Assembly (NCBI RefSeq): GCF_003019035.1
Contig: NZ_CP027447.1
Length of the DNA: 64,000 nt
Source of the DNA: Escherichia coli
Lineage (GTDB): Bacteria; Pseudomonadota; Gammaproteobacteria; Enterobacterales; Enterobacteriaceae
Reading direction: 5' to 3' (one strand)
In this document: positions 1-64,000 of the stretch, in pieces
Numbering within the stretch: position 1 is the first letter of the stretch
Layout: each line of letters starts with the position of its first letter
Made by a program: the position numbers and the translations under genes
Notes under the pieces: generated by a model
Told to the model about the DNA's origin: nothing
What the model saw: the letters and a program-made list of their open reading frames with translations, nothing else
The model's database searches: none

Positions 1-9141: not shown

Positions 9142-9253
9142 AACGAATCCTGATAAATGATGTTGTGCTGTCTCGCATTTTATCAGTCACATTGGTGGGG
9201 GCAATGATTTCTCTGTTGTGGCACCGCCATTACCAGACGGCACCACAATGTTA

Positions 9254-10543
9254 TCAGGGATAGGTAACCTGGAAAGTACTGGTGGCTTTAAATTCGCCGG
9301 GTTCAATAGCAATATTCCCGTCTTGTTTTAATGTAGCCTGGAAATGAAGTGGATACGTTATACCGTCATCTTCCGGGTAAATCGCATCTGAATCGTTATT
9401 CTGCGTCTGGCCCGTATTATCTTTATAAACAGAAGTTGAATCATTAGGTTTCAGTATCATGAGGGCACTTTTACTGTTTGCTAATCCTTCAATCAATACC
9501 CCAACGCCTTTTGCTGCGCCATTTCCTGTGAGAGTGTTACCAAGGAGTTGCCTGTTTTCAGTACCAACCTTTGTTGAAACTAATTTTGTCTCGATATTAG
9601 TCACACGAACGCAGTTTTGAAGTGAAATATCAAAAGGAACCGGTGTGGCACCGTTTCTTATTTGTGCTTCACTATACTCGCCCATTTTTACCGTAGAACC
9701 AGTAACAGATGTTCCACTTAACATAGCTGTAAAACAAGTGGGATTACTTAATTTAATATTTAGTAGGTCAAAATCAACTCGAAGAAAATAGCTGTGTTCG
9801 TTAATGCCGATACCAGCACCATAAGCTTTAAATGAATATAAATAGTTTGATGAGCGCGATAATGAAACTTGTTGAGTTACTGTTGGATCAAAGTTGGTAT
9901 CTGTATAAAATTCGATGGTAAGATTTTGATAAATACCGCCTACAGCCCAATATTTGCTGGATGTGTTGGCATTGTTACAACTTTGGTATAATATGCTTTC
10001 GCTTGGGTTGTACCATGAAAAATATTGTTCTGCAGAATCACCAATATATATTCCTGGTGAACTAACGTTAGTTACAGTACCGTAAGCTGACCACATATTT
10101 GAAATTAATATTGTATAATACAAACCGGGAACAGATGTATTGAATAGTTTATGGTTACCATATCTTTTTCCAGAGTCAACCATTGCATTTTCGATACGCA
10201 TTGCCCCGCCACTGGTGTTATTGCTTCTGTTACAATAAAGAAAGCCTCCGCCAGAAGCAGTATCTAACTGACTCCAATGTAATTTCACCCCTGTTGGACC
10301 CAGTTGTGTTGGTTTATAAAATACTAAATTATTTGTACTGGTACCATACCTGAACACGACTGTCACATCTCCATTTGGCCCGGTTTCTCTCCATTTTTGA
10401 TCTGACGGACCAACGCCGTAGTTATTCCCAACAACATATCCTACGAAATCATCAGTGCCAGCACTCGCGGTATAACAACTCAAGCACAGAATTAAAAAAA
10501 GAAAATATCTGAAGAATGTCTTCATTTTCACTCCACCATCCAC
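9254..10543 (-). CDS. yadC: fimbrial tip adhesin-like protein
   Basis: 429-aa ORF with signal peptide; C-terminal donor-strand-type motif ...TSTFQVTYP; last gene of the yad operon. Alternative start at 10525 (MKTFFRY...) has the better SD (ggtggag). Confidence 0.85.
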
Positions 10544-10578
10544 TGCTGTAATAGTCGCAGTAATTTGTTTTTGGTATG

Positions 10579-11175
10579 TTACTCGTAGTAAATATCAATT
10601 AATACATGGCTTATGATTTGGCCGGGCATGACATTTAATACAGGGTTGATTTTTTGCATCCGTGTATAGAATTTCCAGGATGAATTGTTTAAATCAGCAG
10701 TCATCACCGGATAAATTGAACGAGAACTGCCCGCTGGGGTAAGAACATTAAATATATTAGCCGGGTCCTGAGTGGAAAATATTACTACACCTACGTTTTG
10801 AGCGCCGGCGACATTTTCATTTGCAAAAATTTGCTGAGAGCCTGTCGCCATCACGCCATTAAGCGGTTTAAAGTTAATATGTAACTGATTTAACACATTT
10901 CCAGAACCCTGGATGGCGCAGTCAGTCACAGTGATAGTGAACTCTCTCCCACCCGGATAATCATCTTCAGGTGCGACGTTACCAGAAAAATAATCCACAC
11001 CAACCACACCAAGGTCGATATTACCAAGGTTACTGAGGCCACTTTTACATGTACTGTTCTTGATATTGGCAACCATATCCACATCCAGCCCTGCATATAC
11101 AGGACTGGATGTGGCAAACAATAATGCCAGGAACAGACTTGTTTTTATCTTAATTTTTAGTTGAGAGGAAAGCAT
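10579..11175 (-). CDS. yadK: fimbrial minor subunit
   Basis: 198-aa ORF with signal peptide [28 protein letters not shown] and C-terminal pilin motif ...LIDIYYE. Confidence 0.88.
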
Positions 11176-11201
11176 AATCGGTCCCTGACTTTAATGGCCT
11201 G

Positions 11202-11807
11202 TTAGTTATAGGTGATAGAAAATGTTGCAGGTGCGGAAAACGGACCGGCAGTGATGTCGGTTTTGCTTTTATTTTTCTCTACCACCAGGCGTGCACTCAT
11301 AGGATGATATACTGACGTAGTTCCTGTTGCAGTGGAGATATTCACTTCCTGAGCGACTGGTGTTACGCAGCTAAATTGAGTCTTGCCGTCTGTACCAGGT
11401 GTCGTGGTATTCCATACTTCAACCGCAACAGCATTTGCTTTATCAGCAGCGGCGGAGCCGTTTGCAAAACCAGGCCCATCGTTGGCTGCTCCTTCACAAG
11501 TTGCGCGTTTAGTTAATTTTACGAGTGCTTTTTTATTAGGAATACCAGCACAATCCTTAAACTGTAACTTAAATATTTTAATTTTTGTTTTGGCATCAAT
11601 TTCAGGAATGTAAGCATCCCCAAATGCAATAACAGAAATAGGCTGATCATTGTCATCCACCAGGCTGGCGGTACAGGTTCCCGTCTCTACGGTTGCTTTA
11701 ACATTCAGCTTAACGCTATCGGTAGCTGCAAACAATTGGCTGGTGAATAGGGATGCCGCAAAAAAAACACCAGCGGGTAGTCCATAACATAATGTTTTAG
11801 ATTTCAT
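11202..11807 (-). CDS. yadL: fimbrial minor subunit
   Basis: ORF 11202..11816; start taken at MKSKTLCYG (11807); C-terminal pilin motif ...ATFSITYN. Confidence 0.88.
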   Translation of the reverse strand: MKSKTLCYGLPAGVFFAASLFTSQLFAATDSVKLNVKATVETGTCTASLVDDNDQPISVIAFGDAYIPEIDAKTKIKIFKLQFKDCAGIPNKKALVKLTKRATCEGAANDGPGFANGSAAADKANAVAVEVWNTTTPGTDGKTQFSCVTPVAQEVNISTATGTTSVYHPMSARLVVEKNKSKTDITAGPFSAPATFSITYN

Positions 11808-11821
11808 TATTATCATCCCTG

Positions 11822-12388
11822 TTATTCATAAATGAAATTGAAAGTTGCCTGGGCGCGGAAATCGCCAGGAACACCACTGCCAGCCGTGGTTTCGCGCAGT
11901 GCAACGGTCAGTTCAAGAGTTTTGTCTGTATCACTAATTTCCCATGGAATAAAACTCGGCGCACTGTTTGGGATTAAGAATGTCGAATCATCTTCACCAA
12001 GTGCTTTTATACCCATACCAATATAATTAGTTGTTGATGTAGTGTCAGAAGAGAGTGGAACAATTAATGCGGGAGTAGTTCCGGAAGCATTCCCACTGAG
12101 CCTGGTATTGATTTTGCTGACGCCTGTGGTACAACCGCTGGCAACCAGATTAAAATTCGCCTGTGCTTGAGTCGTTTTATTTGCAATTTTGTCCAGACCA
12201 ATAGTTCCTGGGAAAGTTAATGTGTAGGTGTCACTCCCATCAGGGGTGACATTGTCGCCTGATAACGTAATGTTACAAGTTGATGCTTTTACGGTTGCTG
12301 TAAAATCAACATTAATGTCTGTTGCAAGTACAGAGGATGATAAAAATAATCCAGTCAGTATTGCCAATTTATGCAGTGTTATTCTCAT
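11822..12388 (-). CDS. yadM: fimbrial minor subunit
   Basis: ORF 11822..12433; start taken at MRITLHKLAIL (12388), which avoids overlap with the htrE 3' end; C-terminal motif ...ATFNFIYE. Confidence 0.85.
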   Translation of the reverse strand: MRITLHKLAILTGLFLSSSVLATDINVDFTATVKASTCNITLSGDNVTPDGSDTYTLTFPGTIGLDKIANKTTQAQANFNLVASGCTTGVSKINTRLSGNASGTTPALIVPLSSDTTSTTNYIGMGIKALGEDDSTFLIPNSAPSFIPWEISDTDKTLELTVALRETTAGSGVPGDFRAQATFNFIYE

Positions 12389-12407
12389 TATGTGAAATTC
12401 CCTGTTG

Positions 12408-15008
12408 TTACTGAATCTGACAACTAATTCCATTCAGAATAATAGTTTGCGCTATTTTTTCTGGTGCTGCGCTCTGCTGGTAATGAGCAAGGCAAGTGAC
12501 AGGTTTACCGTCGTCAAGCCAGTTGATACGTATGTTACCTTGTTGTTCTATACCTCGAACAAAGGCCTGACCACCTTGCCCTACATTGCCAATAATATTT
12601 CCGTTCTCGTCATAAATATCTGCGGCAAACGGAATGTTTTTACCGTCAGTTCGCTTGATGTTCATAATCGCTGATTGTCCCTGAACTGTTTCAAAACCAG
12701 CAAAGACAACAGACCCTTGGCGGGGGACAGTAATAGCACTGGTACTTTTCAATTCAACGTCATTTTCCAGACCGTTAATATCGAGTGCAATTCGGTTTTC
12801 ATGATAAGGGGAGAGCGCGTTAGTAACACCATATCCCCAACGATCTATCGTACTATTACCATAGTTAATACGCGCCCCTTTAGCTCCTGGCGCTTGTACA
12901 ACGGCCAGAGTGTCTGAGTCGCTAAAGCTGTCATTACTGAAGGTCAGGCCGCCGCTATGTAAAACAAATCCGCCGTCGGTATTAAATGAGATTTGACGGC
13001 TATTATCACTGCTTGCGGAAACTGAACTGGAAAGAGTTCCCCAGGGAGATTCATAGCTTGCATATCCGCCGATATAGCCCAAATCATCACTGGATTTCAT
13101 CATCGAATAGCCTGTATTGACGCTATAACTGATATGGTTTTCGGTGCTATAACCACTACTGCTGATACTGAGTTGATTGCTGCCGTTGAAATCACTATTT
13201 AACTGAGTATCAATGCTCTGAAAACCAGAGTCGCGATGTTCTGAACCCAGTAACTTTTCGATAGGAATGCTAAAGCTTAGATAGATGCTGTCTTCATTAC
13301 CGCCGTCCTGGCTCCAGGACCGTTGGGCACTAATGCTGTAGCTTCCCCACGATGCGCTGTTACTATAACCAATGGAGTAGTTAGTATTATTTTGTCCGTC
13401 CGCCCAATAGTCAGACCAACTTCCGGCAAGATAGAATGAGCCATAGTCTTTCTTTTCAAACTTGAGGGGTTGGTTAATACTAACCGTAACCTGATTTTTC
13501 ATGCGTGAATAGTTACGCATATTTTTAGGTTCCAGGTCCTGTTCCGGATGTTTTACTTCATCGATCAATGTCAGTGCATCGTTAAGCCCCAGATAATTCT
13601 GGGTTGAATAACGGTAAGCGGCGATATTGAGCGAGGTTCTTGTATCTTCAAATAACTTATTCCAGGAGATGCGATAGCTTTGCCCGCGGTAGGTTTTATC
13701 GTCCGGAATTTGCACATCCGAGTGGGTTACATCGACTGAAAACGCACCGTACGCGGTATTCAGGCCAAGGCCCAACAGCCCGGCAGTATAGTTATTATCG
13801 GTAATTTGAATACCGGTATAACCTGTAAGATAGTTGTTCAGACCATAGTAGTAGCTGGCCTGGAACAAATTTGGCTCATTTTGAATATCGTCTTTTAATA
13901 CCTGACCAGCACTGATGTCCCATCTTCCAACACCAGGGCGTTGCATCTGAATTACCGAAGAAAATGGCTGGGAAAAAGTTCGTTTTGTGCCATCAGATTC
14001 TTCGATAGTGATAATGAGATCGCTGCCGTAGCCTGATGGGCTTAAATCATCAATAACAAATGCTCCCGGCGGCACGGTAGTTTCATAGATTTTATAACCA
14101 CCCTGGGTAATGGTGACTTTTGCGTTGGTGTTAGCGACACCATGAATAATAGGCGCAAAACTAGCTAACGCAGGCGGTAGCATTCGGCTGTCGCTGTATA
14201 AACGAATACCGCGAATACTGACAGCATCAAAGGTTTCCCCAGTTGTGTATGACTCACCCACTATTAACTGTGAACGCAAAGAGGCCAGGTCGCGCTGCAA
14301 ATAGCGATTCTGAAAATCGTAATCACTGCCTACATTGGTCATCCAGTTGTAGTTGCCGGTTGCGCGAAGCCGCCATGCCCCCAGATTTATACCGCCGTTA
14401 AATGCCGCATAAACACTGTCGTTTTTTCTGTCTGGAATTTCGCTGTGATATGCGTTCACATTGTAGGCCAGCATTGCGGCGTTAATACCGTTTTCCCACA
14501 ATGACGGATCAACATAGTTTTGGTAATTCTTCATTATCCAGGCTTGAGGAACGTTGATATCCAGCCGTTGATCGTTGACGTCATAATGAACTGAAGCCTG
14601 GGGAATGATATTCGCCAAATCTAGACAATCTCCGAGTTCGCCTTCGCGCTGTAGAAGGATGGAATTCTCGGCATTTATATCTGGTCTATTAATGTGAAAC
14701 TGCAATAAATTCTTCAGGGTGATACAAGCCTGCGCATTCTTCTTACCTTCGAGGGTAATAAAGGAAATGCTTTGGTTGATAACCGGTTGATCATTGATAT
14801 AAACACTGACGTCATACACGCCGGGCAAGGTAGGGTTACCTTCGGTATACCGACTAAGGTCGATGTTAGAAGCATCTTGCCCCATCAAAAAGGTATTATC
14901 ATATTCAACGTGTTCAGCGCTTATGGCACAGGGGCTTAATAGCAATGCGCAAAACGAGGCTATATATGTAAGTTTGTTATTATGCGTTTTTATGATTTTT
15001 CTGGACAC
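12408..15008 (-). CDS. htrE: outer-membrane fimbrial usher
   Basis: 866-aa ORF MSRKIIKTHNNKLTYIASFCALLLSPCAISAEHVEYDNTFLMG...; size and position typical of PapC/FimD-family ushers. Confidence 0.93.
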   Translation of the reverse strand: MSRKIIKTHNNKLTYIASFCALLLSPCAISAEHVEYDNTFLMGQDASNIDLSRYTEGNPTLPGVYDVSVYINDQPVINQSISFITLEGKKNAQACITLKNLLQFHINRPDINAENSILLQREGELGDCLDLANIIPQASVHYDVNDQRLDINVPQAWIMKNYQNYVDPSLWENGINAAMLAYNVNAYHSEIPDRKNDSVYAAFNGGINLGAWRLRATGNYNWMTNVGSDYDFQNRYLQRDLASLRSQLIVGESYTTGETFDAVSIRGIRLYSDSRMLPPALASFAPIIHGVANTNAKVTITQGGYKIYETTVPPGAFVIDDLSPSGYGSDLIITIEESDGTKRTFSQPFSSVIQMQRPGVGRWDISAGQVLKDDIQNEPNLFQASYYYGLNNYLTGYTGIQITDNNYTAGLLGLGLNTAYGAFSVDVTHSDVQIPDDKTYRGQSYRISWNKLFEDTRTSLNIAAYRYSTQNYLGLNDALTLIDEVKHPEQDLEPKNMRNYSRMKNQVTVSINQPLKFEKKDYGSFYLAGSWSDYWADGQNNTNYSIGYSNSASWGSYSISAQRSWSQDGGNEDSIYLSFSIPIEKLLGSEHRDSGFQSIDTQLNSDFNGSNQLSISSSGYSTENHISYSVNTGYSMMKSSDDLGYIGGYASYESPWGTLSSSVSASSDNSRQISFNTDGGFVLHSGGLTFSNDSFSDSDTLAVVQAPGAKGARINYGNSTIDRWGYGVTNALSPYHENRIALDINGLENDVELKSTSAITVPRQGSVVFAGFETVQGQSAIMNIKRTDGKNIPFAADIYDENGNIIGNVGQGGQAFVRGIEQQGNIRINWLDDGKPVTCLAHYQQSAAPEKIAQTIILNGISCQIQ

Positions 15009-15042
15009 GTTGTGCTTCCTGCTGCGTTTATTCCTGATTTAG

Positions 15043-15783
15043 TTACAGGCTGGCATTGCCTTCAATTGCACCACCAAAGTCATTTATGGCGAAGAAATGC
15101 ACTTTGGCAGAACTTGCTTTACCACTCATGCCTTTTATGTAGAAGGTTTCTTCACTCAGCGGGGCTACCATTTTTACATCCAGGGGGTAGGTTTTGCCAT
15201 TGGCGACTAAATCACCACTACTGAATGAGACGTGATACGGTGTCGGATTTGCGACGCGCAATGCAGTTTTTCCAGCAGAGGTTGCCCATGACCATTTCAG
15301 TGCTGCGGGTGCATCTGATGGCAGTCCGTTTAAACCTTCCGGGCGATAAAATAATTTGATACGCGTACGGAATGCCAATTGCAGAAGACTCTGGTTGGCG
15401 ACTTTATCTGCGTCAGGTTTGGGTGGAACCTCGAGTACGTTAAACCAGAAAACACTTTCTCGGTCTTTTGGCAGCGGTGAGGAAGCCGTGTACATCAATT
15501 TAATAGTTTGACCACGTTTGGCATCAATTCGCGAAACAGGAGGGGTGGCGGTAAATGGGACAGTAATACTCCCTGGTTCAGCACTATCGTCGCCAGTATC
15601 CAGCCAGCTCTGAACGAGTAACGGATTATTCCCCTTATTTTCCAGCCGAACATTAACGCTTTTTTCATTACTTTTATAAATTACGCGAGTTCCTGAAATT
15701 ACGATATCTGCTATTGCCGATGCGCTTAAGCTCATACAAGTGGCGAAGCATACAGCTGCAGTATGTTTAGCGTTTAAAAACAT
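15043..15783 (-). CDS. yadV: periplasmic fimbrial chaperone (PapD-like)
   Basis: 246-aa ORF with signal peptide; PapD-like chaperone between usher and major subunit genes. Confidence 0.92.
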   Translation of the reverse strand: MFLNAKHTAAVCFATCMSLSASAIADIVISGTRVIYKSNEKSVNVRLENKGNNPLLVQSWLDTGDDSAEPGSITVPFTATPPVSRIDAKRGQTIKLMYTASSPLPKDRESVFWFNVLEVPPKPDADKVANQSLLQLAFRTRIKLFYRPEGLNGLPSDAPAALKWSWATSAGKTALRVANPTPYHVSFSSGDLVANGKTYPLDVKMVAPLSEETFYIKGMSGKASSAKVHFFAINDFGGAIEGNASL

Positions 15784-15813
15784 AAACCATTCCCGACAGA
15801 GTTAATTAAAATA

Positions 15814-15848
15814 GGGAGTAACATTCCACTATTAAGAAAGTTACTCCC
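15814..15848 (-). terminator. intra-operon stem-loop (partial terminator/attenuator) between major pilin gene yadN and chaperone gene yadV
   Basis: Inverted repeat gggagtaac (15814..15822) / gttactccc (15840..15848); on the minus-strand transcript it is followed by uauuuuaauu. Confidence 0.45.
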
Positions 15849-15880
15849 ATAGATATTCAGTTTATGAATCTAACGAAGGA

Positions 15881-16465
15881 TTACTGGTAAGTAATGGTAT
15901 ATGCAGTGTTGGTTTTAACATAACCAGCAGTTGGTGCCTGGCTTGCTTCAGCACGGACATAGGATGCTTTAAAATCATAGGTTGCAGATTTAGTCGTAGC
16001 GTCCAGCGTTTTTGTGTAAATATCGCCTGGGTTGTTAATTTGAACCTGTTTGATAGTGGAACCATCAATATTGTGCAGGGCAATATTTACGCCGTCAGAA
16101 GGCGTGTTAATAGACATATCGTTGTTCAGAGTCCCTTTGCTGTTGCCAAAGAACACGGAACCGAAGGTCATTTTTGCGGTGCTACCAGGATTCGGGTTTG
16201 CATTGCTGCAGTCAACGGTGATGCTGAAAGGTTTAGCTTTAGCACCTACGGTGTCATTCAGTACGCCAGCACTGATTTCAGCAACAGTTGCAGTTTGCAG
16301 AAGCACCAGGCCATCTTTGTTGCCACCATCAACACGGGTTTCACAGGTGTTATCAACTACCAGACCACTGATATTTAATTGGCCACCGTCCAGTGCAGCA
16401 GAAGCATTACCAGCAACCATTGCTAACATCAAGCTGGACAGCGCAAAACCTAATTTTTTAGACAT
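15881..16465 (-). CDS. yadN: fimbrial major subunit
   Basis: ORF 15881..16489; start taken at [23 protein letters not shown] (16465) preceded by SD aagga; C-terminal motif ...AYTITYQ. Confidence 0.9.
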
Positions 16466-16772
16466 AATAATCCTTGAATAATATTCCATGAGTTTAACTT
16501 TAATCAGCCCCCCTCAAGCAGGAAGTCCCGAGAAAGAAAAGGTGAATGGTTTGTTAATGATGGATGTTTGGATTTACCGAATGTAACATCTGTTCATCAT
16601 TAGGGGAGTATTGTGCACATTTAATATTAAATATCCACTTAATTCAATTTTAAGTAAAACTAAATATATAATGTGACGATAATGGTGTATATGGGCGGGG
16701 CTGCCAAGTGGGGTAAAATATTATATGTTTATGATTATATTCTGGGGCGAATTAATTGCAATTGTGGGAAGG

Positions 16773-17291
16773 CTATTTTCGGAATTTATTTATATTTGCA
16801 ACACTATTGTATTGCCATTTATTTAATTCATCGAATTTATTTATTCGTAAAAAGTTGTCTAATACTGTCCCATCAGGAAACACTAACTTCGGCGCAATTT
16901 CAAACAGTGGCCACAGCATAAAGCCACGATTTTTCATATCGTAGTGCGGAACGGTCAGACGTTCGGTATTTATTACTTCATTACCAAACAGCATGATGTC
17001 GAGATCCAGCGTGCGCGGTCCCCAGCGTTCAGCTTTACGGACGCGACCTTGCTGCAATTCGATACGTTGTGTGTGATTGAGTAGCTCTTCAGGGGCAAGA
17101 GTGGTTTCCAGCGCGACGGCGGCATTTAAGTAATCGGGTTGATCTTGCGGCCCCAGCGGTGGGGTGCGGTAAAACGAAGAAACAGCAAGAATGCGGCTTT
17201 CTGGAATATCGCCTAATGCTTTCAGGGCAGCATTGACCTGCTCCAGCGGAGAGGCCAGATTGCTGCCTATGGCAATATACGCCACTGTCAT
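16773..17291 (-). CDS. folK: 2-amino-4-hydroxy-6-hydroxymethyldihydropteridine pyrophosphokinase (HPPK)
   Basis: 172-aa [35 protein letters not shown]...; start ATG overlaps pcnB stop (ATGA). The last ~35 residues differ from the K-12 protein as I remember it (see findings). Confidence 0.9.
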
Positions 17292-18685
17292 GCGGTACCC
17301 TCACGACGCGGTGCGCGTTTGCGTGGACGACGAGTACGACGACGCGGTGACGGTTCTTCATCCAGTTCGTTAAGCATCCCTTTTTGGTCTGGCGGCGCGG
17401 AAACCTGGAACTCACCCCACCATTTCACCAGACGTTGCAGTTCAGCGTTACGCTCAACTTCGGCTCGTAAGGCCAACAGGTCGTATGCCGCACGGAACTT
17501 AGGATGCTCCAGCAGTTTCCATGCGCGTTTTCCCTGACGACGGGACATACGCAACTGCAACTGCCAGATATCGCGAGTTAGCGTAGTCAGACGTTTCGGG
17601 ATCGCCAGTGAACGGCAGGCTTCGTCCAGCACGTCGTTCATCGCCAGTGCGAAAGCGTCGTGATAGGTCAGGCCGCTCTCCTGAGCAATTTTCTGTGCCG
17701 TCTCCAGCAGTGGATACCAGAACATGGCGGCAAACAGGAACGCCGGGTTCACGCGCATATCGTTATGGATACGCGTATCGGTATTCTTCAGCACCTGTTC
17801 AATGATCCGCTCCATCGGGCTGTCGCCATTTTCCGTGAAGTAGCGGGTAATGGTCGGGAACAGCGGCTGGAACAGATGATATTCACACAGCAGCTTATAA
17901 GTTTCGTAACCGTAGCCCGCTTGCAACAGTTTCAGCGATTCTTCAAACAGACGTGCCGGTGGGATATCGTTCAGTAAGGTTGCCAGGCGTGGGATCGGCT
18001 CGGCGGTTTCCGGGCTGATGCGCATGCCCAATTTGGCGGCAAAACGAACCGCGCGAAGCATCCGTACCGGATCTTCACGGTAGCGCGTTTCCGGGTTACC
18101 AATCAGACGGATAACGCCGTCTTTCAGATCCTTCATGCCGCCAACGTAATCACGGACGGTAAAATCTGCCACGCTGTAATACAGGCTGTTGATAGTGAAA
18201 TCGCGGCGCTGGGCGTCTTCTTCGATGGAGCCGAAAATGTTGTCGCGCAGCAACATACCGTTTTGCCCGCGTTGGGAGGTCGTGCGGTCGCTGACGTTAC
18301 CTTCGTGATGTCCACGGAAGGTCGCAACTTCGATAATCTCCGGGCCAAACATCACATGAGCCAGACGGAAACGGCGACCCACCAGGCGGCAGTTACGGAA
18401 CAGTTTGCGCACCTGCTCTGGCGTGGCGTTGGTGGTCACGTCAAAATCTTTCGGCTTTTTGCCAAGTAACAGGTCGCGCACGCCGCCGCCAACCAGCCAG
18501 GCTTCGTATCCCGCTTTATTGAGCCTGTACATTACCTTCAGGGCATTTTCACTGATATCTTTGCGGGAAATAGCATGCTGCTCACGCGGGATCACCGTCA
18601 CCTGTGGACGGGCGACTGCCTGTTCAGCCTCGCTTTCCTCGCGGCTTAGCACCTTGCGGCAAAAATTAGCGACTCGGGTAAAAAT
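17288..18685 (-). CDS. pcnB: poly(A) polymerase I
   Basis: ORF track 17288..18706. Mature N-terminus (I)[21 protein letters not shown] begins at an AUU codon (18685..18683) preceded by SD gaggtg; nucleotidyltransferase motif [10 protein letters not shown]...DFD. Confidence 0.92.
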
Positions 18686-18744
18686 AGTACACCTCGGTAG
18701 TGTCAAACATCATTCAGGACAAAAAAATAGCGGCTAATCATAGC

Positions 18745-19671
18745 TCAGCATGACGCATTTGAGAATGTTGAATTTACAATTGCCGACTCAGGCACGGCAG
18801 TCAGCGTCCAGTTTTTGACGGCTGACTGAAGGATTTGCTCGACGCTGAAATCCTGCCAGTGTGTTTCTACCTGCTGACCCAGAAAATGAAGTGCCGCGAT
18901 TAACACCGGGCGCGGATCGCCTTTCGGCAACGCAGGCGCATGATTCTGCTTGGAAAGTTTAGCGCCTTGTGTGTTAAGCGCCAGCGGTAAATGAATGTAA
19001 TCTGGCACTTTCCAGCCAAAAAGCTGGTACAGCGAGATTTGTCGCACTGTCGGTTCAATCAAATCTGCCCCACGAACAATTTCTGTGACGTCCTGGAAGT
19101 GATCATCGACCACCACCGCCAGGTTATAGGCAAACAAACCATCACGACGATGAATAATAAAATCTTCTTGCGCCAGTTTTTCGTCGGCGTGAATAATTCC
19201 GCGTAGTTGATCAGTAAACTGCGTGACCGGATGCAACTGCCGAATTCGCACAGCCGCGTTGTCTGGTCCATGATGCAAATCCCGGCAATGACCGTCGTAA
19301 ATACCGCCAATGCTTTGAATACGCGCACGCGTGCAGGTGCAGTAATAACTTAGTCCTTGCTCATATAACCAGGCGAGTGCTTCGCGATAGGCGTGGTGAC
19401 GTTGCGATTGCCAGAGAACGTCGCCGTCCCAGTGCAGGCCGTAATGTTCCAGCTGGCGCAGGATAGTCTCTGCGGCACCGGGAACTTCACGAGGCGGGTC
19501 GATATCTTCTATGCGTACCAGCCAGCGACCTTGCCGGGCGCGAGCCTGTAAATAGCTGCCAAGCGCGGCAATCAGAGAGCCAAAATGAAGCTCGCCGGAA
19601 GGAGAGGGGGCGAAGCGACCAATATAGTGTGTGTCTGTCATCTCTTTGAACAAAAAATAAGGCGGGAGCAT
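18745..19671 (-). CDS. gluQ: glutamyl-Q tRNA(Asp) synthetase
   Basis: 308-aa ORF; class-I synthetase motifs ELHFGS and KLSK. The first 10 codons overlap the dksA terminator, so initiation at 19641 ([10 protein letters not shown]) is plausible. Confidence 0.9.
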
Positions 19672-19679
19672 TTCCCGCC
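19652..19679 (-). terminator. rho-independent terminator downstream of dksA, upstream of / overlapping the gluQ start
   Basis: Minus-strand RNA: ggcggga-aaugc-ucccgcc followed by uuauuuuuug (forward stem 19661..19667 / 19673..19679, A-run 19652..19660). Confidence 0.65.
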
Positions 19680-19707
19680 TGTGGTAAACGTGATGGAACG
19701 GCTGTAA

Positions 19708-20163
19708 TTAGCCAGCCATCTGTTTTTCGCGAATTTCAGCCAGCGTTTTGCAGTCGATGCACAGATCGGCTGTCGGGCGCGCTTCCAGACGGCGAATACC
19801 AATTTCAACACCGCAGGATTCGCAGTAGCCGAAATCTTCGTCTTCCACTTTTTTCAGCGTCTTCTCGATCTTTTTGATCAGCTTACGCTCGCGATCGCGG
19901 TTACGCAGTTCGAGGCTGAACTCTTCTTCCTGGGCTGCACGGTCTACCGGGTCCGGGAAGTTGGCTGCTTCATCCTGCATATGTGTAACGGTGCGATCGA
20001 CTTCATCCCTGAGTTGATTACGCCATGCTTCCAGAATACGACGGAAGTGCGCCAGCTGGGCTTCGTTCATATACTCTTCGCCCGGCTTCTCCTGATATGG
20101 CTCCACCCCAGCGATGGCGAGAATACTCAGGGACGATGTTTTACGGTTTTGCCCTTCTTGCAT
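19708..20163 (-). CDS. dksA: RNA polymerase-binding transcription factor DksA
   Basis: ORF 19708..20181; start at [26 protein letters not shown] (20163) with SD aaggaga; C4 zinc finger [25 protein letters not shown]. Confidence 0.95.
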
Positions 20164-20340
20164 GTTGCTTCTCCTTAACACGCACTATCGATCCCCATGT
20201 TCGGGGGAAAAATGAGGCCGCTATAAATAGCAGATGCTTTTCCGGATAGCAATTATCTAAACGTAACACTTGACAACTGTGTGAGGAAAAGCGTATTTGC
20301 GCACGCGACCAGAATGTAAATTAACCAGTTACTTACTCTA

Positions 20341-21590
<1,250 letters not shown>

Positions 21591-21663
21591 GTGAGGCACT
21601 CGGTTATGAATTACCGCGATGCTACAATGTGGCGCGAAGAATGTTAACCCTCTGGAGCGTTTT

Positions 21664-24093
21664 GTGTCGTCGTTGCCCGTTGCTGCCGTCTTACCTGAGT
21701 TACTTGCTGCCCTCGATGGTGCACCGCAGGTGTTATTAAGTGCGCCGACCGGGGCCGGGAAATCAACCTGGCTGCCGCTGCAACTGCTGGCGCATCCCGG
21801 CATTAACGGAAAAATTATCCTGCTGGAGCCGCGTCGTCTGGCGGCGCGTAACGTCGCGCAACGGCTGGCGGAGCTGCTTAACGAAAAGCCAGGCGATACC
21901 GTTGGCTACCGGATGCGTGCGCAAAACTGCGTCGGCCCGAATACCCGCCTGGAAGTGGTTACCGAAGGCGTGCTGACGCGCATGATCCAGCGTGACCCGG
22001 AACTGAGCGGTGTTGGATTGGTGATCCTCGATGAGTTTCATGAGCGCAGTTTGCAGGCGGATTTGGCGTTGGCGCTGTTACTCGATGTGCAACAAGGTCT
22101 GCGTGATGACCTTAAACTGCTGATTATGTCGGCTACGCTGGACAACGACCGCTTGCAGCAAATGCTGCCAGAAGCGCCCGTCATCATCTCAGAAGGGCGC
22201 TCGTTTCCGGTTGAACTCCGTTATTTACCGCTGCCCGCGCATCAGCGTTTTGACGAAGCCGTTGCGGTAGCCACCGCCGAAATGCTGCGTCAGGAAAGCG
22301 GATCATTACTGTTATTTTTACCTGGCGTCGGAGAAATTCAGCGTGTGCAGGAACAACTGGCTTCGCGCATCGGCAGTGATGTGTTGCTCTGCCCGCTGTA
22401 TGGCGCGTTGTCGCTGAACGATCAGCGAAAAGCGATCCTCCCGGCACCGCAAGGGATGCGCAAAGTGGTGCTGGCGACCAATATTGCTGAAACCAGTTTA
22501 ACCATTGAAGGTATTCGTCTGGTGGTGGATTGTGCCCAGGAGAGGGTGGCGCGTTTTGATCCGCGTACAGGGCTTACGCGGTTGATTACTCAACGCGTTA
22601 GTCAGGCGTCGATGACGCAACGTGCCGGGCGTGCCGGGCGTCTGGAGCCGGGTATCTGCCTGCATTTAATCGCCAAAGAACAAGCAGAACGCGCTGCCGC
22701 GCAAAGTGAACCGGAGATCTTACAAAGCGATCTTTCCGGTTTGCTGATGGAATTACTGCAATGGGGATGCAGCGATCCGGCGCAGATGAGCTGGCTGGAT
22801 CAACCGCCAACGGTGAATCTACTGGCCGCGAAACGCCTGTTACGGATGCTGGGGGCGCTGGACGGTGAACGGCTTAGTGCGCAAGGGCAAAAAATGGCAG
22901 CGCTGGGTAACGATCCGCGTTTAGCGGCAATGCTGGTTAGCGCGAAGAACGACGACGAAGCTGCTACCGCGGCAAAAATTGCCGCCATTCTCGAAGAGCC
23001 GCCACGGATGGGCAATAGTGACCTGGGCGTGGCGTTTTCGCGCAATCAACCCGCCTGGCAGCAACGTAGTCAGCAACTGTTAAAACGCTTAAACGTACGC
23101 GGCGGTGAGGCAGACAGTTCGCTTATCGCGCCGCTACTTGCCAGAGCGTATGCCGATCGCATTGCTCGTCGCCGTGGGCAAGATGGACGCTATCAACTGG
23201 CAAACGGCATGGGGGCGATGCTCGATGCCGACGATGCGCTAAGCCGCCACGAATGGTTGATCGCACCGTTATTATTGCAGGGCAGCGCCTCGCCGGATGC
23301 GCGGATTTTACTGGCGCTGCCGGTCGATATTGATGAGTTAGTACAACGCTGCCCGCAGCTGGTACAGCAATCGGACACCGTGGAGTGGGATGACGCGCAA
23401 GGTACGCTGAAAGCCTGGCGTCGGCTGCAAATCGGTCAGTTGATGGTGAAAGTGCAGCCACTGGCGAAACCCTCGGAAGACGAGTTGCATCAGGCGATGC
23501 TTAACGGCATTCGTGATAAAGGTTTAAGCGTGCTCAACTGGACGGCGGAAGCGGAACAGCTACGCTTGCGTTTGTTATGCGCCGCAAAGTGGTTGCCGGA
23601 ATATGACTGGCCAGCGGTTGATGATGAAAGTTTGTTGGCGACGCTGGAAACGTGGCTACTGCCGCATATGACAGGCGTACATTCGCTACGCGGCCTGAAA
23701 TCACTCGATATTTATCAGGCACTGCGTGGATTACTTGATTGGGTAATGCAGCAACGTCTGGATAGTGAATTGCCTGCGCATTACACTGTGCCGACGGGAA
23801 GCCGGATCGCCATTCGTTACCATGAAGATAACCCGCCCGCGCTGGCGGTGAGAATGCAGGAGATGTTTGGTGAGGCCACTAATCCGACTATCGCCCAGGG
23901 GCGCGTACCGTTGGTGCTGGAGTTGCTTTCCCCTGCCCAAAGGCCGCTGCAAATCACGCGTGATTTGAGCGCCTTCTGGAAAGGAGCGTACCGTGAGGTG
24001 CAAAAAGAGATGAAAGGGCGTTATCCCAAACATGTCTGGCCGGACGACCCGGCAAACACCGCACCGACGCGACGAACGAAAAAGTATTCGTGA
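21664..24093 (+). CDS. hrpB: ATP-dependent RNA helicase HrpB (DEAH box)
   Basis: ORF 21619..24093; GTG start at 21664 gives (M)SSLPVAAVLPELLAALDGAPQVLLSAPTGAGKST...; Walker A and DEFHER motif. Confidence 0.93.
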   Translation: MSSLPVAAVLPELLAALDGAPQVLLSAPTGAGKSTWLPLQLLAHPGINGKIILLEPRRLAARNVAQRLAELLNEKPGDTVGYRMRAQNCVGPNTRLEVVTEGVLTRMIQRDPELSGVGLVILDEFHERSLQADLALALLLDVQQGLRDDLKLLIMSATLDNDRLQQMLPEAPVIISEGRSFPVELRYLPLPAHQRFDEAVAVATAEMLRQESGSLLLFLPGVGEIQRVQEQLASRIGSDVLLCPLYGALSLNDQRKAILPAPQGMRKVVLATNIAETSLTIEGIRLVVDCAQERVARFDPRTGLTRLITQRVSQASMTQRAGRAGRLEPGICLHLIAKEQAERAAAQSEPEILQSDLSGLLMELLQWGCSDPAQMSWLDQPPTVNLLAAKRLLRMLGALDGERLSAQGQKMAALGNDPRLAAMLVSAKNDDEAATAAKIAAILEEPPRMGNSDLGVAFSRNQPAWQQRSQQLLKRLNVRGGEADSSLIAPLLARAYADRIARRRGQDGRYQLANGMGAMLDADDALSRHEWLIAPLLLQGSASPDARILLALPVDIDELVQRCPQLVQQSDTVEWDDAQGTLKAWRRLQIGQLMVKVQPLAKPSEDELHQAMLNGIRDKGLSVLNWTAEAEQLRLRLLCAAKWLPEYDWPAVDDESLLATLETWLLPHMTGVHSLRGLKSLDIYQALRGLLDWVMQQRLDSELPAHYTVPTGSRIAIRYHEDNPPALAVRMQEMFGEATNPTIAQGRVPLVLELLSPAQRPLQITRDLSAFWKGAYREVQKEMKGRYPKHVWPDDPANTAPTRRTKKYS

Positions 24094-24186
24094 AGACCAA
24101 AGCAAATTTGAGAGATATCTTCTTCTGTCTTGCAACAGAAGAACAGAAAATCGGGCTTTTGCGCCTGAATATTGCGGAGAAAAAGC

Positions 24187-26721
24187 ATGGCCGGGAATGA
24201 CCGCGAGCCAATTGGACGCAAAGGGAAACCGACGCGTCCGGTCAAACAAAAGGTAAGCCGTCGTCGTTACGAAGATGACGATGATTACGACGATTATGAT
24301 GACTATGAGGATGAAGAACCGATGCCGCGCAAAGGTAAGGGCAAAGGCAAAGGGCGTAAGCCTCGTGGCAAACGCGGCTGGCTATGGCTGCTGCTAAAAC
24401 TGGCTATCGTTTTTGCCGTGCTGATCGCCATTTACGGCGTTTATCTCGATCAAAAAATTCGCAGCCGTATTGATGGCAAGGTCTGGCAATTGCCCGCGGC
24501 AGTTTATGGTCGAATGGTCAACCTTGAGCCAGACATGACCATCAGCAAGAACGAGATGGTGAAGCTGCTGGAGGCGACCCAGTATCGCCAGGTGTCGAAA
24601 ATGACCCGTCCTGGTGAGTTTACCGTACAGGCCAACAGCATTGAGATGATCCGCCGTCCGTTTGATTTCCCGGACAGCAAAGAAGGGCAGGTGCGCGCGC
24701 GTCTGACCTTTGATGGCGATCATCTGGCGACGATCGTCAATATGGAGAACAACCGTCAGTTCGGTTTCTTCCGTCTTGATCCGCGCCTGATCACTATGAT
24801 CTCTTCACCAAACGGTGAGCAGCGTCTGTTTGTGCCGCGCAGTGGTTTCCCGGATTTGCTGGTGGATACTTTGCTGGCGACAGAAGACCGTCATTTCTAC
24901 GAGCATGATGGGATCAGTCTCTACTCAATCGGACGTGCGGTGCTGGCAAACCTGACTGCCGGACGCACGGTGCAGGGGGCGAGTACGCTGACGCAACAGT
25001 TGGTTAAAAACCTGTTCCTCTCCAGCGAGCGTTCTTACTGGCGTAAAGCGAACGAAGCCTACATGGCGCTGATCATGGACGCGCGTTACAGCAAAGACCG
25101 TATTCTTGAGCTGTATATGAACGAGGTGTATCTCGGTCAGAGCGGCGACAACGAAATCCGCGGCTTCCCGCTGGCGAGCTTGTATTACTTTGGTCGCCCG
25201 GTAGAAGAATTGAGCCTCGATCAGCAGGCGCTGTTGGTGGGTATGGTGAAAGGGGCGTCCATCTACAACCCGTGGCGTAACCCGAAACTGGCGCTGGAGC
25301 GACGTAACCTGGTACTGCGTCTGCTGCAACAGCAACAGATTATTGATCAAGAACTCTATGACATGTTGAGTGCACGTCCGCTGGGTGTTCAGCCGCGCGG
25401 TGGGGTGATCTCTCCTCAGCCAGCCTTTATGCAACTGGTGCGTCAGGAGCTGCAGGCGAAATTAGGCGATAAGGTAAAAGATCTCTCCGGCGTGAAGATC
25501 TTCACTACCTTTGACTCGGTGGCCCAGGACGCGGCAGAAAAAGCCGCCGTGGAAGGCATTCCGGCACTGAAAAAACAGCGTAAGTTGAGCGATCTTGAAA
25601 CCGCGATTGTGGTTGTTGACCGCTTTAGCGGTGAAGTTCGTGCGATGGTCGGTGGTTCTGAGCCGCAGTTTGCGGGCTACAACCGTGCGATGCAGGCGCG
25701 TCGTTCGATTGGTTCCCTTGCAAAACCAGCGACTTATCTGACTGCCTTAAGCCAGCCGAAAATCTATCGTTTGAATACGTGGATTGCCGATGCGCCAATC
25801 GCGCTGCGTCAGCCGAATGGCCAGGTCTGGTCACCGCAGAACGATGACCGTCGTTATAGCGAAAGTGGCAGAGTGATGCTGGTGGATGCGTTGACCCGTT
25901 CGATGAACGTGCCGACGGTGAATCTGGGGATGGCGCTGGGGCTGCCTGCGGTTACGGAGACCTGGATTAAACTGGGCGTACCGAAAGATCAGCTGCATCC
26001 GGTTCCGGCGATGCTGCTGGGGGCGTTGAACTTAACGCCAATCGAAGTGGCGCAGGCATTCCAGACTATCGCCAGCGGCGGTAACCGTGCACCGCTTTCT
26101 GCGCTGCGTTCGGTAATTGCGGAAGATGGCAAAGTGCTGTATCAGAGCTTCCCGCAGGCGGAACGCGCGGTTCCGGCGCAGGCGGCGTATCTGACACTAT
26201 GGACCATGCAGCAGGTGGTACAACGTGGTACGGGGCGTCAGCTTGGGGCGAAATACCCGAACCTGCATCTGGCAGGGAAAACAGGAACTACCAACAATAA
26301 CGTAGATACCTGGTTTGCGGGCATTGACGGCAGCACGGTGACCATCACCTGGGTAGGCCGTGATAACAACCAACCGACCAAACTGTATGGAGCCAGCGGG
26401 GCAATGTCGATTTATCAGCGTTATCTGGCTAACCAGACGCCAACACCGCTGAATCTTGTTCCGCCGGAAGATATTGCAGATATGGGCGTGGACTACGACG
26501 GCAACTTTGTTTGCAGCGGTGGTATGCGTGTCTTGCCGGTCTGGACCAGCGATCCGCAATCGCTGTGCCAGCAGAGTGAGATGCAGCAGCAGCCGTCAGG
26601 CAATCCGTTTGATCAGTCTTCTCAGCCGCAGCAACAGCCGCAACAGCAACCTGCTCAGCAAGAGCAGAAAGACAGCGACGGTGTAGCCGGTTGGATCAAG
26701 GATATGTTTGGTAGTAATTAA
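24187..26721 (+). CDS. mrcB: penicillin-binding protein 1B (bifunctional glycosyltransferase/transpeptidase)
   Basis: ORF 24172..26721; start at [14 protein letters not shown] (24187); glycosyltransferase motif EDRHFYEH, transpeptidase SxxK (SLAKP) and KTG; acidic D/Y-rich then KGKGKGKG N-terminal tail. Confidence 0.95.
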
Positions 26722-26883
26722 CGTCTAAGCGTGACATACCGGATGGCGAGTAGCCATCCGGTAAAATAACATCCCACCTAAAGTATTAACCCTTTCTTTT
26801 CATCTGGTTGTTTATTAACCCTTCAGGAACGCTCAGATTGCGTACCGCTTGCGAACCCGCCAGCGTTTCGAATATTATCTTAT

Positions 26884-26905
26884 CTTTATAATAATCATTC
26901 TCGTT
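26884..26905 (+). promoter_or_regulatory. Fur box in fhuA promoter
   Basis: tataataatcattctc (26887..26902) resembles the Fur consensus GATAATGATAATCATTATC, about 40 nt upstream of the fhuA ATG. Confidence 0.55.
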
Positions 26906-26940
26906 TACGTTATCATTCACTTTACATCAGAGATATACCA

Positions 26941-29184
26941 ATGGCGCGTTCCAAAACTGCTCAGCCAAAACACTCACTGCGTAAAATCGCAGTTGTAGTA
27001 GCCACAGCGGTTAGCGGCATGTCTGTTTATGCACAGGCAGCGGTTGAACCGAAAGAAGACACTATCACCGTTACCGCTGCACCTGCGCCGCAAGAAAGCG
27101 CATGGGGGCCAGCTGCAACTATTGCGGCGCGACAGTCCGCTACCGGCACCAAAACAGATACACCGATTCAAAAAGTGCCACAGTCTATTTCTGTTGTGAC
27201 CGCCGAAGAGATGGCGCTGCATCAGCCGAAGTCAGTAAAAGAGGCGCTTAGCTACACGCCGGGTGTCTCTGTTGGTACGCGTGGCGCATCCAACACCTAT
27301 GACCACCTGATCATTCGCGGCTTTGCAGCAGAAGGCCAAAGTCAGAATAACTATCTGAATGGCCTAAAGTTGCAGGGCAACTTCTATAACGATGCGGTCA
27401 TCGACCCGTATATGCTGGAACGTGCTGAAATCATGCGTGGTCCGGTATCCGTGCTGTACGGGAAAAGCAGCCCTGGCGGCCTGTTGAACATGGTCAGCAA
27501 GCGCCCGACTACAGAACCGCTGAAAGAAATTCAGTTTAAAGCCGGTACTGACAGCCTGTTCCAGACTGGTTTTGACTTTAGCGATGCGCTGGATGATGAC
27601 GGCGTTTATTCTTATCGCCTGACCGGTCTTGCGCGTTCTGCCAATGCCCAGCAGAAAGGGTCAGAAGAGCAGCGTTATGCTATTGCACCGGCGTTCACCT
27701 GGCGTCCGGATGATAAAACCAATTTCACCTTCCTTTCTTACTTCCAGAACGAGCCGGAAACTGGTTATTACGGCTGGTTGCCGAAAGAGGGAACCGTTGA
27801 GCCGCTGCCGAACGGTAAGCGTCTGCCGACAGACTTTAACGAAGGGGCGAAGAACAACACCTATTCTCGTAACGAGAAGATGGTCGGCTACAGCTTCGAT
27901 CACGAATTTAACGATACCTTTACTGTGCGTCAGAACCTGCGCTTTGCTGAAAACAAAACCTCGCAAAACAGCGTTTATGGTTACGGCGTCTGCTCCGATC
28001 CGGCGAATGCTTACAGCAAACAGTGTGCGGCATTAGCGCCAGCGGATAAAGGCCATTATCTGGCACGTAAATACGTCGTTGATGATGAGAAGCTGCAAAA
28101 CTTCTCCGTTGATACCCAGTTGCAGAGCAAGTTTGCCACTGGCGATATCGACCACACTCTGCTGACCGGTGTCGACTTTATGCGTATGCGTAATGACATC
28201 AACGCCTGGTTTGGTTACGACGACTCTGTGCCACTGCTCGATCTGTACAATCCGGTGAATACCGATTTCGACTTCAATGCGAAAGACCCGGATAACTCCG
28301 GTCCGTACCGCATTCTGAATAAGCAGAAGCAAACGGGCGTTTATGTTCAGGATCAGGCGCAGTGGGATAAAGTGCTGGTCACCCTGGGCGGTCGTTACGA
28401 CTGGGCAGATCAAGAATCTCTTAACCGCGTAGCGGGAACGACCGATAAACGTGATGACAAACAGTTTACCTGGCGTGGTGGTGTTAACTACCTGTTTGAT
28501 AATGGTGTAACACCATACTTCAGCTATAGCGAATCGTTTGAACCTTCTTCGCAAGTTGGGAAGGATGGTAATATTTTCGCACCGTCTAAAGGTAAGCAGT
28601 ATGAAGTCGGCGTGAAATATGTACCGGAAGATCGTCCAATTGTAGTTACTGGTGCCGTGTATAATCTCACTAAAACCAACAACCTGATGGCGGACCCTGA
28701 GGGTTCCTTCTTCTCGGTTGAAGGTGGCGAGATCCGCGCTCGTGGCGTAGAAATTGAAGCGAAAGCGGCGCTGTCGGCGAGTGTTAACGTAGTCGGTTCT
28801 TATACTTACACCGATGCGGAATACACTACCGATACTACCTACAAAGGAAATACGCCTGCACAGGTGCCAAAACACATGGCTTCGCTGTGGGCTGACTATA
28901 CCTTCTTTGACGGTCCGCTTTCAGGTCTGACGCTGGGCACCGGTGGTCGTTATACTGGCTCCAGCTATGGTGATCCGGCTAACTCCTTTAAAGTGGGAAG
29001 TTATACGGTCGTGGATGCGTTAGTGCGTTATGATCTGGCGCGAGTCGGCATGGCGGGCTCCAACGTGGCGCTGCATGTTAACAACCTGTTCGATCGTGAA
29101 TACGTCGCCAGCTGCTTTAACACTTATGGCTGTTTCTGGGGCGCAGAACGTCAGGTCGTTGCAACCGCAACCTTCCGTTTCTAA
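26941..29184 (+). CDS. fhuA: ferrichrome outer-membrane transporter (TonB-dependent receptor)
   Basis: 747-aa ORF with signal peptide; TonB box DTITVTA; C-terminal aromatic residue (…ATATFRF). Confidence 0.96.
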   Translation: MARSKTAQPKHSLRKIAVVVATAVSGMSVYAQAAVEPKEDTITVTAAPAPQESAWGPAATIAARQSATGTKTDTPIQKVPQSISVVTAEEMALHQPKSVKEALSYTPGVSVGTRGASNTYDHLIIRGFAAEGQSQNNYLNGLKLQGNFYNDAVIDPYMLERAEIMRGPVSVLYGKSSPGGLLNMVSKRPTTEPLKEIQFKAGTDSLFQTGFDFSDALDDDGVYSYRLTGLARSANAQQKGSEEQRYAIAPAFTWRPDDKTNFTFLSYFQNEPETGYYGWLPKEGTVEPLPNGKRLPTDFNEGAKNNTYSRNEKMVGYSFDHEFNDTFTVRQNLRFAENKTSQNSVYGYGVCSDPANAYSKQCAALAPADKGHYLARKYVVDDEKLQNFSVDTQLQSKFATGDIDHTLLTGVDFMRMRNDINAWFGYDDSVPLLDLYNPVNTDFDFNAKDPDNSGPYRILNKQKQTGVYVQDQAQWDKVLVTLGGRYDWADQESLNRVAGTTDKRDDKQFTWRGGVNYLFDNGVTPYFSYSESFEPSSQVGKDGNIFAPSKGKQYEVGVKYVPEDRPIVVTGAVYNLTKTNNLMADPEGSFFSVEGGEIRARGVEIEAKAALSASVNVVGSYTYTDAEYTTDTTYKGNTPAQVPKHMASLWADYTFFDGPLSGLTLGTGGRYTGSSYGDPANSFKVGSYTVVDALVRYDLARVGMAGSNVALHVNNLFDREYVASCFNTYGCFWGAERQVVATATFRF

Positions 29185-29234
29185 TTTCTCTTTTGGGGCA
29201 CGGATTTCCGTGCCCGTTTCACAAGTTGGCTGTT

Positions 29235-30032
29235 ATGCAGGAATACACGAATCATTCCGATACCACTTTTGCACTGCGTAATATCTCCTTTCGTGTGCCC
29301 GGGCGCACGCTTTTGCATCCGCTGTCGTTAACCTTTCCTGCCGGGAAAGTGACCGGTCTGATTGGTCACAACGGTTCTGGTAAATCCACTCTGCTCAAAA
29401 TGCTTGGTCGTCACCAGCCGCCGTCGGAAGGGGAGATTCTTCTTGATGCCCAGCCGCTGGAAAGCTGGAGCAGCAAAGCGTTTGCCCGCAAAGTGGCTTA
29501 TTTGCCGCAGCAGCTTCCTCCGGCAGAAGGGATGACGGTGCGTGAACTGGTGGCGATTGGTCGTTACCCGTGGCATGGCGCACTAGGGCGCTTTGGTGCG
29601 GCAGATCGCGAAAAGGTCGAGGAAGCTATCTCGCTGGTTGGCTTAAAACCGCTGGCGCATCGGCTGGTCGATAGTCTCTCTGGCGGCGAACGTCAGCGGG
29701 CGTGGATCGCCATGCTGGTGGCGCAGGATAGCCGTTGTCTGTTGCTCGACGAACCGACCTCGGCGCTGGATATCGCCCACCAGGTTGATGTGCTGGCGCT
29801 GGTGCATCGTTTAAGTCAGGAGCGTGGCCTGACGGTCATTGCCGTGCTGCACGATATCAATATGGCTGCGCGTTACTGTGATTATCTGGTCGCCCTGCGC
29901 GGCGGTGAAATGATTGCTCAGGGAACGCCTGCGGAAATTATGCGCGGCGAAACCCTTGAAATGATTTATGGCATCCCGATGGGTATTTTGCCGCATCCGG
30001 CGGGTGCTGCACCTGTGAGTTTTGTTTATTGA
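29235..30032 (+). CDS. fhuC: ferric hydroxamate ABC transporter ATP-binding protein
   Basis: ORF 29193..30032; start at MQEYTNHSDTTFALRNISF (29235); Walker A GHNGSGKST, signature LSGGERQRA. Confidence 0.95.
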   Translation: MQEYTNHSDTTFALRNISFRVPGRTLLHPLSLTFPAGKVTGLIGHNGSGKSTLLKMLGRHQPPSEGEILLDAQPLESWSSKAFARKVAYLPQQLPPAEGMTVRELVAIGRYPWHGALGRFGAADREKVEEAISLVGLKPLAHRLVDSLSGGERQRAWIAMLVAQDSRCLLLDEPTSALDIAHQVDVLALVHRLSQERGLTVIAVLHDINMAARYCDYLVALRGGEMIAQGTPAEIMRGETLEMIYGIPMGILPHPAGAAPVSFVY

Positions 30033-30922
30033 TGAGCGGCTTACCTCTTATTTCGCGCCGTCGACTGTTAACGGCGATGGCGCTTTCTCCGTTGTTATGG
30101 CAGATGAATACCGCCCACGCGGCGGCTATTGATCCCAATCGTATTGTGGCGCTGGAGTGGTTGCCGGTGGAATTACTGCTGGCGCTCGGCATCGTGCCTT
30201 ACGGCGTGGCGGATACCATCAACTATCGCCTGTGGGTCAGCGAACCACCATTGCCGGACTCAGTGATCGACGTCGGTTTGCGCACAGAACCTAACCTTGA
30301 ACTGCTGACCGAAATGAAACCATCGTTTATGGTCTGGTCGGCAGGATATGGCCCTTCACCAGAAATGCTGGCACGCATTGCGCCGGGTCGCGGATTTAAC
30401 TTCAGTGACGGCAAACAGCCGCTGGCGATGGCGCGTAAATCACTGACGGAAATGGCAGATTTACTTAACCTGCAAAGCGCAGCAGAAACGCATTTAGCGC
30501 ACTATGAAGACTTTATCCGCAGCATGAAACCCCGCTTTGTGAAGCGTGGTGCACGCCCGTTATTGCTGACGACACTTATCGATCCGCGCCATATGTTGGT
30601 CTTCGGTCCAAACAGCCTGTTCCAGGAAATTCTTGATGAGTACGGCATCCCAAATGCCTGGCAAGGGGAAACCAACTTCTGGGGCAGTACCGCTGTCAGT
30701 ATCGATCGTCTGGCAGCGTATAAAGACGTTGATGTGCTCTGTTTTGATCACGACAACAGCAAAGACATGGACACCCTAATGGCGACGCCGCTGTGGCAGG
30801 CTATGCCGTTTGTCCGCGCCGGACGCTTTCAGCGCGTACCTGCAGTCTGGTTTTATGGTGCGACGCTCTCGGCAATGCACTTTGTGCGTATTCTGGATAA
30901 CGCCATTGGAGGTAAAGCGTGA
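30032..30922 (+). CDS. fhuD: ferric hydroxamate periplasmic binding protein
   Basis: ORF 30029..30922; ATG at 30032 overlaps fhuC stop by 1 nt (TGATG); Tat-like signal MSGLPLISRRRLLTAMALSPLL. Confidence 0.94.
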   Translation: MSGLPLISRRRLLTAMALSPLLWQMNTAHAAAIDPNRIVALEWLPVELLLALGIVPYGVADTINYRLWVSEPPLPDSVIDVGLRTEPNLELLTEMKPSFMVWSAGYGPSPEMLARIAPGRGFNFSDGKQPLAMARKSLTEMADLLNLQSAAETHLAHYEDFIRSMKPRFVKRGARPLLLTTLIDPRHMLVFGPNSLFQEILDEYGIPNAWQGETNFWGSTAVSIDRLAAYKDVDVLCFDHDNSKDMDTLMATPLWQAMPFVRAGRFQRVPAVWFYGATLSAMHFVRILDNAIGGKA

Positions 30923-32901
30923 GTAAACGAATTGCGCTTTTTCCGGCGTTATTGCTGGCGCTGTTAGTGATTGTCGCTACGGCGCTCACGTGGATGAACT
31001 TCTCGCAGGCGCTGCCGCGCAGCCAGTGGGCGCAGGCCGCCTGGTCGCCGGATATTGACGTCATCGAGCAGATGATTTTTCACTACAGCTTGTTGCCGCG
31101 TCTGGCGATTTCGCTGCTGGTGGGCGCGGGCCTGGGGCAGGTGGGCGTGCTGTTTCAGCAAGTGCTGCGTAACCCGCTGGCGGAACCGACGACGTTGGGC
31201 GTTGCAACAGGCGCGCAACTGGGGATTACCGTCACCACGCTCTGGGCGATCCCAGGTGCTATGGCGAGCCAGTTTGCTGCGCTGGCAGGGGCTTGTGTTG
31301 TTGGCTTAATCGTCTTTGGCGTCGCGTGGGGGAAACGGCTTTCGCCGGTAACGCTGATCCTCGCGGGGCTGGTAGTGAGCCTTTATTGCGGCGCAATCAA
31401 TCAGTTACTGGTTATCTTCCATCATGACCAGTTGCAAAGCATGTTCCTGTGGAGCACCGGAACGCTGACGCAAACCGACTGGGGCGGCGTTGAGCGTTTA
31501 TGGCCGCAGCTGCTGGGCGGCGTGATGCTGACGTTATTGCTACTTCGCCCGTTAACCCTGATGGGGCTTGATGATGGCGTGGCGCGCAATCTCGGGCTGG
31601 CCTTGTCGCTCGCGCGTCTGGCGGCGTTGTCGCTGGCGATTGTCATCAGTGCGCTGCTGGTGAACGCGGTGGGGATTATCGGCTTTATCGGGTTGTTCGC
31701 GCCACTGCTGGCGAAAATGCTGGGGGCGCGGCGTTTGTTGCCACGGTTGATGCTGGCATCGCTGATTGGTGCGTTAATTCTGTGGCTTTCTGATCAAATC
31801 ATCCTCTGGCTGACTCGCGTGTGGATGGAAGTGTCTACCGGTTCGGTCACTGCGTTGATCGGTGCGCCGCTGCTACTGTGGCTGCTGCCGCGTTTACGCA
31901 GCATTAGCGCGCCGGATATGAAGGTCAACGATCGTGTCGCGACTGAACGCCAACACGTGCTGGCGTTTGCTCTCGCGGGCGGCGTGCTGCTGTTGATGGC
32001 TGTGGTGGTGGCGCTGTCGTTTGGTCGTGATGCGCACGGCTGGACGTGGGCGAGCGGGGCGTTGCTCGAGGATTTGATGCCCTGGCGCTGGCCGCGAATT
32101 ATGGCGGCGCTGTTTGCGGGCGTCATGCTGGCGGTGGCGGGCTGTATTATTCAGCGGCTGACCGGAAACCCGATGGCAAGCCCGGAAGTGCTGGGGATTA
32201 GCTCCGGCGCGGCGTTTGGCGTGGTGTTAATGCTGTTTCTGGTGCCGGGTAATGCCTTTGGCTGGCTGTTACCCGCAGGCAGTCTCGGGGCGGCGGTGAC
32301 GCTGTTGATCATTATGATCGCCGCCGGACGCGGTGGATTTTCCCCACACCGCATGTTACTGGCGGGGATGGCGTTAAGTACCGCGTTCACCATGCTTTTG
32401 ATGATGTTGCAGGCAAGTGGTGACCCGCGAATGGCGCAAGTTCTGACCTGGATTTCCGGTTCGACCTACAACGCGACCGAGGCGCAGGTCTGGCGTACTG
32501 GAATTGTGATGGTGATTTTGCTGGCGATTACCCCGCTGTGCCGCCGCTGGCTGACCATTTTACCGCTGGGAGGTGATACCGCACGAGCCGTGGGGATGGC
32601 GCTGACGCCGACGCGAATTGCGCTGCTGCTGTTAGCGGCTTGCCTGACAGCGACTGCGACAATGACCATTGGACCGTTGAGTTTTGTTGGTTTAATGGCA
32701 CCGCATATTGCGCGGATGATGGGCTTTCGACGGACGATGCCACACATCGTAATTTCGGCGCTGGTGGGTGGTTTACTGCTGGTGTTCGCTGACTGGTGTG
32801 GGCGGATGGTATTGTTTCCATTCCAGATCCCGGCGGGGCTGCTGTCGACCTTTATCGGCGCGCCATATTTTATCTATTTGTTGAGAAAGCAGAGCCGTTA
32901 A
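30919..32901 (+). CDS. fhuB: ferric hydroxamate ABC transporter permease (internally duplicated)
   Basis: 660-aa hydrophobic ORF; GTG start overlaps fhuD stop (GTGA). Confidence 0.95.
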   Translation: MSKRIALFPALLLALLVIVATALTWMNFSQALPRSQWAQAAWSPDIDVIEQMIFHYSLLPRLAISLLVGAGLGQVGVLFQQVLRNPLAEPTTLGVATGAQLGITVTTLWAIPGAMASQFAALAGACVVGLIVFGVAWGKRLSPVTLILAGLVVSLYCGAINQLLVIFHHDQLQSMFLWSTGTLTQTDWGGVERLWPQLLGGVMLTLLLLRPLTLMGLDDGVARNLGLALSLARLAALSLAIVISALLVNAVGIIGFIGLFAPLLAKMLGARRLLPRLMLASLIGALILWLSDQIILWLTRVWMEVSTGSVTALIGAPLLLWLLPRLRSISAPDMKVNDRVATERQHVLAFALAGGVLLLMAVVVALSFGRDAHGWTWASGALLEDLMPWRWPRIMAALFAGVMLAVAGCIIQRLTGNPMASPEVLGISSGAAFGVVLMLFLVPGNAFGWLLPAGSLGAAVTLLIIMIAAGRGGFSPHRMLLAGMALSTAFTMLLMMLQASGDPRMAQVLTWISGSTYNATEAQVWRTGIVMVILLAITPLCRRWLTILPLGGDTARAVGMALTPTRIALLLLAACLTATATMTIGPLSFVGLMAPHIARMMGFRRTMPHIVISALVGGLLLVFADWCGRMVLFPFQIPAGLLSTFIGAPYFIYLLRKQSR

Positions 32902-32907
32902 TAGAAT

Positions 32908-32928
32908 GCCTCGCCCGGTGGGCGAGGC
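32908..32928 (-). terminator. hairpin between convergent fhuB and hemL (likely hemL terminator)
   Basis: gcctcgcc-cggtg-ggcgaggc; on the minus-strand RNA followed by auucuauu. Confidence 0.4.
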
Positions 32929-32935
32929 AAAATCA

Positions 32936-34216
32936 TCACAACTTCGCAAACACCCGACGTGCAGCATCGATGGTGTTATTGATATCTTCCATGCTGTGCG
33001 CTACAGACATAAAGCCCGCTTCAAACGCTGATGGTGCCAGGTAAACACCTTCGTCCAGCATCATATGGAAGAAACGCTTAAAGCGTTCCACGTCACAGGC
33101 CATCACATCCTGATAGCACGTCACGGACTCGGCGTCGGTAAAGAAAATACCGAACATGCCGCCAACGTGGTTAACGACCAATGGAATTCCCGCTTCTTCT
33201 GCCGCTTCCAGCAGACCTTCTGCCAGACGTGTTGTCAGCTCATCCAGCGTTTCGTGAACGCCCGGCTGTGCGACTTCATTCAGACAGGCGAAACCGGCCG
33301 CCATCGCAATCGGGTTACCGGAAAGCGTACCCGCCTGATAGACCGGACCAGTCGGGGCCAGCGCATCCATTACATCACGACGACCACCGAATGCGCCTAC
33401 CGGCATTCCACCGCCGATGATTTTGCCGAGGCAGGTGAGGTCTGGCACCACGTCGTAATAATCCTGCGCACCAGCTAGCGCCACGCGGAAACCGGTCATC
33501 ACTTCATCGATGATCAGCAATGCGCCAAATTCGTCGCACAGTGCGCGCAGACCCGGTAGGAACTCTGGCAGCGGCGGAACACAGTTCATGTTGCCTGCTA
33601 CTGGCTCGACAATAATACAGGCAATCTCTTGCGGGTATTGCTCAAACGCGGCGCGTACAGAGGCCAGATCGTTATAAGTACAGGTTAATGTATGTTTGGC
33701 GAAATCTGCCGGAACGCCCGGCGAGTTTGGCTGGCCTAAAGTGAGTGCGCCAGAACCGGCTTTCACCAGCAGGCAGTCAGCGTGACCGTGGTAACAACCT
33801 TCAAATTTAATAATTTTGTCGCGACCGGTAAAACCACGGGCCAGGCGGATGGCGCTCATCGTCGCTTCAGTGCCGGAGTTCACCATGCGCACCATATCCA
33901 TGGTCGGGACCAGTTCGGTCACCAGTTGCGCCATTTTCACTTCCATTTCGGTTGGTGCACCAAAGCTTAAACCACGCTCGGCGGCTTCAATCACGGCATT
34001 GCGGATCGCCGGATGGTTATGGCCCAGCACCATCGGCCCCCAGGAACCGACATAATCGATATAGGCTTTGCCATCAACATCGTACAGATAAGCGCCGTCC
34101 GCTTTTTCGATAAACAGTGGAGTGCCGCCCACGCCAGTAAAGGCGCGAACAGGGGAGTTCACACCGCCAGGGATCAGCTCGCGCGCTGCGCTGTAAAGAT
34201 TTTCAGACTTACTCAT
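32936..34216 (-). CDS. hemL: glutamate-1-semialdehyde 2,1-aminomutase
   Basis: 426-aa [53 protein letters not shown]... Confidence 0.96.
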
Positions 34217-34422
34217 GGAGGGTTCCTGATTCGTAGAAAAAGTGAATGGCTGCTATTCTATGTTATTCATAACAAGTTAAATACTCGTCAAACATCAGGC
34301 TGCTTGTACTGGTGCAATCCTGATTTCTTAGAGTATAAAAGTTTTGTGCATTTGAAACATTACGCTTTGCAAAGGATTTTCATGGAACGTGCGAGTAAAA
34401 TGCCGTCATCTTATTTGTATGA

Positions 34423-35862
<1,440 letters not shown>

Positions 35863-35943
35863 ACGAAATACCAGGGTATTAGATAATGGCGATTATTATT
35901 GGGTTAGAATTTGCCCAATTGCCGATGTCGTTTGGAGCAAAAT

Positions 35944-36288
35944 ATGAGTGATGACGTAGCACTGCCGCTGGAGTTTACCGACGCAGCAGCCAACAAAGTT
36001 AAAAGCCTGATCGCTGACGAAGATAACCCGAATCTGAAATTACGCGTGTATATCACCGGTGGCGGTTGCAGCGGCTTCCAGTATGGTTTCACCTTTGATG
36101 ATCAGGTGAACGAAGGCGATATGACCATCGAAAAACAGGGCGTTGGCCTGGTGGTTGATCCGATGAGCCTGCAATATCTGGTCGGCGGTTCCGTTGACTA
36201 TACCGAAGGACTGGAAGGTTCTCGTTTCATCGTGACCAACCCGAACGCGAAAAGCACCTGCGGTTGCGGTTCTTCCTTTAGCATCTAA
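35944..36288 (+). CDS. erpA: A-type iron-sulfur cluster insertion protein
   Basis: ORF 35911..36288; start at [20 protein letters not shown] (35944) with SD ggagca; C-terminal CGCGSSF. Confidence 0.95.
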
Positions 36289-36300
36289 TCTGTTGTTCAT

Positions 36301-36323
36301 GTGCCGGATAAACTATCCGGCAC
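36301..36323. terminator. hairpin between convergent erpA and yadS
   Basis: gtgccggat-aaact-atccggcac; followed on + strand by pyrimidine-rich aucuucucucuuc; no clean U-tract on either strand. Confidence 0.35.
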
Positions 36324-36334
36324 ATCTTCTCTCT

Positions 36335-36958
36335 TCAACGCCCATTCTCATCCAGCGCAAACGTCGGTAGCTTAAGATGCCAACGAATAGCCGCCAGCCG
36401 AATCAATAGCGTCACGACCATGCCCATCATACTGGCTGTTTCCAGTGGTACGGAAAATGTGTAATAAGCCGTAGCGTGGACAATACCGCCGATAATACAG
36501 GCTGTTGCGTAGATTTCTGTACGTAAAATCATGGGGATTTCGCGGGCCAGTACATCACGAATGATCCCGCCGCCAACGCCAGTAATGACGCCCATACAAA
36601 CCGCGATTAACGGACCGGCTTCCGCATTAAAGGCTTTATTCACGCCAATGCCGACAAACACCGCCAGACCAACGGCGTCCAGCACCGGCAACATCCATTT
36701 TGGTAAGCGTCTTGGCTGGCGCACCAGCACGATGGTCAGCATGCTGGTGACCATTGCAACGACCAGATCGGTGGGATCTTTCACCCAAAATACCGGGCCG
36801 TGATCCAGCGCCATGTCGCGAATTGTTCCGCCGCCTACTGCGGTAACCACGCCCAATACCAGAACACCAAAAGGGTCCATACGCAATTTTCCGGCTAACA
36901 AAACGCCAGAGATAGCAAATACCGCTGTGCCGACTATATCCAGCCAATAGACGAGCAT
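36335..36958 (-). CDS. yadS: UPF0126 family inner membrane protein
   Basis: 207-aa hydrophobic ORF MLVYWLDIVGTAVFAISGVLLAGKLRMDPFGVLVLGVVTAVGGGTIRD...; internal duplication of a GGG(T/I)IRD motif. Confidence 0.9.
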   Translation of the reverse strand: MLVYWLDIVGTAVFAISGVLLAGKLRMDPFGVLVLGVVTAVGGGTIRDMALDHGPVFWVKDPTDLVVAMVTSMLTIVLVRQPRRLPKWMLPVLDAVGLAVFVGIGVNKAFNAEAGPLIAVCMGVITGVGGGIIRDVLAREIPMILRTEIYATACIIGGIVHATAYYTFSVPLETASMMGMVVTLLIRLAAIRWHLKLPTFALDENGR

Positions 36959-36995
36959 TGTTCAATCCCCACTGAGCACCTGAAAAGGTCAGGCA

Positions 36996-37796
36996 CTAAT
37001 CTACCTGTGAAAGCGCATTACAGAGCTGTTGTGCAGCGAGGATAATACGTGGGCTTGCACGTTCAAACCAGTCACTCGTGAGAGGAATAACGGGAATTTT
37101 GAGCTGTTCACCCCAGTATTGTTTGATTTTAGGAATTTGGTCCGGTCCGCCTGTAATGACAATCGCCTGTGGCGAGCGTGCTAACACCTGTTCACGGCTA
37201 ACTTGCGGCCAGGGAACCCGGCTGTCTTTAAAGATGTTTTCTCCGCCACAAACTTCGAGTACCTGGTTTTGAATCGACTCTTTTCCACTGGTAAATGGCG
37301 GATTAATGCCGAATTGCAGAAAAACACGTTTTTTAGGTTTATCAGCATATTGCGCTTTCAATTGCGCGTACTGATCCAGCAGGGATTGCGCGGCTTGTTC
37401 GGCCTTATCCGGTTGCGGACTCCAGGGGGCCAGTTGACGTAACGCATTGGCAATTTGTTCAATGCTTGTCGCATCGACCCACATCACTTTTATTCCCAGC
37501 GAAGCCAGCTGGTCAACCTGCCGCTCGGCATTACCTCCACGCCAGGCAATCACCAGATCGGGTTTCAGCGCGACAATGCGTTCCAGATTCATCCCCTGCC
37601 AGGTGGAAACCTGCTCAATCTTTTGCGCTTGTAGAGGATAGTCGGAATAGCTGCTGACCCCAACCGGCGTGATCCCGGCGGCAAAGGCAAGTTCAGTGTT
37701 GGCGGGAGAAAGCGTGATGACGCGCGGCGCGGCATTGAGCCACAGCGGCGCGAGAAAAGACAGGGCGACCAGCGCCCTGAACAGTGACTTAGCCAT
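36996..37796 (-). CDS. btuF: vitamin B12 periplasmic binding protein
   Basis: ORF 36996..37823; start at [36 protein letters not shown] (37796); overlaps mtn stop by 8 nt. Confidence 0.93.
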
Positions 37797-38487
37797 GTGC
37801 CAGTTTCTGCACCAGTGACTCAACCATCAGGCTGGACTGTTTAGCGGCAACAGCCAGGAACTCATCGAAGCTAAGATGAGACTGTTGATCGGCCACGTCG
37901 GAGATGGCGCGTACTACGACAAACGGGACGTTGAAATTGTGGCAGACATGGGCGATTGCCGTCGCTTCCATCTCTACAGCAATGGCCTGTGGGAAGTTGT
38001 GGCGGATTTTCGCCAGACCAACAGAACCGTTGATGAATGCGTCGCCGCTAACAATCAGGCCACGTACAGCGTTAAGATTCAGTTCGGCAATGCAGGCCTC
38101 AGCGGCAGCGATCAGTTTATCGTCAGCTTTAAAGCCTGCCGGGCAGCCTGGTAACTGGCCGTATTCATAACCAAATGCCGTGACATCCGCGTCGTGATAA
38201 CGCGCTTCGTCCGAGACAACGATATCGCCCACTTTCAGCGTTGGTGCCAGGCCACCGGCAGAACCGGTGTTAATAATCACATCTGGCTTGCAGTGTTCCA
38301 ACAGCAGAGTGGCACCCAGCGCCGCAGCGACTTTACCGATGCCCGATTTCAGAAGCGCAACCTCGGTTCCATTCAGTTGGCCGGTATAGATTTCGCAACC
38401 GCCCAGACTGATAGTTTGACGGTTTTCGATTTTGTCACGCAGCAGCGTAACTTCTTCTTCCATTGCACCAATGATGCCGATTTTCAT
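37789..38487 (-). CDS. mtn: 5'-methylthioadenosine/S-adenosylhomocysteine nucleosidase
   Basis: 232-aa [56 protein letters not shown]... Confidence 0.95.
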
Positions 38488-38570
38488 AGATTTACTCGCG
38501 ATAAGCCCGATTTGAAGGCATAGTTTACCATGCGCTTACGGGGAAGCGTATTTCTCACGCGGGAGAGGAC

Positions 38571-40088
38571 ATGGCACAGATTGATTTCCGAAAAAAAATA
38601 AACTGGCATCGTCGTTACCGTTCACCGCAGGGCGTTAAAACCGAACATGAGATTCTGCGGATCTTCGAGAGCGATCGCGGGCGTATCATCAACTCTCCGG
38701 CAATTCGTCGTCTGCAACAAAAGACCCAGGTTTTTCCACTGGAGCGCAATGCCGCCGTGCGCACGCGTCTTACCCACTCGATGGAAGTCCAGCAGGTGGG
38801 GCGTTATATCGCTAAAGAGATTTTAAGCCGCCTGAAAGAGCTTAAATTACTGGAGGCGTATGGTCTCGATGAACTGACCGGGCCCTTTGAAAGCATTGTT
38901 GAGATGTCATGCCTGATGCACGATATCGGCAATCCGCCGTTTGGTCATTTTGGCGAAGCGGCGATAAATGACTGGTTTCGCCAGCGTTTGCACCCGGAAG
39001 ATGCCGAAAGCCAGCCTCTGACTGACGATCGCTGCAGCGTGGCAGCACTACGTTTACGGGACGGGGAAGAACCGCTTAACAAGCTGCGGCGCAAAATACG
39101 TCAGGACTTATGTCATTTTGAGGGGAATGCACAAGGCATTCGTCTGGTGCATACATTGATGCGGATGAATCTCACCTGGGCACAGGTTGGCGGTATTTTA
39201 AAATATACTCGTCCGGCGTGGTGGCGTGGTGAAACGCCTGAGACACATCACTATTTAATGAAAAAGCCGGGTTATTATCTTTCTGAGGAAGCCTATATTG
39301 CCCGGTTGCGTAAAGAACTTAATTTGGCGCTTTACAGTCGTTTTCCATTAACGTGGATTATGGAAGCTGCCGACGACATCTCCTATTGTGTGGCAGATCT
39401 TGAAGATGCGGTAGAGAAAAGAATATTTACCGTTGAGCAGCTTTATCATCATTTGCACGAAGCGTGGGGCCAGCATGAGAAAGGTTCGCTCTTTTCGCTG
39501 GTGGTTGAAAATGCCTGGGAAAAATCACGCTCAAATAGTTTAAGCCGCAGTACGGAAGATCAGTTTTTTATGTATTTAAGGGTAAACACTCTAAATAAAC
39601 TGGTACCCTACGCGGCACAACGATTTATTGATAATCTGCCTGCGATTTTCGCCGGAACGTTTAATCATGCATTATTGGAAGATGCCAGCGAATGCAGCGA
39701 TCTTCTTAAGCTTTATAAAAATGTCGCTGTAAAACATGTGTTTAGCCATCCAGATGTCGAGCAGCTTGAATTGCAGGGCTATCGGGTCATTAGCGGATTA
39801 TTAGAGATTTATCGCCCTTTATTAAGCCTGTCGTTATCAGACTTTACTGAACTGGTAGAAAAAGAACGGGTGAAACGTTTCCCTATTGAATCGCGCTTAT
39901 TCCACAAACTCTCGACGCGCCATCGGCTGGCCTATGTCGAGGCTGTCAGTAAATTACCGTCAGATTCTCCTGAGTTTCCGCTATGGGAATATTATTACCG
40001 TTGCCGCCTGCTGCAGGATTATATCAGCGGTATGACCGACCTCTATGCCTGGGATGAATACCGACGTCTGATGGCCGTAGAACAATAA
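38571..40088 (+). CDS. dgt: dGTP triphosphohydrolase
   Basis: 505-aa [24 protein letters not shown]...; HD-domain motif [13 protein letters not shown]. Confidence 0.95.
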
Positions 40089-40144
40089 CCAGGCTTTTGT
40101 AAAGACGAACAATAAATTTTTACCTTTTGCAGAAACTTTAGTTC

Positions 40145-40172
40145 GGAACTTCGCGCTATAAAACGAATCTGA
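40145..40172 (+). promoter_or_regulatory. sigmaE-type promoter of degP (with upstream GTAAA CpxR-like half-sites)
   Basis: -35 ggaactt (40145..40151), 16-nt spacer, -10 tctga (40168..40172), about 45 nt upstream of the degP ATG; gtaaa at 40099..40103 upstream. Matches the known sigmaE/Cpx control of degP. Confidence 0.6.
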
Positions 40173-40217
40173 AGAACACAGCAATTTTGCGTTATCTGTT
40201 AATCGAGACTGAAATAC

Positions 40218-41642
40218 ATGAAAAAAACCACATTAGCACTGAGTGCACTGGCTCTGAGTTTAGGTTTGGCGTTATCTCCGCTCTCTGCAACGGCGGCTGA
40301 GACTTCTTCAGCATCGACAGCCCAGCAGATGCCAAGCCTTGCACCGATGCTCGAAAAGGTGATGCCTTCAGTGGTCAGCATTAACGTAGAAGGTAGCACA
40401 ACCGTTAATACGCCGCGTATGCCGCGTAATTTCCAGCAGTTCTTCGGTGATGATTCTCCGTTCTGCCAGGAAGGTTCTCCGTTCCAGAGTTCTCCGTTCT
40501 GCCAGGGTGGCCTGGGCGGTAATGGTGGCGGCCAGCAACAGAAATTCATGGCGCTGGGTTCCGGCGTCATCATTGATGCCGATAAAGGCTATGTCGTCAC
40601 CAACAACCACGTTGTTGATAACGCGACGGTGATTAAAGTCCAACTGAGCGATGGCCGTAAGTTTGACGCGAAGATGGTTGGCAAAGATCCGCGCTCTGAT
40701 ATCGCGCTGATCCAGATCCAGAACCCGAAAAACCTGACCGCAATTAAGATGGCGGATTCTGATGCACTGCGCGTGGGTGATTACACCGTAGCGATTGGTA
40801 ACCCGTTTGGTCTGGGCGAGACGGTAACTTCCGGGATTGTCTCTGCGCTGGGGCGTAGCGGCCTGAATGCCGAAAACTACGAAAACTTCATCCAGACCGA
40901 TGCAGCGATTAACCGTGGTAACTCCGGTGGTGCGCTGGTTAACCTGAACGGTGAACTGATCGGTATCAACACCGCGATCCTCGCACCGGACGGCGGCAAC
41001 ATCGGTATCGGTTTTGCTATCCCGAGCAACATGGTGAAAAACCTGACCTCGCAGATGGTGGAATACGGCCAGGTGAAACGCGGTGAGTTGGGTATTATGG
41101 GCACTGAGCTGAACTCCGATCTGGCGAAAGCGATGAAAGTTGACGCCCAGCGCGGTGCTTTCGTAAGCCAGGTTCTGCCGAATTCTTCCGCCGCGAAAGC
41201 GGGCATTAAAGCGGGTGATGTGATCACCTCACTGAACGGTAAGCCAATCAGCAGCTTTGCCGCACTGCGTGCTCAGGTGGGCACTATGCCGGTAGGTAGC
41301 AAACTGACCCTGGGCTTACTGCGCGACGGGAAGCAGGTTAACGTGAACCTGGAACTTCAGCAGAGCAGCCAGAATCAGGTTGATTCCAGCACCATCTTCA
41401 ACGGCATTGAAGGCGCTGAGATGAGTAACAAAGGCAAAGATCAGGGCGTGGTGGTGAACAACGTGAAAACGGGCACTCCGGCTGCGCAGATCGGCCTGAA
41501 GAAAGGTGATGTGATTATTGGCGCGAACCAGCAGGCAGTGAAAAACATCGCTGAACTGCGTAAAGTTCTCGACAGCAAACCGTCTGTGCTGGCACTGAAC
41601 ATTCAGCGCGGCGACAGCACCATCTACCTGTTAATGCAGTAA
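40218..41642 (+). CDS. degP: periplasmic serine endoprotease/chaperone DegP (HtrA)
   Basis: 474-aa ORF with signal peptide; catalytic Ser motif GNSGGAL, His and Asp of the triad present; two PDZ domains. Confidence 0.96.
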   Translation: MKKTTLALSALALSLGLALSPLSATAAETSSASTAQQMPSLAPMLEKVMPSVVSINVEGSTTVNTPRMPRNFQQFFGDDSPFCQEGSPFQSSPFCQGGLGGNGGGQQQKFMALGSGVIIDADKGYVVTNNHVVDNATVIKVQLSDGRKFDAKMVGKDPRSDIALIQIQNPKNLTAIKMADSDALRVGDYTVAIGNPFGLGETVTSGIVSALGRSGLNAENYENFIQTDAAINRGNSGGALVNLNGELIGINTAILAPDGGNIGIGFAIPSNMVKNLTSQMVEYGQVKRGELGIMGTELNSDLAKAMKVDAQRGAFVSQVLPNSSAAKAGIKAGDVITSLNGKPISSFAALRAQVGTMPVGSKLTLGLLRDGKQVNVNLELQQSSQNQVDSSTIFNGIEGAEMSNKGKDQGVVVNNVKTGTPAAQIGLKKGDVIIGANQQAVKNIAELRKVLDSKPSVLALNIQRGDSTIYLLMQ

Positions 41643-41652
41643 TCTCCCTCAA

Positions 41653-41682
41653 CCCCTTTCTGAAAACGGGAAGGGGTTCTCC
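41653..41682 (+). terminator. terminator-like hairpin after degP
   Basis: ccccttt ... aagggg stem (41653..41677) followed by ttctcc; moderate. Confidence 0.45.
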
Positions 41683-41796
41683 TTACAATCTGTGAACTTC
41701 ACCACAACTCCATACATCTTCATCATCCTTTGGGCATTTGCACAATGCCGTACGTTACGTACTTCCTTATGCTAAGCCGTGCATAACGGAGGACTT

Positions 41797-42954
41797 ATGG
41801 CTGGCTGGCATCTTGATACCAAAATGGCGCAGGATATCGTGGCACGTACCATGCGCATCATCGATACCAATATCAACGTAATGGATGCCCGCGGACGAAT
41901 TATCGGCAGCGGCGATCGTGAGCGTATTGGTGAATTGCACGAAGGAGCATTGCTGGTACTTTCACAGGGACGAGTCGTCGATATCGATGACGCGGTGGCA
42001 CGTCATCTGCACGGTGTGCGGCAGGGGATTAATCTACCGTTACGGCTGGAAGGTGAAATTGTCGGCGTAATTGGCCTGACAGGTGAACCAGAGAACCTGC
42101 GTAAATATGGCGAACTGGTCTGCATGACGGCTGAAATGATGCTGGAACAGTCGCGGTTGATGCACTTGTTGGCGCAGGATAGCCGTTTGCGGGAGGAACT
42201 GGTGATGAACCTGATTCAGGCAGAGGAGAATACTCCCGCACTTACTGAATGGGCGCAACGGCTGGGGATCGATCTCAATCAACCGCGAGTGGTGGCTATT
42301 GTTGAGGTCGACAGCGGTCAGCTTGGTGTGGACAGCGCAATGGCGGAGTTACAACAACTGCAAAACGCGCTGACTACGCCCGAGCGTAATAATCTGGTGG
42401 CGATTGTCTCGCTAACCGAAATGGTGGTGTTGAAACCGGCGTTGAACTCTTTTGGGCGCTGGGATGCAGAAGATCATCGTAAGCGAGTTGAACAACTGAT
42501 TACCCGCATGAAAGAGTACGGCCAGCTGCGTTTTCGCGTTTCACTGGGCAACTATTTTACCGGTCCTGGCAGTATTGCCCGATCCTATCGTACGGCGAAA
42601 ACGACGATGGTGGTGGGTAAACAGCGAATGCCAGAAAGTCGCTGCTATTTTTATCAGGATCTGATGTTGCCTGTGTTACTCGACAGTTTGCGTGGCGACT
42701 GGCAGGCCAACGAACTGGCGCGACCGCTGGCGCGGCTGAAAGCGATGGACAATAACGGCTTGCTGCGGCGAACGCTGGCGGCGTGGTTTCGCCACAATGT
42801 GCAACCGCTGGCAACGTCAAAGGCGTTGTTTATTCATCGTAATACTCTGGAATATCGGCTTAATCGTATATCGGAACTGACCGGGCTTGATTTGGGCAAT
42901 TTTGATGACAGGTTGCTGCTGTATGTGGCGTTACAACTGGATGAAGAGCGGTAG
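41797..42954 (+). CDS. cdaR: carbohydrate diacid regulator CdaR (SdaR)
   Basis: ORF 41779..42954; start at MAGWHLDTKMAQDIVARTMRI (41797) with SD ggagga; C-terminal HTH (PucR-type). Confidence 0.93.
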   Translation: MAGWHLDTKMAQDIVARTMRIIDTNINVMDARGRIIGSGDRERIGELHEGALLVLSQGRVVDIDDAVARHLHGVRQGINLPLRLEGEIVGVIGLTGEPENLRKYGELVCMTAEMMLEQSRLMHLLAQDSRLREELVMNLIQAEENTPALTEWAQRLGIDLNQPRVVAIVEVDSGQLGVDSAMAELQQLQNALTTPERNNLVAIVSLTEMVVLKPALNSFGRWDAEDHRKRVEQLITRMKEYGQLRFRVSLGNYFTGPGSIARSYRTAKTTMVVGKQRMPESRCYFYQDLMLPVLLDSLRGDWQANELARPLARLKAMDNNGLLRRTLAAWFRHNVQPLATSKALFIHRNTLEYRLNRISELTGLDLGNFDDRLLLYVALQLDEER

Positions 42955-42961
42955 GTTGATT

Positions 42962-42994
42962 ACAAAATTACAGCCGGGTGAGACTTTACCCGGC
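42962..42994 (-). terminator. terminator after yaeH (between convergent cdaR and yaeH)
   Basis: Stem gccgggt (42973..42979) / acccggc (42988..42994); on the minus-strand RNA followed by uguaauuuugua. Confidence 0.5.
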
Positions 42995-43007
42995 CCACAG
43001 AATGACA

Positions 43008-43394
43008 TTATTTACGCGTCAGTTTTTCCAGATCGGCTTCAATCTCGCTGATCTTATTGGTTACTACTGACTCCAGGTGACGTAAGTCGTCGAGGATCTT
43101 ACGCTTAAGATCAACTTCGCTGCGGTCACGCTGGCAGATTTGATCAAGCTCATCAATGATATACCGTAGATTCGGGCTGATTTCCTGGACTTCTTTATAA
43201 CCCTGACCCACACCATCAGCGACGACCGTTTTACGCTGACGCGGATATTTAAACTTCACGCTCTTGGCGAAAAACTCGCCTTTGTCTTTCTGGAAATAGA
43301 TTTTCAGAATATCGTTGTTGGCTTCCTGCCGGAGGCTGTAACGATCAATTTCTTCAGGATTGGTAATACCCAGACTTTTCAGATTGTCGTACAT
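43008..43394 (-). CDS. yaeH: UPF0325 family protein
   Basis: 128-aa [51 protein letters not shown]... Confidence 0.92.
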
Positions 43395-43555
43395 AGCGTT
43401 ACCTCAAAATGAGTCAGTAAATTGTGCTTATTTTAGCATTTGGCCTGGCCCGCCCGGCTCGACTGTGATCGCAGAAAGCCTTTTTCTTCCAGACTTCTAT
43501 CATGGCGTAAAAATCAAAAAATTACCTGCTTTATTGTGGCGATAAAATTCACGTT

Positions 43556-61593: not shown

Positions 61594-62382
61594 GTGATTG
61601 ATAAATCCGCCTTTGTGCATCCAACCGCCATTGTGGAAGAGGGCGCGTCGATTGGCGCGAACGCTCACATTGGTCCTTTTTGTATCGTTGGACCCCATGT
61701 CGAAATTGGTGAGGGTACCGTACTGAAATCTCACGTTGTCGTGAATGGTCATACTAAAATTGGCCGCGATAATGAGATTTATCAGTTCGCCTCCATCGGC
61801 GAAGTTAACCAGGATCTGAAATATGCTGGCGAACCGACCCGCGTGGAAATCGGCGATCGTAACCGCATTCGCGAAAGCGTCACCATTCATCGTGGCACAG
61901 TCCAGGGCGGTGGATTGACGAAGGTGGGCAGCGACAACTTACTGATGATCAATGCGCACATTGCGCACGATTGTACGGTAGGTAACCGCTGCATCCTCGC
62001 CAACAACGCAACGCTGGCGGGTCACGTATCGGTTGACGACTTCGCGATCATCGGCGGCATGACCGCAGTCCATCAGTTCTGCATCATTGGTGCGCATGTG
62101 ATGGTTGGCGGCTGCTCCGGTGTGGCGCAGGACGTCCCTCCTTATGTCATTGCGCAGGGTAACCACGCAACGCCGTTCGGTGTCAATATCGAAGGGCTGA
62201 AGCGCCGCGGATTCAGCCGTGAGGCGATTACCGCTATCCGCAATGCGTATAAGCTGATTTATCGTAGCGGTAAAACGCTCGATGAAGTGAAACCGGAAAT
62301 TGCTGAACTGGCGGAAACATATCCGGAAGTGAAAGCCTTTACCGATTTCTTTGCACGCTCAACGCGCGGTCTGATTCGTTAA
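61594..62382 (+). CDS. lpxA: UDP-N-acetylglucosamine O-acyltransferase
   Basis: 262-aa ORF (GTG start) [50 protein letters not shown]... Confidence 0.97.
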
Positions 62383-63530
62383 TGACTGAACAGCGTCCAT
62401 TAACGATTGCCCTGGTCGCCGGAGAAACCTCCGGCGATATCCTGGGGGCCGGTTTAATCCGCGCTCTGAAAGAACGTGTGCCCAACGCCCGCTTTGTTGG
62501 TGTTGCCGGGCCACGAATGCAGGCTGAAGGCTGCGAAGCCTGGTACGAAATGGAAGAACTGGCGGTGATGGGCATTGTTGAAGTGCTCGGTCGTCTGCGT
62601 CGCTTACTACATATTCGTGCCGATCTGACAAAGCGTTTTGGCGAACTGAAGCCAGATGTTTTTGTTGGTATTGATGCGCCTGACTTCAATATTACTCTTG
62701 AAGGTAACCTCAAAAAGCAGGGTATCAAAACCATTCATTACGTCAGTCCGTCCGTCTGGGCGTGGCGACAGAAACGCGTTTTCAAAATAGGCAGAGCCAC
62801 CGATCTGGTGCTCGCATTTCTGCCTTTCGAAAAGGCGTTTTATGACAAATACAACGTACCGTGCCGCTTTATCGGTCATACCATGGCTGATGCCATGCCA
62901 TTAGATCCAGATAAAAATGGTGCCCGTGATGTGCTGGGTATCCCTTACGATGCCCACTGTCTGGCATTGTTGCCGGGCAGCCGTGGTGCAGAAGTCGAAA
63001 TGCTTAGTGCCGATTTCCTGAAAACGGCCCAGCTTTTGCGTCAGACATATCCCGATCTCGAGATCGTGGTGCCGCTGGTGAATGCCAAACGCCGCGAGCA
63101 GTTTGAGCGTATCAAAGCTGAAGTCGCACCGGACCTTGCTGTTCATCTGCTGGATGGAATGGGCCGTGAGGCGATGGTCGCCAGTGATGCGGCGCTACTG
63201 GCGTCGGGTACGGCAGCCCTGGAGTGCATGCTGGCGAAATGCCCGATGGTGGTGGGATATCGCATGAAGCCTTTTACCTTCTGGCTGGCGAAGCGGCTGG
63301 TGAAAACCGAGTATGTCTCGCTGCCAAATTTGCTGGCGGGCAGAGAGTTAGTCAAAGAGTTATTGCAGGAAGAGTGTGAGCCGCAAAAACTGGCTGCGGC
63401 GCTGTTACCGCTGTTGGCGAACGGGAAAACCAGTCACGCGATGCACGATACCTTCCGTGAACTGCATCAGCAGATCCGCTGCAATGCCGATGAGCAGGCG
63501 GCACAAGCCGTTCTGGAGTTAGCACAATGA
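62382..63530 (+). CDS. lpxB: lipid-A-disaccharide synthase
   Basis: 382-aa [53 protein letters not shown]...; ATG overlaps lpxA stop by 1 nt. Confidence 0.97.
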
Positions 63531-64000
63531 TCGAATTTGTTTATCCACACACGCAGCTGGTTGCGGGTGTGGATGAAGTTGGACGCGGGCCGTTGGTTGG
63601 CGCGGTGGTTACCGCTGCTGTAATCCTTGACCCGGCGCGCCCAATTGCCGGGCTGAATGATTCCAAAAAGCTGAGCGAAAAACGCCGTCTGGCGCTCTGT
63701 GAAGAGATCAAAGAGAAAGCGTTGAGCTGGAGTCTGGGCCGCGCGGAACCCCACGAAATCGACGAACTGAATATTTTACACGCGACCATGCTGGCGATGC
63801 AGCGTGCCGTCGCTGGGCTGCATATTGCGCCGGAATATGTGTTGATTGATGGTAACCGCTGCCCGAAATTACCGATGCCTTCGATGGCAGTGGTGAAAGG
63901 CGATAGCCGCGTACCGGAAATCAGTGCCGCGTCTATCCTGGCGAAAGTGACGCGTGACGCCGAAATGGCGGCGCTGGATATTGTTTTCCCGCAATATGGT
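63527..64000 (+). CDS. rnhB: ribonuclease HII (partial; 3' end beyond window)
   Basis: ATG at 63527 overlaps lpxB stop (ATGA); translation [54 protein letters not shown]... (DEVGRG catalytic motif); frame open to window end. Confidence 0.93.

Follow-up and report, generated by a model that had tools for sequence, protein, structure and literature searches.

What kind of fimbrial system lies between folK and panB in this E. coli chromosome, and what might the RNA hairpin behind its major pilin gene do? The window, the whole 64-kb stretch of DNA analyzed here, was 100% identical to the chromosome of strain SCU-301, and the identical RefSeq record is annotated with an adhesin, three minor pilins, an usher, a chaperone and yadN. 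Seven minus-strand ORFs, all in one direction, occupy positions 9254-16465, and folK and panB flank the intact seven-gene operon yadN-yadV-htrE-yadM-yadL-yadK-yadC (window 9254-16772), with the following features.

16773..16814, minus strand: 13-codon folK extension, the usual stop TAA being changed to CAA (allele alignment).
16379..16899, minus strand: rare-type recombination segment spanning the yadN signal-peptide codons, the promoter region and the folK 3' end (divergence from AR_0077).
16466..16772, minus strand: AT-rich yadN-folK intergenic region with the yad promoter and 5' UTR (GC 34.2%).
15881..16465, minus strand: yadN, major pilin, 194 aa (RefSeq CDS; Pfam Fimbrial E=5.6e-12).
15814..15848, minus strand: post-pilin RNA hairpin GGGAGUAAC...GUUACUCCC (dG -18.4 kcal/mol, z -4.88).
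15802..15813, minus strand: U-rich tail UAUUUUAAUUAA 3' of the hairpin (sequence).
15043..15783, minus strand: yadV (ecpD), PapD-like periplasmic chaperone, 246 aa (PapD_N E=2.7e-44, PapD_C E=1.7e-18).
12408..15008, minus strand: htrE, outer-membrane usher, 866 aa from GTG 15008 (PapC_N, Usher, PapC_C).
11822..12391, minus strand: yadM, minor pilin (RefSeq CDS; Pfam Fimbrial E=5e-19).
11202..11807, minus strand: yadL, minor pilin (NCBIfam NF011797, 371.7 bits, cutoff 206).
10579..11175, minus strand: yadK, minor pilin (NF011794, 297 bits, cutoff 132; Pfam Fimbrial weak).
9254..10525, minus strand: yadC, two-domain tip adhesin, 423 aa (NF007267, 888.7 bits, cutoff 391).
9216..9247, minus strand: 13-bp GC-rich hairpin directly 3' of the yadC stop, without a U-tract, a putative operon-end structure (fold of 9142-9262).

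The gene order and family assignments of the initial annotation were borne out by RefSeq, Pfam, NCBIfam and folK-panB synteny. Pfam Fimbrial (PF00419) was assigned to all five pilin-like proteins, with a sub-threshold score for YadK (22.2 bits against a gathering score of 25.6), which was identified instead by its NCBIfam equivalog. The chaperone consists of PapD_N and PapD_C and the usher of PapC_N, Usher and PapC_C. Equivalog models were passed by YadV (NF007398, 444 bits, cutoff 285), HtrE (NF007337, 1644 bits, cutoff 830), YadL, YadK and YadC; YadC also scored 592 bits against the K-12-type model NF007268, and its Pfam pilin domain covers residues 275-422. YadN, which shows 91.8% amino acid identity with K-12 YadN, bears a signal peptide and an N-terminal extension together with Gly-14 and Tyr-2, the latter two being present in 5/5 pilin-like proteins, and mature YadV has Arg8. 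RefSeq starts htrE at 14996 on ATC, and the alternative GTG at 15008 has AGGAAG ahead; the RefSeq start codon of yadM is ATA, with the next ATG at 12388. Because of the SCU-301 match and its annotation, the K-12 synteny, the domain and equivalog hits, the subunit Gly/Tyr residues and the chaperone arginine, we conclude that the locus is an intact Yad (gamma-4 class) chaperone-usher fimbrial operon at its conserved site.

This operon shares its seven genes, their order and the folK-panB site with K-12/ExPEC Yad. K-12 also matches it in the lengths of yadN, yadV, yadM, yadL and yadK, in the AT-rich upstream region and in having a yadN-yadV spacer of 97 nt that contains a hairpin and U-run, whereas the present allele differs in yadC (+11 codons), htrE (-3 codons, both from RefSeq starts), the hairpin stem sequence, FolK (+13 residues) and the promoter region (307 bp against 369 bp, ~50% alignable). 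A folK-linked placement is known for Salmonella Sta (Wurpel et al., PMC3559732). Sta and the operons of E. albertii, E. whittamii and Pseudocitrobacter likewise lie after pcnB-folK in the order pilin-chaperone-usher, with a hairpin and U-tract behind the pilin gene, and, outside the Yad models, the NCBIfam families that YadN, YadM and YadL match best are StaA, StaD and StaE. However, the StaA and StaD equivalog cutoffs were missed, and the chaperone, usher and major pilin of these operons are ~58%, ~62% and ~40% identical.

The five pilin-like proteins end exactly as first described, in ITYQ, FIYE, ITYN, IYYE and VTYP, but these endings had been called donor-strand-type motifs, which disagrees with established Pap/Fim structural knowledge. 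In those structures the chaperone recognizes the C-terminal xYx motif, which forms the F strand and provides the carboxylate anchor, and it is the N-terminal extension of the subunit that serves as donor strand. By analogy with the family, subunits would be exported by Sec, capped by YadV through donor-strand complementation and received by the HtrE usher, where they would polymerize by donor-strand exchange, with the two-domain adhesin YadC at the tip, the adaptors YadK/L/M next and then the YadN shaft.

The initial annotation also described yadC as about 49 bp longer than the K-12 allele, as expected for an adhesin under diversifying selection. Comparison of the alleles confirmed that the lengths differ, 1272 bp against 1239 bp, but the excess is 33 bp (11 codons) from the RefSeq ATG at 10525, where the start aligns residue by residue with K-12 (MKTFFRY / MKTIFRY), or 51 bp from the GTG at 10543 that opens the longest ORF; a 49-bp difference is impossible, since both reading frames are intact. 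Most of the excess comes from two short insertions where the lectin domain begins. One possible explanation is that yadC alone became longer and divergent (63% amino acid identity, +11 residues) through diversifying selection on the tip adhesin. This would fit the position of the 11 extra residues, the lower conservation of the lectin domain (57.8% amino acid identity, compared with 74.1% in the pilin domain) and its greater variability across 911 operons (PMC13245861). However, yadK, yadL and yadM are equally divergent (62-69% amino acid identity), the usher and chaperone themselves are only 82-84% identical to K-12, the yadC pairwise dN/dS is 0.15 with dS saturated in every gene, and the allele boundaries are sharp recombination junctions, which makes a yadC-specific cause improbable. 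The whole operon shows 69-86% nucleotide identity to K-12, saturated dS and dN/dS of 0.02-0.15, suggesting ancient alleles exchanged by recombination. We therefore prefer the alternative that the pattern reflects whole-operon allelic exchange between ancient lineages, which would explain the divergence of yadC; site-specific positive selection is possible in the lectin domain, where dS is uncomputable.

The operon body allele was found in 160 of 5426 genomes, ~3% of complete genomes. Against AR_0077, the segment 16379..16899 carries 212 differences in 521 bp, whereas no differences were found on either side (15003-16378 and 16900-17499). Among the 5426 genomes, only SCU-301 and GF131 have this segment type at >=98.8%, and GF131 matches the flanks but differs in the operon body. 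FolK measures 159 aa elsewhere but 172 aa in this strain and GF131, the 13 additional residues being due to the lost stop codon; the same folK-extension sequence was found on a metagenome contig (L028). These alignments show a rare, anciently diverged yad allele and a recombination mosaic, in which the junction between AR_0077-type structural genes and a GF131-type promoter/folK-3' segment falls within the codons for the yadN signal peptide.

The region upstream of yadN is strongly AT-rich, as had been described. Its GC content lies in the lowest 0.5% among the 307-bp windows of the 64 kb, the minimum of the stretch (29.3% at 16550-16856) overlaps it, and the operon as a whole has 42.8% GC, compared with 52.1% elsewhere in the window. 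The accompanying suggestion that this is consistent with H-NS silencing holds as a statement about the sequence. H-NS represses yad in K-12, CFT073 and EC958, and the yad promoter is up more than 100-fold in delta-hns (PMC13245861); bicyclomycin, a Rho inhibitor, induces yadN (PMC10980228). Hexamers resembling the promoter consensus lie at 16761-16734, 16707-16679 and 16691-16663, with no excess over shuffle expectation in 16466-16772, and the same interval contained no GATC sites, no ops element and one match to the Lang H-NS motif, without clear enrichment. The promoter segment is only ~50-80% identical to the K-12, CFT073 and EC958 alleles. Transcription would start within this intergenic region, and H-NS would silence it as in other yad alleles. 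The term "cryptic", applied to the operon at the outset, describes something known from K-12 alone.

The stem-loop reported directly after yadN was found at exactly the reported position. From 15848 to 15814 it folds into two stems of 9 and 4 bp, separated by a 1x1 mismatch and closed by a 7-nt loop, and lies 32 nt past the yadN stop inside the 97-nt spacer, the largest gap of the operon (the others are 14-53 nt), and 0/200 shuffles folded as well. Its U-tail is weak, with 4 consecutive U at a 2-nt offset and a TransTermHP-style score of -3.8 (-4.4 in K-12), a weak end for an intrinsic terminator. The hairpin could be a functionless chance inverted repeat in an AT-rich spacer, given that a crude terminator scan with loose criteria gave 117 matches over 64 kb, so that the motif alone is not discriminating, and that a stricter mechanical scan of the window did not call it. 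The strict scan missed it because of the internal mismatch, however, and the crude scan gave it as the sole sense-strand match in the 7.5-kb operon. Moreover, a hairpin occupies the same position in all the yad alleles compared, among them those of K-12, FY10, ATCC 25922, M1, 4/0, A1_136, GF131 and 2013C-4282, though the spacer is otherwise only ~60-80% identical across alleles. The stem sequences vary, with compensatory changes (3 pairs altered on both sides), and 97.5% of cells in the allele alignment were paired, as compared with 40-53% when partners were slid; covariation was modest among these related sequences (18-22/500 shuffles reach the observed values). In E. albertii, E. whittamii, Escherichia sp. 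E1V33, Pseudocitrobacter and E. coli E69, the pilin gene at the orthologous folK-linked locus is followed instead by an unrelated hairpin that is GC-rich and has a UUAUUUU tail. Together with the z-score, these data leave chance an exceedingly small and already disfavoured prospect, and support the post-yadN hairpin as a conserved structure. Other E. coli chaperone-usher operons commonly have a hairpin behind their major pilin gene too, similar ones lying 3' of elfA, yraH, sfmA and fimA in K-12.

A structured 35-nt element in this position recalls FimR2, a 35-nt sRNA annotated by RefSeq in the equivalent fimA-fimI spacer of K-12, which derives from a 3' UTR, depends on RNase E and binds CsrA via GGA motifs (PMC9723502). 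The yad hairpin is likewise 35 nt long, contains GGA twice (GGGAG, UGGAA) and might be released as a stable regulatory sRNA. We consider this very unlikely, as the hairpin has no sequence similarity to FimR2 and is a long, U-tailed structure whose stem and loop sequences vary between alleles with the structure alone kept, unlike a base-pairing sRNA. In addition, its GGA motifs sit in stems rather than the loop, an Rfam search gave no match, yadN expression in EHEC 86-24 was not much affected by CsrA (PMC11287998), and the operon stays silent in most conditions.

A role in setting transcript levels has a parallel in pap. According to PMC5927463, with reference to Baga 1988 and Bricker & Belasco 1999, a stem-loop after the major-subunit gene leaves more pilin message than downstream assembly-gene message, and the terminator structure at the end of papA mRNA resists RNase (PMC5927463). 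The likeness to yad, read here from sequence, is the stem-loop directly 3' of the major-subunit gene; in contrast to pap, yad lacks upstream papB/papI-type regulators and GATC sites for a Dam/Lrp switch, and stable papA mRNA additionally depends on a cut by RNase E between papB and papA and on a hairpin at the 5' end. The promoter scan found no promoter-like site between the yad hairpin and yadV; therefore the downstream genes would depend on read-through. The yad genes were absent from the Term-seq tables searched, and individual yad genes are unequally induced (PMC13245861). Conceivably, the hairpin does not terminate at all and only blocks exonucleases after endonucleolytic processing, prolonging the half-life of the yadN segment as in pap and CFA/I. 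The weak U-tract, the need for full read-through, the differential mRNA decay in the papBA and CFA/I fimbrial operons (PMC5927463) and the A1_136 allele, in which a strong hairpin is followed by the poor terminator tail UCUUGAAAAC, all point this way. However, a U-run right after the stem is kept in most alleles and at other-species loci (CCCUGUUUU, CCUGUUUUUUU, CCUUAUUUU), which would be unexpected for an element acting on stability only, and we regard this reading as possible but rather doubtful. The two roles are mutually compatible. We prefer the hypothesis that the conserved hairpin with its weak U-tract would serve as an intrinsic terminator that leaks, would protect the 3' end, or would do both, so that yadN mRNA would exceed that of the chaperone, usher and minor subunits.

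Taken together, these results confirm the observation made at the outset and partly support the initial interpretation of the operon, which was right in its essentials. We are largely confident in the joint explanation, which combines the Yad identity, an ancient mosaic allele, the family assembly route, H-NS silencing and the proposed role of the hairpin. The yad operon of this strain is an already well-studied E. coli fimbria in a rare recombinant allele, and represents ordinary biology rather than a new kind of system.

From 9000 to 17000, the window matched the chromosome of SCU-301, an E. coli isolate from a human rectal swab, at 100% identity, and the RefSeq annotation provides the following features.

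Genes at the yad locus (RefSeq annotation, window coordinates)
minus strand, panC and panB, adjoining the yadC end of the operon
9254-10525, minus strand, yadC, fimbrial-like adhesin
10579-11175, 11202-11807 and 11822-12391, minus strand, three fimbrial proteins (yadK, yadL and yadM)
12408-14996, minus strand, htrE, outer-membrane usher
15043-15783, minus strand, yadV, fimbrial chaperone
15881-16465, minus strand, yadN
16773-17291, minus strand, folK, with pcnB next

The gene order matches that of K-12 (panB-yadC-yadK-yadL-yadM-htrE-yadV-yadN-folK), the folK-panB site is conserved, and the reading frames of all seven yad genes are intact. Two RefSeq starts are non-canonical: for htrE (ATC, 14996) a GTG at 15008 with an AGGAAG Shine-Dalgarno sequence is more plausible, as is an ATG at 12388 for yadM (ATA, 12391). 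In Pfam searches, the chaperone product (15043-15783) showed both Ig-like domains (PF00345, E=2.7e-44; PF02753, E=1.7e-18), and the usher matched PF13954 (N-terminal), PF00577 (519 bits, full length) and PF13953 (C-terminal). Mature YadV carries Arg8, and its putative Lys112 equivalent was assigned by the RIKLFYRP motif. PF00419 (Fimbrial) matched all five pilin-like proteins, YadK falling under the gathering score; in YadC the match covers residues 275-422 only and leaves the ~250 residues at the N-terminus without one, as a two-domain tip adhesin (lectin plus pilin domain) would. NCBIfam equivalogs for the Yad chaperone, usher, YadL, YadK and the YadC subtype all scored well over cutoff. The usher is an ortholog of HtrE (NF007337, 1644 bits, cutoff 830; 83.9% amino acid identity to K-12), the chaperone is an ortholog of YadV (NF007398, 444 bits, cutoff 285; 81.7%), and YadC reached 888.7 bits against the equivalog NF007267 'fimbrial-like adhesin', the 432-residue YadC subtype model. 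The gamma-4 class of the Yad usher is an assignment from published phylogeny (PMC7098969, PMC3559732). Thus, the seven-gene chaperone-usher operon proposed in the initial annotation is borne out by RefSeq, synteny with K-12, Pfam and the NCBIfam equivalogs; it is the known, published Yad system. Binding of D-xylose and annexin A2 by YadC, and the formation of surface fimbriae, are described for other alleles (PMC13245861, PMC6921372). In the window, the YadC lectin domain shares only 58% amino acid identity with K-12.

The five subunits end in ITYQ, FIYE, ITYN, IYYE and VTYP, and all five carry Gly at -14 and Tyr at -2. In structural work on Pap and Fim, Gly-14 and the penultimate Tyr are established as family-defining residues; they belong to the C-terminal F strand, and the chaperone cleft anchors the carboxylate of that strand, for which mature YadV has the corresponding Arg8. 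The donor strand of pilins is the N-terminal extension. Here, YadN, YadM, YadL and YadK each have a signal peptide followed by an N-terminal extension, an alternating hydrophobic segment. The five endings are therefore as first listed, but the label 'donor-strand-type' given to them is a misnomer for the F strand.

The divergence from K-12 was found to span the whole operon. Nucleotide identity was 69% for yadC, 74% for yadK, 71.5% for yadL, 68.5% for yadM, 77.5% for htrE, 76% for yadV and 86% for yadN, and identity was regained only within panB and at the folK 3' end. Synonymous divergence (dS) from K-12 was saturated in the yad genes (0.6-4), as compared with 0.23-0.38 for panC and panB, and pairwise dN/dS of the yad genes was 0.02-0.15. 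At 99% identity or more, the allele of the operon body was present in ~160 of 5426 complete E. coli genomes. We conclude that the yad alleles are ancient lineages under purifying selection with no adhesin-specific burst, that they predate the species-level divergence of the flanking genes, and that whole cassettes of them are shuffled, at breakpoints within yadN, yadC, panB and folK. Variation in yad and recombination between phylogroups have already been published (PMC13245861; PMC3559732).

The length of yadC had been put at about 49 bp more than the K-12 allele and attributed to diversifying selection on an adhesin. Comparison of the alleles confirmed that yadC is longer, although not by that figure: from the RefSeq start at 10525, whose product aligns with K-12 YadC from the first residue, the gene is 1272 bp as compared with 1239 bp, an excess of 33 bp (11 codons), most of which comes from two small insertions where the lectin domain begins. 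The initial figure of about 49 bp matches the longest ORF, which begins with a GTG at 10543 and exceeds K-12 by 51 bp. The selective explanation is over-specific, since the whole operon is divergent with low dN/dS and no burst particular to the adhesin. The YadC lectin domain is still the most divergent part (58% amino acid identity to K-12 versus 74% in the pilin domain), and site-specific positive selection may yet act within it.

Other contents were seen at this site and in its neighborhood. Strain A1_136 carries a six-gene operon with two minor pilins only at the folK-panB site, and Sta-like operons with ~58% identical chaperones occupy it in E. coli E69, E. albertii, E. whittamii and Escherichia sp. 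E1V33. In the window, rpnC (6154-7086, plus strand) contains a tandem (RQEV)n-coding repeat at ~6910-6990, and an insertion of ~400 bp absent from K-12 holds a 77-aa ORF (7155-7388, plus strand) duplicating the RpnC C-terminal domain (TLAQWFEE...RQEFAQRFLSKGMSREDVAE...LPL.E.DKLI). C-terminal fragments of Rpn proteins are said to act as intragenic antitoxins.

Shuffling of yad cassettes can be followed within the locus itself. As compared with strain AR_0077, the window differs at ~40 positions over 8200-16378, clustered in htrE, at 212 positions in 16379-16899, and at none over 16900-17499. Against strain GF131 the pattern is reversed: identity is 98-100% over 16400-16900 and the two flanks, and only 57-82% from ~9500 to 16400. 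On these alignments the yad locus is a two-parent mosaic, with an AR_0077-like body and a GF131-like promoter/folK-3' segment; one junction lies within the signal-peptide codons of yadN. A second small mosaic tract is found at 13987-14686 in htrE, where ~30 clustered substitutions relative to AR_0077 lie inside otherwise identical sequence. At 98.8% identity or more, the promoter/folK-3' segment occurs only in SCU-301 and GF131 (98.8%) among the 5426 genomes and in one metagenome contig; three further genomes reach ~87.5%. That contig (OJYG01000274.1) shows a single difference from the window over 10091-19700 (9.6 kb) and drops to ~78% identity from ~19800 (dksA onward, to 22715), a stretch over which the window keeps ~97% identity with other E. 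coli. Either the assembly is a chimera joined within the conserved dksA, or the same yad locus sits in a different genomic background.

In all lineages, the variable yad region starts within the last ~11-25 codons of folK. In the window, as in GF131 and the metagenome contig, the usual folK stop TAA is CAA (16773-16814), and FolK is 172 aa instead of 159, being 13 codons longer. An exact-pattern search of genome contigs with the read-through sequence gave no match. A block of ~21 bp after the usual folK stop (16777-16797, AATATAAATAAATTCCGAAAA) is near-invariant in all yad promoter types between hypervariable flanks and may have a function, for example as a terminator or a regulator-binding element. 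Here, the FolK extension includes its translation.

The region upstream of yadN is AT-rich, as the initial annotation claimed: the yadN-folK intergenic region has 34.2% GC and holds the GC minimum of the 64-kb window, and the operon as a whole has 42.8% GC as compared with 52.1% for the remainder. Repression by H-NS and derepression in an hns mutant have been shown for the yad alleles of K-12, CFT073 and EC958 (PMC13245861). The promoter segment of the window is only ~50% alignable with that of K-12 and ~78% identical to most other full-length matches, and the H-NS high-affinity motif showed no clear enrichment in the upstream region. Silencing by H-NS in this strain is suggested by base composition, on which the wording 'consistent with H-NS silencing' is fair, but the description of the operon as 'cryptic' is an extrapolation. 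We also considered known switches of fimbrial expression. A pap-type Dam/Lrp switch was rejected, as the yadN-folK intergenic region contains no GATC site and neither papI nor papB genes lie between folK and yadN. The only inverted repeat bracketing the divergent ~520-bp segment is 10 nt long (16380-16389 and 16904-16913). A fimS-type invertible switch was rejected on these grounds: the two arms, which have the palindrome TGGCCA in common, fall within conserved coding sequence; the segment runs collinear with the other alleles; and no recombinase gene lies between folK and yadN. The region likewise contains no RfaH ops element. The lack of GATC sites, an ops element and a credible invertible element agrees with the literature, in which Yad is regarded as not phase-variable (PMC13245861).

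The yadN-yadV spacer is the only long one in the operon (97 nt versus 14-53 nt elsewhere), and the stem-loop with a U-rich tail reported there was confirmed as a structure, the tail being weak. The RNA of 15848-15814 begins 32 nt past the yadN stop and forms a 9-bp stem, a 1x1 mismatch, a 4-bp stem and a 7-nt loop, with five G-C pairs in the basal stem. Its folding energy is -18.4 kcal/mol (z -4.88), and none of 200 shuffled sequences folded as well. An intrinsic terminator has a U-tract of ~7-8 nt directly 3' of the stem; the tail here (UAUUUUAAUUAA) has five U in its first 8 nt, with four consecutive U offset by 2 nt and a tail score of -3.8. In K-12 and further alleles, a run of UUUU or UUUUUUU directly abuts the stem. 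A consensus terminator scan missed the hairpin because its internal mismatch exceeds the loop limit of the scan. A looser scan (45-nt minimum free energy of -14 or below, tail score of -3.5 or below) was non-discriminating, with 117 matches in the 64-kb window, and returned the hairpin as the sole sense-strand match in the 7.5-kb operon. No Rfam family was found at E <= 1 over 8900-17400. Since there is no promoter-like site between the hairpin and yadV, the downstream genes must be read through the hairpin. At the other end of the operon, a 13-bp GC-rich hairpin without a U-tract (9216-9247, minus strand) sits right after the tandem yadC stops (TGATAA) and upstream of a promoter-like site for panB (9204-9177).

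In K-12 the stem at this position is another 13-bp sequence (CAGGGAAUAAUAA/UUAUUAUUCCCUG), with UUUUAAUUAA after it, and hairpins with varying stems and loops are also present in FY10, ATCC 25922, M1, FDAARGOS_433, 4/0, A1_136, GF131 and 2013C-4282. In an alignment of seven alleles, 97.5% of cells pair, as compared with 40-53% when the partners are slid, and three pairs are changed on both sides; 18-22 of 500 shuffled alignments reach the observed scores, so that the support from these related sequences is modest. When single genomes of each species were searched by chaperone, pilin-chaperone-usher operons turned up immediately behind pcnB-folK in E. albertii, E. whittamii, Escherichia sp. E1V33, a Pseudocitrobacter MAG and E. 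coli E69. In these operons the chaperones are ~58% and the pilins ~40% identical, and in each of them the pilin stop is directly followed by an unrelated GC-rich hairpin and then UUAUUUU. A post-pilin hairpin is also present in most of the more distant chaperone-usher operons recovered (Bordetella petrii, Delftia, Klebsiella oxytoca and Enterobacteriaceae bacterium LSJC7). At three Pseudomonas loci, the gene upstream of the matched chaperone is chaperone-like (38-40% identical to YadV) and not a pilin, and the spacer is 6-7 nt. Within K-12, strong hairpins follow elfA, yraH and sfmA, a weaker one follows fimA, and none follows yehD. This comparative evidence from alleles, other species and K-12 operons indicates that the structure is under selection, and the initial phrase 'usual device' is fair.

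By analogy, we infer that the post-yadN hairpin would attenuate expression of the genes that follow. The classic precedent is papA, for which a stable mRNA ending in an RNase-resistant terminator structure is described (PMC5927463), and individual yad genes are reported to be unequally induced, with no explanation in the source (PMC13245861). No description of the hairpin was found in the literature searched, the one relevant finding there being induction of yadN by bicyclomycin (PMC10980228). No entry for yadN, yadV or ecpD is present in the E. coli Term-seq tables searched (PMC7815308), in keeping with the silence of the operon in laboratory K-12. K-12 RefSeq annotates an sRNA, FimR2, in the fimA-fimI spacer behind the type 1 major pilin gene (positions 1675-1709 of the K-12 stretch examined), a precedent for a functional RNA in a post-pilin spacer. 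Following that precedent, the hairpin, constant in structure but variable in sequence, could be processed to a stable 3'-UTR sRNA; alternatively, regulated read-through could set the ratio of pilin to assembly machinery according to conditions. We consider both unlikely, and give equally little credence to the separate proposal that exchange of the 16379-16899 promoter cassette between yad alleles alters the timing with which an otherwise identical fimbria is made. The initial interpretation of the operon holds in outline, with reservations about the motif label, the evolutionary explanation for yadC, and the inferred attenuation and H-NS silencing.

Among the core-associated adhesins of E. 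coli, Yad fimbriae are well recognised; they contribute to infections of the urinary tract, the bloodstream and birds, and to persistence in the environment. Examination of the operon adds little beyond its annotation, and all three additions, the post-yadN hairpin, the age and shuffling of the alleles and the longer FolK, are incremental. The variable region extends into folK, giving a FolK longer by 13 residues in a few strains. The hairpin, conserved in every yad allele and in orthologous loci, is a small, testable addition that offers a concrete explanation for the unequal induction of the yad genes.

Follow-up and report, generated by a model that had tools for sequence, protein, structure and literature searches.

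Mosaic Ancestry and Stop-Codon Loss at the folK Edge of the Hypervariable yad Fimbrial Locus of Escherichia coli

Results and Discussion

Organization of the folK-yadN Region

The window, by which we mean the whole 64,000-nucleotide stretch of Escherichia coli DNA analysed here, carries a fimbrial locus between panB and folK, the gene for HPPK, and this locus extends into the 3' end of folK itself. The features of the region are the following:

9211..16868, minus strand: locus-specific segment of 7.66 kb, with yadN, a chaperone, an usher, three minor subunits and a yadC-type adhesin, plus the folK tail
15881..16465, minus strand: yadN, major fimbrial subunit (SCU-301 annotation)
16379..16868: block of separate ancestry, made up of the folK tail, the spacer and the first ~29 codons of yadN (from difference maps with FDAARGOS_1285 and GF131)
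16466..16772: folK-yadN spacer with the yadN promoter region, 307 bp, 34.2% G+C
16734..16761, minus strand: best sigma-70-like match, a candidate only (TTGCAA, 16 nt, TATAAT; 10 of 12 matches), directed towards yadN
16773..17291, minus strand: folK (HPPK) coding sequence, 172 codons plus a TAG stop at 16773..16775 (ORF list and SCU-301 RefSeq annotation)
16776..16814, minus strand: 13-codon read-through extension, untranslated spacer in other alleles
16812..16814, minus strand: former stop codon, CAA here and TAA in the nearest 159-aa relatives (DNA alignment)
16815..16868, minus strand: folK codons 142-159, a hypervariable AT-rich tail, rare branch of the ST131-type class, G+C 22%
16869..17291, minus strand: folK codons 1-141, the conserved core part ending in FPDG, G+C 51.5%

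The human commensal E. coli SCU-301 is 100% identical to the window over 15800..17400, and its RefSeq annotation places an identical 172-aa folK between pcnB and yadN. In the same annotation, the gene order and the position between folK and panB are those of a yad-type chaperone-usher operon. The first-pass annotation of this DNA had described a FolK of 172 aa and quoted its C-terminus, and both are borne out by the ORF at 16773..17291 (minus strand); it had also correctly described the K-12 enzyme as a protein of 159 aa ending in ...FEIAPELVFPDGEMLRQILHTRAFDKLNKW (also written ...PELVFPDGEMLRQILHTRAFDKLNKW). In a phmmer search against PDB chains, the window protein matched E. coli HPPK over residues 1-159 (E = 2.5e-95), as a member of the FolK/HPPK family should. 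The usual enterobacterial FolK has ~159 aa and a conserved terminal Trp; here W159 is kept and is followed by 13 residues, a mismatch in length that is no argument against membership of the family.

The yadN gene is 87% identical to that of K-12 at the nucleotide level. Its longest ORF starts at an ATG at 16489 (202 aa), and the annotated start lies at 16465 (194 aa, MSKKLGF...). We favour 16465 as the probable start because it falls within a block, 16444..16467 (TTATGTCTAAAAAATTAGGTTTTG), that is invariant among the K-12, ST131 and DS566-1 type alleles.

Position of the Divergence Step in folK

In an alignment of nine E. coli alleles, folK is conserved through TTTCCTGATGG(G/A), which encodes FPDG (codons 138-141), and diverges strongly from window position 16868 downwards. 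The megablast matches of many genomes begin at 16869/16870, and the identity profile against K-12, ST131 and O157 has a sharp step at ~16870-16890. Upstream of this step, codons 1-141 show 0.9-10% nucleotide divergence among E. coli strains, most of it synonymous; beyond it, the window tail is 44-72% different from those of the K-12 and O157 classes. Between the window and K-12, 23 of 423 nucleotides differ in codons 1-141 (5.4%) and 24 of 54 in codons 142-159 (44%; Fisher p 2.8e-13). The corresponding figures are 4/423 (0.9%) and 26/54 (48%) against FDAARGOS_1285 (p 7.4e-24), and 43/423 (10.2%) and 39/54 (72%) against O157:H7 (p 2.5e-22), with head-versus-tail p-values of 1e-9 to 1e-24 across the classes. 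Over the whole of folK, identity between O157 and the window is 82-92%, rising to 95-100% towards pcnB. Base composition also differs between the two parts, the head having ~52% G+C and the tail 22% in the window, 33% in K-12 and 17% in ST131.

At the protein level, a single difference (E135K) separates the window from K-12 over residues 125-141, and 11 of the 18 residues at 142-159 differ, leaving 7 in common. The first-pass annotation had set a breakpoint at about residue 125 and regarded the last ~35 residues as diverged. A divergence step does exist, since K-12 is not identical here and the divergence is not uniform along folK, but it starts after residue 141, at 16868/16869, and the stretch concerned consists of residues 142-159 plus the 13 added ones.

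FolK Tail Classes across E. coli

We found at least seven classes of FolK tail in E. coli, all of which have FPDG and all of which diverge after it. From residue 142 to the end they read as follows:

K-12: EMLRQILHTRAFDKLNKW
ST131: TILENLLRKNKFHELNKW
O157:H7: ETLREILTSLAVLQPAIWY
DS566-1: LSLVEALQAKGFNELDKW
MB06233: EMLQNRLTILNTSQPVIW
N96: ETLQARLTTFPPSPQHW
E69: ETLQSLLTSNASCPLPRW

Of 5,426 complete E. coli genomes typed for tail plus spacer, 3,063 have the K-12 type, about 1,020-1,078 the ST131 type and 437 the O157 type; the block of the window was found at 99% identity or more in two genomes and at about 89% identity in three. The junction reported in the first-pass annotation is therefore real, but as a boundary shared by all these allele classes it is species-wide and not peculiar to this strain.

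Tail G+C is 17-35% in the K-12, ST131, DS566-1 and MB06233 types and 46-52% in O157 and N96. In the O157 and MB06233 types, as well as in E. albertii and E. whittamii, nucleotide homology to the folK of other genera reaches the stop codon. In the K-12, ST131 and DS566-1 types this homology ends at codons 141-146; because it ends near codon 146 in K-12, the K-12 reference tail is, to judge from these comparisons, a derived, AT-rich version.

Some of the sequences encountered in this survey need a word of their own. The 159-aa FolK of E. albertii shares a 90%-identity cluster with the 172-aa form, so clustering at this level merges tail classes. Three strains labelled E. coli (2013C-4282, E69 and N96) are as distant from the window in pcnB-folK (~7%) as E. 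whittamii and E. albertii are (91-92% identity), and are either cryptic-clade strains or carriers of large imports at pcnB-folK. A K-12-type E. coli folK is also present in an assembly of the Firmicute Terrisporobacter mayombei, on a 524-bp contig of 0.7x coverage (NZ_JAHZMP010000106.1), and is almost certainly contamination.

Constraint on the FolK C-Terminus

The substrate- and ATP-binding residues of HPPK, which we take to be (counting Met1) T43, P44, L46, Y54, N56, Q75, E78, R83, R89, W90, R93, D96, D98, T113, H116, Y117, R122 and F124, are all present in the window protein. In an alignment of 36 Enterobacteriaceae FolK sequences all of them lie in invariant or nearly invariant columns, and none lies within residues 142-172. 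The invariant columns of this alignment end at P139 and the tail is the least conserved part of the protein; beyond G141, only L144, L148 and W159 reach 90% conservation. The solved E. coli HPPK structures (1HKA, 1Q0N, 8SIF and others) are almost identical to the window FolK over residues 1-141, but they have the K-12-type tail, with which the window tail shares 7 of 18 residues before continuing for 13 more.

Synonymous changes prevail in the head, where the window and K-12 differ by 18 synonymous and 4 nonsynonymous codon changes and the head comparisons give 3-18 synonymous codon changes in 141 codons. Within tail classes the differences are mostly nonsynonymous (synonymous:nonsynonymous 0:3, 0:4 and 3:5), although these counts come from 18 codons only and are noisy. 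Judged from these patterns of substitution and conservation, the FolK tail is weakly constrained. The codon 141/142 junction is also the end of protein constraint, and part of the divergence step comes from relaxed selection and not from allele age. Relaxed constraint alone is nevertheless insufficient, because heads that are 1% different carry tails that are 48% different. As the raw divergence of the tails (44-48%) is far above the synonymous divergence of the adjacent head, the tail alleles would be older than the heads to which they are joined.

Loss of the folK Stop Codon

The cause of the longer FolK, which had escaped the first-pass annotation, is the loss of a stop codon. In the DNA alignment, 2013C-4282, 382634_2f, ST131 and K-12 read AAATGG-TAA, and the window and GF131 read AAATGG-CAA, continuing as CAA-TAC-AAT-...-AAA-TAG. 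The coding strand differs at one base, C here in place of T (window position 16814); because TAA became CAA the stop was removed, and translation runs on into the spacer for 13 more residues.

The 172-aa folK allele is real. The extension does hang on one base, and only 2 of the 5,426 complete genomes have it, as might be expected if the ORF were misannotated or its stop codon had been misread in sequencing or assembly. We nonetheless hold such an artefact to be exceedingly improbable, given that SCU-301 and GF131, two complete genomes obtained independently and differing in country and source, have the same CAA codon, and that 130 contigs carry a record of exactly this 172-aa protein and 53 that of the GF131 variant, in which two residues differ.

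An AlphaFold2 model, made with the 36 Enterobacteriaceae sequences as input, has predicted helices at residues 144-150 and 153-159. Residues 160-172 have a pLDDT of 41-47, and the 13-residue extension is for this reason probably disordered; it is probably also neutral, or at least tolerated. An independent C-terminal extension beyond the conserved Trp was seen in a Pseudocitrobacter MAG (L017:3001-3498), whose FolK has 166 aa and ends in ...PPVWRDTWVNE.

A Block of Separate Ancestry between folK and yadN

Difference maps against two strains give reversed patterns across the junction. Compared with FDAARGOS_1285, the window has no differences at 15800..16378, 215 differing alignment columns at 16379..16868, and 4 differences to the right of this block, up to 17400. 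Compared with GF131, it has 102 differences at 15800..16358, 4 at 16359..16868, and few to the right of the block up to 17400. The crossovers that delimit the block lie within 16359..16378 on the left and within 16869..16883 on the right.

The block is 99.2% identical to that of GF131, 87.6% to that of 2013C-4282 and about 77% to the ST131 class, and only its yadN end aligns with K-12; 2013C-4282, its next relative after GF131, has a pcnB-folK region that is itself ~7% diverged. To the left of the block, the mature part of yadN (15881..16378) is 100% identical to FDAARGOS_1285 and 89% identical to GF131. This extends to the other structural genes, in that the yad genes of GF131 are 11-37% diverged from those of the window, and FDAARGOS_1285 has yad genes identical to the window's left of the block, but a K-12-type block. 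On the other side, the folK head and pcnB are 99.1-99.8% identical among the window, GF131, FDAARGOS_1285 and the B2-type strain EC08, and the tails of these strains differ by 15-48%. Divergence thus changes abruptly at a defined point, and the adjacent segments have different nearest relatives. Because head, block and yad genes are incongruent in this respect, these sequences require recombination in two places, one in the signal-peptide region of yadN and one at codon 141/142 or directly beside it. The proposal in the first-pass annotation of a recombination breakpoint inside the 3' end of folK is supported by these maps, with their opposite patterns for GF131 and FDAARGOS_1285.

The left end of the yad locus mirrors the block. 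Here, 8992..9518 (the panB 5' end, the panB-yadC spacer and the yadC 3' end) forms a left hinge of the locus that is identical to GF131 up to 9518, as a counterpart to 16379..16868. At 8992..9317 the window matches GF131 and not FDAARGOS_1285, co-varying with the block, and from 9519 onwards it matches FDAARGOS_1285 and not GF131. As both flanks go with GF131 and the 6.8-kb interior with FDAARGOS_1285, a cassette swap needs fewer events: exchange of the 6.8-kb yad structural genes in a single double crossover accounts for the pattern more economically than import of the block.

It is possible, though in our view doubtful, that a short patch was imported instead, an FDAARGOS_1285-like chromosome having received ~490 bp by gene conversion from a GF131-like or more diverged Escherichia donor in place of a K-12-type block. 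Set against FDAARGOS_1285, indeed, the local differences are confined to 16379..16868, with near identity on either side; over the right flank, 16870..18706, the window has slightly higher identity with this strain (99.78%) than with GF131 (99.13%), and the next relative of the block occurs in a strain with about 7% divergence in pcnB-folK. However, a second patch would be needed at 8992..9317, where the window matches GF131 and not FDAARGOS_1285, and a patch that has on each side sequence diverging by 40-50% from the recipient would need both of its crossovers to fall precisely on the two conserved hinges. From these three haplotypes any one could be the recombinant, and the direction in the cassette swap that we favour is one that we infer. 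The fimbrial promoter region, which the first-pass annotation took to be imported, is thus part of a block of different ancestry, but its import is the less economical reading, since 8992..9317 co-varies with it.

Mosaicism is not confined to this part of the window. A second strongly mosaic locus is fhuA, which codes for a receptor used by phages and colicins; the stretch 27001..29000 has 36-142 differences per 500 bp against FDAARGOS_1285 and 0-1 against GF131. In gluQRS (19001..19500) there are ~31 differences per 500 bp against both strains, with 0-9 in neighbouring bins, and this patch looks like a small imported segment specific to the lineage of this strain. The rpnC/yadD region between panD and panC (7001..7500) has 50-66 differences per 500 bp against both strains, over a background of 1-3%.

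The yad Locus in the Enterobacteriaceae

Among 80 species representatives, most Enterobacteriaceae have the order pcnB-folK-panB with folK and panB ~120 bp apart; in Escherichia species, Pseudocitrobacter, some Citrobacter and Superficieibacter these two genes are separated by a yad-like operon. When the folK-panB regions of Citrobacter, Salmonella, Klebsiella and Enterobacter are compared with the window, homology ends at 16870 and does not begin again until 9210, ~70 bp upstream of panB. No relic of an ancestral folK tail was found near panB, homology resuming only at 9210, inside the old folK-panB spacer. We also considered a mobile genomic island and rejected it: there is no tRNA in 8000..18000, the repeats are short and at chance level, and the annotation shows neither an integrase nor a transposase from panB to folK.

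Yad is a core-associated fimbrial type in E. coli (PMC3559732), and its genes show 45-100% nucleotide conservation, two B2 subtypes and recombination between phylogroups (PMC13245861; PMC3559732). This published diversity concerns the same locus as that described here. In the literature searched, we found no description of the FolK tail classes, of the 172-aa allele or of the side of the locus next to folK. Nor is the divergence limited to the promoter region that the first-pass annotation singled out; the whole yad operon is diverged from K-12.

The folK-yadN Spacer and Promoter Region

The AT-richness of the 307-bp spacer, already remarked in the first-pass annotation, is confirmed by its 34.2% G+C; more broadly, G+C falls from 52-61% in pcnB and the 5' part of folK to 25-35% across 16550..16900. 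A simple consensus scan, which is not the published PlatProm, gave four weak promoter-like matches, against 3.3 +/- 2.0 in shuffled sequences, the best being the candidate at 16734..16761. Two blocks of 8 nt or more, and no others, are invariant among the alleles of K-12, ST131 and DS566-1 type: AATATAAATA (16787..16796, within the extension here) and the yadN start region. An Rfam search of 16200..17100 with E up to 1 returned no RNA family. A terminator scan of the minus strand found no intrinsic terminator-like site between folK and yadN, its only hits lying inside folK; transcription of pcnB-folK might therefore read into the yad promoter region, barring a Rho or H-NS stop.

H-NS occupancy at the yad promoter region is known from the literature for K-12 and CFT073. 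In K-12, the yadN/folK spacer is an H-NS-bound promoter island, 156927_379 (PMC3661553). For the yad operon, repression by H-NS and induction by serum have been reported (PMC13245861). The K-12 island (156927+379) reaches position 157305, that is, 53 nt into folK (157253..157732), and ends at most 4 nt from the codon 141/142 boundary. Promoter islands are AT-rich, H-NS-bound and found beside horizontally acquired genes (PMC3661553), and the window spacer is likewise AT-rich and occupies the same position. However, it does not align with the K-12 spacer, and our simple scan showed no excess of promoter-like sites in it. By analogy with K-12, the yad operon of this strain may also be silenced by H-NS.

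Origin of the folK Junction

The best explanation overall, and in our view a very probable one, is that 16868/16869 is the right edge of the hypervariable yad locus, with mosaic exchange and stop loss. The yad locus lies between folK and panB in Escherichia, and E. coli would keep several old, deeply diverged versions of it. As these would be too unlike for internal recombination, crossovers would resolve in the nearest conserved sequence, namely, on the right, folK as far as FPDG; inside the locus, the start and signal-peptide region of yadN; and on the left, panB and the 3' end of yadC. Lying outside the conserved stretch, the last 18 FolK codons would travel with the AT-rich, H-NS-silenced spacer that holds the yadN promoter. 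A double crossover that swapped the 6.8-kb structural cassette would have given this strain its rare spacer-plus-tail block, as in GF131, together with yad structural genes as in FDAARGOS_1285. In the lineage of the GF131/SCU-301 block, the T-to-C change turned the TAA of folK into CAA, so that 13 codons are read into the spacer.

Fast mutation of the tail and spacer in place, under relaxed constraint and AT bias and without recombination, would agree with the tail being less conserved than the rest of FolK throughout the Enterobacteriaceae sampled and with the mostly nonsynonymous changes within classes. It is very improbable all the same, as near-identical heads (0.7-2% at the nucleotide level) are found with tails diverged by 46-50%, identical tails occur with heads and yad genes of different ancestry, and a divergence of 44-48% is out of reach even for neutral sites when the synonymous sites next to them differ by a few percent. 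We also regard it as quite unlikely that the tail or the extension was selected for itself, whether for FolK stability or interactions or as AT-rich DNA in the H-NS-bound yad control region. The 17-35% G+C of the K-12, ST131, DS566-1 and MB06233 tails beside 52% in the head, the K-12 promoter island that enters folK and stops next to the codon 141/142 boundary, and the predominance of nonsynonymous tail changes would fit such selection; the 46-52% G+C of the O157 and N96 tails, the low predicted confidence of the extension and a count of promoter-like sites not above shuffled expectation argue against it.

A related conjecture, which we also consider unlikely, is that the last 18 folK codons have a dual role, as a loosely constrained C-terminal helix and as the outer part of the H-NS-bound yad silencing and promoter region, selection on the latter driving both low G+C and tail diversity. 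If so, the K-12 C-terminus seen in the HPPK structures listed above would be a by-product of regulatory selection, and the stop-loss allele would carry the reading frame one step further into regulatory DNA.

Significance of the folK Junction

The classic case of core genes hitchhiking with a hypervariable surface-antigen locus in E. coli is gnd, beside the rfb O-antigen cluster. The folK junction, read as the edge of the yad locus, resembles it in that a core gene lies beside a deeply diverged locus, with a sharp step of divergence decaying into the core gene and with incongruent segments. It differs in that the variable zone enters the reading frame of an essential enzyme, whose last 18 residues are polymorphic, and in that the neighbour is a chaperone-usher fimbrial operon and not a polysaccharide cluster. 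The phenomenon itself, mosaic exchange with hitchhiking where a hypervariable surface-structure locus ends, is known; the junction provides a new and well-resolved example of it, and leaves the general understanding of how such loci evolve unchanged. What it adds is that the edge of the locus lies inside an essential gene and that loss of the stop codon lengthened the protein.

FolK (HPPK) is an antibacterial drug target for which nearly all work has used the K-12 sequence. In this single species, at least seven very different classes of its last 18 residues are found, the K-12 version being derived and AT-rich. This is relevant wherever folK or the yadN promoter is used in typing, primers or reporter constructs, and for structure-based design directed at the C-terminus. 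The 172-aa allele further suggests that the enzyme tolerates a 13-residue C-terminal extension.

What the first reader, a model, noticed from the sequence alone, without database searches (positions are those of the whole stretch)
18683..18706. pcnB uses a non-AUG (AUU) initiation codon
The conserved poly(A) polymerase N-terminus ([12 protein letters not shown]...) is preceded in frame by att (18685..18683) with a good SD (gaggtg) upstream. The only in-frame ATG is 7 codons further upstream (18706) and has no SD. This agrees with the published finding that E. coli pcnB initiates at AUU, which limits PAP I levels. Worth noting because automated callers will place the start at 18706.
Basis: partly seen in the sequence, partly recalled or inferred. 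Interest (0 to 1): 0.3.

Follow-up and report, generated by a model that had tools for sequence, protein, structure and literature searches.

The report
pcnB starts at a known AUU codon
The E. coli poly(A) polymerase gene pcnB begins at a rare, weak ATT start codon that keeps this toxic enzyme scarce; this was published in 2002 and is already annotated this way in RefSeq, so the finding is correct but ordinary.

Summary
The window is E. coli. pcnB lies on the minus strand at 18685..17288 and encodes 465 aa.

**What holds up**
- The in-frame ATT at 18685..18683 is real, and so is the GAGGTG Shine-Dalgarno at 18695..18690.
- The ATT and GAGGTG are each invariant in 80 of 80 pcnB loci from about 30 Enterobacteriaceae genera.
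- In 43 of those 80 loci there is no in-frame ATG, GTG or TTG between the nearest upstream stop and the ATT.
- Constraint typical of coding sequence starts immediately after the ATT.
- The 25-nt core from the SD to codon 5 is exact in 5,420 of 5,424 E. coli genomes. No genome carries ATG there in an otherwise identical context.
- RefSeq starts pcnB at the ATT in all 5 records I checked.
- Several held papers cite Binns & Masters 2002 for the AUU start.

- The codon at 18706 is TTG, not ATG. The ATGs at 18713 and 18710 are out of frame, and TGA at 18712..18710 closes the frame.
- The prediction about automated callers is only half right. Versions of 472, 465 and 454 aa all circulate in public databases, but current PGAP uses the ATT.

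**Verdict:** already known, low interest. One small extra: synonymous sites in codons 2-13 are the most conserved of the gene.

The parts
17288..18685 (-). pcnB coding sequence (poly(A) polymerase I), 465 codons plus stop, starting at ATT
   Evidence: ORF. Identical CDS boundaries appear in RefSeq records NZ_CP033850.1 and NZ_CP051751.1 (protein WP_010723084.1). NCBIfam NF008634 scores 996 bits against a cut-off of 702 and aligns to residues 1-464. Pfam PF01743, PF12627 and PF12626 all match.
18683..18685 (-). ATT (AUU) initiation codon of pcnB
   Evidence: It is the annotated start in K-12 b0143 and in 4 other RefSeq genomes. It is invariant in 80/80 Enterobacteriaceae loci. No ATG variant was found in 5,426 E. 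coli genomes.
18690..18695 (-). Shine-Dalgarno GAGGTG, a 6-nt perfect complement of the 16S rRNA 3' tail
   Evidence: Duplex energy is -9.8 kcal/mol. It is invariant in 80/80 loci.
18686..18689 (-). 4-nt spacer (TACT) between the SD and the ATT; constant length, variable sequence
   Evidence: All four columns vary among the 80 loci. In-frame codon -1 reads T, I, P, A or N, so it is not constrained as coding sequence.
18647..18682 (-). Codons 2-13 ([12 protein letters not shown]): translated, and with unusually conserved synonymous sites
   Evidence: In codons 2-11, all 5 variable columns fall at third positions (P=0.0018). Third-position entropy is 0.234 against a gene mean of 0.904, rank 1 of 246 windows; none of 20,000 permutations reached the observed mean.
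18704..18706 (-).
   Evidence: Its SD energy is -2.3 kcal/mol. A TTG at this position occurs in only 26 of 80 loci.
18710..18712 (-). In-frame TGA that closes the pcnB frame 9 codons upstream of the ATT
18708..18713 (-). Two out-of-frame ATGs (ATGATG) that open a non-conserved 15-codon ORF ([15 protein letters not shown]) across the SD and ATT
   Evidence: An ATG at these positions occurs in only 11 of 80 loci.
18650..18652 (-). In-frame GTG at codon 12; start of the 454-aa form found in older and automated annotations
   Evidence: Its SD energy is -0.1 kcal/mol. The ten codons upstream of it are under protein-coding constraint.
18530..18532 (-). In-frame ATG at codon 52; I infer this is the start originally proposed by Liu & Parkinson 1989, called +1(b) in PMC2939334
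   Evidence: Sequence. PMC2939334 describes such an AUG downstream of the sigma-S promoter pS1. The mapping to codon 52 is my inference, because it is the first in-frame ATG of the CDS; the paper's figure is not held.
18737..18765 (-). Sigma-70 promoter-like site TTCTCA-17-TATGAT overlapping the gluQ stop codon (TGA 18747..18745); possibly the published major promoter pB, not verified
   Evidence: 1 site found against 0.5 expected by chance. The block GCTATGATTAGCCGC is conserved in 70 of 80 loci.

Best explanation
pcnB, the gene for poly(A) polymerase I, is translated from the AUU codon at 18685..18683. A strong and perfectly conserved Shine-Dalgarno, GAGGUG, sits 4 nt upstream. It places the 30S subunit so that AUU occupies the P site, in a leader with little secondary structure. 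Initiator tRNA mispairs with AUU at the third position, and initiation factor IF3 discriminates against such complexes. Initiation is therefore inefficient: AUU gave about 1-2% of AUG in reporter measurements. That keeps PAP I, which is toxic in excess, at a few tens of molecules per cell.

Shown here: the anatomy, its conservation, the absence of a usable canonical start in most species, and the maintenance of the weak codon itself. Taken from the literature: the experimental identification of the AUU start, the limiting effect, and the toxicity. Inferred: that IF3 discrimination is the operative mechanism at pcnB, by analogy with infC.
For: Sequence:
- ATT is in frame and GAGGTG lies 4 nt upstream.
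- SD duplex energy is -9.8 kcal/mol for the ATT, against -2.3 for TTG 18706 and -0.1 for GTG 18652.
- The initiation region 18732..18640 is less structured than shuffled sequence (z +1.46).

Comparison of 80 loci from about 30 genera:
- ATT is 80/80 and GAGGTG is 80/80.
- The spacer and the upstream leader vary and carry indels.
- 43 of 80 loci have no in-frame ATG, GTG or TTG between the nearest upstream stop and the ATT.
- 5 loci have an in-frame stop 5-7 codons upstream of the ATT.
- In codons 2-11 all 5 variable columns are third positions (P=0.0018).
- In-frame codons -1 and -4 to -7 change amino acid or become stops.

E. coli population:
- The 25-nt core is exact in 5,420 of 5,424 genomes.
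- No genome has ATT changed to ATG in an otherwise identical context, although I infer that change would leave the protein unaltered.

Annotation:
- K-12 b0143 and four PGAP genomes start at the ATT.
- The NF008634 equivalog model aligns from residue 1.

Literature:
- AUU start and translational limitation: PMC2939334, PMC3561954, PMC4447247.
- Only infC and pcnB are confirmed AUU starts in E. coli, and AUU gives 1-2% of AUG: bioRxiv 10.1101/063800.
- About 30-50 PAP I molecules per cell, and toxicity on overproduction: PMC3561954.
Against: - In E. coli itself an in-frame TTG lies 7 codons upstream with no intervening stop. Sequence alone therefore cannot exclude some initiation there in this strain.
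- PMC3561954 paraphrases Binns & Masters as reporting 'a poor ribosome binding site'. By base-pairing energy the SD looks strong. I could not read the primary paper to resolve this. The short 4-nt gap after GAGGUG may be what they meant.
- I found no start-site ribosome-profiling or N-terminal proteomic data for pcnB in the held literature.
- IF3 dependence of pcnB expression was not verified here.
Confidence: 0.95

Rival explanations
1. Translation starts at the in-frame TTG at 18706, giving a 472-aa protein with seven extra residues (MTLPRCT). The ATT is then just an internal isoleucine codon.
For: TTG is the first canonical start of the open frame. The 472-aa form is deposited on at least 1000 contigs, including a RefSeq 'MULTISPECIES' entry.
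Against: It has no SD (-2.3 kcal/mol). A TTG at this position occurs in only 26 of 80 loci, and 43 of 80 loci have no canonical in-frame start upstream of the ATT at all. The intervening codons change amino acid or become stops, apart from the two that coincide with the SD. Current RefSeq annotation and the literature both place the start at the ATT.
Confidence: 0.02
2. Translation starts at the in-frame GTG at codon 12 (18652), giving the 454-aa form found in older annotations. Conservation of the ATT..GTG stretch would then be at the nucleotide level, as a leader or promoter, and not as protein.
For: GTG at codon 12 is conserved in 80/80 loci. The 454-aa form is widespread in databases. Synonymous sites in codons 2-13 are unusually conserved, so some nucleotide-level constraint does exist.
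Against: It has no SD (-0.1 kcal/mol). In codons 2-11, all 5 variable columns are third-position and synonymous, and none of the 20 first or second positions varies (P=0.0018). That is the signature of translated sequence. GTG encodes a conserved internal valine. The curated equivalog model includes the N-terminal residues.
Confidence: 0.02
3. In addition to the AUU-initiated protein, a shorter PAP I isoform is made under particular conditions. It would come from a downstream in-frame AUG on transcripts from the sigma-S promoter pS1, which lies inside the 5' coding region. I take that AUG to be codon 52 (18532). This supplements the AUU start and does not replace it.
For: PMC2939334 reports pS1 activity in vitro, and in vivo in stationary-phase ppGpp0 cells. 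It also notes two anti-PAP I bands on Western blots and raises this possibility. An ATG is present at 18532..18530, preceded by GAAGG.
Against: The authors themselves call it unproven and say pS1 needs unusual conditions. A protein starting at residue 52 would lack residues 28-51, which are part of the crystallised protein (PDB 3AQK-3AQN, residues 28-442). ATG at codon 52 appears in only some species' lists of in-frame downstream starts.
Confidence: 0.1

Closest known systems
E. coli pcnB AUU start (Binns & Masters 2002, Mol Microbiol 44:1287, PMID 12068810)
   Same: It is the same gene and the same codon. The window's start region is identical to K-12 from the end of gluQ through codon 30, and K-12 b0143 is annotated from this ATT.
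   Different: Nothing of substance. This strain's pcnB protein is WP_010723084.1. I did not make a residue-by-residue comparison with K-12.
infC (IF3) AUU start with IF3 autoregulation
   Same: Both use a non-canonical AUU initiation codon that limits expression. These are the only two confirmed AUU starts in E. coli.
   Different: infC is a closed feedback loop, because its product IF3 discriminates against its own start codon. PAP I is not an initiation factor, so any IF3 effect on pcnB runs one way. IF3 dependence of pcnB was not verified here.
Other expression-limiting rare start codons, such as Enterococcus faecalis ebpA ATT (PMC4447247) and Streptomyces sigR GTC (PMC5472188)
   Same: A rare start codon is used to attenuate synthesis of a protein whose level matters. 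For sigR the abstract states explicitly that IF3 represses translation.
   Different: The genes and organisms are unrelated. Only the principle is shared.

Membership tests
PcnB / poly(A) polymerase I (NCBIfam NF008634 equivalog) | Whole-protein score above the curated cut-off of the equivalog model | tested here: met
   996.3 bits against a cut-off of 702. Protein residues 1-464 align to model positions 1-468 of 469.
PcnB / poly(A) polymerase I (NCBIfam NF008634 equivalog) | Domain set: nucleotidyltransferase head domain, RNA-binding region and arginine-rich C-terminus | tested here: met
   PF01743 at residues 62-193, PF12627 at 220-280 and PF12626 at 338-457. Residues 28-442 align without a mismatch to the E. 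coli PAP I crystal chain 3AQM_A.
PcnB / poly(A) polymerase I (NCBIfam NF008634 equivalog) | Gene order dksA-gluQ-pcnB-folK as in E. coli K-12 | tested here: met
AUU-initiated genes of E. coli (pcnB and infC type) | ATT sits exactly where protein-coding constraint begins, preceded by an SD at working distance | tested here: met
AUU-initiated genes of E. coli (pcnB and infC type) | No canonical start codon can account for the conserved N-terminus | tested here: met
   43 of 80 related loci have no in-frame ATG, GTG or TTG between the upstream stop and the ATT. In this window a TTG exists, but it lacks an SD and is not conserved.
AUU-initiated genes of E. coli (pcnB and infC type) | The weak codon is itself maintained and is not replaced by ATG, GTG or TTG | tested here: met
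   ATT is 80/80 across genera. No E. coli genome has ATG there, and the core is exact in 5,420 of 5,424.
AUU-initiated genes of E. coli (pcnB and infC type) | Experimental mapping of the initiation site, and higher expression when AUU is changed to AUG | not testable with these tools
   Reported by Binns & Masters 2002 according to PMC2939334, PMC3561954 and PMC4447247. The primary paper is not held.
AUU-initiated genes of E. coli (pcnB and infC type) | Expression responds to IF3 level or IF3 fidelity mutants | not testable with these tools
   Established for infC according to PMC9410913 and PMC5499595. For pcnB it is inferred only.

The most novel reading that the evidence does not exclude
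The start region may be more than a weak start. The SD, its spacing, the AUU and the first 12 codons are frozen across Enterobacteriaceae, synonymous sites included. Third-position entropy there is 0.23 against 0.90 for the gene, rank 1 of 246 windows. This block could be a dedicated sensor that ties PAP I synthesis to the cell's IF3-to-ribosome ratio. That would explain why PAP I falls as growth rate rises. Alternatively the block could be a binding site for an undescribed sRNA or protein regulator. The published AUU story does not cover either idea.
Probability: 0.12. Interest if true: 0.35.

Novelty: already known. Interest (0 to 1): 0.08.

Why it matters
PAP I adds poly(A) tails that mark bacterial RNAs for decay and that set ColE1-type plasmid copy number. 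Too much of it polyadenylates tRNAs and kills the cell (PMC3561954). The AUU start is one of the devices that keep it at a few tens of molecules per cell.

For genome annotation, pcnB is a standing trap. Public collections hold three N-terminal versions of the same protein (472, 465 and 454 aa), because ab initio gene callers generally do not consider ATT as a start (my own knowledge). None of this is new.

Tried and rejected
- **Upstream ORF.** They open a 15-codon ORF ([15 protein letters not shown]) that runs across the SD and the ATT. An ATG at these positions occurs in only 11 of 80 loci, so I rejected it as a conserved regulatory uORF.
- **TTGACA as a promoter.** TTGACA at 18706..18701 is a perfect -35 hexamer, but I could find no acceptable -10 at 16-18 nt by eye, and the scan did not report a site there.
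- **Terminator after gluQ.** No terminator-like site was found. The only hairpin before the U-run is weak (-6.4 kcal/mol, z -0.26).
- **Known RNA element in the leader.** No Rfam match between 18300 and 19100 at E<=1.
- **RNA structure hiding the SD or start.** The region folds less well than shuffled sequence, so I rejected this.
- **Primary papers.** Binns & Masters 2002 (by PMID) and the id I recalled for Cao & Sarkar 1992 (PMC50342) returned nothing.
- **Start-site profiling data for pcnB.** Nothing in the TetRP paper or its supplements, and nothing in any retapamulin study held.
- **Crystal structures.** They begin at residue 28, so they say nothing about the N-terminus.
- **Beyond Enterobacteriaceae.** I did not extend the comparison. 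The single genome-collection scan returned only the 80 closest loci, and a further protein search would not have changed the verdict.

Full report
**What is in the sequence**

The window is E. coli. Positions 18400-18900 are 100% identical to strain FDAARGOS_497, and 5,424 of 5,426 complete E. coli genomes hold the region.

On the minus strand, the open frame containing pcnB runs from an in-frame TGA at 18712..18710 to the stop at 17290..17288. Within it:
- The first canonical start codon is TTG at 18706..18704.
- Seven codons further on lies ATT at 18685..18683, followed by [12 protein letters not shown].
- GAGGTG lies at 18695..18690, 4 nt before the ATT.

Its statement that 18706 is an in-frame ATG is wrong. 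That codon is TTG. The two ATGs close by, at 18713 and 18710, are in another frame, and the frame holds no ATG between the closing stop and the ATT.

**Which start does the sequence favour?**

I paired the 20 nt upstream of each candidate with the 16S rRNA 3' tail.

| Candidate start | SD duplex energy (kcal/mol) |
|---|---|
| ATT 18685 | -9.8 |
| TTG 18706 | -2.3 |
| GTG 18652 (codon 12) | -0.1 |

Only 2 of the 47 long ATG ORFs in the window have an SD as strong as or stronger than the one before the ATT. Only 2.5% of random 20-mers do. The 93-nt initiation region folds less well than its shuffles (z +1.46), so the site is open.

**Comparative test**

One scan of the species-representative genome collection returned 80 pcnB loci from about 30 genera of Enterobacteriaceae, at 86-100% protein identity. 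All results below are anchored on the codon aligned with the ATT.
- ATT is present in 80 of 80 loci, and GAGGTG in 80 of 80.
- The 4-nt spacer keeps its length, but all four of its columns vary.
- Upstream of the SD the sequences diverge and carry indels.
- In 43 of 80 loci there is no in-frame ATG, GTG or TTG between the nearest upstream stop and the ATT.
- In five loci an in-frame stop lies only 5-7 codons upstream of the ATT.
- A TTG at the E. coli position occurs in 26 loci. Two Salmonella loci (L022, L023) have ATG there.
- In-frame codons -1 and -4 to -7 change amino acid freely or become stops. Codons -2 and -3 are invariant only because they coincide with the SD.

Downstream of the ATT the pattern switches at once to that of translated sequence. 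In codons 2-11, all 5 variable columns are third positions and none of the 20 first or second positions varies (P=0.0018). The peptide [10 protein letters not shown] is therefore translated. That rules out the GTG at codon 12 as the start. In most species only the ATT can begin the protein.

**Is the weak codon itself selected?**

- The 73-nt start region is identical in 5,413 of 5,424 E. coli genomes.
- I then used a 31-nt megablast probe in which any mismatch in the central 25 nt (SD through codon 5) abolishes the hit. It matched 5,420 genomes.
- The same kind of probe carrying ATG in place of ATT matched none.

I infer that a change from ATT to ATG would not alter the protein. Its absence from 5,426 genomes and from 80 species therefore argues that inefficiency is what selection maintains.

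**Annotation**

- K-12 b0143 spans 157729..159126 and encodes 465 aa. Its first codon is ATT, and the upstream sequence is identical to the window.
- PGAP places the start at the same ATT in FDAARGOS_497, F11, O103 RM8385 and SCU-301.
- The curated NCBIfam equivalog NF008634 aligns from residue 1 (996 bits against a cut-off of 702). I presume this is what guides PGAP to the ATT.
- Even so, an exact look-up shows that the 472-aa (TTG), 465-aa (ATT) and 454-aa (GTG) versions are each deposited on at least 1000 contigs.

Mis-calls are common in public data, but they go both upstream and downstream, and NCBI's current pipeline is correct.

**Literature**

The primary paper, Binns & Masters 2002 (PMID 12068810), is not in the held library. 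Held papers report its content consistently.
- pcnB translation starts at a non-canonical AUU upstream of the start and promoter originally proposed by Liu & Parkinson (PMC2939334).
- According to PMC3561954:
  - the AUU, together with 'a poor ribosome binding site', limits PAP I synthesis;
  - PAP I is present at about 30-50 molecules per cell;
  - excess PAP I polyadenylates tRNAs and is lethal;
  - homologues in many Proteobacteria also appear to use AUU.
- infC and pcnB are the only two confirmed AUU starts in E. coli, and AUU initiates at about 1-2% of AUG in reporters (bioRxiv 10.1101/063800; PMC5499595; PMC4447247).

The phrase 'poor ribosome binding site' sits oddly with the strong pairing I computed. 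I could not resolve this without the primary paper. The short 4-nt gap after GAGGUG may be the reason.

**Mechanism**

- *Shown here:* a conserved strong SD positions the ribosome on a conserved AUU in an unstructured leader.
- *From the literature:* AUU is a poor initiator, and this limits the level of a toxic enzyme.
- *Inferred, by analogy with infC:* IF3 discrimination against the third-position mismatch is the operative step. PAP I output would then fall as IF3 rises.

**Family membership**

The protein is an unambiguous PcnB. It passes the NF008634 equivalog cut-off and carries Pfam head, RNA-binding and arginine-rich C-terminal domains. Residues 28-442 align without a mismatch to the crystallised E. 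coli PAP I chain 3AQM_A. The crystal constructs lack residues 1-27, so they give no information on the N-terminus.

**A small addition**

In 78 loci that align without gaps, third-position entropy at codons with an invariant amino acid averages 0.904 bits over the gene. For codons 2-13 it averages only 0.234. That is the lowest of 246 sliding windows, and none of 20,000 permutations reached it.

Some nucleotide-level constraint therefore lies on top of the coding constraint. The likeliest reason, which I infer, is the need to keep an open, U-rich initiation region around a kinetically weak start. Promoter elements reported inside the 5' coding region (pS1, PMC2939334) or an unknown regulator are alternatives. 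No Rfam family matches the region.

**Verdict**

The phenomenon is already known and is already correctly annotated in RefSeq. Interest is low.

Noticed in passing
window 16773..17291 (minus strand): folK here is a 172-aa allele. Its last ~30 residues differ from my recollection of the K-12 FolK sequence (159 aa), and it runs 13 codons longer. Homology among E. coli genomes breaks about 430 nt into folK, and only 1,074 of 5,424 genomes cover at least 80% of 16400-17300. The gene's 3' end therefore seems to sit on the edge of the hypervariable yad fimbrial region. Strain SCU-301 is 100% identical here, and PGAP aa there.
   Followed up: partly
window 19641 and 19671 (minus strand), gluQ start: The neighbouring gene has its own start-site disagreement. 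K-12 b0144 is annotated at 308 aa, from the ATG at 19671. PGAP aa, from the ATG at 19641 ([10 protein letters not shown]...).
   Followed up: no
window 18716..18750 (minus strand): The block GCTATGATTAGCCGC plus a T-run, directly after the gluQ stop, is conserved in 70 of 80 Enterobacteriaceae loci. Its distance to the ATT varies from 42 to 78 nt. It contains the -10-like TATGAT of the only promoter-like site in the region. It can also form a weak hairpin before the U-run (-6.4 kcal/mol, not better than shuffles). It may be the published pB promoter, which I could not verify.
   Followed up: partly
window 17288..17291: The pcnB stop and the folK start overlap by 4 nt (ATGA), the classic arrangement for translational coupling. 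The weak pcnB start might therefore also influence folK translation.
   Followed up: no
L022 and L023 (Salmonella enterica subsp. diarizonae and arizonae), 21 nt upstream of locus position 1201: These two loci have an in-frame ATG exactly where E. coli has TTG, 7 codons upstream of the conserved ATT.
   Followed up: no
window 18647..18682 (minus strand): Codons 2-13 of pcnB have the most conserved synonymous sites in the gene. Entropy is 0.23 against 0.90, rank 1 of 246 windows. This points to nucleotide-level constraint on the initiation region beyond the protein code.
   Followed up: partly
E. coli genome collection: Three records labelled as plasmids carry the pcnB start region, and 2 of 5,426 genomes lack it. 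Four genomes that carry pcnB have some change within the SD-to-codon-5 core; I did not identify these variants.
   Followed up: no

Follow-up and report, generated by a model that had tools for sequence, protein, structure and literature searches.

The second in-frame ATG, downstream of the dksA terminator hairpin, as the start codon of Escherichia coli gluQ

Translation of gluQ (gluQRS/yadB) in Escherichia coli starts at the second of two in-frame ATG codons downstream of dksA (position 19641), and this can be regarded as settled: the start codon is not ambiguous, as a sequence-only reading of the locus had held it to be, since Edman degradation, tetracycline-inhibited ribosome profiling (TetRP) with N-terminal COFRADIC proteomics, a further N-terminomics study and a comparison of 80 species all favor this codon. 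The first ATG lies in the loop of an intrinsic terminator hairpin, and, given translation from the second, the 10-residue extension that it would add to the protein is an annotation artefact. All coordinates below refer to the window, i.e., the whole stretch of 64,000 nucleotides of E. coli contig NZ_CP027447.1 that was analyzed. The features needed for the argument are the following.

19708..20163, minus strand: dksA coding sequence (151 aa), from the PGAP annotation of SCU-301 mapped to the window; stop codon TAA at 19710..19708
19660..19680, minus strand: intrinsic terminator hairpin AGGCGGGA-AAUGC-UCCCGCCU, 8 bp with a 5-nt loop (from sequence, fold, conservation and Shigella stem mutants)
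19669..19671, minus strand: first ATG, in the hairpin loop, start of the 308-aa open reading frame in the MG1655/UniProt annotation and not the functional start (in frame only in E. coli and E. albertii)
19652..19660, minus strand: terminator U-tract UUAUUUUUU (from sequence; the K-12 Term-seq 3' end maps inside it)
19642..19659, minus strand: A/U-rich leader without a Shine-Dalgarno (SD) sequence, from the hairpin to the second ATG (UAUUUUUUGUUCAAAGAG; anti-SD duplex +0.3 kcal/mol)
19639..19641, minus strand: second ATG, the functional gluQ start (79 of 80 species; Edman, TetRP, N-terminomics, PGAP and PDB)
18745..19641, minus strand: gluQ coding sequence, 298 aa, tRNA glutamyl-Q(34) synthetase (PGAP, NF004312, PDB 1NZJ)

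We consider it very probable that the account of this locus holds as a whole, with transcription from the dksA promoters, a leaky terminator, read-through and a start at the second ATG. The architecture, the dependence on read-through and the true start are already known, having been published in 2012 and since confirmed genome-wide, and essentially all of the Term-seq, initiation-site profiling and reporter-fusion experiments that the sequence-only reading had proposed are in the literature. These experiments come from Shigella and E. coli K-12 and not from the window strain, in which the regulatory region is identical and GluQ residue 5 differs.

The locus and its annotation

The gene order is sfsA-dksA-gluQRS-pcnB in the PGAP annotation of E. 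coli SCU-301, whose sequence agrees with that of the window at 100% identity across the 1.55 kb that was compared. This 1.55-kb segment is present in 5424 of the 5426 complete E. coli genomes, and it is 95.7% identical in the K-12 derivative DH5alpha; from the dksA stop to the second ATG, the window is identical to K-12 MG1655. The segment at 18700..20250 has an identity of at least 99% to just 24 of the 5424 E. coli genomes and of about 95.7% to K-12, and, as judged by this sequence comparison, the window strain, or its dksA-gluQ segment at 18700..20250, belongs to a minority lineage. At residue 5 of GluQ, the window strain shares H with E. albertii, whereas K-12 and Shigella have Q.

The identity of the gluQ product is indicated by matches to the NCBIfam equivalog NF004312 (613.9 bits against a cut-off of 453) and to TIGR03838 (377.5 bits against a cut-off of 276.7). 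The 298-aa form is the one seen in the crystal structures PDB 1NZJ and 4A91, both of which cover 298 of 298 residues; residues 1-298 of 1NZJ align to residues 11-308 of the long gluQ open reading frame, and GluRS homologues align to that frame only from the IGRFAPSP strand on. Annotations differ in the start that they adopt: in the RefSeq PGAP annotation of six E. coli strains, among them SCU-301 and DH5alpha, gluQRS is 897 nt (298 aa) long and begins at the second ATG, the MG1655 reference record b0144 runs for 927 nt from the first ATG, and UniProt P27305 is given as the 308-aa form in a 2026 N-terminomics table (PMC13245402). The description of the hairpin as overlapping the annotated gluQ start is thus right for the MG1655 record and wrong for the PGAP-annotated genomes.

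A few observations concern the neighboring genes. The PGAP start of pcnB is an ATT at 18685 (18683..18685, minus strand) and not the upstream TTG at 18706 given in the mechanical list of open reading frames. A noncanonical AUU start that limits the translation of poly(A) polymerase I is known for E. coli pcnB. A sigma-70-like element, TTCTCA-17-TATGAT, at 18737..18765 on the minus strand overlaps the gluQ stop and lies just upstream of pcnB, where pcnB promoters are expected; overall, the scan that yielded it was at chance level. On the other side of the locus, the sfsA-dksA interval contains a second terminator-like hairpin, CTGCTATTTATAGCGG followed by CCTCATTTTT, at 20218..20233 on the minus strand, ahead of the dksA start. 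Adams et al. (PMC7815308) record, in one condition, a Term-seq 3' end classed as "orphan" at MG1655 position 160652, which maps to about position 20211 of the window; the hairpin may serve to terminate sfsA transcripts or act as an attenuator if the dksA leader is long.

Termination and read-through between dksA and gluQ

The hairpin stem begins 27 nt past the dksA stop, consists of eight pairs of which six are G-C, and is followed by UUAUUUUUUG on the minus strand, so that the GC-rich stem-loop and adjoining U-tract of an intrinsic terminator are both in place. The sequence-only reading had found these features and placed them correctly to within 1 to 3 nt; it put the stem 30 nt past the dksA stop, and its stem of 19661..19679 is the same one lacking the closing A-U pair, with the full stem-loop running from 19680 to 19660. 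The isolated hairpin has a predicted folding energy of -14.5 kcal/mol, and the fold of the 83-nt region gives a z of -2.6 relative to shuffled sequences. A scan for terminator-like patterns returned four sites in 2.5 kb against 3.0 expected, which is not significant alone; we hold this hairpin not to be a chance occurrence because its core is kept at the same position in 77 of 80 species and an RNA 3' end formed in vivo falls in its U-tract. Searches of 18500..20500 with the Rfam covariance models at E≤1 recovered no relevant match, the sole hit being a chance snoRNA match within dksA.

The activity of this element has been studied in Shigella with lacZ fusions (Caballero et al. 2012, BMC Microbiol 12:226, PMC3542578). 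With the dksA promoters left out, a fusion spanning dksA +58 to the gluQ start yielded no more than baseline β-galactosidase, removal of the intergenic region with the dksA promoters kept raised lacZ expression about 10-fold above the native construct, and disruption of the predicted stem raised it more than 2-fold. The conclusion reached in that study was that gluQ lacks its own promoter and is expressed by read-through from the dksA promoters. Our own promoter scan did yield a sigma-70-like element, TTCAAA-18-TATATT, at 19650..19621 on the minus strand, which matches the consensus at 9 of 12 positions and which, as a promoter belonging to gluQ, would make read-through unnecessary. However, the scan gave two sites against 2.2 expected by chance, transcription from this one would begin downstream of the second ATG, and the promoterless fusion stayed at baseline (PMC3542578); we find a separate gluQ promoter scarcely credible and keep to transcription from the dksA promoters.

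The position of termination has been mapped by Term-seq in K-12 (Adams et al. 2021, PMC7815308), where a 3' end with 3,097,035 average reads was recorded in LB at an OD of 0.4 at MG1655 position 160097 on the minus strand. By coordinate mapping, this is position 19656 of the window (...CCCGCCUUAUU), in the U-tract. The same study gives the end a Rho score of 1.16, places it outside Rho termination regions and assigns it an intrinsic score of 7.47 against a threshold of 3; DirectRNA-seq coverage around it is 250 upstream and 62 downstream, and 250 and 72 with bicyclomycin (PMC7815308), a ratio (250/62) that is only a rough gauge of read-through. On a sequence identical to that of the window, K-12 thus forms a Rho-independent 3' end inside the U-tract in vivo. 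The sequence-only reading had named Term-seq as a way of checking its terminator, and this strong published end, together with the rise in lacZ expression on deletion or stem disruption, bears out both the terminator and, with the baseline activity of the promoterless fusion, the dependence of gluQ on read-through from the dksA promoters.

The 3' ends left by intrinsic termination usually lie 7-9 nt past the stem. The mapped end lies merely 4-5 nt past it and may therefore reflect exonuclease trimming after termination. A more radical reading would make 19656 a processing or stabilizing end, at which the hairpin blocks 3'-to-5' exonucleases after an endonucleolytic cleavage; the short distance from the stem agrees with this, and Term-seq cannot separate termination from trimming. 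Against it stand the canonical intrinsic terminator architecture with its score of more than twice the threshold, the approximately 4-fold fall in coverage downstream and the response of transcriptional lacZ fusions to both deletion and stem mutation (PMC3542578). We consider a purely processed end very improbable and take the hairpin to be a genuine but leaky terminator. Based on the 62/250 coverage ratio and the 10-fold difference in lacZ expression, the fraction of transcripts that read through would be roughly a quarter to a tenth.

The start codon of gluQ

The longest gluQ open reading frame, of 308 aa, begins at the ATG at 19671..19669 within the 5-nt loop, and the next in-frame ATG sits 18 nt past the stem. 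Direct evidence on which of them is used comes from three independently published sources. The N terminus of C-terminally His-tagged GluQ was found by Edman degradation to be TDTQYIGRFAP, the residues that follow the second ATG, and the same authors drew attention to the location of the first AUG in the terminator loop and to its absence from E. fergusonii (Caballero et al. 2012, PMC3542578). The protein sequenced came from T7-driven overexpression in BL21(DE3), with the predominant band alone being analyzed (Caballero et al. 2012, PMC3542578), and a minor long form of GluQ would be compatible with this experiment taken alone. TetRP subsequently assigned yadB a new start at +30, MG1655 position 160082, and N-terminal COFRADIC proteomics in the same study recovered the yadB peptide TDTQYIGR (Nakahigashi et al. 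2016, PMC4909307). A 2026 N-terminomics study lists gluQ as an "N-terminal truncation (10aa)" with the peptide MTDTQYIGR (PMC13245402). No N-terminal peptide of the long form is listed for gluQ in either of these two N-terminal proteomics data sets (PMC4909307, PMC13245402). Clear initiation at 19671, an outcome that the sequence-only reading had entertained, is contradicted by the TetRP and N-terminal proteomics data, which place the start at 19641 (PMC4909307). A literature search combining gluQ with ribosome profiling gave no match in main texts, and the gluQ entries of these data sets come from supplementary tables; PMC9023263 names dksA in its reference list alone.

We compared the region across 80 species-level loci (L003-L082) of the Enterobacteriaceae, from Escherichia to Klebsiella, Cedecea and Buttiauxella, with GluQ identities of 75-95%. 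If the second ATG is taken to be one located 6-8 codons ahead of the motif GRFAPSPSG, 79 of the 80 species have it, the exception (L081) showing an odd upstream region; a conserved start codon and an N-terminal peptide that begins at it coincide. L081, from Buttiauxella sp. A111, is the sole locus without an ATG 5-9 codons before GRFAPSPSG, and its frame runs on upstream without a stop through 357 nt of unrelated sequence, pointing to an insertion or rearrangement that affects the 5' end of gluQ.

The first ATG has a very different distribution. An in-frame ATG at its position is found in E. coli and E. albertii only. No in-frame upstream ATG open to the second ATG exists in 65 of the 77 species scored, and an upstream ATG at -10 codons occurs in only two of the 77 (the window and E. 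albertii). At this position, E. whittamii carries ATA and E. coli AF16, a divergent strain, ATT; in Escherichia sp. MOD1-EC7003, the ATG persists but has been shifted out of frame by the loss of 1 nt from the U-tract. In several species, the second ATG is immediately preceded by a stop codon. The spacing between the stem core and the second ATG ranges from 12 to 29 nt and falls into frames 0, 1 and 2 in 21, 30 and 26 species, respectively, a spread that is incompatible with the stretch between the hairpin and the second ATG being coding. Neither the frame nor the start of a coding extension from the first ATG is therefore conserved in the orthologues. The origin of the codon can be traced to the hairpin itself: the stem in most genera is GGCGGGAG/CUCCCGCC with a loop of 3-4 nt, and in Escherichia, the top G-C pair is replaced by an A·C mismatch that opens the loop to AAUGC, of which the AUG of the first ATG would be a by-product.

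These data bear on the reading in which Escherichia uses both codons, with a minor 308-aa isoform made from read-through transcripts when the hairpin melts. Such dual sites are documented for some other genes (Nakahigashi et al., PMC4909307), and most E. coli strains retain the first ATG in frame, an identical 60-mer containing it being found in 4456 of 5424 genomes; the codon is also unpaired in the loop, with an SD-like AGG 6 nt upstream. That AGG, however, is buried inside the -14.5 kcal/mol stem, with a P(unpaired) of 0.06, and the loop would be conserved as part of the terminator whether coding or not. In a common E. coli variant, the putative 10-residue extension has N in place of K. The codon itself is missing from every genus other than Escherichia, in which E. 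whittamii, E. coli AF16 and MOD1-EC7003 have either lost it or have it out of frame. As the two N-terminal proteomics sets and the Edman data yielded peptides of the short form alone, we give dual initiation very little credence and retain the second ATG as the gluQ start.

This start is used although it has no SD sequence 5-9 nt upstream. In the window, the anti-SD duplex of the 18 nt before the second ATG has an energy of +0.3 kcal/mol, and the best value among the 77 species scored is -3.4 kcal/mol, against -9.2 kcal/mol, a strong SD, for dksA in all species scored. No obvious SD was noted at the gluQ start in the Shigella study either (Caballero et al. 2012, PMC3542578), and, given the lack of a good anti-SD duplex across the 77 species, SD absence is a conserved trait of gluQ. 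A weak second hairpin, in which the U-tract of the window is predicted to pair with AAGAGAUG and hide the second ATG (P(unpaired) about 0.1), was also considered; the median P(unpaired) of the second ATG over 79 species is 0.39, with widely scattered values, and this hairpin was rejected as a feature because it is not conserved.

Conservation of the stem and the expression of gluQ

A core of GGCGGG...CCCGCC occupies the hairpin position in 77 of the 80 species. In the 62 distinct sequences from these 77 species, the 12 core stem nucleotides (GGCGGG/CCCGCC) are invariant, and the flanks, the loop and the spacing vary. All six core pairs are unchanged in the pair counts, four sequences have G-C instead of A-U at pair 13-20, and 86.7% of the cells at paired positions are paired, against 50-59% in slid controls; a covariation test is uninformative for the core pairs given their invariance. 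Enterobacter-like species retain the stem with a poor U-tract (GUUACCGUU; GUUACCGUUGAUAUG), and their second ATG lies only 12-14 nt past it. As far as this alignment can indicate, conservation of the core stem exceeds the needs of a plain terminator. As a separate observation, palindromic, REP-like extra sequence (e.g., TGCCGGATGGCG...TTATCCGGAC) is inserted between the dksA stop and the hairpin at several loci of Citrobacter, Phytobacter, Enterobacter and Buttiauxella (L012, L017, L020, L025, L038, L054 and L082), which lengthens the spacer to 96-201 nt and leaves the hairpin and the second ATG intact.

One explanation for such conservation, which is compatible with the account preferred here, is that the hairpin is a conditional element that binds a protein or small molecule, or is subject to antitermination, and thereby allows more read-through into gluQ when cells are in stationary phase or stressed. 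The idea was raised by Caballero et al. themselves, who by reverse transcription-PCR (RT-PCR) found RNA spanning the intergenic region to increase 20-fold in stationary phase, against 1.3-fold for the dksA and gluQ RNAs (2012, PMC3542578); the invariant core between diverging flanks and loop, and the persistence of the stem beside the poor U-tracts of Enterobacter-like species, would suit it too. Yet the 20-fold change is unmatched in the gluQ RNA, the same authors found no riboswitch, and the locus matches no Rfam family. There is likewise no conserved antiterminator pairing, the upstream flank is not conserved, and an invariant G-C stem is equally expected from selection on terminator strength. 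We accordingly regard a conditional element as unlikely. Its most specific form, suggested by the 12 core nucleotides that stay invariant in 77 of 80 species even with a poor U-tract and by the 20-fold change in RNA with growth phase, is a conditional terminator whose exact stem is recognized by a trans-acting factor; this would raise gluQ read-through in stationary phase or stress and couple the glutamyl-queuosine of tRNA-Asp to the DksA/stringent-response state, a proposal that we hold to be improbable as it stands.

The explanation that we favor needs only a partial terminator. As the published experiments show, transcription begins at the dksA promoters, gluQ having none of its own; most transcripts end at the Rho-independent terminator at 19680..19652, and a minority continue into gluQ. 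Partial termination thus keeps the ratio of gluQ to dksA low. The read-through mRNA is then translated from the second ATG into the 298-aa enzyme, as both the published experiments and the conservation described above show, and the first ATG would be, from conservation and folding, a chance product of the Escherichia-specific loop AAUGC. Initiation at the second ATG is probably weak and may rely on the A/U-rich leader furnished by the read-through U-tract, and such SD-less initiation would limit the levels of GluQ-RS further.

The closest known system is the dksA-gluQ-rs operon of Shigella flexneri and E. coli (PMC3542578), which is the same locus, with the same gene order, a first ATG in the loop and a second ATG 27 nt downstream; the window departs from Shigella and K-12 dksA-gluQ by strain-level differences only (H versus Q at residue 5; 95.7% identity to DH5alpha). 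The recA-recX and rpsU-dnaG-rpoD operons likewise contain a Rho-independent terminator within the operon, past which a minority of transcripts reach a downstream gene needed at a low level, and dnaG resembles gluQ in its unusual ribosome-binding site, a comparison drawn by Caballero et al. (PMC3542578). The genes involved are unrelated, with no sequence relationship, and it is at gluQ that a spurious in-frame ATG in the loop misled annotation. In this respect, gluQ (yadB) belongs with the starts misannotated by choice of the longest open reading frame, being among the roughly 150 that were re-annotated by TetRP (PMC4909307).

The consequences of the wrong start extend to other analyses. It leads Term-seq pipelines to label the 3' end of the dksA terminator as "internal" to gluQ, which is how the end at 160097, lying 15 nt away from the gluQ start in the annotation, was classed (Adams et al. 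2021, PMC7815308), and with the stale 308-aa form still in MG1655 and UniProt, analyses of the gluQ untranslated region, ribosome-binding site and N terminus are 30 nt off. The comparison of 80 species supplies a nonexperimental argument for the 298-aa form of the enzyme, and it also shows that the absence of an SD sequence at gluQ is conserved.

Follow-up and report, generated by a model that had tools for sequence, protein, structure and literature searches.

In the 64-kb stretch of Escherichia coli DNA analyzed here (the window), a spacer of 93 bp separates the hrpB stop codon from the mrcB start codon, and the locus raises three questions: what the longer K-12 spacer contains, whether the short or the long form came first, and what the two forms share. 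The initial annotation had given the length of 93 bp and had set it against a K-12 spacer of about 195 bp. The first value was confirmed and the second proved exact: hrpB lies at 162105-164534 and mrcB at 164730-167264 of NC_000913.3, and alignment of the interval with K-12 MG1655 returned 93 versus 195 bp. Pairwise, all 102 extra K-12 bases sit right after the hrpB stop codon, and the 75 to 80 bp adjoining mrcB are common to the window and K-12 and nearly identical. The stop codon in the window is the TGA at 24091-24093, and mrcB starts with ATGGCCGGGAATGACCGC, the same as in K-12. The annotated hrpB start is expected near 21664, by length comparison with K-12 hrpB (2,430 bp). The features of the locus are collected in Table 1.

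Table 1. Features of the hrpB-mrcB locus in window coordinates
Feature	Coordinates	Strand	Basis
hrpB	21619..24093	+	ORF list, from first ATG; RefSeq name in identical or near-identical genomes
hrpB-mrcB spacer, 93 bp; very probably the empty allele at a BoxC site that varies among strains	24094..24186	+	
Variable left part of spacer, 13 nt, AGACCAAAGCAAA	24094..24106	+	
Conserved core, 80 nt, common to all alleles	24107..24186	+	Spacers of 94 species-representative genomes
Candidate sigma-70 promoter: TTGAGA (24108-24113), 17 nt, TGCAAC (24131-24136)	24108..24136	+	
Conserved stem-loop TTCTTCTGT / CTTGCA / ACAGAAGAA	24120..24143	+	Perfect 9-bp inverted repeat
Second short stem (putative), T-CGGGC / TTTTGC / GCCTG-A	24151..24168	+	
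GGAG Shine-Dalgarno	24176..24179	+	
mrcB (PBP1b)	24187..26721	+	ATG at 24187; ORF list, RefSeq annotation of matching genomes

The view that the source strain is not K-12 was borne out by the flanking genes: the final 500 nt of hrpB share 94.2% identity with K-12, and for the initial 500 nt of mrcB the figure is 97.6%. Strain SCU-301 matched the window with 100% identity over 1,101 bp, and a 117-nt spacer query taken from the window had an identical copy in, for example, APEC IMT5155. When the first 500 nt of mrcB were compared with two other Escherichia lineages, one of them strain E69, ungapped identity was only about 40%. This indicates indels in an acidic, D/Y/E-rich repeat near the PBP1b N-terminus, at approximately 24270-24330 of the window.

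The extra K-12 DNA was then compared with known small repeats. It reads GGTTGGTTTTCT-CCCTCTCCC-TGT-GGGAGAGGG-CCG-GGGTGAGGG-CATCAGCGCGCACGTTCA-CCCTCACCC-TAA-CCCTCTCCC-TCAA-GGGAGAGGG-GACCGATCGAGCAC. The motif called BoxC in the 1990s has since been named PIT element (2000, Hoyne/Maher), TMECO (Holder 2015, PMC4666352) and HPGQ (Kaplan 2016, PMC5100583), and its consensus is CCCTCNCCC-N3-6-GGGNGAGGG-N3-GGGNGAGGG (PMC4666352). The K-12 insert contains two exact matches to this consensus, one on each strand, where none is expected by chance. Within an extracted 6.5-kb K-12 locus they lie at 3048-3080 (+) and 3099-3132 (-), and the whole composite spans 3036-3149. The loops are CCG on the + strand (type B) and TTA on the - strand (type A), so that the intergenic composite of about 110 to 114 nt consists of inverted type B (+) and type A (-) units joined by CATCAGCGCGCAC. 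The same layout is seen in the BoxC pairs at entC, gcvP, and sstT. These three K-12 pairs, together with the single argF unit, carry short terminal motifs, ...TTTTCT on the type-B side and GGG-GACnGnnnGnGCnC on the type-A side; since these motifs belong to the composite, the element takes up practically all of the K-12 DNA from the stop codon to the conserved core. A computed Watson-Crick fold gave one long hairpin of -74.2 kcal/mol (z = -8). The two units are already catalogued: Table 1 of Holder 2015 (PMC4666352) lists TMECO 1 at 164,547-164,580 (type B, +) and TMECO 2 at 164,631-164,597 (type A, -), and the HPGQ entries of Kaplan 2016 (PMC5100583) place numbers 5 and 6, the same units, between hrpB and mrcB. 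Holder 2015 reports triplex formation by TMECO in vitro and not in vivo (PMC4666352).

No BoxC unit or hairpin core (CCCTCNCCC...GGGNGAGGG) was found in the spacer or elsewhere in the 64-kb window, even with a relaxed pattern that allowed 3 mismatches. Table 1 of Holder 2015 (PMC4666352) is consistent with this result, as it places the next K-12 copy at 282 kb. We next asked how the two forms are distributed among 5,426 complete E. coli genomes. When the whole 194-nt spacer of an inverted form (described below) served as the query, its palindrome aligned both ways and gave 2,870 apparent matches, and the counts of the K-12-type and inverted alleles were taken with junction-specific 90-nt queries. 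The K-12-type allele, with its junction and central spacer, was present in 3,235 genomes (59.6%), the short 93-bp allele, as one contiguous match, in 1,884 (34.7%), and the inverted whole composite in 32 (0.6%). By difference, about 275 genomes (about 5%) carry other forms. The split is the same as that in a smaller published set. For TMECO 1/2, whose flanks are named as hrpB and mrcB in Supplemental Table S2 of Holder 2015 (PMC4666352), Supplemental Table S3 scores 56 E. coli genomes as 33 with no change, 21 with "intergenic deletion, TM missing" and 2 with "palindrome effect." The length polymorphism at hrpB-mrcB is therefore already published and is an ordinary strain difference, and we are highly confident that the 93-bp spacer represents this known polymorphic BoxC site in its BoxC-free state.

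Several further alleles were found at the same position. The inverted composite of the 32 E. coli genomes (e.g., CP53, 194-nt spacer) also occurs in another Escherichia lineage (strain E69), and its reverse complement aligned end to end with the K-12 element, end motifs included. Either an independent insertion or an inversion in place could possibly have produced this orientation. Neither the inverted whole-composite allele nor the recurrence of the composite at this spot across genera appears in the available portions of Holder 2015 and Kaplan 2016. Spacers of 131/132 bp and 137 bp are hairpin-only derivatives that cover both orientations of the BoxC pair; the 131- and 132-bp forms have lost the DNA flanked by the direct repeats CCCTCTCCC(T) or GGGAGAGGG of the two units and retain one hairpin. 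Such a deletion is the "palindrome effect" of Holder 2015, whose Fig. S6B draws the remaining stem-loop (PMC4666352). Escherichia sp. E1V33 carries a hairpin-only derivative of the K-12 type. A second short allele of E. coli (O6:H16 M9682-C1, GPEC606) has AGATCAAAGTAAA in place of AGACCAAAGCAAA. Its flanks are about equidistant from the window and from K-12 (95 to 96% in hrpB), which places the short state on more than one haplotype background. In E. coli A11, from a giraffe, small deletions affect both the BoxC pair and the 3' end of hrpB, and hrpB is annotated as a pseudogene without its C-terminus. This variant could reflect either BoxC-associated instability or an assembly error.

The order in which the short and long states arose was then considered. 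An outgroup scan covered 97 loci, with the E. coli representative, E. fergusonii, E. marmotae, and S. enterica not among them. The spacers of E. albertii and E. whittamii are 93 bp long and follow a TGA stop codon; the 13-mer AGACCAAAGCAAA is identical in E. whittamii, and E. albertii has AAACCAAACCGAA. The 93-bp form is thus old. All short alleles (the window, the second E. coli allele, E. albertii, and E. whittamii) have TGA as the hrpB stop codon and both full-length BoxC-occupied alleles have TAA, a split which suggests that gain or loss of the element touches the stop codon itself. The 13-nt left part was also examined as a candidate BoxC scar and rejected, its alignment scores against the BoxC ends of five other copies being no better than those of shuffles. 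Because E. albertii and E. whittamii share the 93-bp length, because two diverged short alleles exist in E. coli and because the 13-mer is devoid of any BoxC motif, we infer that the short state is somewhat more likely than not the older, unoccupied state of Escherichia. The BoxC composite would have arrived later, either through some mobilization mechanism or when an occupied allele was brought in by homologous recombination. Since the two alleles do not differ between 24107 and the mrcB ATG, the length difference reflects gain or loss of the entire composite.

The reverse order of events, in which an ancestral BoxC composite was excised by slippage or through its hairpin and left the 13 nt as a scar, is a serious possibility, if a somewhat improbable one. 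It differs from the reading above in polarity only, and the identity of the allele is the same in both. BoxC is widespread at this position across genera, so the occupied state could be ancient, but the shared length and TGA stop codon of E. albertii, E. whittamii, and two diverged E. coli haplotypes would require a deletion that was either very old or repeated identically several times. The 13-mer itself points both ways. It is similar to AGAAAAGCAAA, the 11 nt after the type-B unit of the inverted allele at the same locus (P about 0.01), a similarity shared by none of the BoxC ends compared from other loci, and type-B units elsewhere in K-12 are followed by AGAAAA(C/G); however, no CCCTC or GGGAG remnant is left. 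Partial deletions between internal direct repeats do occur here, as the 131/132- and 137-bp spacers and the published "palindrome effect" attest, yet inspection of the sequences revealed no direct repeats at the break-points required to yield the short product from either long allele. Excision would also fit the class "intergenic deletion, TM missing" that Holder 2015 (PMC4666352) gives to the short state in its supplement, as well as the finding that a clean insertion with target-site duplication would not turn the short allele into either long one, the stop codons differing too.

The same spot was compared across the Enterobacteriaceae. Spacers were taken from 94 species-representative genomes, in which the locus was found by a degenerate MrcB N-terminus pattern with the C-terminal 100 amino acids of HrpB as an anchor. 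The left part, between the stop codon and the core, was no longer than 1 nt in 19 of the 94 (some Citrobacter, Buttiauxella, and Cedecea) and 8 to 17 nt without a repeat motif in 4, including E. albertii and E. whittamii. It carried BoxC-type motifs in 33 (Enterobacter, Leclercia, Lelliottia, Pseudocitrobacter, Kluyvera ascorbata, Huaxiibacter, and other Escherichia lineages), REP-like palindromes only in 14 (Salmonella arizonae and many Citrobacter), and something else in 24. A near-identical composite with the same central spacer, CATCAGCGCGCAC, is present in Lelliottia, where it is inverted, and in Pseudocitrobacter, where it has the K-12 orientation and is tandemly repeated; Pseudocitrobacter faecalis and strain RIT691 have up to five BoxC-type units in tandem at this spot. 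The position behind the hrpB stop codon is therefore a recurrent home of small repeats in both orientations and looks like a cross-genus hot spot.

The REP-like palindromes at this spot in Salmonella arizonae, diarizonae, and several Citrobacter, the length difference between the alleles, and the general abundance of REPs in long K-12 intergenic regions would all suit the proposal of the initial annotation that K-12 holds a REP-type element (REP/BIME) here, that this strain lacks one and that REP content accordingly differs. A REP is an imperfect palindrome of approximately 35 bp whose halves have the consensus GCCKGATGCGRCG... and ...CTTATCMGGCCTAC. No match to the half-site CTTATCMGGCCTAC was present in the 6.5-kb K-12 locus, even with up to 3 mismatches allowed, and the insert instead has two BoxC/TMECO consensus matches, both already in the literature under that name. 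The proposal is thus almost certainly wrong: at hrpB-mrcB it is BoxC content, and not REP content, that differs, and the assumption that a long K-12 intergenic region signals a REP is corrected. The accompanying remark that the window has no canonical REP palindrome did stand. None was found in the spacer, and over the 64 kb the half-site matches were at chance level (2 found versus 0.46 expected in one consensus search and 8 versus 4.3 in the other). The two CTTATCMGGCCTAC-type matches in the window were not REP-like on direct reading. Palindromes as strong as this one (-74 kcal/mol) can drop out in cloning or assembly, but the idea that the short spacer arose when a GC-rich palindrome collapsed during sequencing or assembly can be dismissed: the identical short form, which has a 13-nt sequence and a stop codon of its own, recurs in 1,884 independent complete E. 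coli genomes and in two further Escherichia species.

What the alleles share is the core. All 94 spacers end in a core of 79 to 81 nt that adjoins the mrcB ATG, and in the window the core accounts for 80 of the 93 bp, with 13 nt only lying outside it. In alignment A2, of 62 distinct sequences, 31 columns were invariant, including TTGAGAGA and the GGAG Shine-Dalgarno sequence. The arms of the conserved stem-loop pair 24120-24128 with 24135-24143. When a two-stem structure of 16 pairs was scored over the 62 sequences, 92.6% of the cells were paired, versus 43 to 54% with the partners slid, and 64 cells showed changes on both sides, versus 26.9 +/- 4.1 in shuffles, none of 500 shuffles reaching 64. 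All of the double changes fell in the 24120-24143 helix, at 6 of its 10 pairs, and RNAalifold predicted the same helix. Frequent U-G pairs on the + strand point to the mrcB-sense strand as the one that folds. The pairs of the second stem are almost invariant and none was changed on both sides, which demonstrates conservation and leaves the structure putative. Rfam covariance models gave only chance matches (E > 1) over 23700-24600, and a literature search for an mrcB leader or untranslated-region structure returned nothing relevant.

The core also overlaps a promoter listed in the literature. Shimada 2014 (PMC3946193) places a constitutive RpoD promoter, TTGAGA-17-TGTAAC, between hrpB and mrcB; K-12 has TGTAAC as the second hexamer and the window has TGCAAC. 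TTGAGA was invariant in the 62 sequences, and the second hexamer lies within the variable hairpin loop. A consensus promoter and terminator scan of 23900-24400 found nothing and did not call the Shimada site, and the sigma-70 promoter in the core is treated here as a published candidate only. Taken together, the core with TTGAGAGA and the covarying stem-loop, overlapping this promoter, may represent a leader or regulatory element of mrcB that has yet to be described.

Neither allele disrupts the hrpB or mrcB coding sequence or the conserved core, and in earlier tests, cited in Holder 2015 (PMC4666352), PIT elements had no promoter or terminator activity. For these reasons, gain or loss of BoxC probably has little effect on hrpB or mrcB and is neutral or nearly so. 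A subtle effect is possible upstream of the putative -35 hexamer, where the DNA is A-rich in the short form versus GC-rich BoxC in K-12.

In terms of known systems, the K-12 DNA missing here is TMECO 1+2 (164,547-164,631), an inverted pair like four other K-12 pairs, and the window itself is the empty allele, with no BoxC unit. REP/BIME (PU) elements are, like BoxC, small intergenic palindromic repeats that vary between strains; the K-12 insert differs from them in having no REP consensus and in consisting of CCCTCNCCC/GGGNGAGGG units, which are triplex- or hairpin-type motifs. With MITE-like elements (ERIC/IRU, Neisseria Correia), the K-12 composite shares a length of about 110 nt, a palindromic structure, an intergenic location, occurrence in either orientation, and presence/absence polymorphism, but unlike them it shows no visible target-site duplication at this locus. 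BoxC is not known to have a cognate transposase. Holder 2015 found no association of TMECO with mobile elements (PMC4666352).

As another example of the published instability of BoxC/TMECO sites, the difference between this strain and K-12 matters little. The short allele, present in roughly 35% of complete E. coli genomes, including JJ1886 and APEC IMT5155, both of which we take to be phylogroup B2, is usable as a strain or lineage marker. All states of the site coexist in E. coli, and the locus is a convenient natural test bed for the gain, loss, and flipping of BoxC. It is conceivable, though we consider it unlikely, that the few bases behind the hrpB stop codon are a preferred landing site for BoxC (and REP) in either orientation and across genera, and, separately, that TTGAGAGA with the stem-loop is a cis-regulatory element of mrcB. 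A landing preference, if true, would imply a site-selective mobilization or recombination mechanism for BoxC, and the conserved hairpin is a candidate for control of PBP1b, an important cell-wall synthase.

Follow-up and report, generated by a model that had tools for sequence, protein, structure and literature searches.

Two in-frame starts in Escherichia coli mrcB: the internal initiation codon of PBP1b, its conservation and its setting

The question raised by this locus is whether the gene coding for PBP1b is translated from a single start codon, or whether an in-frame methionine codon at position 46, situated between an acidic and a basic run ahead of the transmembrane helix, serves as a second start from which a shorter isoform is made.

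Identity of the gene and layout of its two tails

The window (the whole stretch of 64,000 nucleotides of E. coli DNA that was analysed) carries on its plus strand an open reading frame of 844 codons, extending from the ATG at 24187-24189 to a stop codon at 26719-26721. The translated product scored 1734.8 bits against the NCBIfam PBP1b equivalog NF007061 (cut-off 1120) and 1247.6 bits against TIGR02071 (cut-off 717.75), and contained, in order, the Pfam domains PBP1_TM (residues 1-79), UB2H (113-197), Transgly (209-379) and Transpeptidase (473-714). The expected catalytic residues were found as E233 within ATEDRHF and S510 within SLAK, in a numbering which we take to be that of E. coli PBP1b with Glu233 as the GT residue and Ser510 of the SxxK motif as the TP residue. 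Upstream, hrpB ends at 24093, and downstream fhuA starts at 26941, the same neighbours as in K-12; a 501-nt query spanning the hrpB-mrcB junction found matches in 5424 of 5426 complete E. coli genomes. RefSeq annotation, in identical strains, places mrcB on the same open reading frame with the same start. Relative to K-12 MG1655 the protein shows one substitution, V782I, and the gene 69 nucleotide differences (97.3% nucleotide identity), with none in codons 1-67. The interval 24187-26721 (+) is mrcB (ponB) of E. coli, encoding the 844-residue PBP1b. The features of the coding sequence and of its 5' region are as follows.

24173..24186, plus strand: primary ribosome-binding region, GGAG at -12 to -9 from the alpha start; GCGGAGAAAAAGC lies directly 5' of the ATG
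24187..26721, plus strand: mrcB (ponB; PBP1b) coding sequence including the stop codon, assigned from NF007061, the Pfam architecture, E233/S510 and the comparison with K-12
24187..24189, plus strand: primary start codon of the alpha isoform (844 aa), from the RefSeq CDS start and the extent of the open reading frame
24187..24228, plus strand: N-terminal peptide (N-pep, residues 1-14), alpha only; near-invariant, with reported FtsA binding (PMC13423804)
24229..24270, plus strand: alpha-only basic segment, residues 15-28, from the charge count; conserved across Enterobacteriaceae
24271..24318, plus strand: alpha-only acidic D/E/Y block, E29-E44, from run statistics and a 9-bp array; its codons also hold the internal SD-like element
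24307..24311, plus strand: SD-like core GAGGA (-15 to -11) for the internal start, within the Glu41-Asp42 codons and marked by GAG bias
24322..24324, plus strand: internal in-frame start Met46 of the gamma isoform (799 aa), from the SD core, accessibility, conservation and literature
24331..24378, plus strand: basic juxtamembrane run K49-G64, common to both isoforms, from the translation, charge count and a 6-bp array
about 24379..24447, plus strand: transmembrane helix, approximately W65-L87, from Pfam PBP1_TM (residues 1-79) and the hydrophobic stretch in the translation

The GCGGAGAAAAAGC sequence upstream of the alpha ATG is kept across Enterobacteriaceae, and the N-pep that follows was near-invariant in 80 species loci and here identical to that of K-12, including R6 and P8-I9-G10-R11. 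The cytoplasmic portion of the protein then alternates sharply in charge, with net values of +8 for residues 1-28, -13 for residues 29-44 and +10 for residues 45-64. With Y28 counted, the run composed exclusively of D, E and Y extends to 17 residues, as against a longest run of 8 in 20000 shuffles of the protein, and its expectation over an E. coli-sized proteome is approximately 2e-8. Both runs are repetitive in their DNA: about 4 copies of a 9-bp unit, imperfectly repeated in tandem, encode the acidic one, and about 4.2 tandem copies of a 6-bp unit the KG one. Such arrays agree with the in-frame indels recorded among E. coli strains, some of which lack one Asp and others one KG unit. Across species the acidic block retained its composition (9-16 D/E and 1-4 Y) while varying in length and sequence. 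The succession of acidic run, basic run and transmembrane helix described in an earlier note, made from the sequence of the window alone, thus stands with the boundaries given above; that note had, however, placed the methionine immediately after the acidic run, and while the in-frame Met46 is indeed present, Pro45 intervenes.

The same note had described the C-terminus of the protein as low-complexity sequence rich in Q and P. This holds for the greater part of it, residues 792-844 (26560-26718) comprising 16 Q and 5 P among 53 (21/53), but not for the last ~17 residues, which form a near-invariant motif. The two parts can be set out separately.

26560..26667, plus strand: Q/P-rich linker of variable length, from composition and length variation
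26671..26718, plus strand: near-invariant extreme C-terminal peptide, from an alignment of ~75 complete Enterobacteriaceae sequences

Between species PBP1b varied in overall length, at 833 to 853 aa, and within E. coli both 841 and 844 aa were recorded. Despite the variable linker, the core SDGVAGWIK(D/E)MFG was essentially identical in the ~75 complete sequences. This C-terminal stretch is preceded by a conserved GNPF(D/E)QS motif and ends as SDGVAGWIK(D/E)MFG(S/G)N; no function for the peptide was found in a literature search. The available PDB structures of PBP1b begin at residues 53-58 and end at residue 804, so that the Q/P-rich linker is missing from all of the constructs, a span consistent with both tails being disordered.

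Signals at the internal start and their conservation

When the in-frame ATG, GTG and TTG codons internal to mrcB were screened for an SD-like core located at -18 to -8, only 2 of 65 possessed one, and of these only codon 46 precedes the transmembrane helix; it is consequently the only SD-preceded start whose product would be membrane-anchored. The distance from the SD core to the AUG of Met46 is 10-11 nt, which is above the usual optimum. The surrounding stretch is purine-rich (67% A+G) and poorly structured, the predicted unpaired probability of the internal start (0.59, the 98th percentile of the coding sequence) being comparable with that of the primary start (0.58) against a mean of 0.41 for the coding sequence. 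Of 5426 E. coli genomes, 5289 carried an unchanged copy of a 48-nt block around Met46.

Conservation was assessed with one genome per species, giving 80 Enterobacteriaceae loci; the window brought the alignment to 81 sequences. At the position of Met46, 71 of these have ATG and 8 have GTG, Pseudescherichia vulneris (GCG) and Kluyvera cryocrescens (CGT) being the sole species with a non-start codon there. As GTG is one mutational step from ATG, its use for all 8 Val codons is weak evidence when taken alone. An SD-like core was present in 78 of the 79 sequences with a start codon, and was missing from both that lack such a codon. Among 61 unique upstream sequences the SD-forming Glu codon, located at codon -5, was GAG in 49 and GAA in 7, whereas the two Glu codons just downstream exhibited the opposite preference (GAG:GAA of 9:38 and 12:34) in a gene with a GAG share of 50% overall. 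Where codon -5 was GAA, a GAGG(A) core was found at -9 instead in five of the seven unique sequences; the two lacking any core were those of K. cryocrescens, which has no start codon, and Buttiauxella gaviniae, which keeps the ATG. Codon identity at identical amino acids was 0.78 around the internal start and 0.63 in the gene body, a modest difference uncorrected for phylogeny. In the Enterobacteriaceae sequences aligned, the start codon and its putative SD core go together, both in being kept and in being lost. Beyond that family, the sequences of two Yersiniaceae, Yersinia pestis and Serratia rubidaea, also presented an ATG preceded by GAGGA(GG), while a Budvicia gene has stop codons upstream and its product opens at once with a gamma-like MARRKVK, the whole extension being absent.

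Several other elements considered for the same region were rejected. The single-sequence minimum free energy fold paired CUAUGAGG (24303-24310) with CCUCGUGG (24361-24368), but with a z of -1.16 this was not better than shuffles; the SD-masking helix was absent from an RNAalifold consensus of 39 species (-3.8 kcal/mol, covariation term 0.08), and explicit pair counting revealed no covariation beyond shuffles, the observed values being reached in 209 and 109 of 500. A conserved RNA structure sequestering the internal SD is accordingly unsupported by any of the three approaches, and Rfam yielded no matches in 23800-27000 even at E<=1. An open reading frame in the +1 frame (24275-24397), coding for a Met-rich peptide of 40 aa, was open in most species and is not considered to be a gene: the main-frame codons for D, E, Y, K, G and R carry a purine (A or G) as their second base and therefore create no +1-frame stops, and the frame terminates at conserved Leu-Leu-Lys codons. 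Minus-strand open reading frames overlapping the region, which lie inside strongly conserved coding sequence, were likewise without support.

Published evidence for two isoforms and competing explanations

The alpha/gamma two-start feature of mrcB is already known. Judging by the references given in PMC13423804, the finding of overlapping alpha and gamma coding (1984-85) is to be traced to Kato 1984, Broome-Smith 1985 and Chalut 2001. In the Ribo-RET study of Meydan et al. (10.1101/520783), sharp and specific peaks were reported for E. coli at internal starts of infB, clpB and mrcB that had been verified before; the 'mcrB' that appears in the text of that paper is a misprint for mrcB/PBP1b, as indicated by the figure legend, which has 'mrcB', and by citation in the same sentence of Broome-Smith 1985, the paper reporting the ponA and ponB sequences. 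Fijalkowski et al. recorded a Ribo-RET signal at both starts of Salmonella mrcB, separated by a 42-aa extension (PMC11005335). At the protein level, bands of 94.2 and 88.9 kDa were observed, and M46L was used to obtain an alpha-only construct (PMC13423804). Taken together, these sources report initiation at the internal start and two isoforms for E. coli K-12 and BL21 and for Salmonella (10.1101/520783, PMC11005335, PMC13423804). Both of the checks that had been proposed for this locus, initiation-site profiling and a western blot for PBP1b isoforms, had thus already been published, the former with a positive outcome at the mrcB internal start (10.1101/520783; for Salmonella PMC11005335) and the latter with both bands present (PMC13423804). 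The claim that Met46 is the alternative start of a shorter PBP1b is borne out by this published work and by the joint conservation of start and SD described above, and as the relevant experiments are in print, no decisive test of it is left.

Three other explanations were weighed; all are contradicted by the evidence, and none has support. According to the first, gamma would be translated from a separate, shorter transcript arising at an internal promoter within codons 1-45, which is very improbable. Ribo-RET is admittedly blind to which transcript carries the initiating ribosome, and the promoter scan undertaken here was strict, registering sigma-70 consensus sites only; that scan nevertheless detected neither a sigma-70 promoter nor an intrinsic terminator in 23900-24500, and no promoter-like site was found there on either strand. 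Moreover, an SD-led and accessible internal start suffices alone, and an internal promoter would alter only the source of the mRNA, with Met46 remaining the start of gamma.

The second explanation, to which we attach even less weight, regards the shorter protein as a proteolytic product of the full-length form, with Met46 unused for initiation. There is a third form of PBP1b, beta, which is attributed to proteolysis of alpha, and the disordered, charged tails would be protease-sensitive, the PDB constructs omitting residues 1-52. In two species, however, Ribo-RET captured ribosomes in the act of initiating at the internal site, and proteolysis would leave unexplained why SD core and start codon are kept, and disappear, as a pair. 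The use of M46L as the standard route to alpha only also counts against it, and loss of the ~89 kDa band from the mutant with alpha levels kept has in substance already been reported. The least credible of the three, by which Met46 and GAGGA would be chance by-products of an acidic low-complexity tract with no selected function, can draw on GAG-GAT being a natural Glu-Asp codon pair, on evolution of the tract by slippage and on the failure to find a conserved RNA structure, but is opposed by the GAG preference confined to the SD-forming codon (49:7 against 9:38 and 12:34 at the adjacent Glu codons), by relocation of the core when it is lost from -15, by loss of start and SD together in 2/2 species, by retention of a start-type codon in 79/81 sequences amid an otherwise variable linker, and by experimental demonstration of initiation (10.1101/520783; PMC11005335).

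Two starts on one message, and comparison with known systems

The reading preferred here is that a single mrcB mRNA is almost certainly translated from two in-frame starts, the ATG at 24187 giving alpha and the GAGGA-led Met46 giving gamma. Ribosomes starting at 24187, where GGAG lies at -12 to -9, would produce alpha-PBP1b of 844 aa, while those binding GAGGA within the codons of the acidic tract and starting at the ATG at 24322 would produce gamma-PBP1b of 799 aa. Initiation at codon 46, and with it the presence of two isoforms, is expected for the strain analysed, since its codons 1-67 are identical in nucleotide sequence to those of K-12, in which the system operates. Both isoforms would retain the KGKG juxtamembrane run, the transmembrane helix and all of the periplasmic and catalytic domains; alpha alone would possess the 45-residue extension made up of the N-terminal peptide (residues 1-14), the basic block and the acidic D/Y block, so that its FtsA-binding peptide would be carried on a charged tether of ~30 residues.

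The functional consequence of the extension has been addressed recently, when only alpha was found to be enriched and active at the septum, a property which needs the N-terminal peptide and is lost with R6E (PMC13423804, 2026). Prediction, backed by some experimental evidence, places the N-pep in the FtsZ-CTP pocket of FtsA, an interaction for which the authors still call for biochemical and structural validation (PMC13423804). By this mechanism alpha is directed to the septum through its N-terminal peptide, probably by way of FtsA, with gamma staying at the periphery. The meaning of the arrangement has thereby become clearer: at the division site the long isoform strengthens the septum so that it withstands osmotic rupture, and the short isoform is active around the rest of the cell periphery.

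As for the acidic block itself, its position and composition suggest a flexible spacer combined with a purine-rich landing pad for gamma initiation; its role was not addressed in the literature examined, and the word 'acidic' is absent from PMC13423804. A stronger proposal, that the block is more than a passive spacer and acts as an RNA-level landing pad, through protein-level charge fold-back, or both, is speculative and on balance unlikely. At the RNA level, its purine-rich and poorly structured codons could be a landing pad selected to set the alpha:gamma ratio, in which event the amino-acid composition of the acidic tract and the internal start would be co-constrained. At the protein level, the succession of +8, -13 and +10 blocks might allow the acidic segment to fold back on the basic run next to the membrane, and alpha and gamma might then differ in their engagement of anionic lipid or of partners in ways that go beyond FtsA binding.

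The closest known system is the alpha/gamma pair of E. coli K-12, the product of the same gene, which is identical in its Met46, its SD core, both charged blocks (acidic and basic) and the transmembrane helix; K-12 has in its hrpB-mrcB spacer a GC-rich repeat of ~100 bp that is absent here, with no difference in the two-start feature. The long and short MrcB pair of Salmonella Typhimurium shares both architecture and mechanism (PMC11005335). Its alpha extension, at 42 aa against 45 aa here, is shorter owing to a shorter acidic tract, and in the Salmonella enterica loci retrieved the internal start was accordingly codon 43. More distantly, infB (IF2 alpha/beta) and clpB (ClpB95/ClpB80) likewise deploy one mRNA with two in-frame starts to yield an N-truncated isoform, and both were detected by Ribo-RET (10.1101/520783); their proteins are, however, unrelated, and what PBP1b loses by truncation is a disordered cytoplasmic tail used for targeting, not a folded domain. 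The Gram-positive class A PBPs with GpsB-binding tails offer an analogy, drawn in PMC13423804, in that a short cytoplasmic peptide likewise recruits the aPBP to the division machinery, although the partner is GpsB rather than FtsA, the peptides are unrelated and no two-start isoforms have been described. The comparative additions made here, namely joint conservation, joint loss in two species and the Yersiniaceae and Budvicia genes, are small and leave the picture unchanged. Set beside these systems, the two-start site of mrcB serves as a positive control rather than a discovery, and as a textbook example, in bacteria, of two proteins made from one gene by way of an internal start.

Candidate lineages with a single PBP1b start

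Within mrcB (window 24187-26721, + strand), the alpha form of PBP1b starts at 24187 and the gamma form at the internal Met46 (24322-24324). A comparison of 80 Enterobacteriaceae loci, one genome per species, indicated that the codon equivalent to Met46 is not a start codon in only two species, Pseudescherichia vulneris and Kluyvera cryocrescens (GCG and CGT respectively), neither of which carries an SD-like core upstream of that codon. The relevant sites were:

L077 (P. vulneris locus) 3100-3195, site lacking the internal start
L086 (K. cryocrescens locus) 3112-3207, site lacking the internal start

Judged by these sequences, both species may represent natural alpha-only PBP1b lineages. The PBP1b gene of a Budvicia sp. 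MAG (L090 601-700) opens at a gamma-like N-terminus, MARRKVKSRKP..., followed by the TM helix; in-frame stop codons are located just upstream, the N-terminal peptide and the acidic block are both missing entirely, and the gene product looks like a natural gamma-only form.

Variation and identity at the mrcB 5' end

In-frame length polymorphisms were recorded among E. coli strains (loci L003, L004, L005, L011 and L012) at window 24280-24291 and 24331-24354, the variant types being an acidic tract minus one Asp or minus a whole DDY unit, and a KG run minus one unit. These variants fit slippage in 9-bp and 6-bp tandem arrays, and as a consequence of them the internal Met is located, depending on the strain, at codon 43-46.

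Over codons 1-67 (window 24187-24387) no nucleotide difference from the K-12 locus (L091) was detected, against approximately 6 expected in these first 201 nt, the remainder of mrcB exhibiting 69 differences in 2334 nt (about 3%). Stronger constraint on the dual-start region is one possible explanation for this difference-free 5' end; recombination and chance are others.

The mrcB 5' end also contains an overlapping reading frame that is open in most species:

24275-24397, + strand, +1 frame relative to mrcB, Met-rich ORF of 40 codons

It was rejected as a gene, because the main-frame D/E/Y/K/G/R codons are unable to make +1-frame stops, and its openness is thus explained by main-frame codon composition rather than constituting evidence of a gene.

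Sequences flanking mrcB

In K-12 (L002/L091) a GC-rich palindromic repeat of ~100 bp, CTCCCTCTCCCTGTGGGAGAGGGCCGGGGTGAGGGC..., lies directly 3' of the hrpB stop codon, whereas window 24091-24110 is devoid of it; loci L005 and L006 carry a shorter version after hrpB. The stop codon itself, TAA in K-12 versus TGA in the window, was altered by the repeat insertion. The hrpB-mrcB spacer, which forms the mrcB 5' leader, also contains:

24120-24143, inverted repeat TTCTTCTG / CAGAAGAA, 8 bp with an 8-nt loop

This repeat was present in every sampled E. coli strain with a single SNP, located in the loop; it has no T-run, and the terminator scan made no call there. Downstream, mrcB is followed directly by fhuA in the window (intergenic spacer 26722-26940), as in K-12. 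In certain strains whose mrcB 5' end is identical, such as SK1144 (L001 6554-7501), a fimbrial operon is located directly 3' of mrcB.

The C-terminal peptide of PBP1b

Two features were located towards the end of the gene:

~26599-26625, GNPFDQS motif
26671-26718, extreme C-terminal peptide, residues ~829-844

The peptide is essentially unchanged over ~75 Enterobacteriaceae species, the Q/P-rich linker being variable in length. Every PBP1b PDB construct ends at residue 804, short of the peptide, and no function for it was found in the papers examined. Its W-I-x-x-M-F spacing suggests a periplasmic amphipathic helix or tethered docking motif.

Follow-up and report, generated by a model that had tools for sequence, protein, structure and literature searches.

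The 64,000-nucleotide stretch of Escherichia coli DNA that we analysed (the window) very probably carries the canonical fhuACDB locus of this species, with a Fur box lying over the fhuA promoter and with overlapping transporter genes. On identical K-12 DNA, Fur binds at this place both in vitro and in vivo, and the deletion of fur derepresses the operon. Translational coupling of fhuC, fhuD and fhuB, especially of fhuD, is well supported by inference from the geometry of the overlaps, their conservation and experimental precedent. All positions are those of the window, and features lie on its plus strand, except the Fur box, the Fur array and the hairpin between fhuB and hemL, for which no strand is given.

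Identity and extent of the locus

The stretch is 100% identical to the annotated chromosome of E. coli strain SCU-301, where these positions carry the fhuACDB annotation of RefSeq. Genes follow the order mrcB, fhuA, fhuC, fhuD, fhuB, hemL, and this mrcB-fhuACDB-hemL synteny is found here, in K-12 and in most of the 78 loci that we fetched. The A-C-D-B order is kept on a single strand, with the FhuC ATPase, the FhuD binding protein and FhuB, a fused double-FecCD permease, encoded after FhuA. We assigned gene identities using the NCBIfam equivalog cut-offs, which all four proteins exceed, in agreement with the annotation. The first gene, fhuA (26941..29184), encodes a TonB-dependent ferrichrome receptor of 747 aa (NF007465, 1473 bits for a cut-off of 803), in which both the plug and the barrel domains were found (PF07715 and PF00593). 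It is followed by fhuC (29235..30032; ABC ATPase, 265 aa; NF007863, 578 bits for 433), fhuD (30032..30922; periplasmic hydroxamate-binding protein, 296 aa; NF007864, 552 bits for 252) and fhuB (30919..32901; double permease with two FecCD halves, 660 aa; NF007865, 1419 bits for 1107). A previous reading of the sequence alone had described a textbook fhuACDB arrangement spanning 26870-30925. The equivalogs, the RefSeq annotation and the match to K-12 bear out the arrangement and the identity of the operon. The 3' end had to be moved, since fhuB, and with it the operon, runs to 32901.

The locus of K-12 MG1655 (b0150-b0153, with fhuAp and a Fur site) has the same gene order, gene lengths, overlaps and mrcB/hemL flanks, and the same 50-nt fhuA-fhuC spacer bearing a hairpin. 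The two copies differ by 167 nucleotides and 12 amino acids across the four genes. Among 5424 genomes, two are at least 99% identical to this copy. We rejected this low count as a sign of an unusual copy, because the differences from K-12 are mainly synonymous. There are two deeply diverged classes of fhuA alleles, which are shared between genera. The copy in the window is of the K-12 type (class 1), with 4 aa differences from K-12. Given a protein identity of 99.5% with K-12 FhuA, the receptor is expected to transport ferrichrome and other hydroxamates, and to be the receptor for phages T1, T5 and phi80 and for colicin M.

Downstream, the convergent fhuB/hemL spacer is 34 bp long and holds a simple GC-rich hairpin, GCCTCGCCC-GGT-GGGCGAGGC (32907..32929), a terminator as read on the hemL strand, whereas the K-12 spacer has 157 bp and REP-like repeats. 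An Rfam scan of positions 26000-34500, with E-values up to 1, revealed no known RNA family; the leader and the spacers thus lack riboswitches and annotated sRNAs.

The Fur operator and the fhuA promoter

The 16-mer tataataatcattctc, previously singled out as a Fur-box-like sequence, is correct to the base. It occurs once, at 26887-26902, i.e. 39-54 nt 5' of the fhuA ATG (26941), and is the core of a classical 19-bp Fur box, CTTTATAATAATCATTCTC (26884..26902), matching the consensus at 14 of 19 positions. Judged on its letters alone, this match is only moderately special. Its score is the joint best among some 64,000 positions, but six positions reach 14, and the Fur 7-1-7 pattern with at most 3 mismatches has 10 matches in the window when 2.45 are expected. 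A 14/19 match at 35882, upstream of erpA, was discarded for lack of ChIP-exo support: the one peak listed in its neighbourhood (K-12 177012) is found across the gene, at the opposite end of erpA.

The box is part of a longer arrangement. Fur-like 19-mers follow each other in a 6-bp phase at 26878, 26884, 26890, 26896, 26902 and 26908, with scores of 12, 14, 13, 11, 10 and 10. Their sum (70) exceeds the maximum of 200 Markov simulations (69), none of which produced six phased scores of at least 10. Clusters of Fur sites spaced by 6 bp were previously described by Chen et al. 2007 (PMC2189734). In the light of the scores, the simulations and these clusters, the array of about 49 bp (26878..26926) probably marks the whole region that several Fur dimers can occupy. 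The same statistic also picks a stretch of mrcB at 24271, which we rejected as an operator: it is low-complexity coding sequence, acidic and rich in GAT/GAC, and thus a compositional artefact.

We then compared 76 orthologous upstream regions. Conservation between the two genes is highest from -53 to -22. The core of the Fur box, ATAATAATNATTNTC (core letters ATAATAATCATT), is found again in essentially all orthologous loci, at 41-51 nt 5' of the ATG and mostly around -48. Further upstream, a conserved block, TTTCGAATATTATC (26866..26879), holds a perfect Fur hexamer, ATTATC, at 26874-26879. The -10 hexamer of the fhuA promoter, TATAAT (26887..26892), is within the Fur box, and so is the start site given in the literature. 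We placed the latter at 26899 by back-calculation from the coordinates of a HypT site (+7 to +21, i.e. 26905-26919), and its source is a computational compilation. The overlap between Fur box and promoter, already proposed from the sequence, holds for the TATAAT and for this computed start site. A promoter scan also identified a -35-like hexamer, TTGCGA (26849..26854), conserved at 95% or more in the orthologous regions, which together with TATTAT (26873-26878) and a spacer of 18 nt makes a candidate alternative upstream promoter.

The promoter region (26784-26940, 157 bp 5' of the ATG) is identical to that of K-12. Hence, experiments made in K-12 transfer directly to this copy. Chen et al. 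reported a cluster of 3 Fur sites, of 31 bp and 19.5 bits, at K-12 position 167439. This corresponds to position 26896, within the 16-mer and 45 nt upstream of the ATG, and an oligonucleotide with the site centred there was shifted in gel by purified Fur (PMC2189734). In vivo, Gao et al. 2023 reported Fur ChIP-exo peaks at 167456-167466 in MG1655 and at 167456-167468 in W3110 (PMC10164565, supplementary data), which map to 26913-26925, 11-21 bp from the Fur site. In the same work, the deletion of fur derepressed all four genes, with log2 fold changes of 1.1-5.0 for fhuA and 0.9-3.3 for fhuCDB (PMC10164565). A fhuA promoter-lacZ fusion from another published work was also repressed by Fur. The sequence-only reading had suggested a comparison with Fur ChIP data, a footprint elsewhere being what would speak against it. 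The gel shift and the peaks are both at the fhuA operator, so that the published maps do not speak against the reading. The ChIP-exo summit is displaced downstream by some 20-25 bp from the middle of the classical box, but it stays inside the array and the conserved block. At the map promoter, the summit of the same dataset coincides with the motif (PMC10164565). This difference suggests that the strongest in vivo contact of Fur at fhuA may be with the downstream part of the array. A literature search of limited reach retrieved neither a DNase footprint of Fur on fhuA nor an experimental fhuA start site, and the Term-seq literature gave nothing usable.

These data are best explained by the following mechanism. 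A sigma-70 promoter with its -10 hexamer inside the Fur box would start the transcription of fhuACDB. When iron is sufficient, Fe2+-Fur dimers would sit on overlapping phased sites from about 26878 to 26926. The -10 hexamer, the start site and the beginning of the transcribed region would then be covered, and RNA polymerase would be excluded. When iron is scarce, Fur would leave and the operon would be transcribed. Promoter occlusion and the exact start site are the parts of this scheme that we infer.

The most conserved intergenic stretch, TTACGTTATCATTCA (26905..26919), is overlapped by the ChIP-exo summit and is also identical to a footprint of HypT, a regulator of the hypochlorite response, in Salmonella. 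It is thus possible, although we give it the smaller share of belief, that the invariant block (26903-26919) is conserved mainly as an operator of HypT and not of Fur, which would be compatible with Fur binding at 26884-26902. The block holds the best-conserved 19-mer of the region, yet it scores only 10-11 of 19 for Fur. Furthermore, a second sequence, AACCCTTTCTTTTCA (26788..26802), has one mismatch relative to the upstream HypT site (-111 to -97) footprinted in the Salmonella fhuA promoter. The binding of HypT at this promoter is a literature result on Salmonella protein and DNA only. The Salmonella enterica promoter, with a Fur box and two HypT operators, has the core ATAATAAT-N-ATT-N-TC at an equal distance from the ATG, but its Fur box reads GGTTATAATAATAATTCTC, unlike that of the window. 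Three observations favour Fur as the reason for the conservation of the block: the ChIP-exo summit sits on it, its Fur-like registers share the 6-bp phase of the main box, and in one E. coli strain, where a fimbrial operon has inserted upstream, the block is kept but the distal HypT site is lost. The idea that the AT-rich element is merely a -10 region, with Fur acting on fhuA indirectly or from another site, is very improbable: the perfect TATAAT, the modest consensus match with comparable ones elsewhere in the window, the offset of the summit and additional MG1655 peaks at 26675-26711 and 27098-27129 (PMC10164565) could be read this way, but purified Fur shifts the oligonucleotide centred at 26896, the summit falls in the phased array, conservation reaches far past the hexamer and the fur deletion derepresses the operon.

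Gene overlaps and probable translational coupling

The three transporter genes overlap as had been claimed from the sequence, by 1 nt between fhuC and fhuD and by 4 nt between fhuD and fhuB. In the first junction, TGATG (30030..30034), the fhuC stop (TGA, 30030-30032) shares its last base with the fhuD ATG (30032-30034). In the second, GTGA (30919..30922), the fhuB GTG (30919-30921) precedes the fhuD stop (TGA, 30920-30922). The pattern T[GA]ATG is found at fhuC/fhuD in 73 of 75 other Enterobacterales species, and [AG]TGA at fhuD/fhuB in all 75 (43 ATGA and 32 GTGA). This geometry is kept although the codons vary (TGA or TAA for the stop, ATG or GTG for the start), the neighbouring residues change and FhuD identity drops to 49%.

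The two junctions differ in their initiation signals. There is no Shine-Dalgarno sequence upstream of fhuD, where the anti-SD duplex (-2.2 kcal/mol) equals the background median. In contrast, fhuB has a GGAGG (30908..30912) that lies within the 3' end of fhuD and is separated from the GTG by 6 nt, with a duplex of -10.6 kcal/mol that is beyond the strongest 5% of background windows, and a similar sequence is present in 70 of 75 species. Ribosomes ending fhuC at UGA would thus reinitiate at the overlapping fhuD AUG, and those ending fhuD at UGA would be placed on the fhuB GUG, aided by the strong GGAGG. In this way, the production of the ATPase would be linked to that of the binding protein and of the permease. 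Because fhuD lacks a ribosome-binding site of its own, coupling is expected to be strictly required at its junction with fhuC.

The overlaps could instead be inherited gene packing without coupling, with free 30S subunits starting de novo at both fhuD and fhuB, which we regard as rather unlikely. The ideally spaced GGAGG could allow fhuB to initiate independently, and -1 and -4 are the commonest overlap classes genome-wide. It is also important to highlight that the compared species are all Enterobacterales, and shared ancestry explains part of the conservation. Yet the lack of a Shine-Dalgarno at fhuD and the retention of the geometry despite changes in stops, starts and neighbouring residues speak against mere packing. 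Moreover, Huber et al. 2019 found coupling at four of the five native 4-nt overlaps of E. coli that they tested, the exception being bioBF, which initiated independently. Both overlap classes of the termination-reinitiation described in that study (ATGA/TGATG, the classic trpBA type) are present here, with an intragenic Shine-Dalgarno at fhuD/fhuB and none at fhuC/fhuD. The start of the E. coli fhuB is GTG, a point of difference from these systems, and coupling in fhuCDB is predicted from sequence and precedent.

The fhuA-fhuC spacer and related operons

The 50-nt spacer between fhuA and fhuC holds a universally conserved, terminator-like stem-loop, GGGCACGG-ATTT-CCGTGCCC (29196..29215), followed only by GTTTCAC. 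Its 8-bp stem has 7 G-C pairs, 100% of the cells are paired in 42 distinct sequences, and 2 pairs show compensatory change. Just 3' of the hairpin, the window has a G where K-12 has an A. For an intrinsic terminator, we asked for a run with at least 5 U among the 8 bases that directly follow the stem. The terminator scan did not report the hairpin, where this run is too short (GTTTCACA in the window), so we rejected it as a canonical intrinsic (Rho-independent) terminator. Enterobacter and Leclercia have longer U-tracts at this place, and Buttiauxella has none. The hairpin may be a leaky terminator or a stabiliser of the 3' end. A conserved sequence just 5' of the fhuC ATG, AAGTTGGC (29223..29230), may be a degenerate ribosome-binding site, its anti-SD duplex (-3.3 kcal/mol) being near background.

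In published RNA-seq values, the fhuCDB mRNA is 5- to 6.5-fold less abundant than that of fhuA (PMC10164565). From these values and from conservation, the stem-loop with its poor U-tract and the weak initiation signals of fhuC probably account for the lower fhuCDB mRNA. A fragment of about 700 nt from the 3' end of fhuA was reported to build up in a pcnB mutant. It is a speculative, and improbable, extension that the nearly invariant GGGCACGG...CCGUGCCC stem-loop and the AAGUUGGC element form a specific regulatory device that is as yet uncharacterised, i.e. a leaky terminator or a processing/stability element fixing the receptor to transporter mRNA ratio at about 5-6:1, and perhaps releasing a stable functional 3' fragment of fhuA.

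In operons encoding a receptor and an ABC transporter for iron, such as fecABCDE, the receptor gene comes first, a stem-loop follows it and the ABC genes further downstream are less expressed; fec is in addition controlled by FecI/FecR. The locus appears to resemble these operons, since fhuA comes first and is followed by the hairpin and by more weakly expressed ABC genes.

What we observed on fhuACDB is already known, and this Fur-regulated locus is among the best known. The regulatory details of this copy all match those of K-12. Hence, the locus is useful as a positive control, because a reading made from the sequence only recognised the operon and placed its Fur box and its two overlaps with single-base accuracy. 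Modest support for two textbook inferences comes from the comparison of species: the geometry of the overlaps and the operator are under purifying selection in more than 70 species of Enterobacterales, and the start of fhuD, which has no ribosome-binding site of its own, is where coupling is most to be expected.

Locus identity and FhuA allele classes

Over the 6.3 kb surrounding the fhu feature, the DNA matches the E. coli SCU-301 chromosome at 100% identity; of 5426 complete E. coli genomes, 5424 carry this region. The RefSeq annotation of the identical DNA places mrcB at 24187-26721, fhuA at 26941-29184, fhuC at 29235-30032, fhuD at 30032-30922, fhuB at 30919-32901 and, on the minus strand, hemL at 32936-34216. 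All four Fhu proteins exceed their NCBIfam equivalog cut-offs, and FhuB contains two FecCD halves, as expected for the fused permease. Relative to K-12 MG1655, we counted 167 nucleotide and 12 amino-acid differences across fhuA, fhuC, fhuD and fhuB. The 157 bp 5' of the fhuA ATG (26784-26940) are identical in both, so that K-12 experiments on this region transfer directly to the window. The convergent fhuB/hemL spacer (32902-32935) has 34 bp and one GC-rich hairpin, whereas that of K-12 (L002 8946-9102) has 157 bp with REP-like repeats.

We also observed that FhuA falls into two allele classes, with ~72-74% identity between and 85-93% within classes (loci L034, L073, L036 and L040 compared with the window, L005, L012 and L025). 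Among the 5426 complete E. coli genomes, ~560-630 have the class not found in the window, whose protein is 729 aa long. Both classes are spread over Escherichia, Salmonella, Citrobacter and Lelliottia; FhuB tracks the species tree. The divergence is limited to roughly 27130-29100, the body of fhuA; identity between classes stays at 97-100% in the promoter, at the end holding the signal peptide and TonB box, and over the final ~90 nt. Such confined divergence and cross-genus spread point either to replacement of alleles or to a balanced polymorphism of long standing, with phages and colicins as plausible drivers.

A phased array of Fur-like sites at the fhuA promoter

The sequence CTTTATAATAATCATTCTC (26884-26902) matches the 19-bp Fur consensus at 14 of 19 positions, the joint best score among the ~64,000 positions of the window. 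Its core is the string that the sequence-only reading had flagged as a Fur box (26887-26902). Taken alone, such a match is nothing unusual: the 7-1-7 Fur pattern with at most three mismatches occurs 10 times in the window, where 2.45 occurrences are expected. It is the surroundings that set the site apart. Fur-like registers start at 26878, 26884, 26890, 26896, 26902 and 26908, in exact 6-bp phase, with scores of 12, 14, 13, 11, 10 and 10. The score of this array lies above the highest value of every one of 200 simulated sequences. Elsewhere in the window, only one coding low-complexity stretch reaches a comparable score. It lies near the N-terminus of mrcB (24271-24319), is acidic, Asp/Glu/Tyr-rich and made of GAT/GAC/TAT repeats, and was rejected as a compositional false positive of the simple consensus scan.

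A perfect TATAAT (26887-26892) lies within the Fur box. When 76 orthologous regions upstream of fhuA in other Enterobacterales are compared, the core ATAATAATNATTNTC is found 41-51 nt 5' of the ATG, mostly at ~-48, and the most conserved intergenic part is the block from -53 to -22 (26888-26919). TTGCGA (26849-26854) and TTTCGAATATTATC (26866-26879) are likewise conserved in these regions. Of 5421 E. coli genomes, 4232 have an identity of at least 99% over 26840-26945. The start site implied by the study of HypT, a hypochlorite-response regulator, is 26899 and originates from a computational promoter compilation; the Fur box would then cover -15 to +4. An alternative conserved promoter-like pair, TTGCGA-18-TATTAT, predicts a start near 26885, and the array covers both candidates. 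The claim that a Fur-box-like sequence overlaps the fhuA promoter holds for the TATAAT, and would hold for a start at 26899.

Published binding data agree. Chen et al. 2007 (PMC2189734) reported a fhuA Fur cluster of three sites (31 bp, 19.5 bits), marked as confirmed by gel shift, at K-12 167439, i.e. window 26896, 45 nt 5' of the fhuA ATG. The centre of their 19-bp model falls 3 bp to one or the other side of that of the classical box, which accounts for the difference between their position, 26896, and the classical centre, 26893. In the supplementary peak data of Gao et al. 2023 (PMC10164565), Fur ChIP-exo peaks at 167456-167466 (MG1655) and 167456-167468 (W3110) map to window 26913-26925. 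Binding in those data is therefore at the fhuA promoter and inside the phased array, not elsewhere as a misplaced box would imply. The summit lies ~20-25 bp 3' of the classical box centre. This offset may be real, because in those data the map promoter shows no such shift between motif and summit, and it may point to the downstream array registers. Weaker MG1655 peaks (window equivalents 26675-26711 and 27098-27129) lie ~200 bp to each side of the promoter peak, one within the mrcB 3' end and one in the first part of fhuA; neither is in the W3110 peak list of that source. For all peaks that it lists in the fhuA region, the source notes that Seo et al. detected them too.

A fhuA promoter-lacZ fusion is repressed by Fur, according to the literature. 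In the expression data of PMC10164565, fur deletion gives log2 fold changes for fhuA, fhuC, fhuD and fhuB of 1.09, 0.95, 1.07 and 0.94 in MG1655, and of 5.00, 3.09, 3.14 and 3.28 in W3110.

The window holds other Fur-like sites. The near-palindromic TGAGAATCATTCTGA (48882-48896), in the map/rpsB intergenic region, is unchanged in K-12 (189583-189597) and coincides with a ChIP-exo peak listed in PMC10164565 (189588-189600); it is therefore a second site bound by Fur in vivo. Two further 14/19 matches, at 35882-35900 (inside yadW, just 5' of erpA) and 34648-34666 (5' part of clcA), had no matching peak among the ChIP-exo entries of that source that were compared.

The region upstream of fhuA also varies. 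One E. coli strain (L034) carries a ~5-kb chaperone-usher fimbrial operon directly 5' of fhuA (L034 177-5054), encoding a fimbrial subunit, a PapD-like chaperone, an usher and an MrkD-like adhesin, and mrcB was not found within 5.2 kb upstream of its fhuA. Homology to the window restarts ~135 bp 5' of the ATG; this strain has retained the Fur array and the proximal promoter but has lost the distal HypT-like site (26788-26802). A ~5.4-kb gap between mrcB and fhuA is seen in several Citrobacter, Enterobacter and Lelliottia genomes (L011, L012, L013, L032, L044 and L079).

The fhuA-fhuC spacer and the expression step

The fhuA/fhuC junction differs in build from the other two, with a 50-nt spacer and no overlap. 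The spacer contains a nearly invariant, GC-rich stem-loop, GGGCACGG-ATTT-CCGTGCCC (29196-29215), found in essentially all orthologous loci (spacers of L003-L080). Pairing of the stem is complete (100%) in 42 distinct sequences, and two of the base pairs show compensatory change. On its 3' side lie a U-tract whose quality is highly variable among loci and, ahead of the fhuC ATG, the conserved AAGTTGGC (29223-29230). In E. coli the U-run is too poor for a canonical terminator, and we rejected that assignment. In the RNA-seq values of PMC10164565, fhuA mRNA is 5 to 6.5 times that of fhuC/fhuD and ~11-14 times that of fhuB. A ~700-nt 3' fhuA fragment is known to build up without poly(A) polymerase. 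The most economical reading is that the stem-loop would act as a leaky terminator or a 3'-end stabiliser, fixing the ratio of receptor to transporter.

Fur deletion in W3110 raises fhuA ~32-fold and fhuC, fhuD and fhuB only 8- to 10-fold, and the fhuA:fhuC mRNA ratio goes from ~1.8 (repressed) to ~6.6 (derepressed) in the values of the same source. This unequal response may mean that some transcription independent of Fur reaches fhuCDB. A promoter scan returned a promoter-like CTGACG-18-TATACT inside fhuA (28927-28956).

Overlapping junctions and likely translational coupling

Both overlaps described from the sequence were recovered. The fhuC TGA (30030-30032) and the fhuD ATG (30032-30034) share one base, and the fhuB GTG (30919-30921) and the fhuD TGA (30920-30922) form a 4-nt overlap. 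Among 75 other species, in which FhuD identity drops to 49%, 54 have TGATG and 19 TAATG at the first junction, and of the remaining two one has a 4-nt overlap and the other a 1-nt spacer; the second junction is ATGA in 43 and GTGA in 32. The geometry is thus preserved while stop and start codons vary, a pattern that speaks for selection acting on the arrangement. No Shine-Dalgarno sequence precedes fhuD: the strongest anti-SD duplex there, at -2.2 kcal/mol, just matches the background median. A GGAGG stands 6 nt ahead of fhuB (-10.6 kcal/mol), and 70 of the 75 species have an SD-like sequence at this place. Huber et al. 2019 found four of five native E. coli 4-nt overlaps to be coupled, with a variable SD contribution. 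From the conserved geometry, the lack of an SD at fhuD and this precedent, translational coupling at both junctions appears likely; it would be nearly obligatory at fhuD and perhaps only partial at fhuB.

The genes, the Fur box and the overlaps are all as claimed: the observation is confirmed and its interpretation supported. This is the textbook fhuACDB arrangement, known in every essential respect, and is best seen as a correctly called positive control.

Follow-up and report, generated by a model that had tools for sequence, protein, structure and literature searches.

The spacer between fhuB and hemL in the window (the whole stretch of 64,000 nucleotides analysed here) and the corresponding spacer of E. 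coli K-12 are alternative, non-homologous alleles. In the reading that fits the evidence best, and which we hold with good confidence, the window carries a short hairpin allele, likely the terminator of hemL, as the alternative to a BIME allele found in K-12 and in about 31% of genomes. The gene fhuB is the last of the ferric-hydroxamate uptake operon fhuACDB, and the product of hemL is glutamate-1-semialdehyde 2,1-aminomutase. The RefSeq annotation of E. coli SCU-301 confirms both gene names; over 19 kb this genome agrees with the window at 19032 of 19034 bases. The window spacer reads TAGAATGCCTCGCCCGGTGGGCGAGGCAAAATCA. That it is 34 bp long and holds a single hairpin, as the preliminary description had it, is borne out (Table 1). 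The K-12 length, put there at about 157 bp, is exactly 157 bp in MG1655 (NC_000913.3), and the two spacers do differ in length.

Table 1. Positions of the features discussed in the text. Window positions count from the first base of the window.
Feature	Position	Strand	Remarks
fhuB, 660 aa	30919..32901	+	ORF list; RefSeq annotation of near-identical E. coli SCU-301
fhuB stop codon TAA	32899-32901	+	
fhuB-hemL spacer, short allele	32902..32935	.	34 bp; single copy per genome; REP similarity absent
Stem-loop	32907-32929	-	10-bp stem, 8 G-C pairs, 3-nt loop; terminator scan, folding z-scores
hemL stop codon TGA	32936-32938	-	
hemL, 426 aa	32936..34216	-	convergent with fhuB; ORF list; SCU-301 RefSeq annotation
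hrpB-mrcB spacer, window	24094-24186		93 bp
hrpB-mrcB spacer, K-12	164535-164729		195 bp
fhuB end, K-12 MG1655	173444		NC_000913.3
hemL, K-12 MG1655	173602..174882		NC_000913.3
Decayed y unit in K-12 spacer	L001 574-594		gives 85-bp direct period
z2 REP in K-12 spacer	L001 605-640	+	34/36 to consensus, ends CTAC
y REP in K-12 spacer	L001 656-690	-	32/35 to consensus, starts GTAG
IS621, E. coli C9	L005 (NZ_CP010129.1), about 1180-2457		directly after GTAG of y REP, long allele

When the window is aligned with K-12, the coding sequence on either side hardly differs as far as the two stop codons; of the 34-bp and 157-bp spacers in between, just one base at each end coincides. The window hairpin is missing from K-12, and the REP bases are missing from the window spacer. 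Since the spacers share essentially no sequence, they are alternative alleles and not one allele with and one without an insert. No deletion from the BIME would yield the 34 bp. The proposal that the window lacks extra sequence present in K-12 is thus not upheld by the alignment to MG1655, which shows two unrelated spacers with one shared base at each end. The wider proposal, strain-level variation in REP-type elements, stands in part: the K-12 spacer is indeed made of a z2, a y and a decayed y unit, but the window is not K-12 minus an insert.

BIME-2 elements are alternating y and z2 REPs with short linkers, and their copy number varies between strains (PMC3333891). The K-12 spacer has the features of such a cluster: y and z2 units that alternate in orientation, a short linker (15 nt between z2 and y), the GTAG foot and many copies. 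Searched with the K-12 interval, E. coli genomes give a median of 9 matching places each, as a dispersed repeat should. The spacer folds into REP hairpins, and the terminator scan finds no terminator-like site in it. A REP is an imperfect palindrome of 30-40 nt. Its hallmarks are a conserved GTAG/CTAC tetranucleotide at the foot and a mismatch within the stem (PMC3333891). The window spacer (32902-32935) lacks this tetranucleotide, and its 10-bp stem pairs perfectly, with no mismatch typical of REPs. Against the REP y, z1 and z2 consensus sequences, taken as quoted by Durrant et al. 2024 (PMC11208160), the best local score of the 34 bp on either strand is 6, while shuffled sequences average 7.9 and reach 12 at most. 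The 34-mer is also not a many-copy element like REP. With blastn (11-base words, E up to 10) it has a single location in each of 3,713 genomes, and with the same settings it is absent from 1,713 genomes without the short allele. No extra copy of the hairpin was found beyond the fhuB-hemL junction in the window, in all fetched loci or in the 5,426 genomes.

The stem-loop of the window is laid out as T-GCCTCGCCC / GGT / GGGCGAGGC-A. Its folding energy is -20.6 kcal/mol on the plus strand (z = -3.8) and -26.4 kcal/mol on the minus strand (z = -5.25), both against dinucleotide shuffles. On the hemL strand the tail of the hairpin is TTCTATTAAC (UUCUAUUAAC in RNA), with U at 5 of the 8 positions. 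The tail on the fhuB strand is AAAATCA (AAAAUCA in RNA), and the U tract is absent. The terminator scan detects the hairpin on the minus strand only, with 2 sites versus 0.4 expected, and shows no terminator-like site on its fhuB strand. A G+C-rich stem-loop followed by a U-rich tract, which defines an intrinsic terminator, is therefore present on the hemL strand. The hairpin is unchanged in seven more short-allele genomes whose flanking genes are 3-5% divergent; variation of the short allele is confined to bases 2 and 3 of the spacer, and the hairpin is invariant. A search of Rfam 15 with 32700-33150 gives two chance-level matches only (E = 1.1 and 3.4), far under the gathering score.

The window hairpin resembles Rho-independent terminators between convergent genes in its G+C-rich 10-bp stem, its 3-nt loop and its place 5-6 nt from each stop codon, and on the hemL strand also in its U-rich tail. 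It differs in that the fhuB strand lacks a U tract, so that by the canonical rule it is at best unidirectional. With A's and not U's after it on the fhuB strand, it is non-canonical as a bidirectional terminator. Judged by its sequence, and with a U-rich tail that extends into the stop codon of fhuB, the hairpin most likely serves hemL as its intrinsic terminator. The U tract on the hemL strand would overlap that stop codon, and the hemL transcript would end there. The hairpin would probably also shield the 3' end of the fhuACDB transcript arriving from the opposite side, and may perhaps be a weak terminator for this transcript too. REPs are reported to take part in termination, mRNA stabilisation and protein binding (PMC3333891). 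In K-12-type strains the REP hairpins could supply equivalent RNA-end and attenuation functions, and plausibly the short and long alleles do the same job by different means.

The K-12 state is the minority at the fhuB-hemL junction. The 34-bp allele is present in 3,713 of 5,426 complete RefSeq genomes (68%), counting identical or near-identical 34 bp with one copy per genome, and the 157-bp allele in 1,701 of 5,426 (31%); about 12 of the 5,426 (under 1%) have neither, C9 with its IS621 insertion being one of these. A look-up by the exact protein of the neighbouring gene, ErpA, gives seven short and three long spacers among ten assemblies, all E. coli-like contigs. The short allele is found in IAI39, 55989, LF82, O157:H7 and ST131-type O25:H4 strains, of which IAI39 belongs to phylogroup F, 55989 to B1, LF82 to B2 and O157:H7 to E. 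The long allele is found in K-12, of phylogroup A, and in many small-genome isolates. The genome collection does not include UMN026 (phylogroup D) under NC_011751.1. The long allele comes in two haplotypes, with 14 differences over the 157 positions. The MS14385-type haplotype (MS14385, WL297, C9) accounts for about 147 genomes, as counted from identity bands, and the K-12-type haplotype is taken by subtraction as the rest of the 1,701.

The 540 bp of hemL and fhuB next to the spacer do not group by similarity into the allele classes, which fits exchange of the alleles by homologous recombination through these conserved genes. Between E. coli strains, the final 540 bp of fhuB and of hemL can diverge by as much as 5-6% (WL297 versus K-12, for example), and for the window at about 32360-33475 at least 99% identity over 1 kb is found in only 3 of 5,424 genomes. 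Such divergence is high for core genes and suggests frequent local recombination near the junction. The junction with its 34-bp spacer is also matched in two to three records of the E. coli collection that are typed as plasmid; these may be F-prime-like elements or mis-typed replicons.

Outside E. coli, a scan of species representatives with a degenerate pattern for the hemL C-terminus yields 56 Enterobacteriaceae loci, among which E. fergusonii, E. marmotae, E. ruysiae and the E. coli type strain are absent by name. In 54 of the 56, fhuB and hemL are convergent neighbours; their spacers range from 34 to 440 bp, that of the window being the shortest. Among these 54, each spacer of up to 58 bp holds one G+C-rich hairpin, and those longer than 58 bp hold REP-like units or CCCTCTCCC/GGGAGAGGG units. 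The spacer measures 118 bp in E. albertii, 157 bp in Escherichia sp. E1V33, 162 bp in a divergent strain labelled E. coli and 440 bp in Escherichia whittamii (L055). The last has at least three tandem y-z2 pairs, a BIME-2 copy-number expansion at the orthologous site.

All four sampled non-coli Escherichia lineages carry a BIME that can be aligned with that of K-12, including the junctions beside both genes. Flank identity to E. coli is 91-95% in these lineages, in keeping with separate species. With a homologous BIME in all four, parsimony places a BIME at the junction in the ancestor of these lineages, with K-12 keeping the older state. It is thus likely that the REP cluster came first in the genus and that the hairpin allele replaced it later, the direction being inferred from the distribution. 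The hairpin allele would then have spread through homologous recombination in the conserved genes on either side. The gain in K-12 implied by the preliminary description is probably wrong for the genus, since the short allele is held by 68% of E. coli and the BIME is common to the four other lineages.

IS621 is an element of the IS110 family with a bridge-RNA recombinase, and it targets REPs (PMC11208160). In E. coli C9 a copy is inserted in the long allele (Table 1), and this junction was not found outside C9 in the 5,426 genomes. The BIME makes the fhuB-hemL site a target for REP-specific insertion sequences; the short allele offers none.

The hrpB-mrcB spacer, to which the junction had been likened, is also shorter in the window than in K-12. 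Unlike at fhuB-hemL, the difference there is a plain indel with an alignable remainder, and the units involved are not y/z REPs. The extra 102 bp or so in K-12 is a pair of CCCTCTCCC..GGGAGAGGG / GGGTGAGGG hairpin units. We take the CCCTCTCCC/GGGAGAGGG hairpin units to be boxC-like. Besides K-12 hrpB-mrcB, such units fill the same fhuB-hemL junction in Buttiauxella, Cedecea, Kosakonia and Enterobacter. The window hairpin (GCCTCGCCC) differs from them in being single-copy and in lacking the CCCTCTCCC/GGGAGAGGG motif.

Simpler accounts of the short spacer fare poorly. A mere REP/BIME insertion in the lineage of K-12, or a mere deletion in that of the window, with the remaining spacer intact, would agree with the length difference, which is real, with the REP nature of the additional K-12 sequence, and with the neighbouring hrpB-mrcB spacer, which behaves in just this way (93 versus 195 bp). 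Such an event is nevertheless very improbable at fhuB-hemL. It is refuted by the alignment, which shows no such remainder, each spacer having what the other lacks apart from the two end bases, and the BIME is not specific to K-12 but occurs in 1,701 genomes and in four other Escherichia lineages. An assembly or sequencing artefact, with a repeat collapsed in the source genome, has a negligible probability. Short-read assemblies can collapse REP clusters, but 3,713 complete genomes, most of them from long reads, each contain the same 34 bp once, the short form recurs in seven of the ten independent NCBI assemblies, and its sequence is a different one, not a shortened BIME. This recurrence and the unrelated sequence refute the artefact.

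The age of the hairpin allele deserves more thought. In three Citrobacter species the spacer is 36 bp long, and its hairpin shares an 8-bp stem, GCCTCGCC/GGCGAGGC, with that of the window, equally far from the hemL stop. In a position-specific shuffle test this stem is matched by only 1-2% of shuffled or random stems; for a shared 8-mer located anywhere in the E. coli and Citrobacter spacers, about 30% of shuffles reach 8. The resemblance hints that the hairpin allele may be old as well. A possibly old hairpin sits awkwardly with the view that the BIME is ancestral and the hairpin derived. The hairpin allele could then be an ancient unoccupied junction from an ancestor shared with Citrobacter, repeatedly overwritten by REP clusters and kept or re-imported by E. 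coli. Apart from the shared stem, this would suit the REP types and arrangements, which differ among Citrobacter, Salmonella, Klebsiella and Escherichia and suggest repeated gains, and the occurrence of the short allele in B2 and F, which are deep phylogroups of E. coli. We regard it as unlikely, however. All four non-coli lineages have the BIME with homologous junctions, so an ancient hairpin needs a polymorphism lasting through several speciations, or re-import; the sequence flanking the short allele in E. coli is typical of that species as far as the stop codons; and the stem identity amounts to only eight independent bases. It is doubtful, too, that two unrelated long-lived alleles, the GCCTCGCC hairpin and the REP cluster, each recur in Escherichia and Citrobacter. 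If true, this would mean that alleles passed between species, that both were maintained, or that a directed process swaps them. A directed process, e.g. one with a REP-associated transposase, would swap the terminator hairpin and the REP cluster in either direction at a fixed site. Later replacement of the BIME by the hairpin allele is the account that we prefer. In Citrobacter spp. (L006, L042, L049, L036, L058) the REP on the hemL side ends in six or seven T (GTAGGCCGGGTAAGGCG..CCACCCGGCTTTTTT), and this T-run REP is itself shaped as an intrinsic terminator for hemL.

Presence-absence and copy-number polymorphism of REP/BIME in E. coli intergenic regions was reportedly described by Bachellier et al. 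in Genetics in 1997. Polymorphism between E. coli strains is also covered by Ton-Hoang et al. 2012 (PMC3333891). The junction is like these cases in several respects: the K-12 BIME (y, z2) is absent or different in other natural isolates, the copy number goes by lineage (157 bp in K-12, 118 bp in E. albertii, 440 bp in E. whittamii), and the BIME is hit by a REP-specific IS (IS621, strain C9). It differs in that the non-BIME allele is not an empty site but an unrelated 34-bp hairpin, and is the majority allele. Our literature search found no paper on the fhuB-hemL junction. As REP/BIME polymorphism in E. coli has been described since the 1990s, the finding is of an ordinary, already-known kind, and its significance is small beyond bookkeeping. 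The mildly curious remainder is the source of the hairpin allele and its likeness to the Citrobacter hairpin. A difference in spacer length can mask complete replacement of an allele, which calls for caution when K-12 coordinates serve as the intergenic reference. The junction could also serve as a small, clean natural experiment, in which convergent housekeeping units are split either by a terminator hairpin or by a BIME in near-identical contexts. It would let read-through, mRNA stability and susceptibility to REP-targeting IS be compared between the two.

Follow-up and report, generated by a model that had tools for sequence, protein, structure and literature searches.

The native, strongly conserved envelope-stress promoter of degP in an Escherichia coli chromosome segment

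Positions 40145-40172 of the window, which is the entire 64,000-nucleotide stretch of DNA analyzed here, were found to carry the native envelope-stress promoter of degP, an element that is long known and strongly conserved. Both the sigmaE dependence and the CpxR dependence of degP expression are reported in the literature, and the promoter in this sequence is very probably one that starts at 40178 under sigmaE and is activated by CpxR through a block lying upstream of it.

The degP locus and its sigmaE promoter

The window is E. coli chromosome and is colinear with the K-12 MG1655 segment from approximately 140.8 to 204.7 kb, where a K-12 coordinate equals the window coordinate plus 140666. 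The dgt gene occupies 38571-40088 (its stop codon ends at 40088) and is separated by a gap of 129 bp from the ATG of degP (htrA) at 40218. The degP coding sequence (40218-41642, plus strand, 474 aa) was taken from the list of open reading frames and from the degP annotation in E. coli genomes, and all but two of 5426 complete E. coli genomes (5424) contain the dgt-degP locus. A minus-strand reading frame at 39981-40184 (67 aa, TTG start) overlaps the conserved regulatory DNA and was discarded as a mechanical ORF only. Identity to K-12 is 96-99.5% except at the yad fimbrial genes (window positions ~7270-16500, an operon region running from yadC to yadN and including htrE). This part shows 78-85% identity, contains about 1.9 kb (10197-12116) that does not align to K-12, and is a locally hypervariable fimbrial locus.

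The sigmaE -35 element GGAACTT is located at 40145-40151 on the plus strand (-33 to -27) and carries all seven consensus bases. It is followed by a 16-nt spacer (cgcgctataaaacgaa / CGCGCTATAAAACGAA) at 40152-40167 and by the -10 element TCTGA at 40168-40172 (-10 to -6, plus strand), whose last base precedes the degP ATG by 46 nt. The initial annotation had read exactly this arrangement upstream of degP, and it proved to be unique in the window. Counting the two strands of the 64-kb window (128 kb), GGAACTT-N16-TCTGA has a single exact match against 0.01 expected from dinucleotide-preserving shuffles, and allowing one mismatch still returns a single occurrence against 0.20 expected. The description of the promoter as near-consensus holds for the -35 element, whereas the -10 element keeps only three of the five bases of the current consensus TCAAA (the T, the C and the final A). 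The match was scored by consensus pattern. The older -10 consensus TCTGA was presumably derived in part from degP itself, and the term near-consensus is therefore slightly circular for this element. When the promoter sequence was looked for in the literature, the sole match was a primer in a Chlamydia paper.

Among the 28 mapped sigmaE promoters of Rhodius et al. 2006, a 16-nt spacer is strongly preferred together with a discriminator of 5 or 6 nt, a distance of 26 or 27 nt from the -35 element to +1 and a purine start; the ranges for sigmaE promoters are 15-19 nt for the spacer and 25-28 nt from the -35 element to +1. The degP promoter takes the preferred value in all four respects, with a 16-nt spacer, a 5-nt discriminator, 26 nt from the -35 element to +1 and an A as the first transcribed base. 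It is also among the 60 sigmaE-dependent promoters of the Rhodius/Mutalik library, shows activity in vivo when sigmaE is at its basal level, and belongs to the sigmaE core regulon.

The main degP transcription start is the A at 40178 on the plus strand (K-12 180844), which is located downstream of both elements, 5 nt from TCTGA and 26 nt from GGAACTT, and was mapped in two independent genome-wide data sets. In the data of Kim et al. 2012 (PMC3415461, supplementary file 2), degP has a single start at 180844 and a 5'UTR of 40 nt, and the upstream sequence printed there ends in GGAACTTCAGGCTATAAAACGAATCTGAAGAACA. The Cappable-seq data (PMC4782308) place the start at the same base with a score of 41.6, which is by far the strongest in the region. 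The start thus does not map to a different promoter from the one proposed in the initial annotation. Two other nearby plus-strand starts in the Cappable-seq data, at 180669 (score 1.8) and 180283 (score 1.6), are both weak. The former corresponds to the G at 40003 and would give a degP 5'UTR of 215 nt. A -10-like hexamer TATTAT, read from the sequence at 39990-39995 on the plus strand, is a candidate promoter element for this start. A scan of 39900-40400 for sigma70 promoters and terminators called neither a sigma70-type promoter nor an intrinsic terminator, and thus gave no evidence for a dgt terminator or a canonical sigma70 promoter.

Consensus matches can in general arise by chance, and a looser match elsewhere in the window does not have a mapped start. 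The possibility that GGAACTT-N16-TCTGA is itself such a match without promoter function is nevertheless negligible, as only 0.01 occurrences are expected, the start was mapped at the exact predicted distance and the elements are conserved in 80 species; the start-site maps alone already refute it. The looser motif, GGAACTT-N17-TCTTA, is located at 20367-20395 on the minus strand at the 3' end of sfsA, roughly 200 bp upstream of dksA. The Cappable-seq list contains no start near its K-12 equivalent, and the motif was set aside as a probable chance match or else a promoter active only under stress.

The degP promoter of K-12 has the same locus, the same start site and the same curated CpxR sites, and differs from that of the window only in a spacer dinucleotide. 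Across 40060-40240 the two sequences differ at two bases, 40153-54, which are GC in the window and AG in K-12 (the spacer reads CGCG versus CAGG), and are otherwise identical. Of 5424 complete E. coli genomes, 4023 (~74%) carry the window allele without any difference across 71 bases, and the GC form is also found in other genera. As the window form is the E. coli majority form and is shared with other genera, K-12 carries a minority, derived allele. The laboratory strain MG1655 therefore has a derived allele in its own model promoter.

CpxR sites and conservation of the upstream block

Two CpxR sites of degP, degP1 and degP2, are listed among the 41 known CpxR sites in Table S1 of PMC9600279, where they are credited to De Wulf et al. 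2002. The proximal site degP1 (GTAAAGACGAACAAT) was located at 40099-40113 on the plus strand, spanning -79 to -65 with its centre at -72. The distal site degP2 (GTAAATTACCGTCAG) was located at 39949-39963 on the plus strand inside the dgt coding sequence, at -229 to -215 from the main start. It had been missed in the initial annotation although it is the better-scoring of the two and the top CpxR match of the region. Using a CpxR weight matrix built from the 39 other known sites, with both degP sites left out, degP2 scores 12.1 bits and ranks 11th of about 128,000 window positions, whereas degP1 scores 6.3 bits and is equalled or exceeded at 180 window positions. The low score of degP1 reflects a weak match, so that sequence alone does not suffice to identify the proximal site. 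The distal site reads GTAAA-N5-GTCAG, while the proximal site opens with a perfect GTAAA followed by ACAAT, which matches GTAAA at two of five positions. Relative to the weak start at 40003, degP2 spans -54 to -40 and may possibly serve that start.

The initial annotation had proposed several GTAAA motifs upstream of the sigmaE promoter as possible CpxR half-sites. On the plus strand within 40099-40172 GTAAA occurs only once, at 40099-40103, and a plural can be upheld only if the inverted copy TTTAC at 40119-40123 (-59 to -55), 15 nt from the first, is counted. The assignment to CpxR is borne out in so far as the GTAAA at 40099 opens the curated degP1 site, but the second half ACAAT does not complete a canonical direct repeat. 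GTAAA is present at 2.7 copies per kb in the window on both strands, and two copies within 25 bp are uncommon but not striking.

The dependence of degP on both pathways, which had also been proposed, agrees with the published data. Besides its membership in the sigmaE library, degP is described in reviews as a joint sigmaE and Cpx target; its mRNA falls by log2 2.2-2.5 (4.5- to 5.7-fold) on deletion of cpxR and rises 26- to 32-fold on Cpx activation. In one CpxR ChIP-exo study degP is absent from the direct targets, and the supplements of that study give no degP peak coordinates.

A genome scan with DegP provided 80 loci from 80 Enterobacteriaceae species (including members of Escherichia, Salmonella, Citrobacter, Enterobacter, Klebsiella, Kluyvera, Kosakonia, Buttiauxella, Mangrovibacter and Shimwellia), for which the 320 nt preceding the degP start codon were aligned. 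Mean identity to the window base is 0.57 at dgt third codon positions, 0.34 from the stop codon to the CpxR box, 0.60 in the linker between the box and the -35 element and 0.51 in the discriminator. It reaches 1.00 for both GTAAA and TTTAC, 0.92 for ACAAT, 0.97 for the -35 element and 0.94 for the -10 element. Of the 78 species that matched the pattern search, 75 have a sigmaE spacer of 16 nt, 61 have GGAACTT (GGAACTA or TGAACTT in the remainder) and 67 have TCTGA.

The conserved upstream activator block (TTTGTAAAGACGAACAATAAATTTTTACCTTTT, 40096-40128, plus strand) contains degP1 and the inverted GTAAA and has a mean identity of 0.90 over the 80 species. Its consensus is TTGTAAAGA-N4-CAATA-N3-TTTTAC-TTTT, of which GTAAAGA-N4-CAATA-N3-TTTTAC is nearly invariant. 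The block was found in all 80 species, 71 of which fit the strict pattern while the other nine are off at one position, and in each of these 71 the -35 element follows the start of the box at a distance of 45 or 46 bp. At the degP2 position only 11 of 77 species, most of them Escherichia together with some Citrobacter, reach a score of 8 bits or more, and the distal site was accordingly rejected as the conserved key element. With degP2 rarely kept and the proximal block fixed, the conserved and positionally fixed element is the weak-scoring proximal block. In Intestinirhabdus alba, an insertion of approximately 80 bp separates the dgt stop codon from the CpxR box. The module from box to promoter is intact despite this insertion, which indicates that it behaves as a unit. 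CpxR would here read a site composed of one canonical, one degenerate and one inverted pentamer, all invariant in 80 species.

The A/T tract and the TATAAA hexamer

The A/T-rich part of the block (CAATAAATTTTTAC, -69 to -55) may be an UP element. In its stronger form, where this tract serves mainly as an UP element for the alpha C-terminal domains and only the GTAAA at -79 is CpxR-specific, we regard this explanation as improbable. A/T-rich UP sequences are common in sigmaE promoters, where conserved elements occur at -48/-49 and -57/-58 and more distal subsites lie beyond them, and both the misfit of ACAAT and the inverted TTTAC to a direct-repeat CpxR model and the low matrix score are consistent with it. 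However, the block is invariant at specific bases that include C and G (CAAT, TTTAC) and is not merely A/T-rich, its pentamers lie on a 10-bp phase with GTAAA, and the complete 15-mer is listed among the curated CpxR sites. The two roles are in any case compatible and not exclusive, and CpxR activation through the block is the reading retained here.

A further explanation concerns TATAAA at 40157-40162 within the sigmaE spacer, which could be the -10 element of a second, overlapping promoter that is sigmaE-independent, presumably of the sigma70 type, and starts at the G of TCTGA (40171). We consider this a rather unlikely arrangement for E. coli. It is similarly doubtful that such a promoter would be the equivalent of Salmonella htrAp2, activated by CpxR at 40099-40123 centred at about -60 to -65 from the 40171 start, and we give only limited credence to the corollary that Cpx control is at least partly independent of sigmaE, an arrangement that can coexist with the sigmaE promoter. 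Several observations speak for it. A start with a 47-nt UTR is used in Salmonella that is unseen in the E. coli maps. It precedes the sigmaE start by 7 nt and falls on the G of TCTGA. One study found the 47-nt transcript to be made constitutively and the 40-nt transcript to be made only under stress. In Klebsiella pneumoniae a start was found on the same G (25 reads) with another 9 nt downstream (11 reads). In both Salmonella and Klebsiella the start on this G is 9 nt downstream of TATAAA. The hexamer is kept in 59 of 78 species with an identity of 0.91, whereas sigmaE spacers are normally described as very little conserved, although the conservation of TATAAA may reflect an A/T preference in the sigmaE spacer or limited divergence among the genera. 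There is also a precedent in psd, which has separate sigmaE and CpxR-activated promoters. Danese et al. reportedly suggested in 1995 that Cpx may act together with forms of RNA polymerase besides the sigmaE holoenzyme.

The E. coli evidence argues against a second promoter, as both K-12 data sets have no start at 180837, the gap of 8 nt between TATAAA and the putative start is long and, in keeping with the empty scan of 39900-40400, TATAAA agrees with the sigma70 -10 hexamer at five of six positions but has no acceptable -35 hexamer. A version in which the E. coli promoter at 40171 fires only under Cpx induction, outside the standard-growth start maps, and GTAAA-N15-TTTAC acts as a non-canonical CpxR architecture seems equally tentative to us. 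For E. coli, an overlapping sigmaE-independent promoter at TATAAA is thus a minority hypothesis, and the single sigmaE start at 40178 with upstream CpxR activation remains the preferred reading.

Proposed control and comparison with other systems

Under the preferred reading, RNA polymerase with sigmaE (RpoE) would recognize GGAACTT and TCTGA at the optimal distance of 16 nt and start at the A at 40178. Phosphorylated CpxR would bind the invariant block from GTAAA at -79 to TTTAC at -55 and thereby raise transcription. This is the position of a class I activator, from which CpxR most likely contacts the alpha C-terminal domain of RNA polymerase, and it may aid the sigmaE holoenzyme, the sigma70 holoenzyme or both. 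The A/T tract at -69 to -55 coincides with the sigmaE UP-element zone, where CpxR and the alpha C-terminal domain may share the DNA or cooperate on it. The gene would in this way respond to misfolded outer-membrane proteins, with sigmaE freed by the DegS/RseP cascade, and also to periplasmic or inner-membrane stress through CpxA-CpxR.

A close comparison is the htrA region of Salmonella enterica (htrAp1, p2, p3 and a fourU thermometer), which has a homologous sigmaE promoter with a 40-nt UTR, a thermometer family match and an upstream start. The 215-nt UTR of the htrAp1 transcript given by that upstream start (PMC5602114) equals in length the one expected from the weak E. coli start at 40003. 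The distal CpxR site, in contrast, is not conserved in Salmonella, and the anti-fourU strand has C in E. coli for U in Salmonella.

The thermometer match in the window (HtrA 5'UTR RNA thermometer, Rfam RF02700) covers 40178-40223 on the plus strand and is full length (1-46), scoring 77 bits where the gathering score is 52, with an E-value of 2.6e-16. It starts exactly at the mapped start, and the Shine-Dalgarno sequence GAGA (40205-40208, plus strand) lies within it. The predicted hairpin is weaker in the window, with -3.0 kcal/mol compared to -5.8 in Salmonella, and the window value is no better than that of shuffled sequences (z = +0.95). The weakening is attributable to the C at 40209, which is U in Salmonella and faces an A of the stem. 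On these folding predictions, the E. coli thermosensor may be weaker or non-functional.

The psd-mscM promoter region of E. coli likewise places an envelope gene under dual sigmaE and CpxR control, with regulatory sites that reach into the coding sequence of the upstream gene. The two differ in that psd has two promoters with distinct starts, whereas at degP a single strong start is mapped in E. coli and the CpxR box precedes the sigmaE promoter.

In itself the finding adds nothing new, being textbook biology in which a real, mapped promoter was recovered from raw sequence. The degP gene is the founding example of a gene under both envelope-stress pathways, and this makes the locus a useful positive control for reading promoters from raw sequence.
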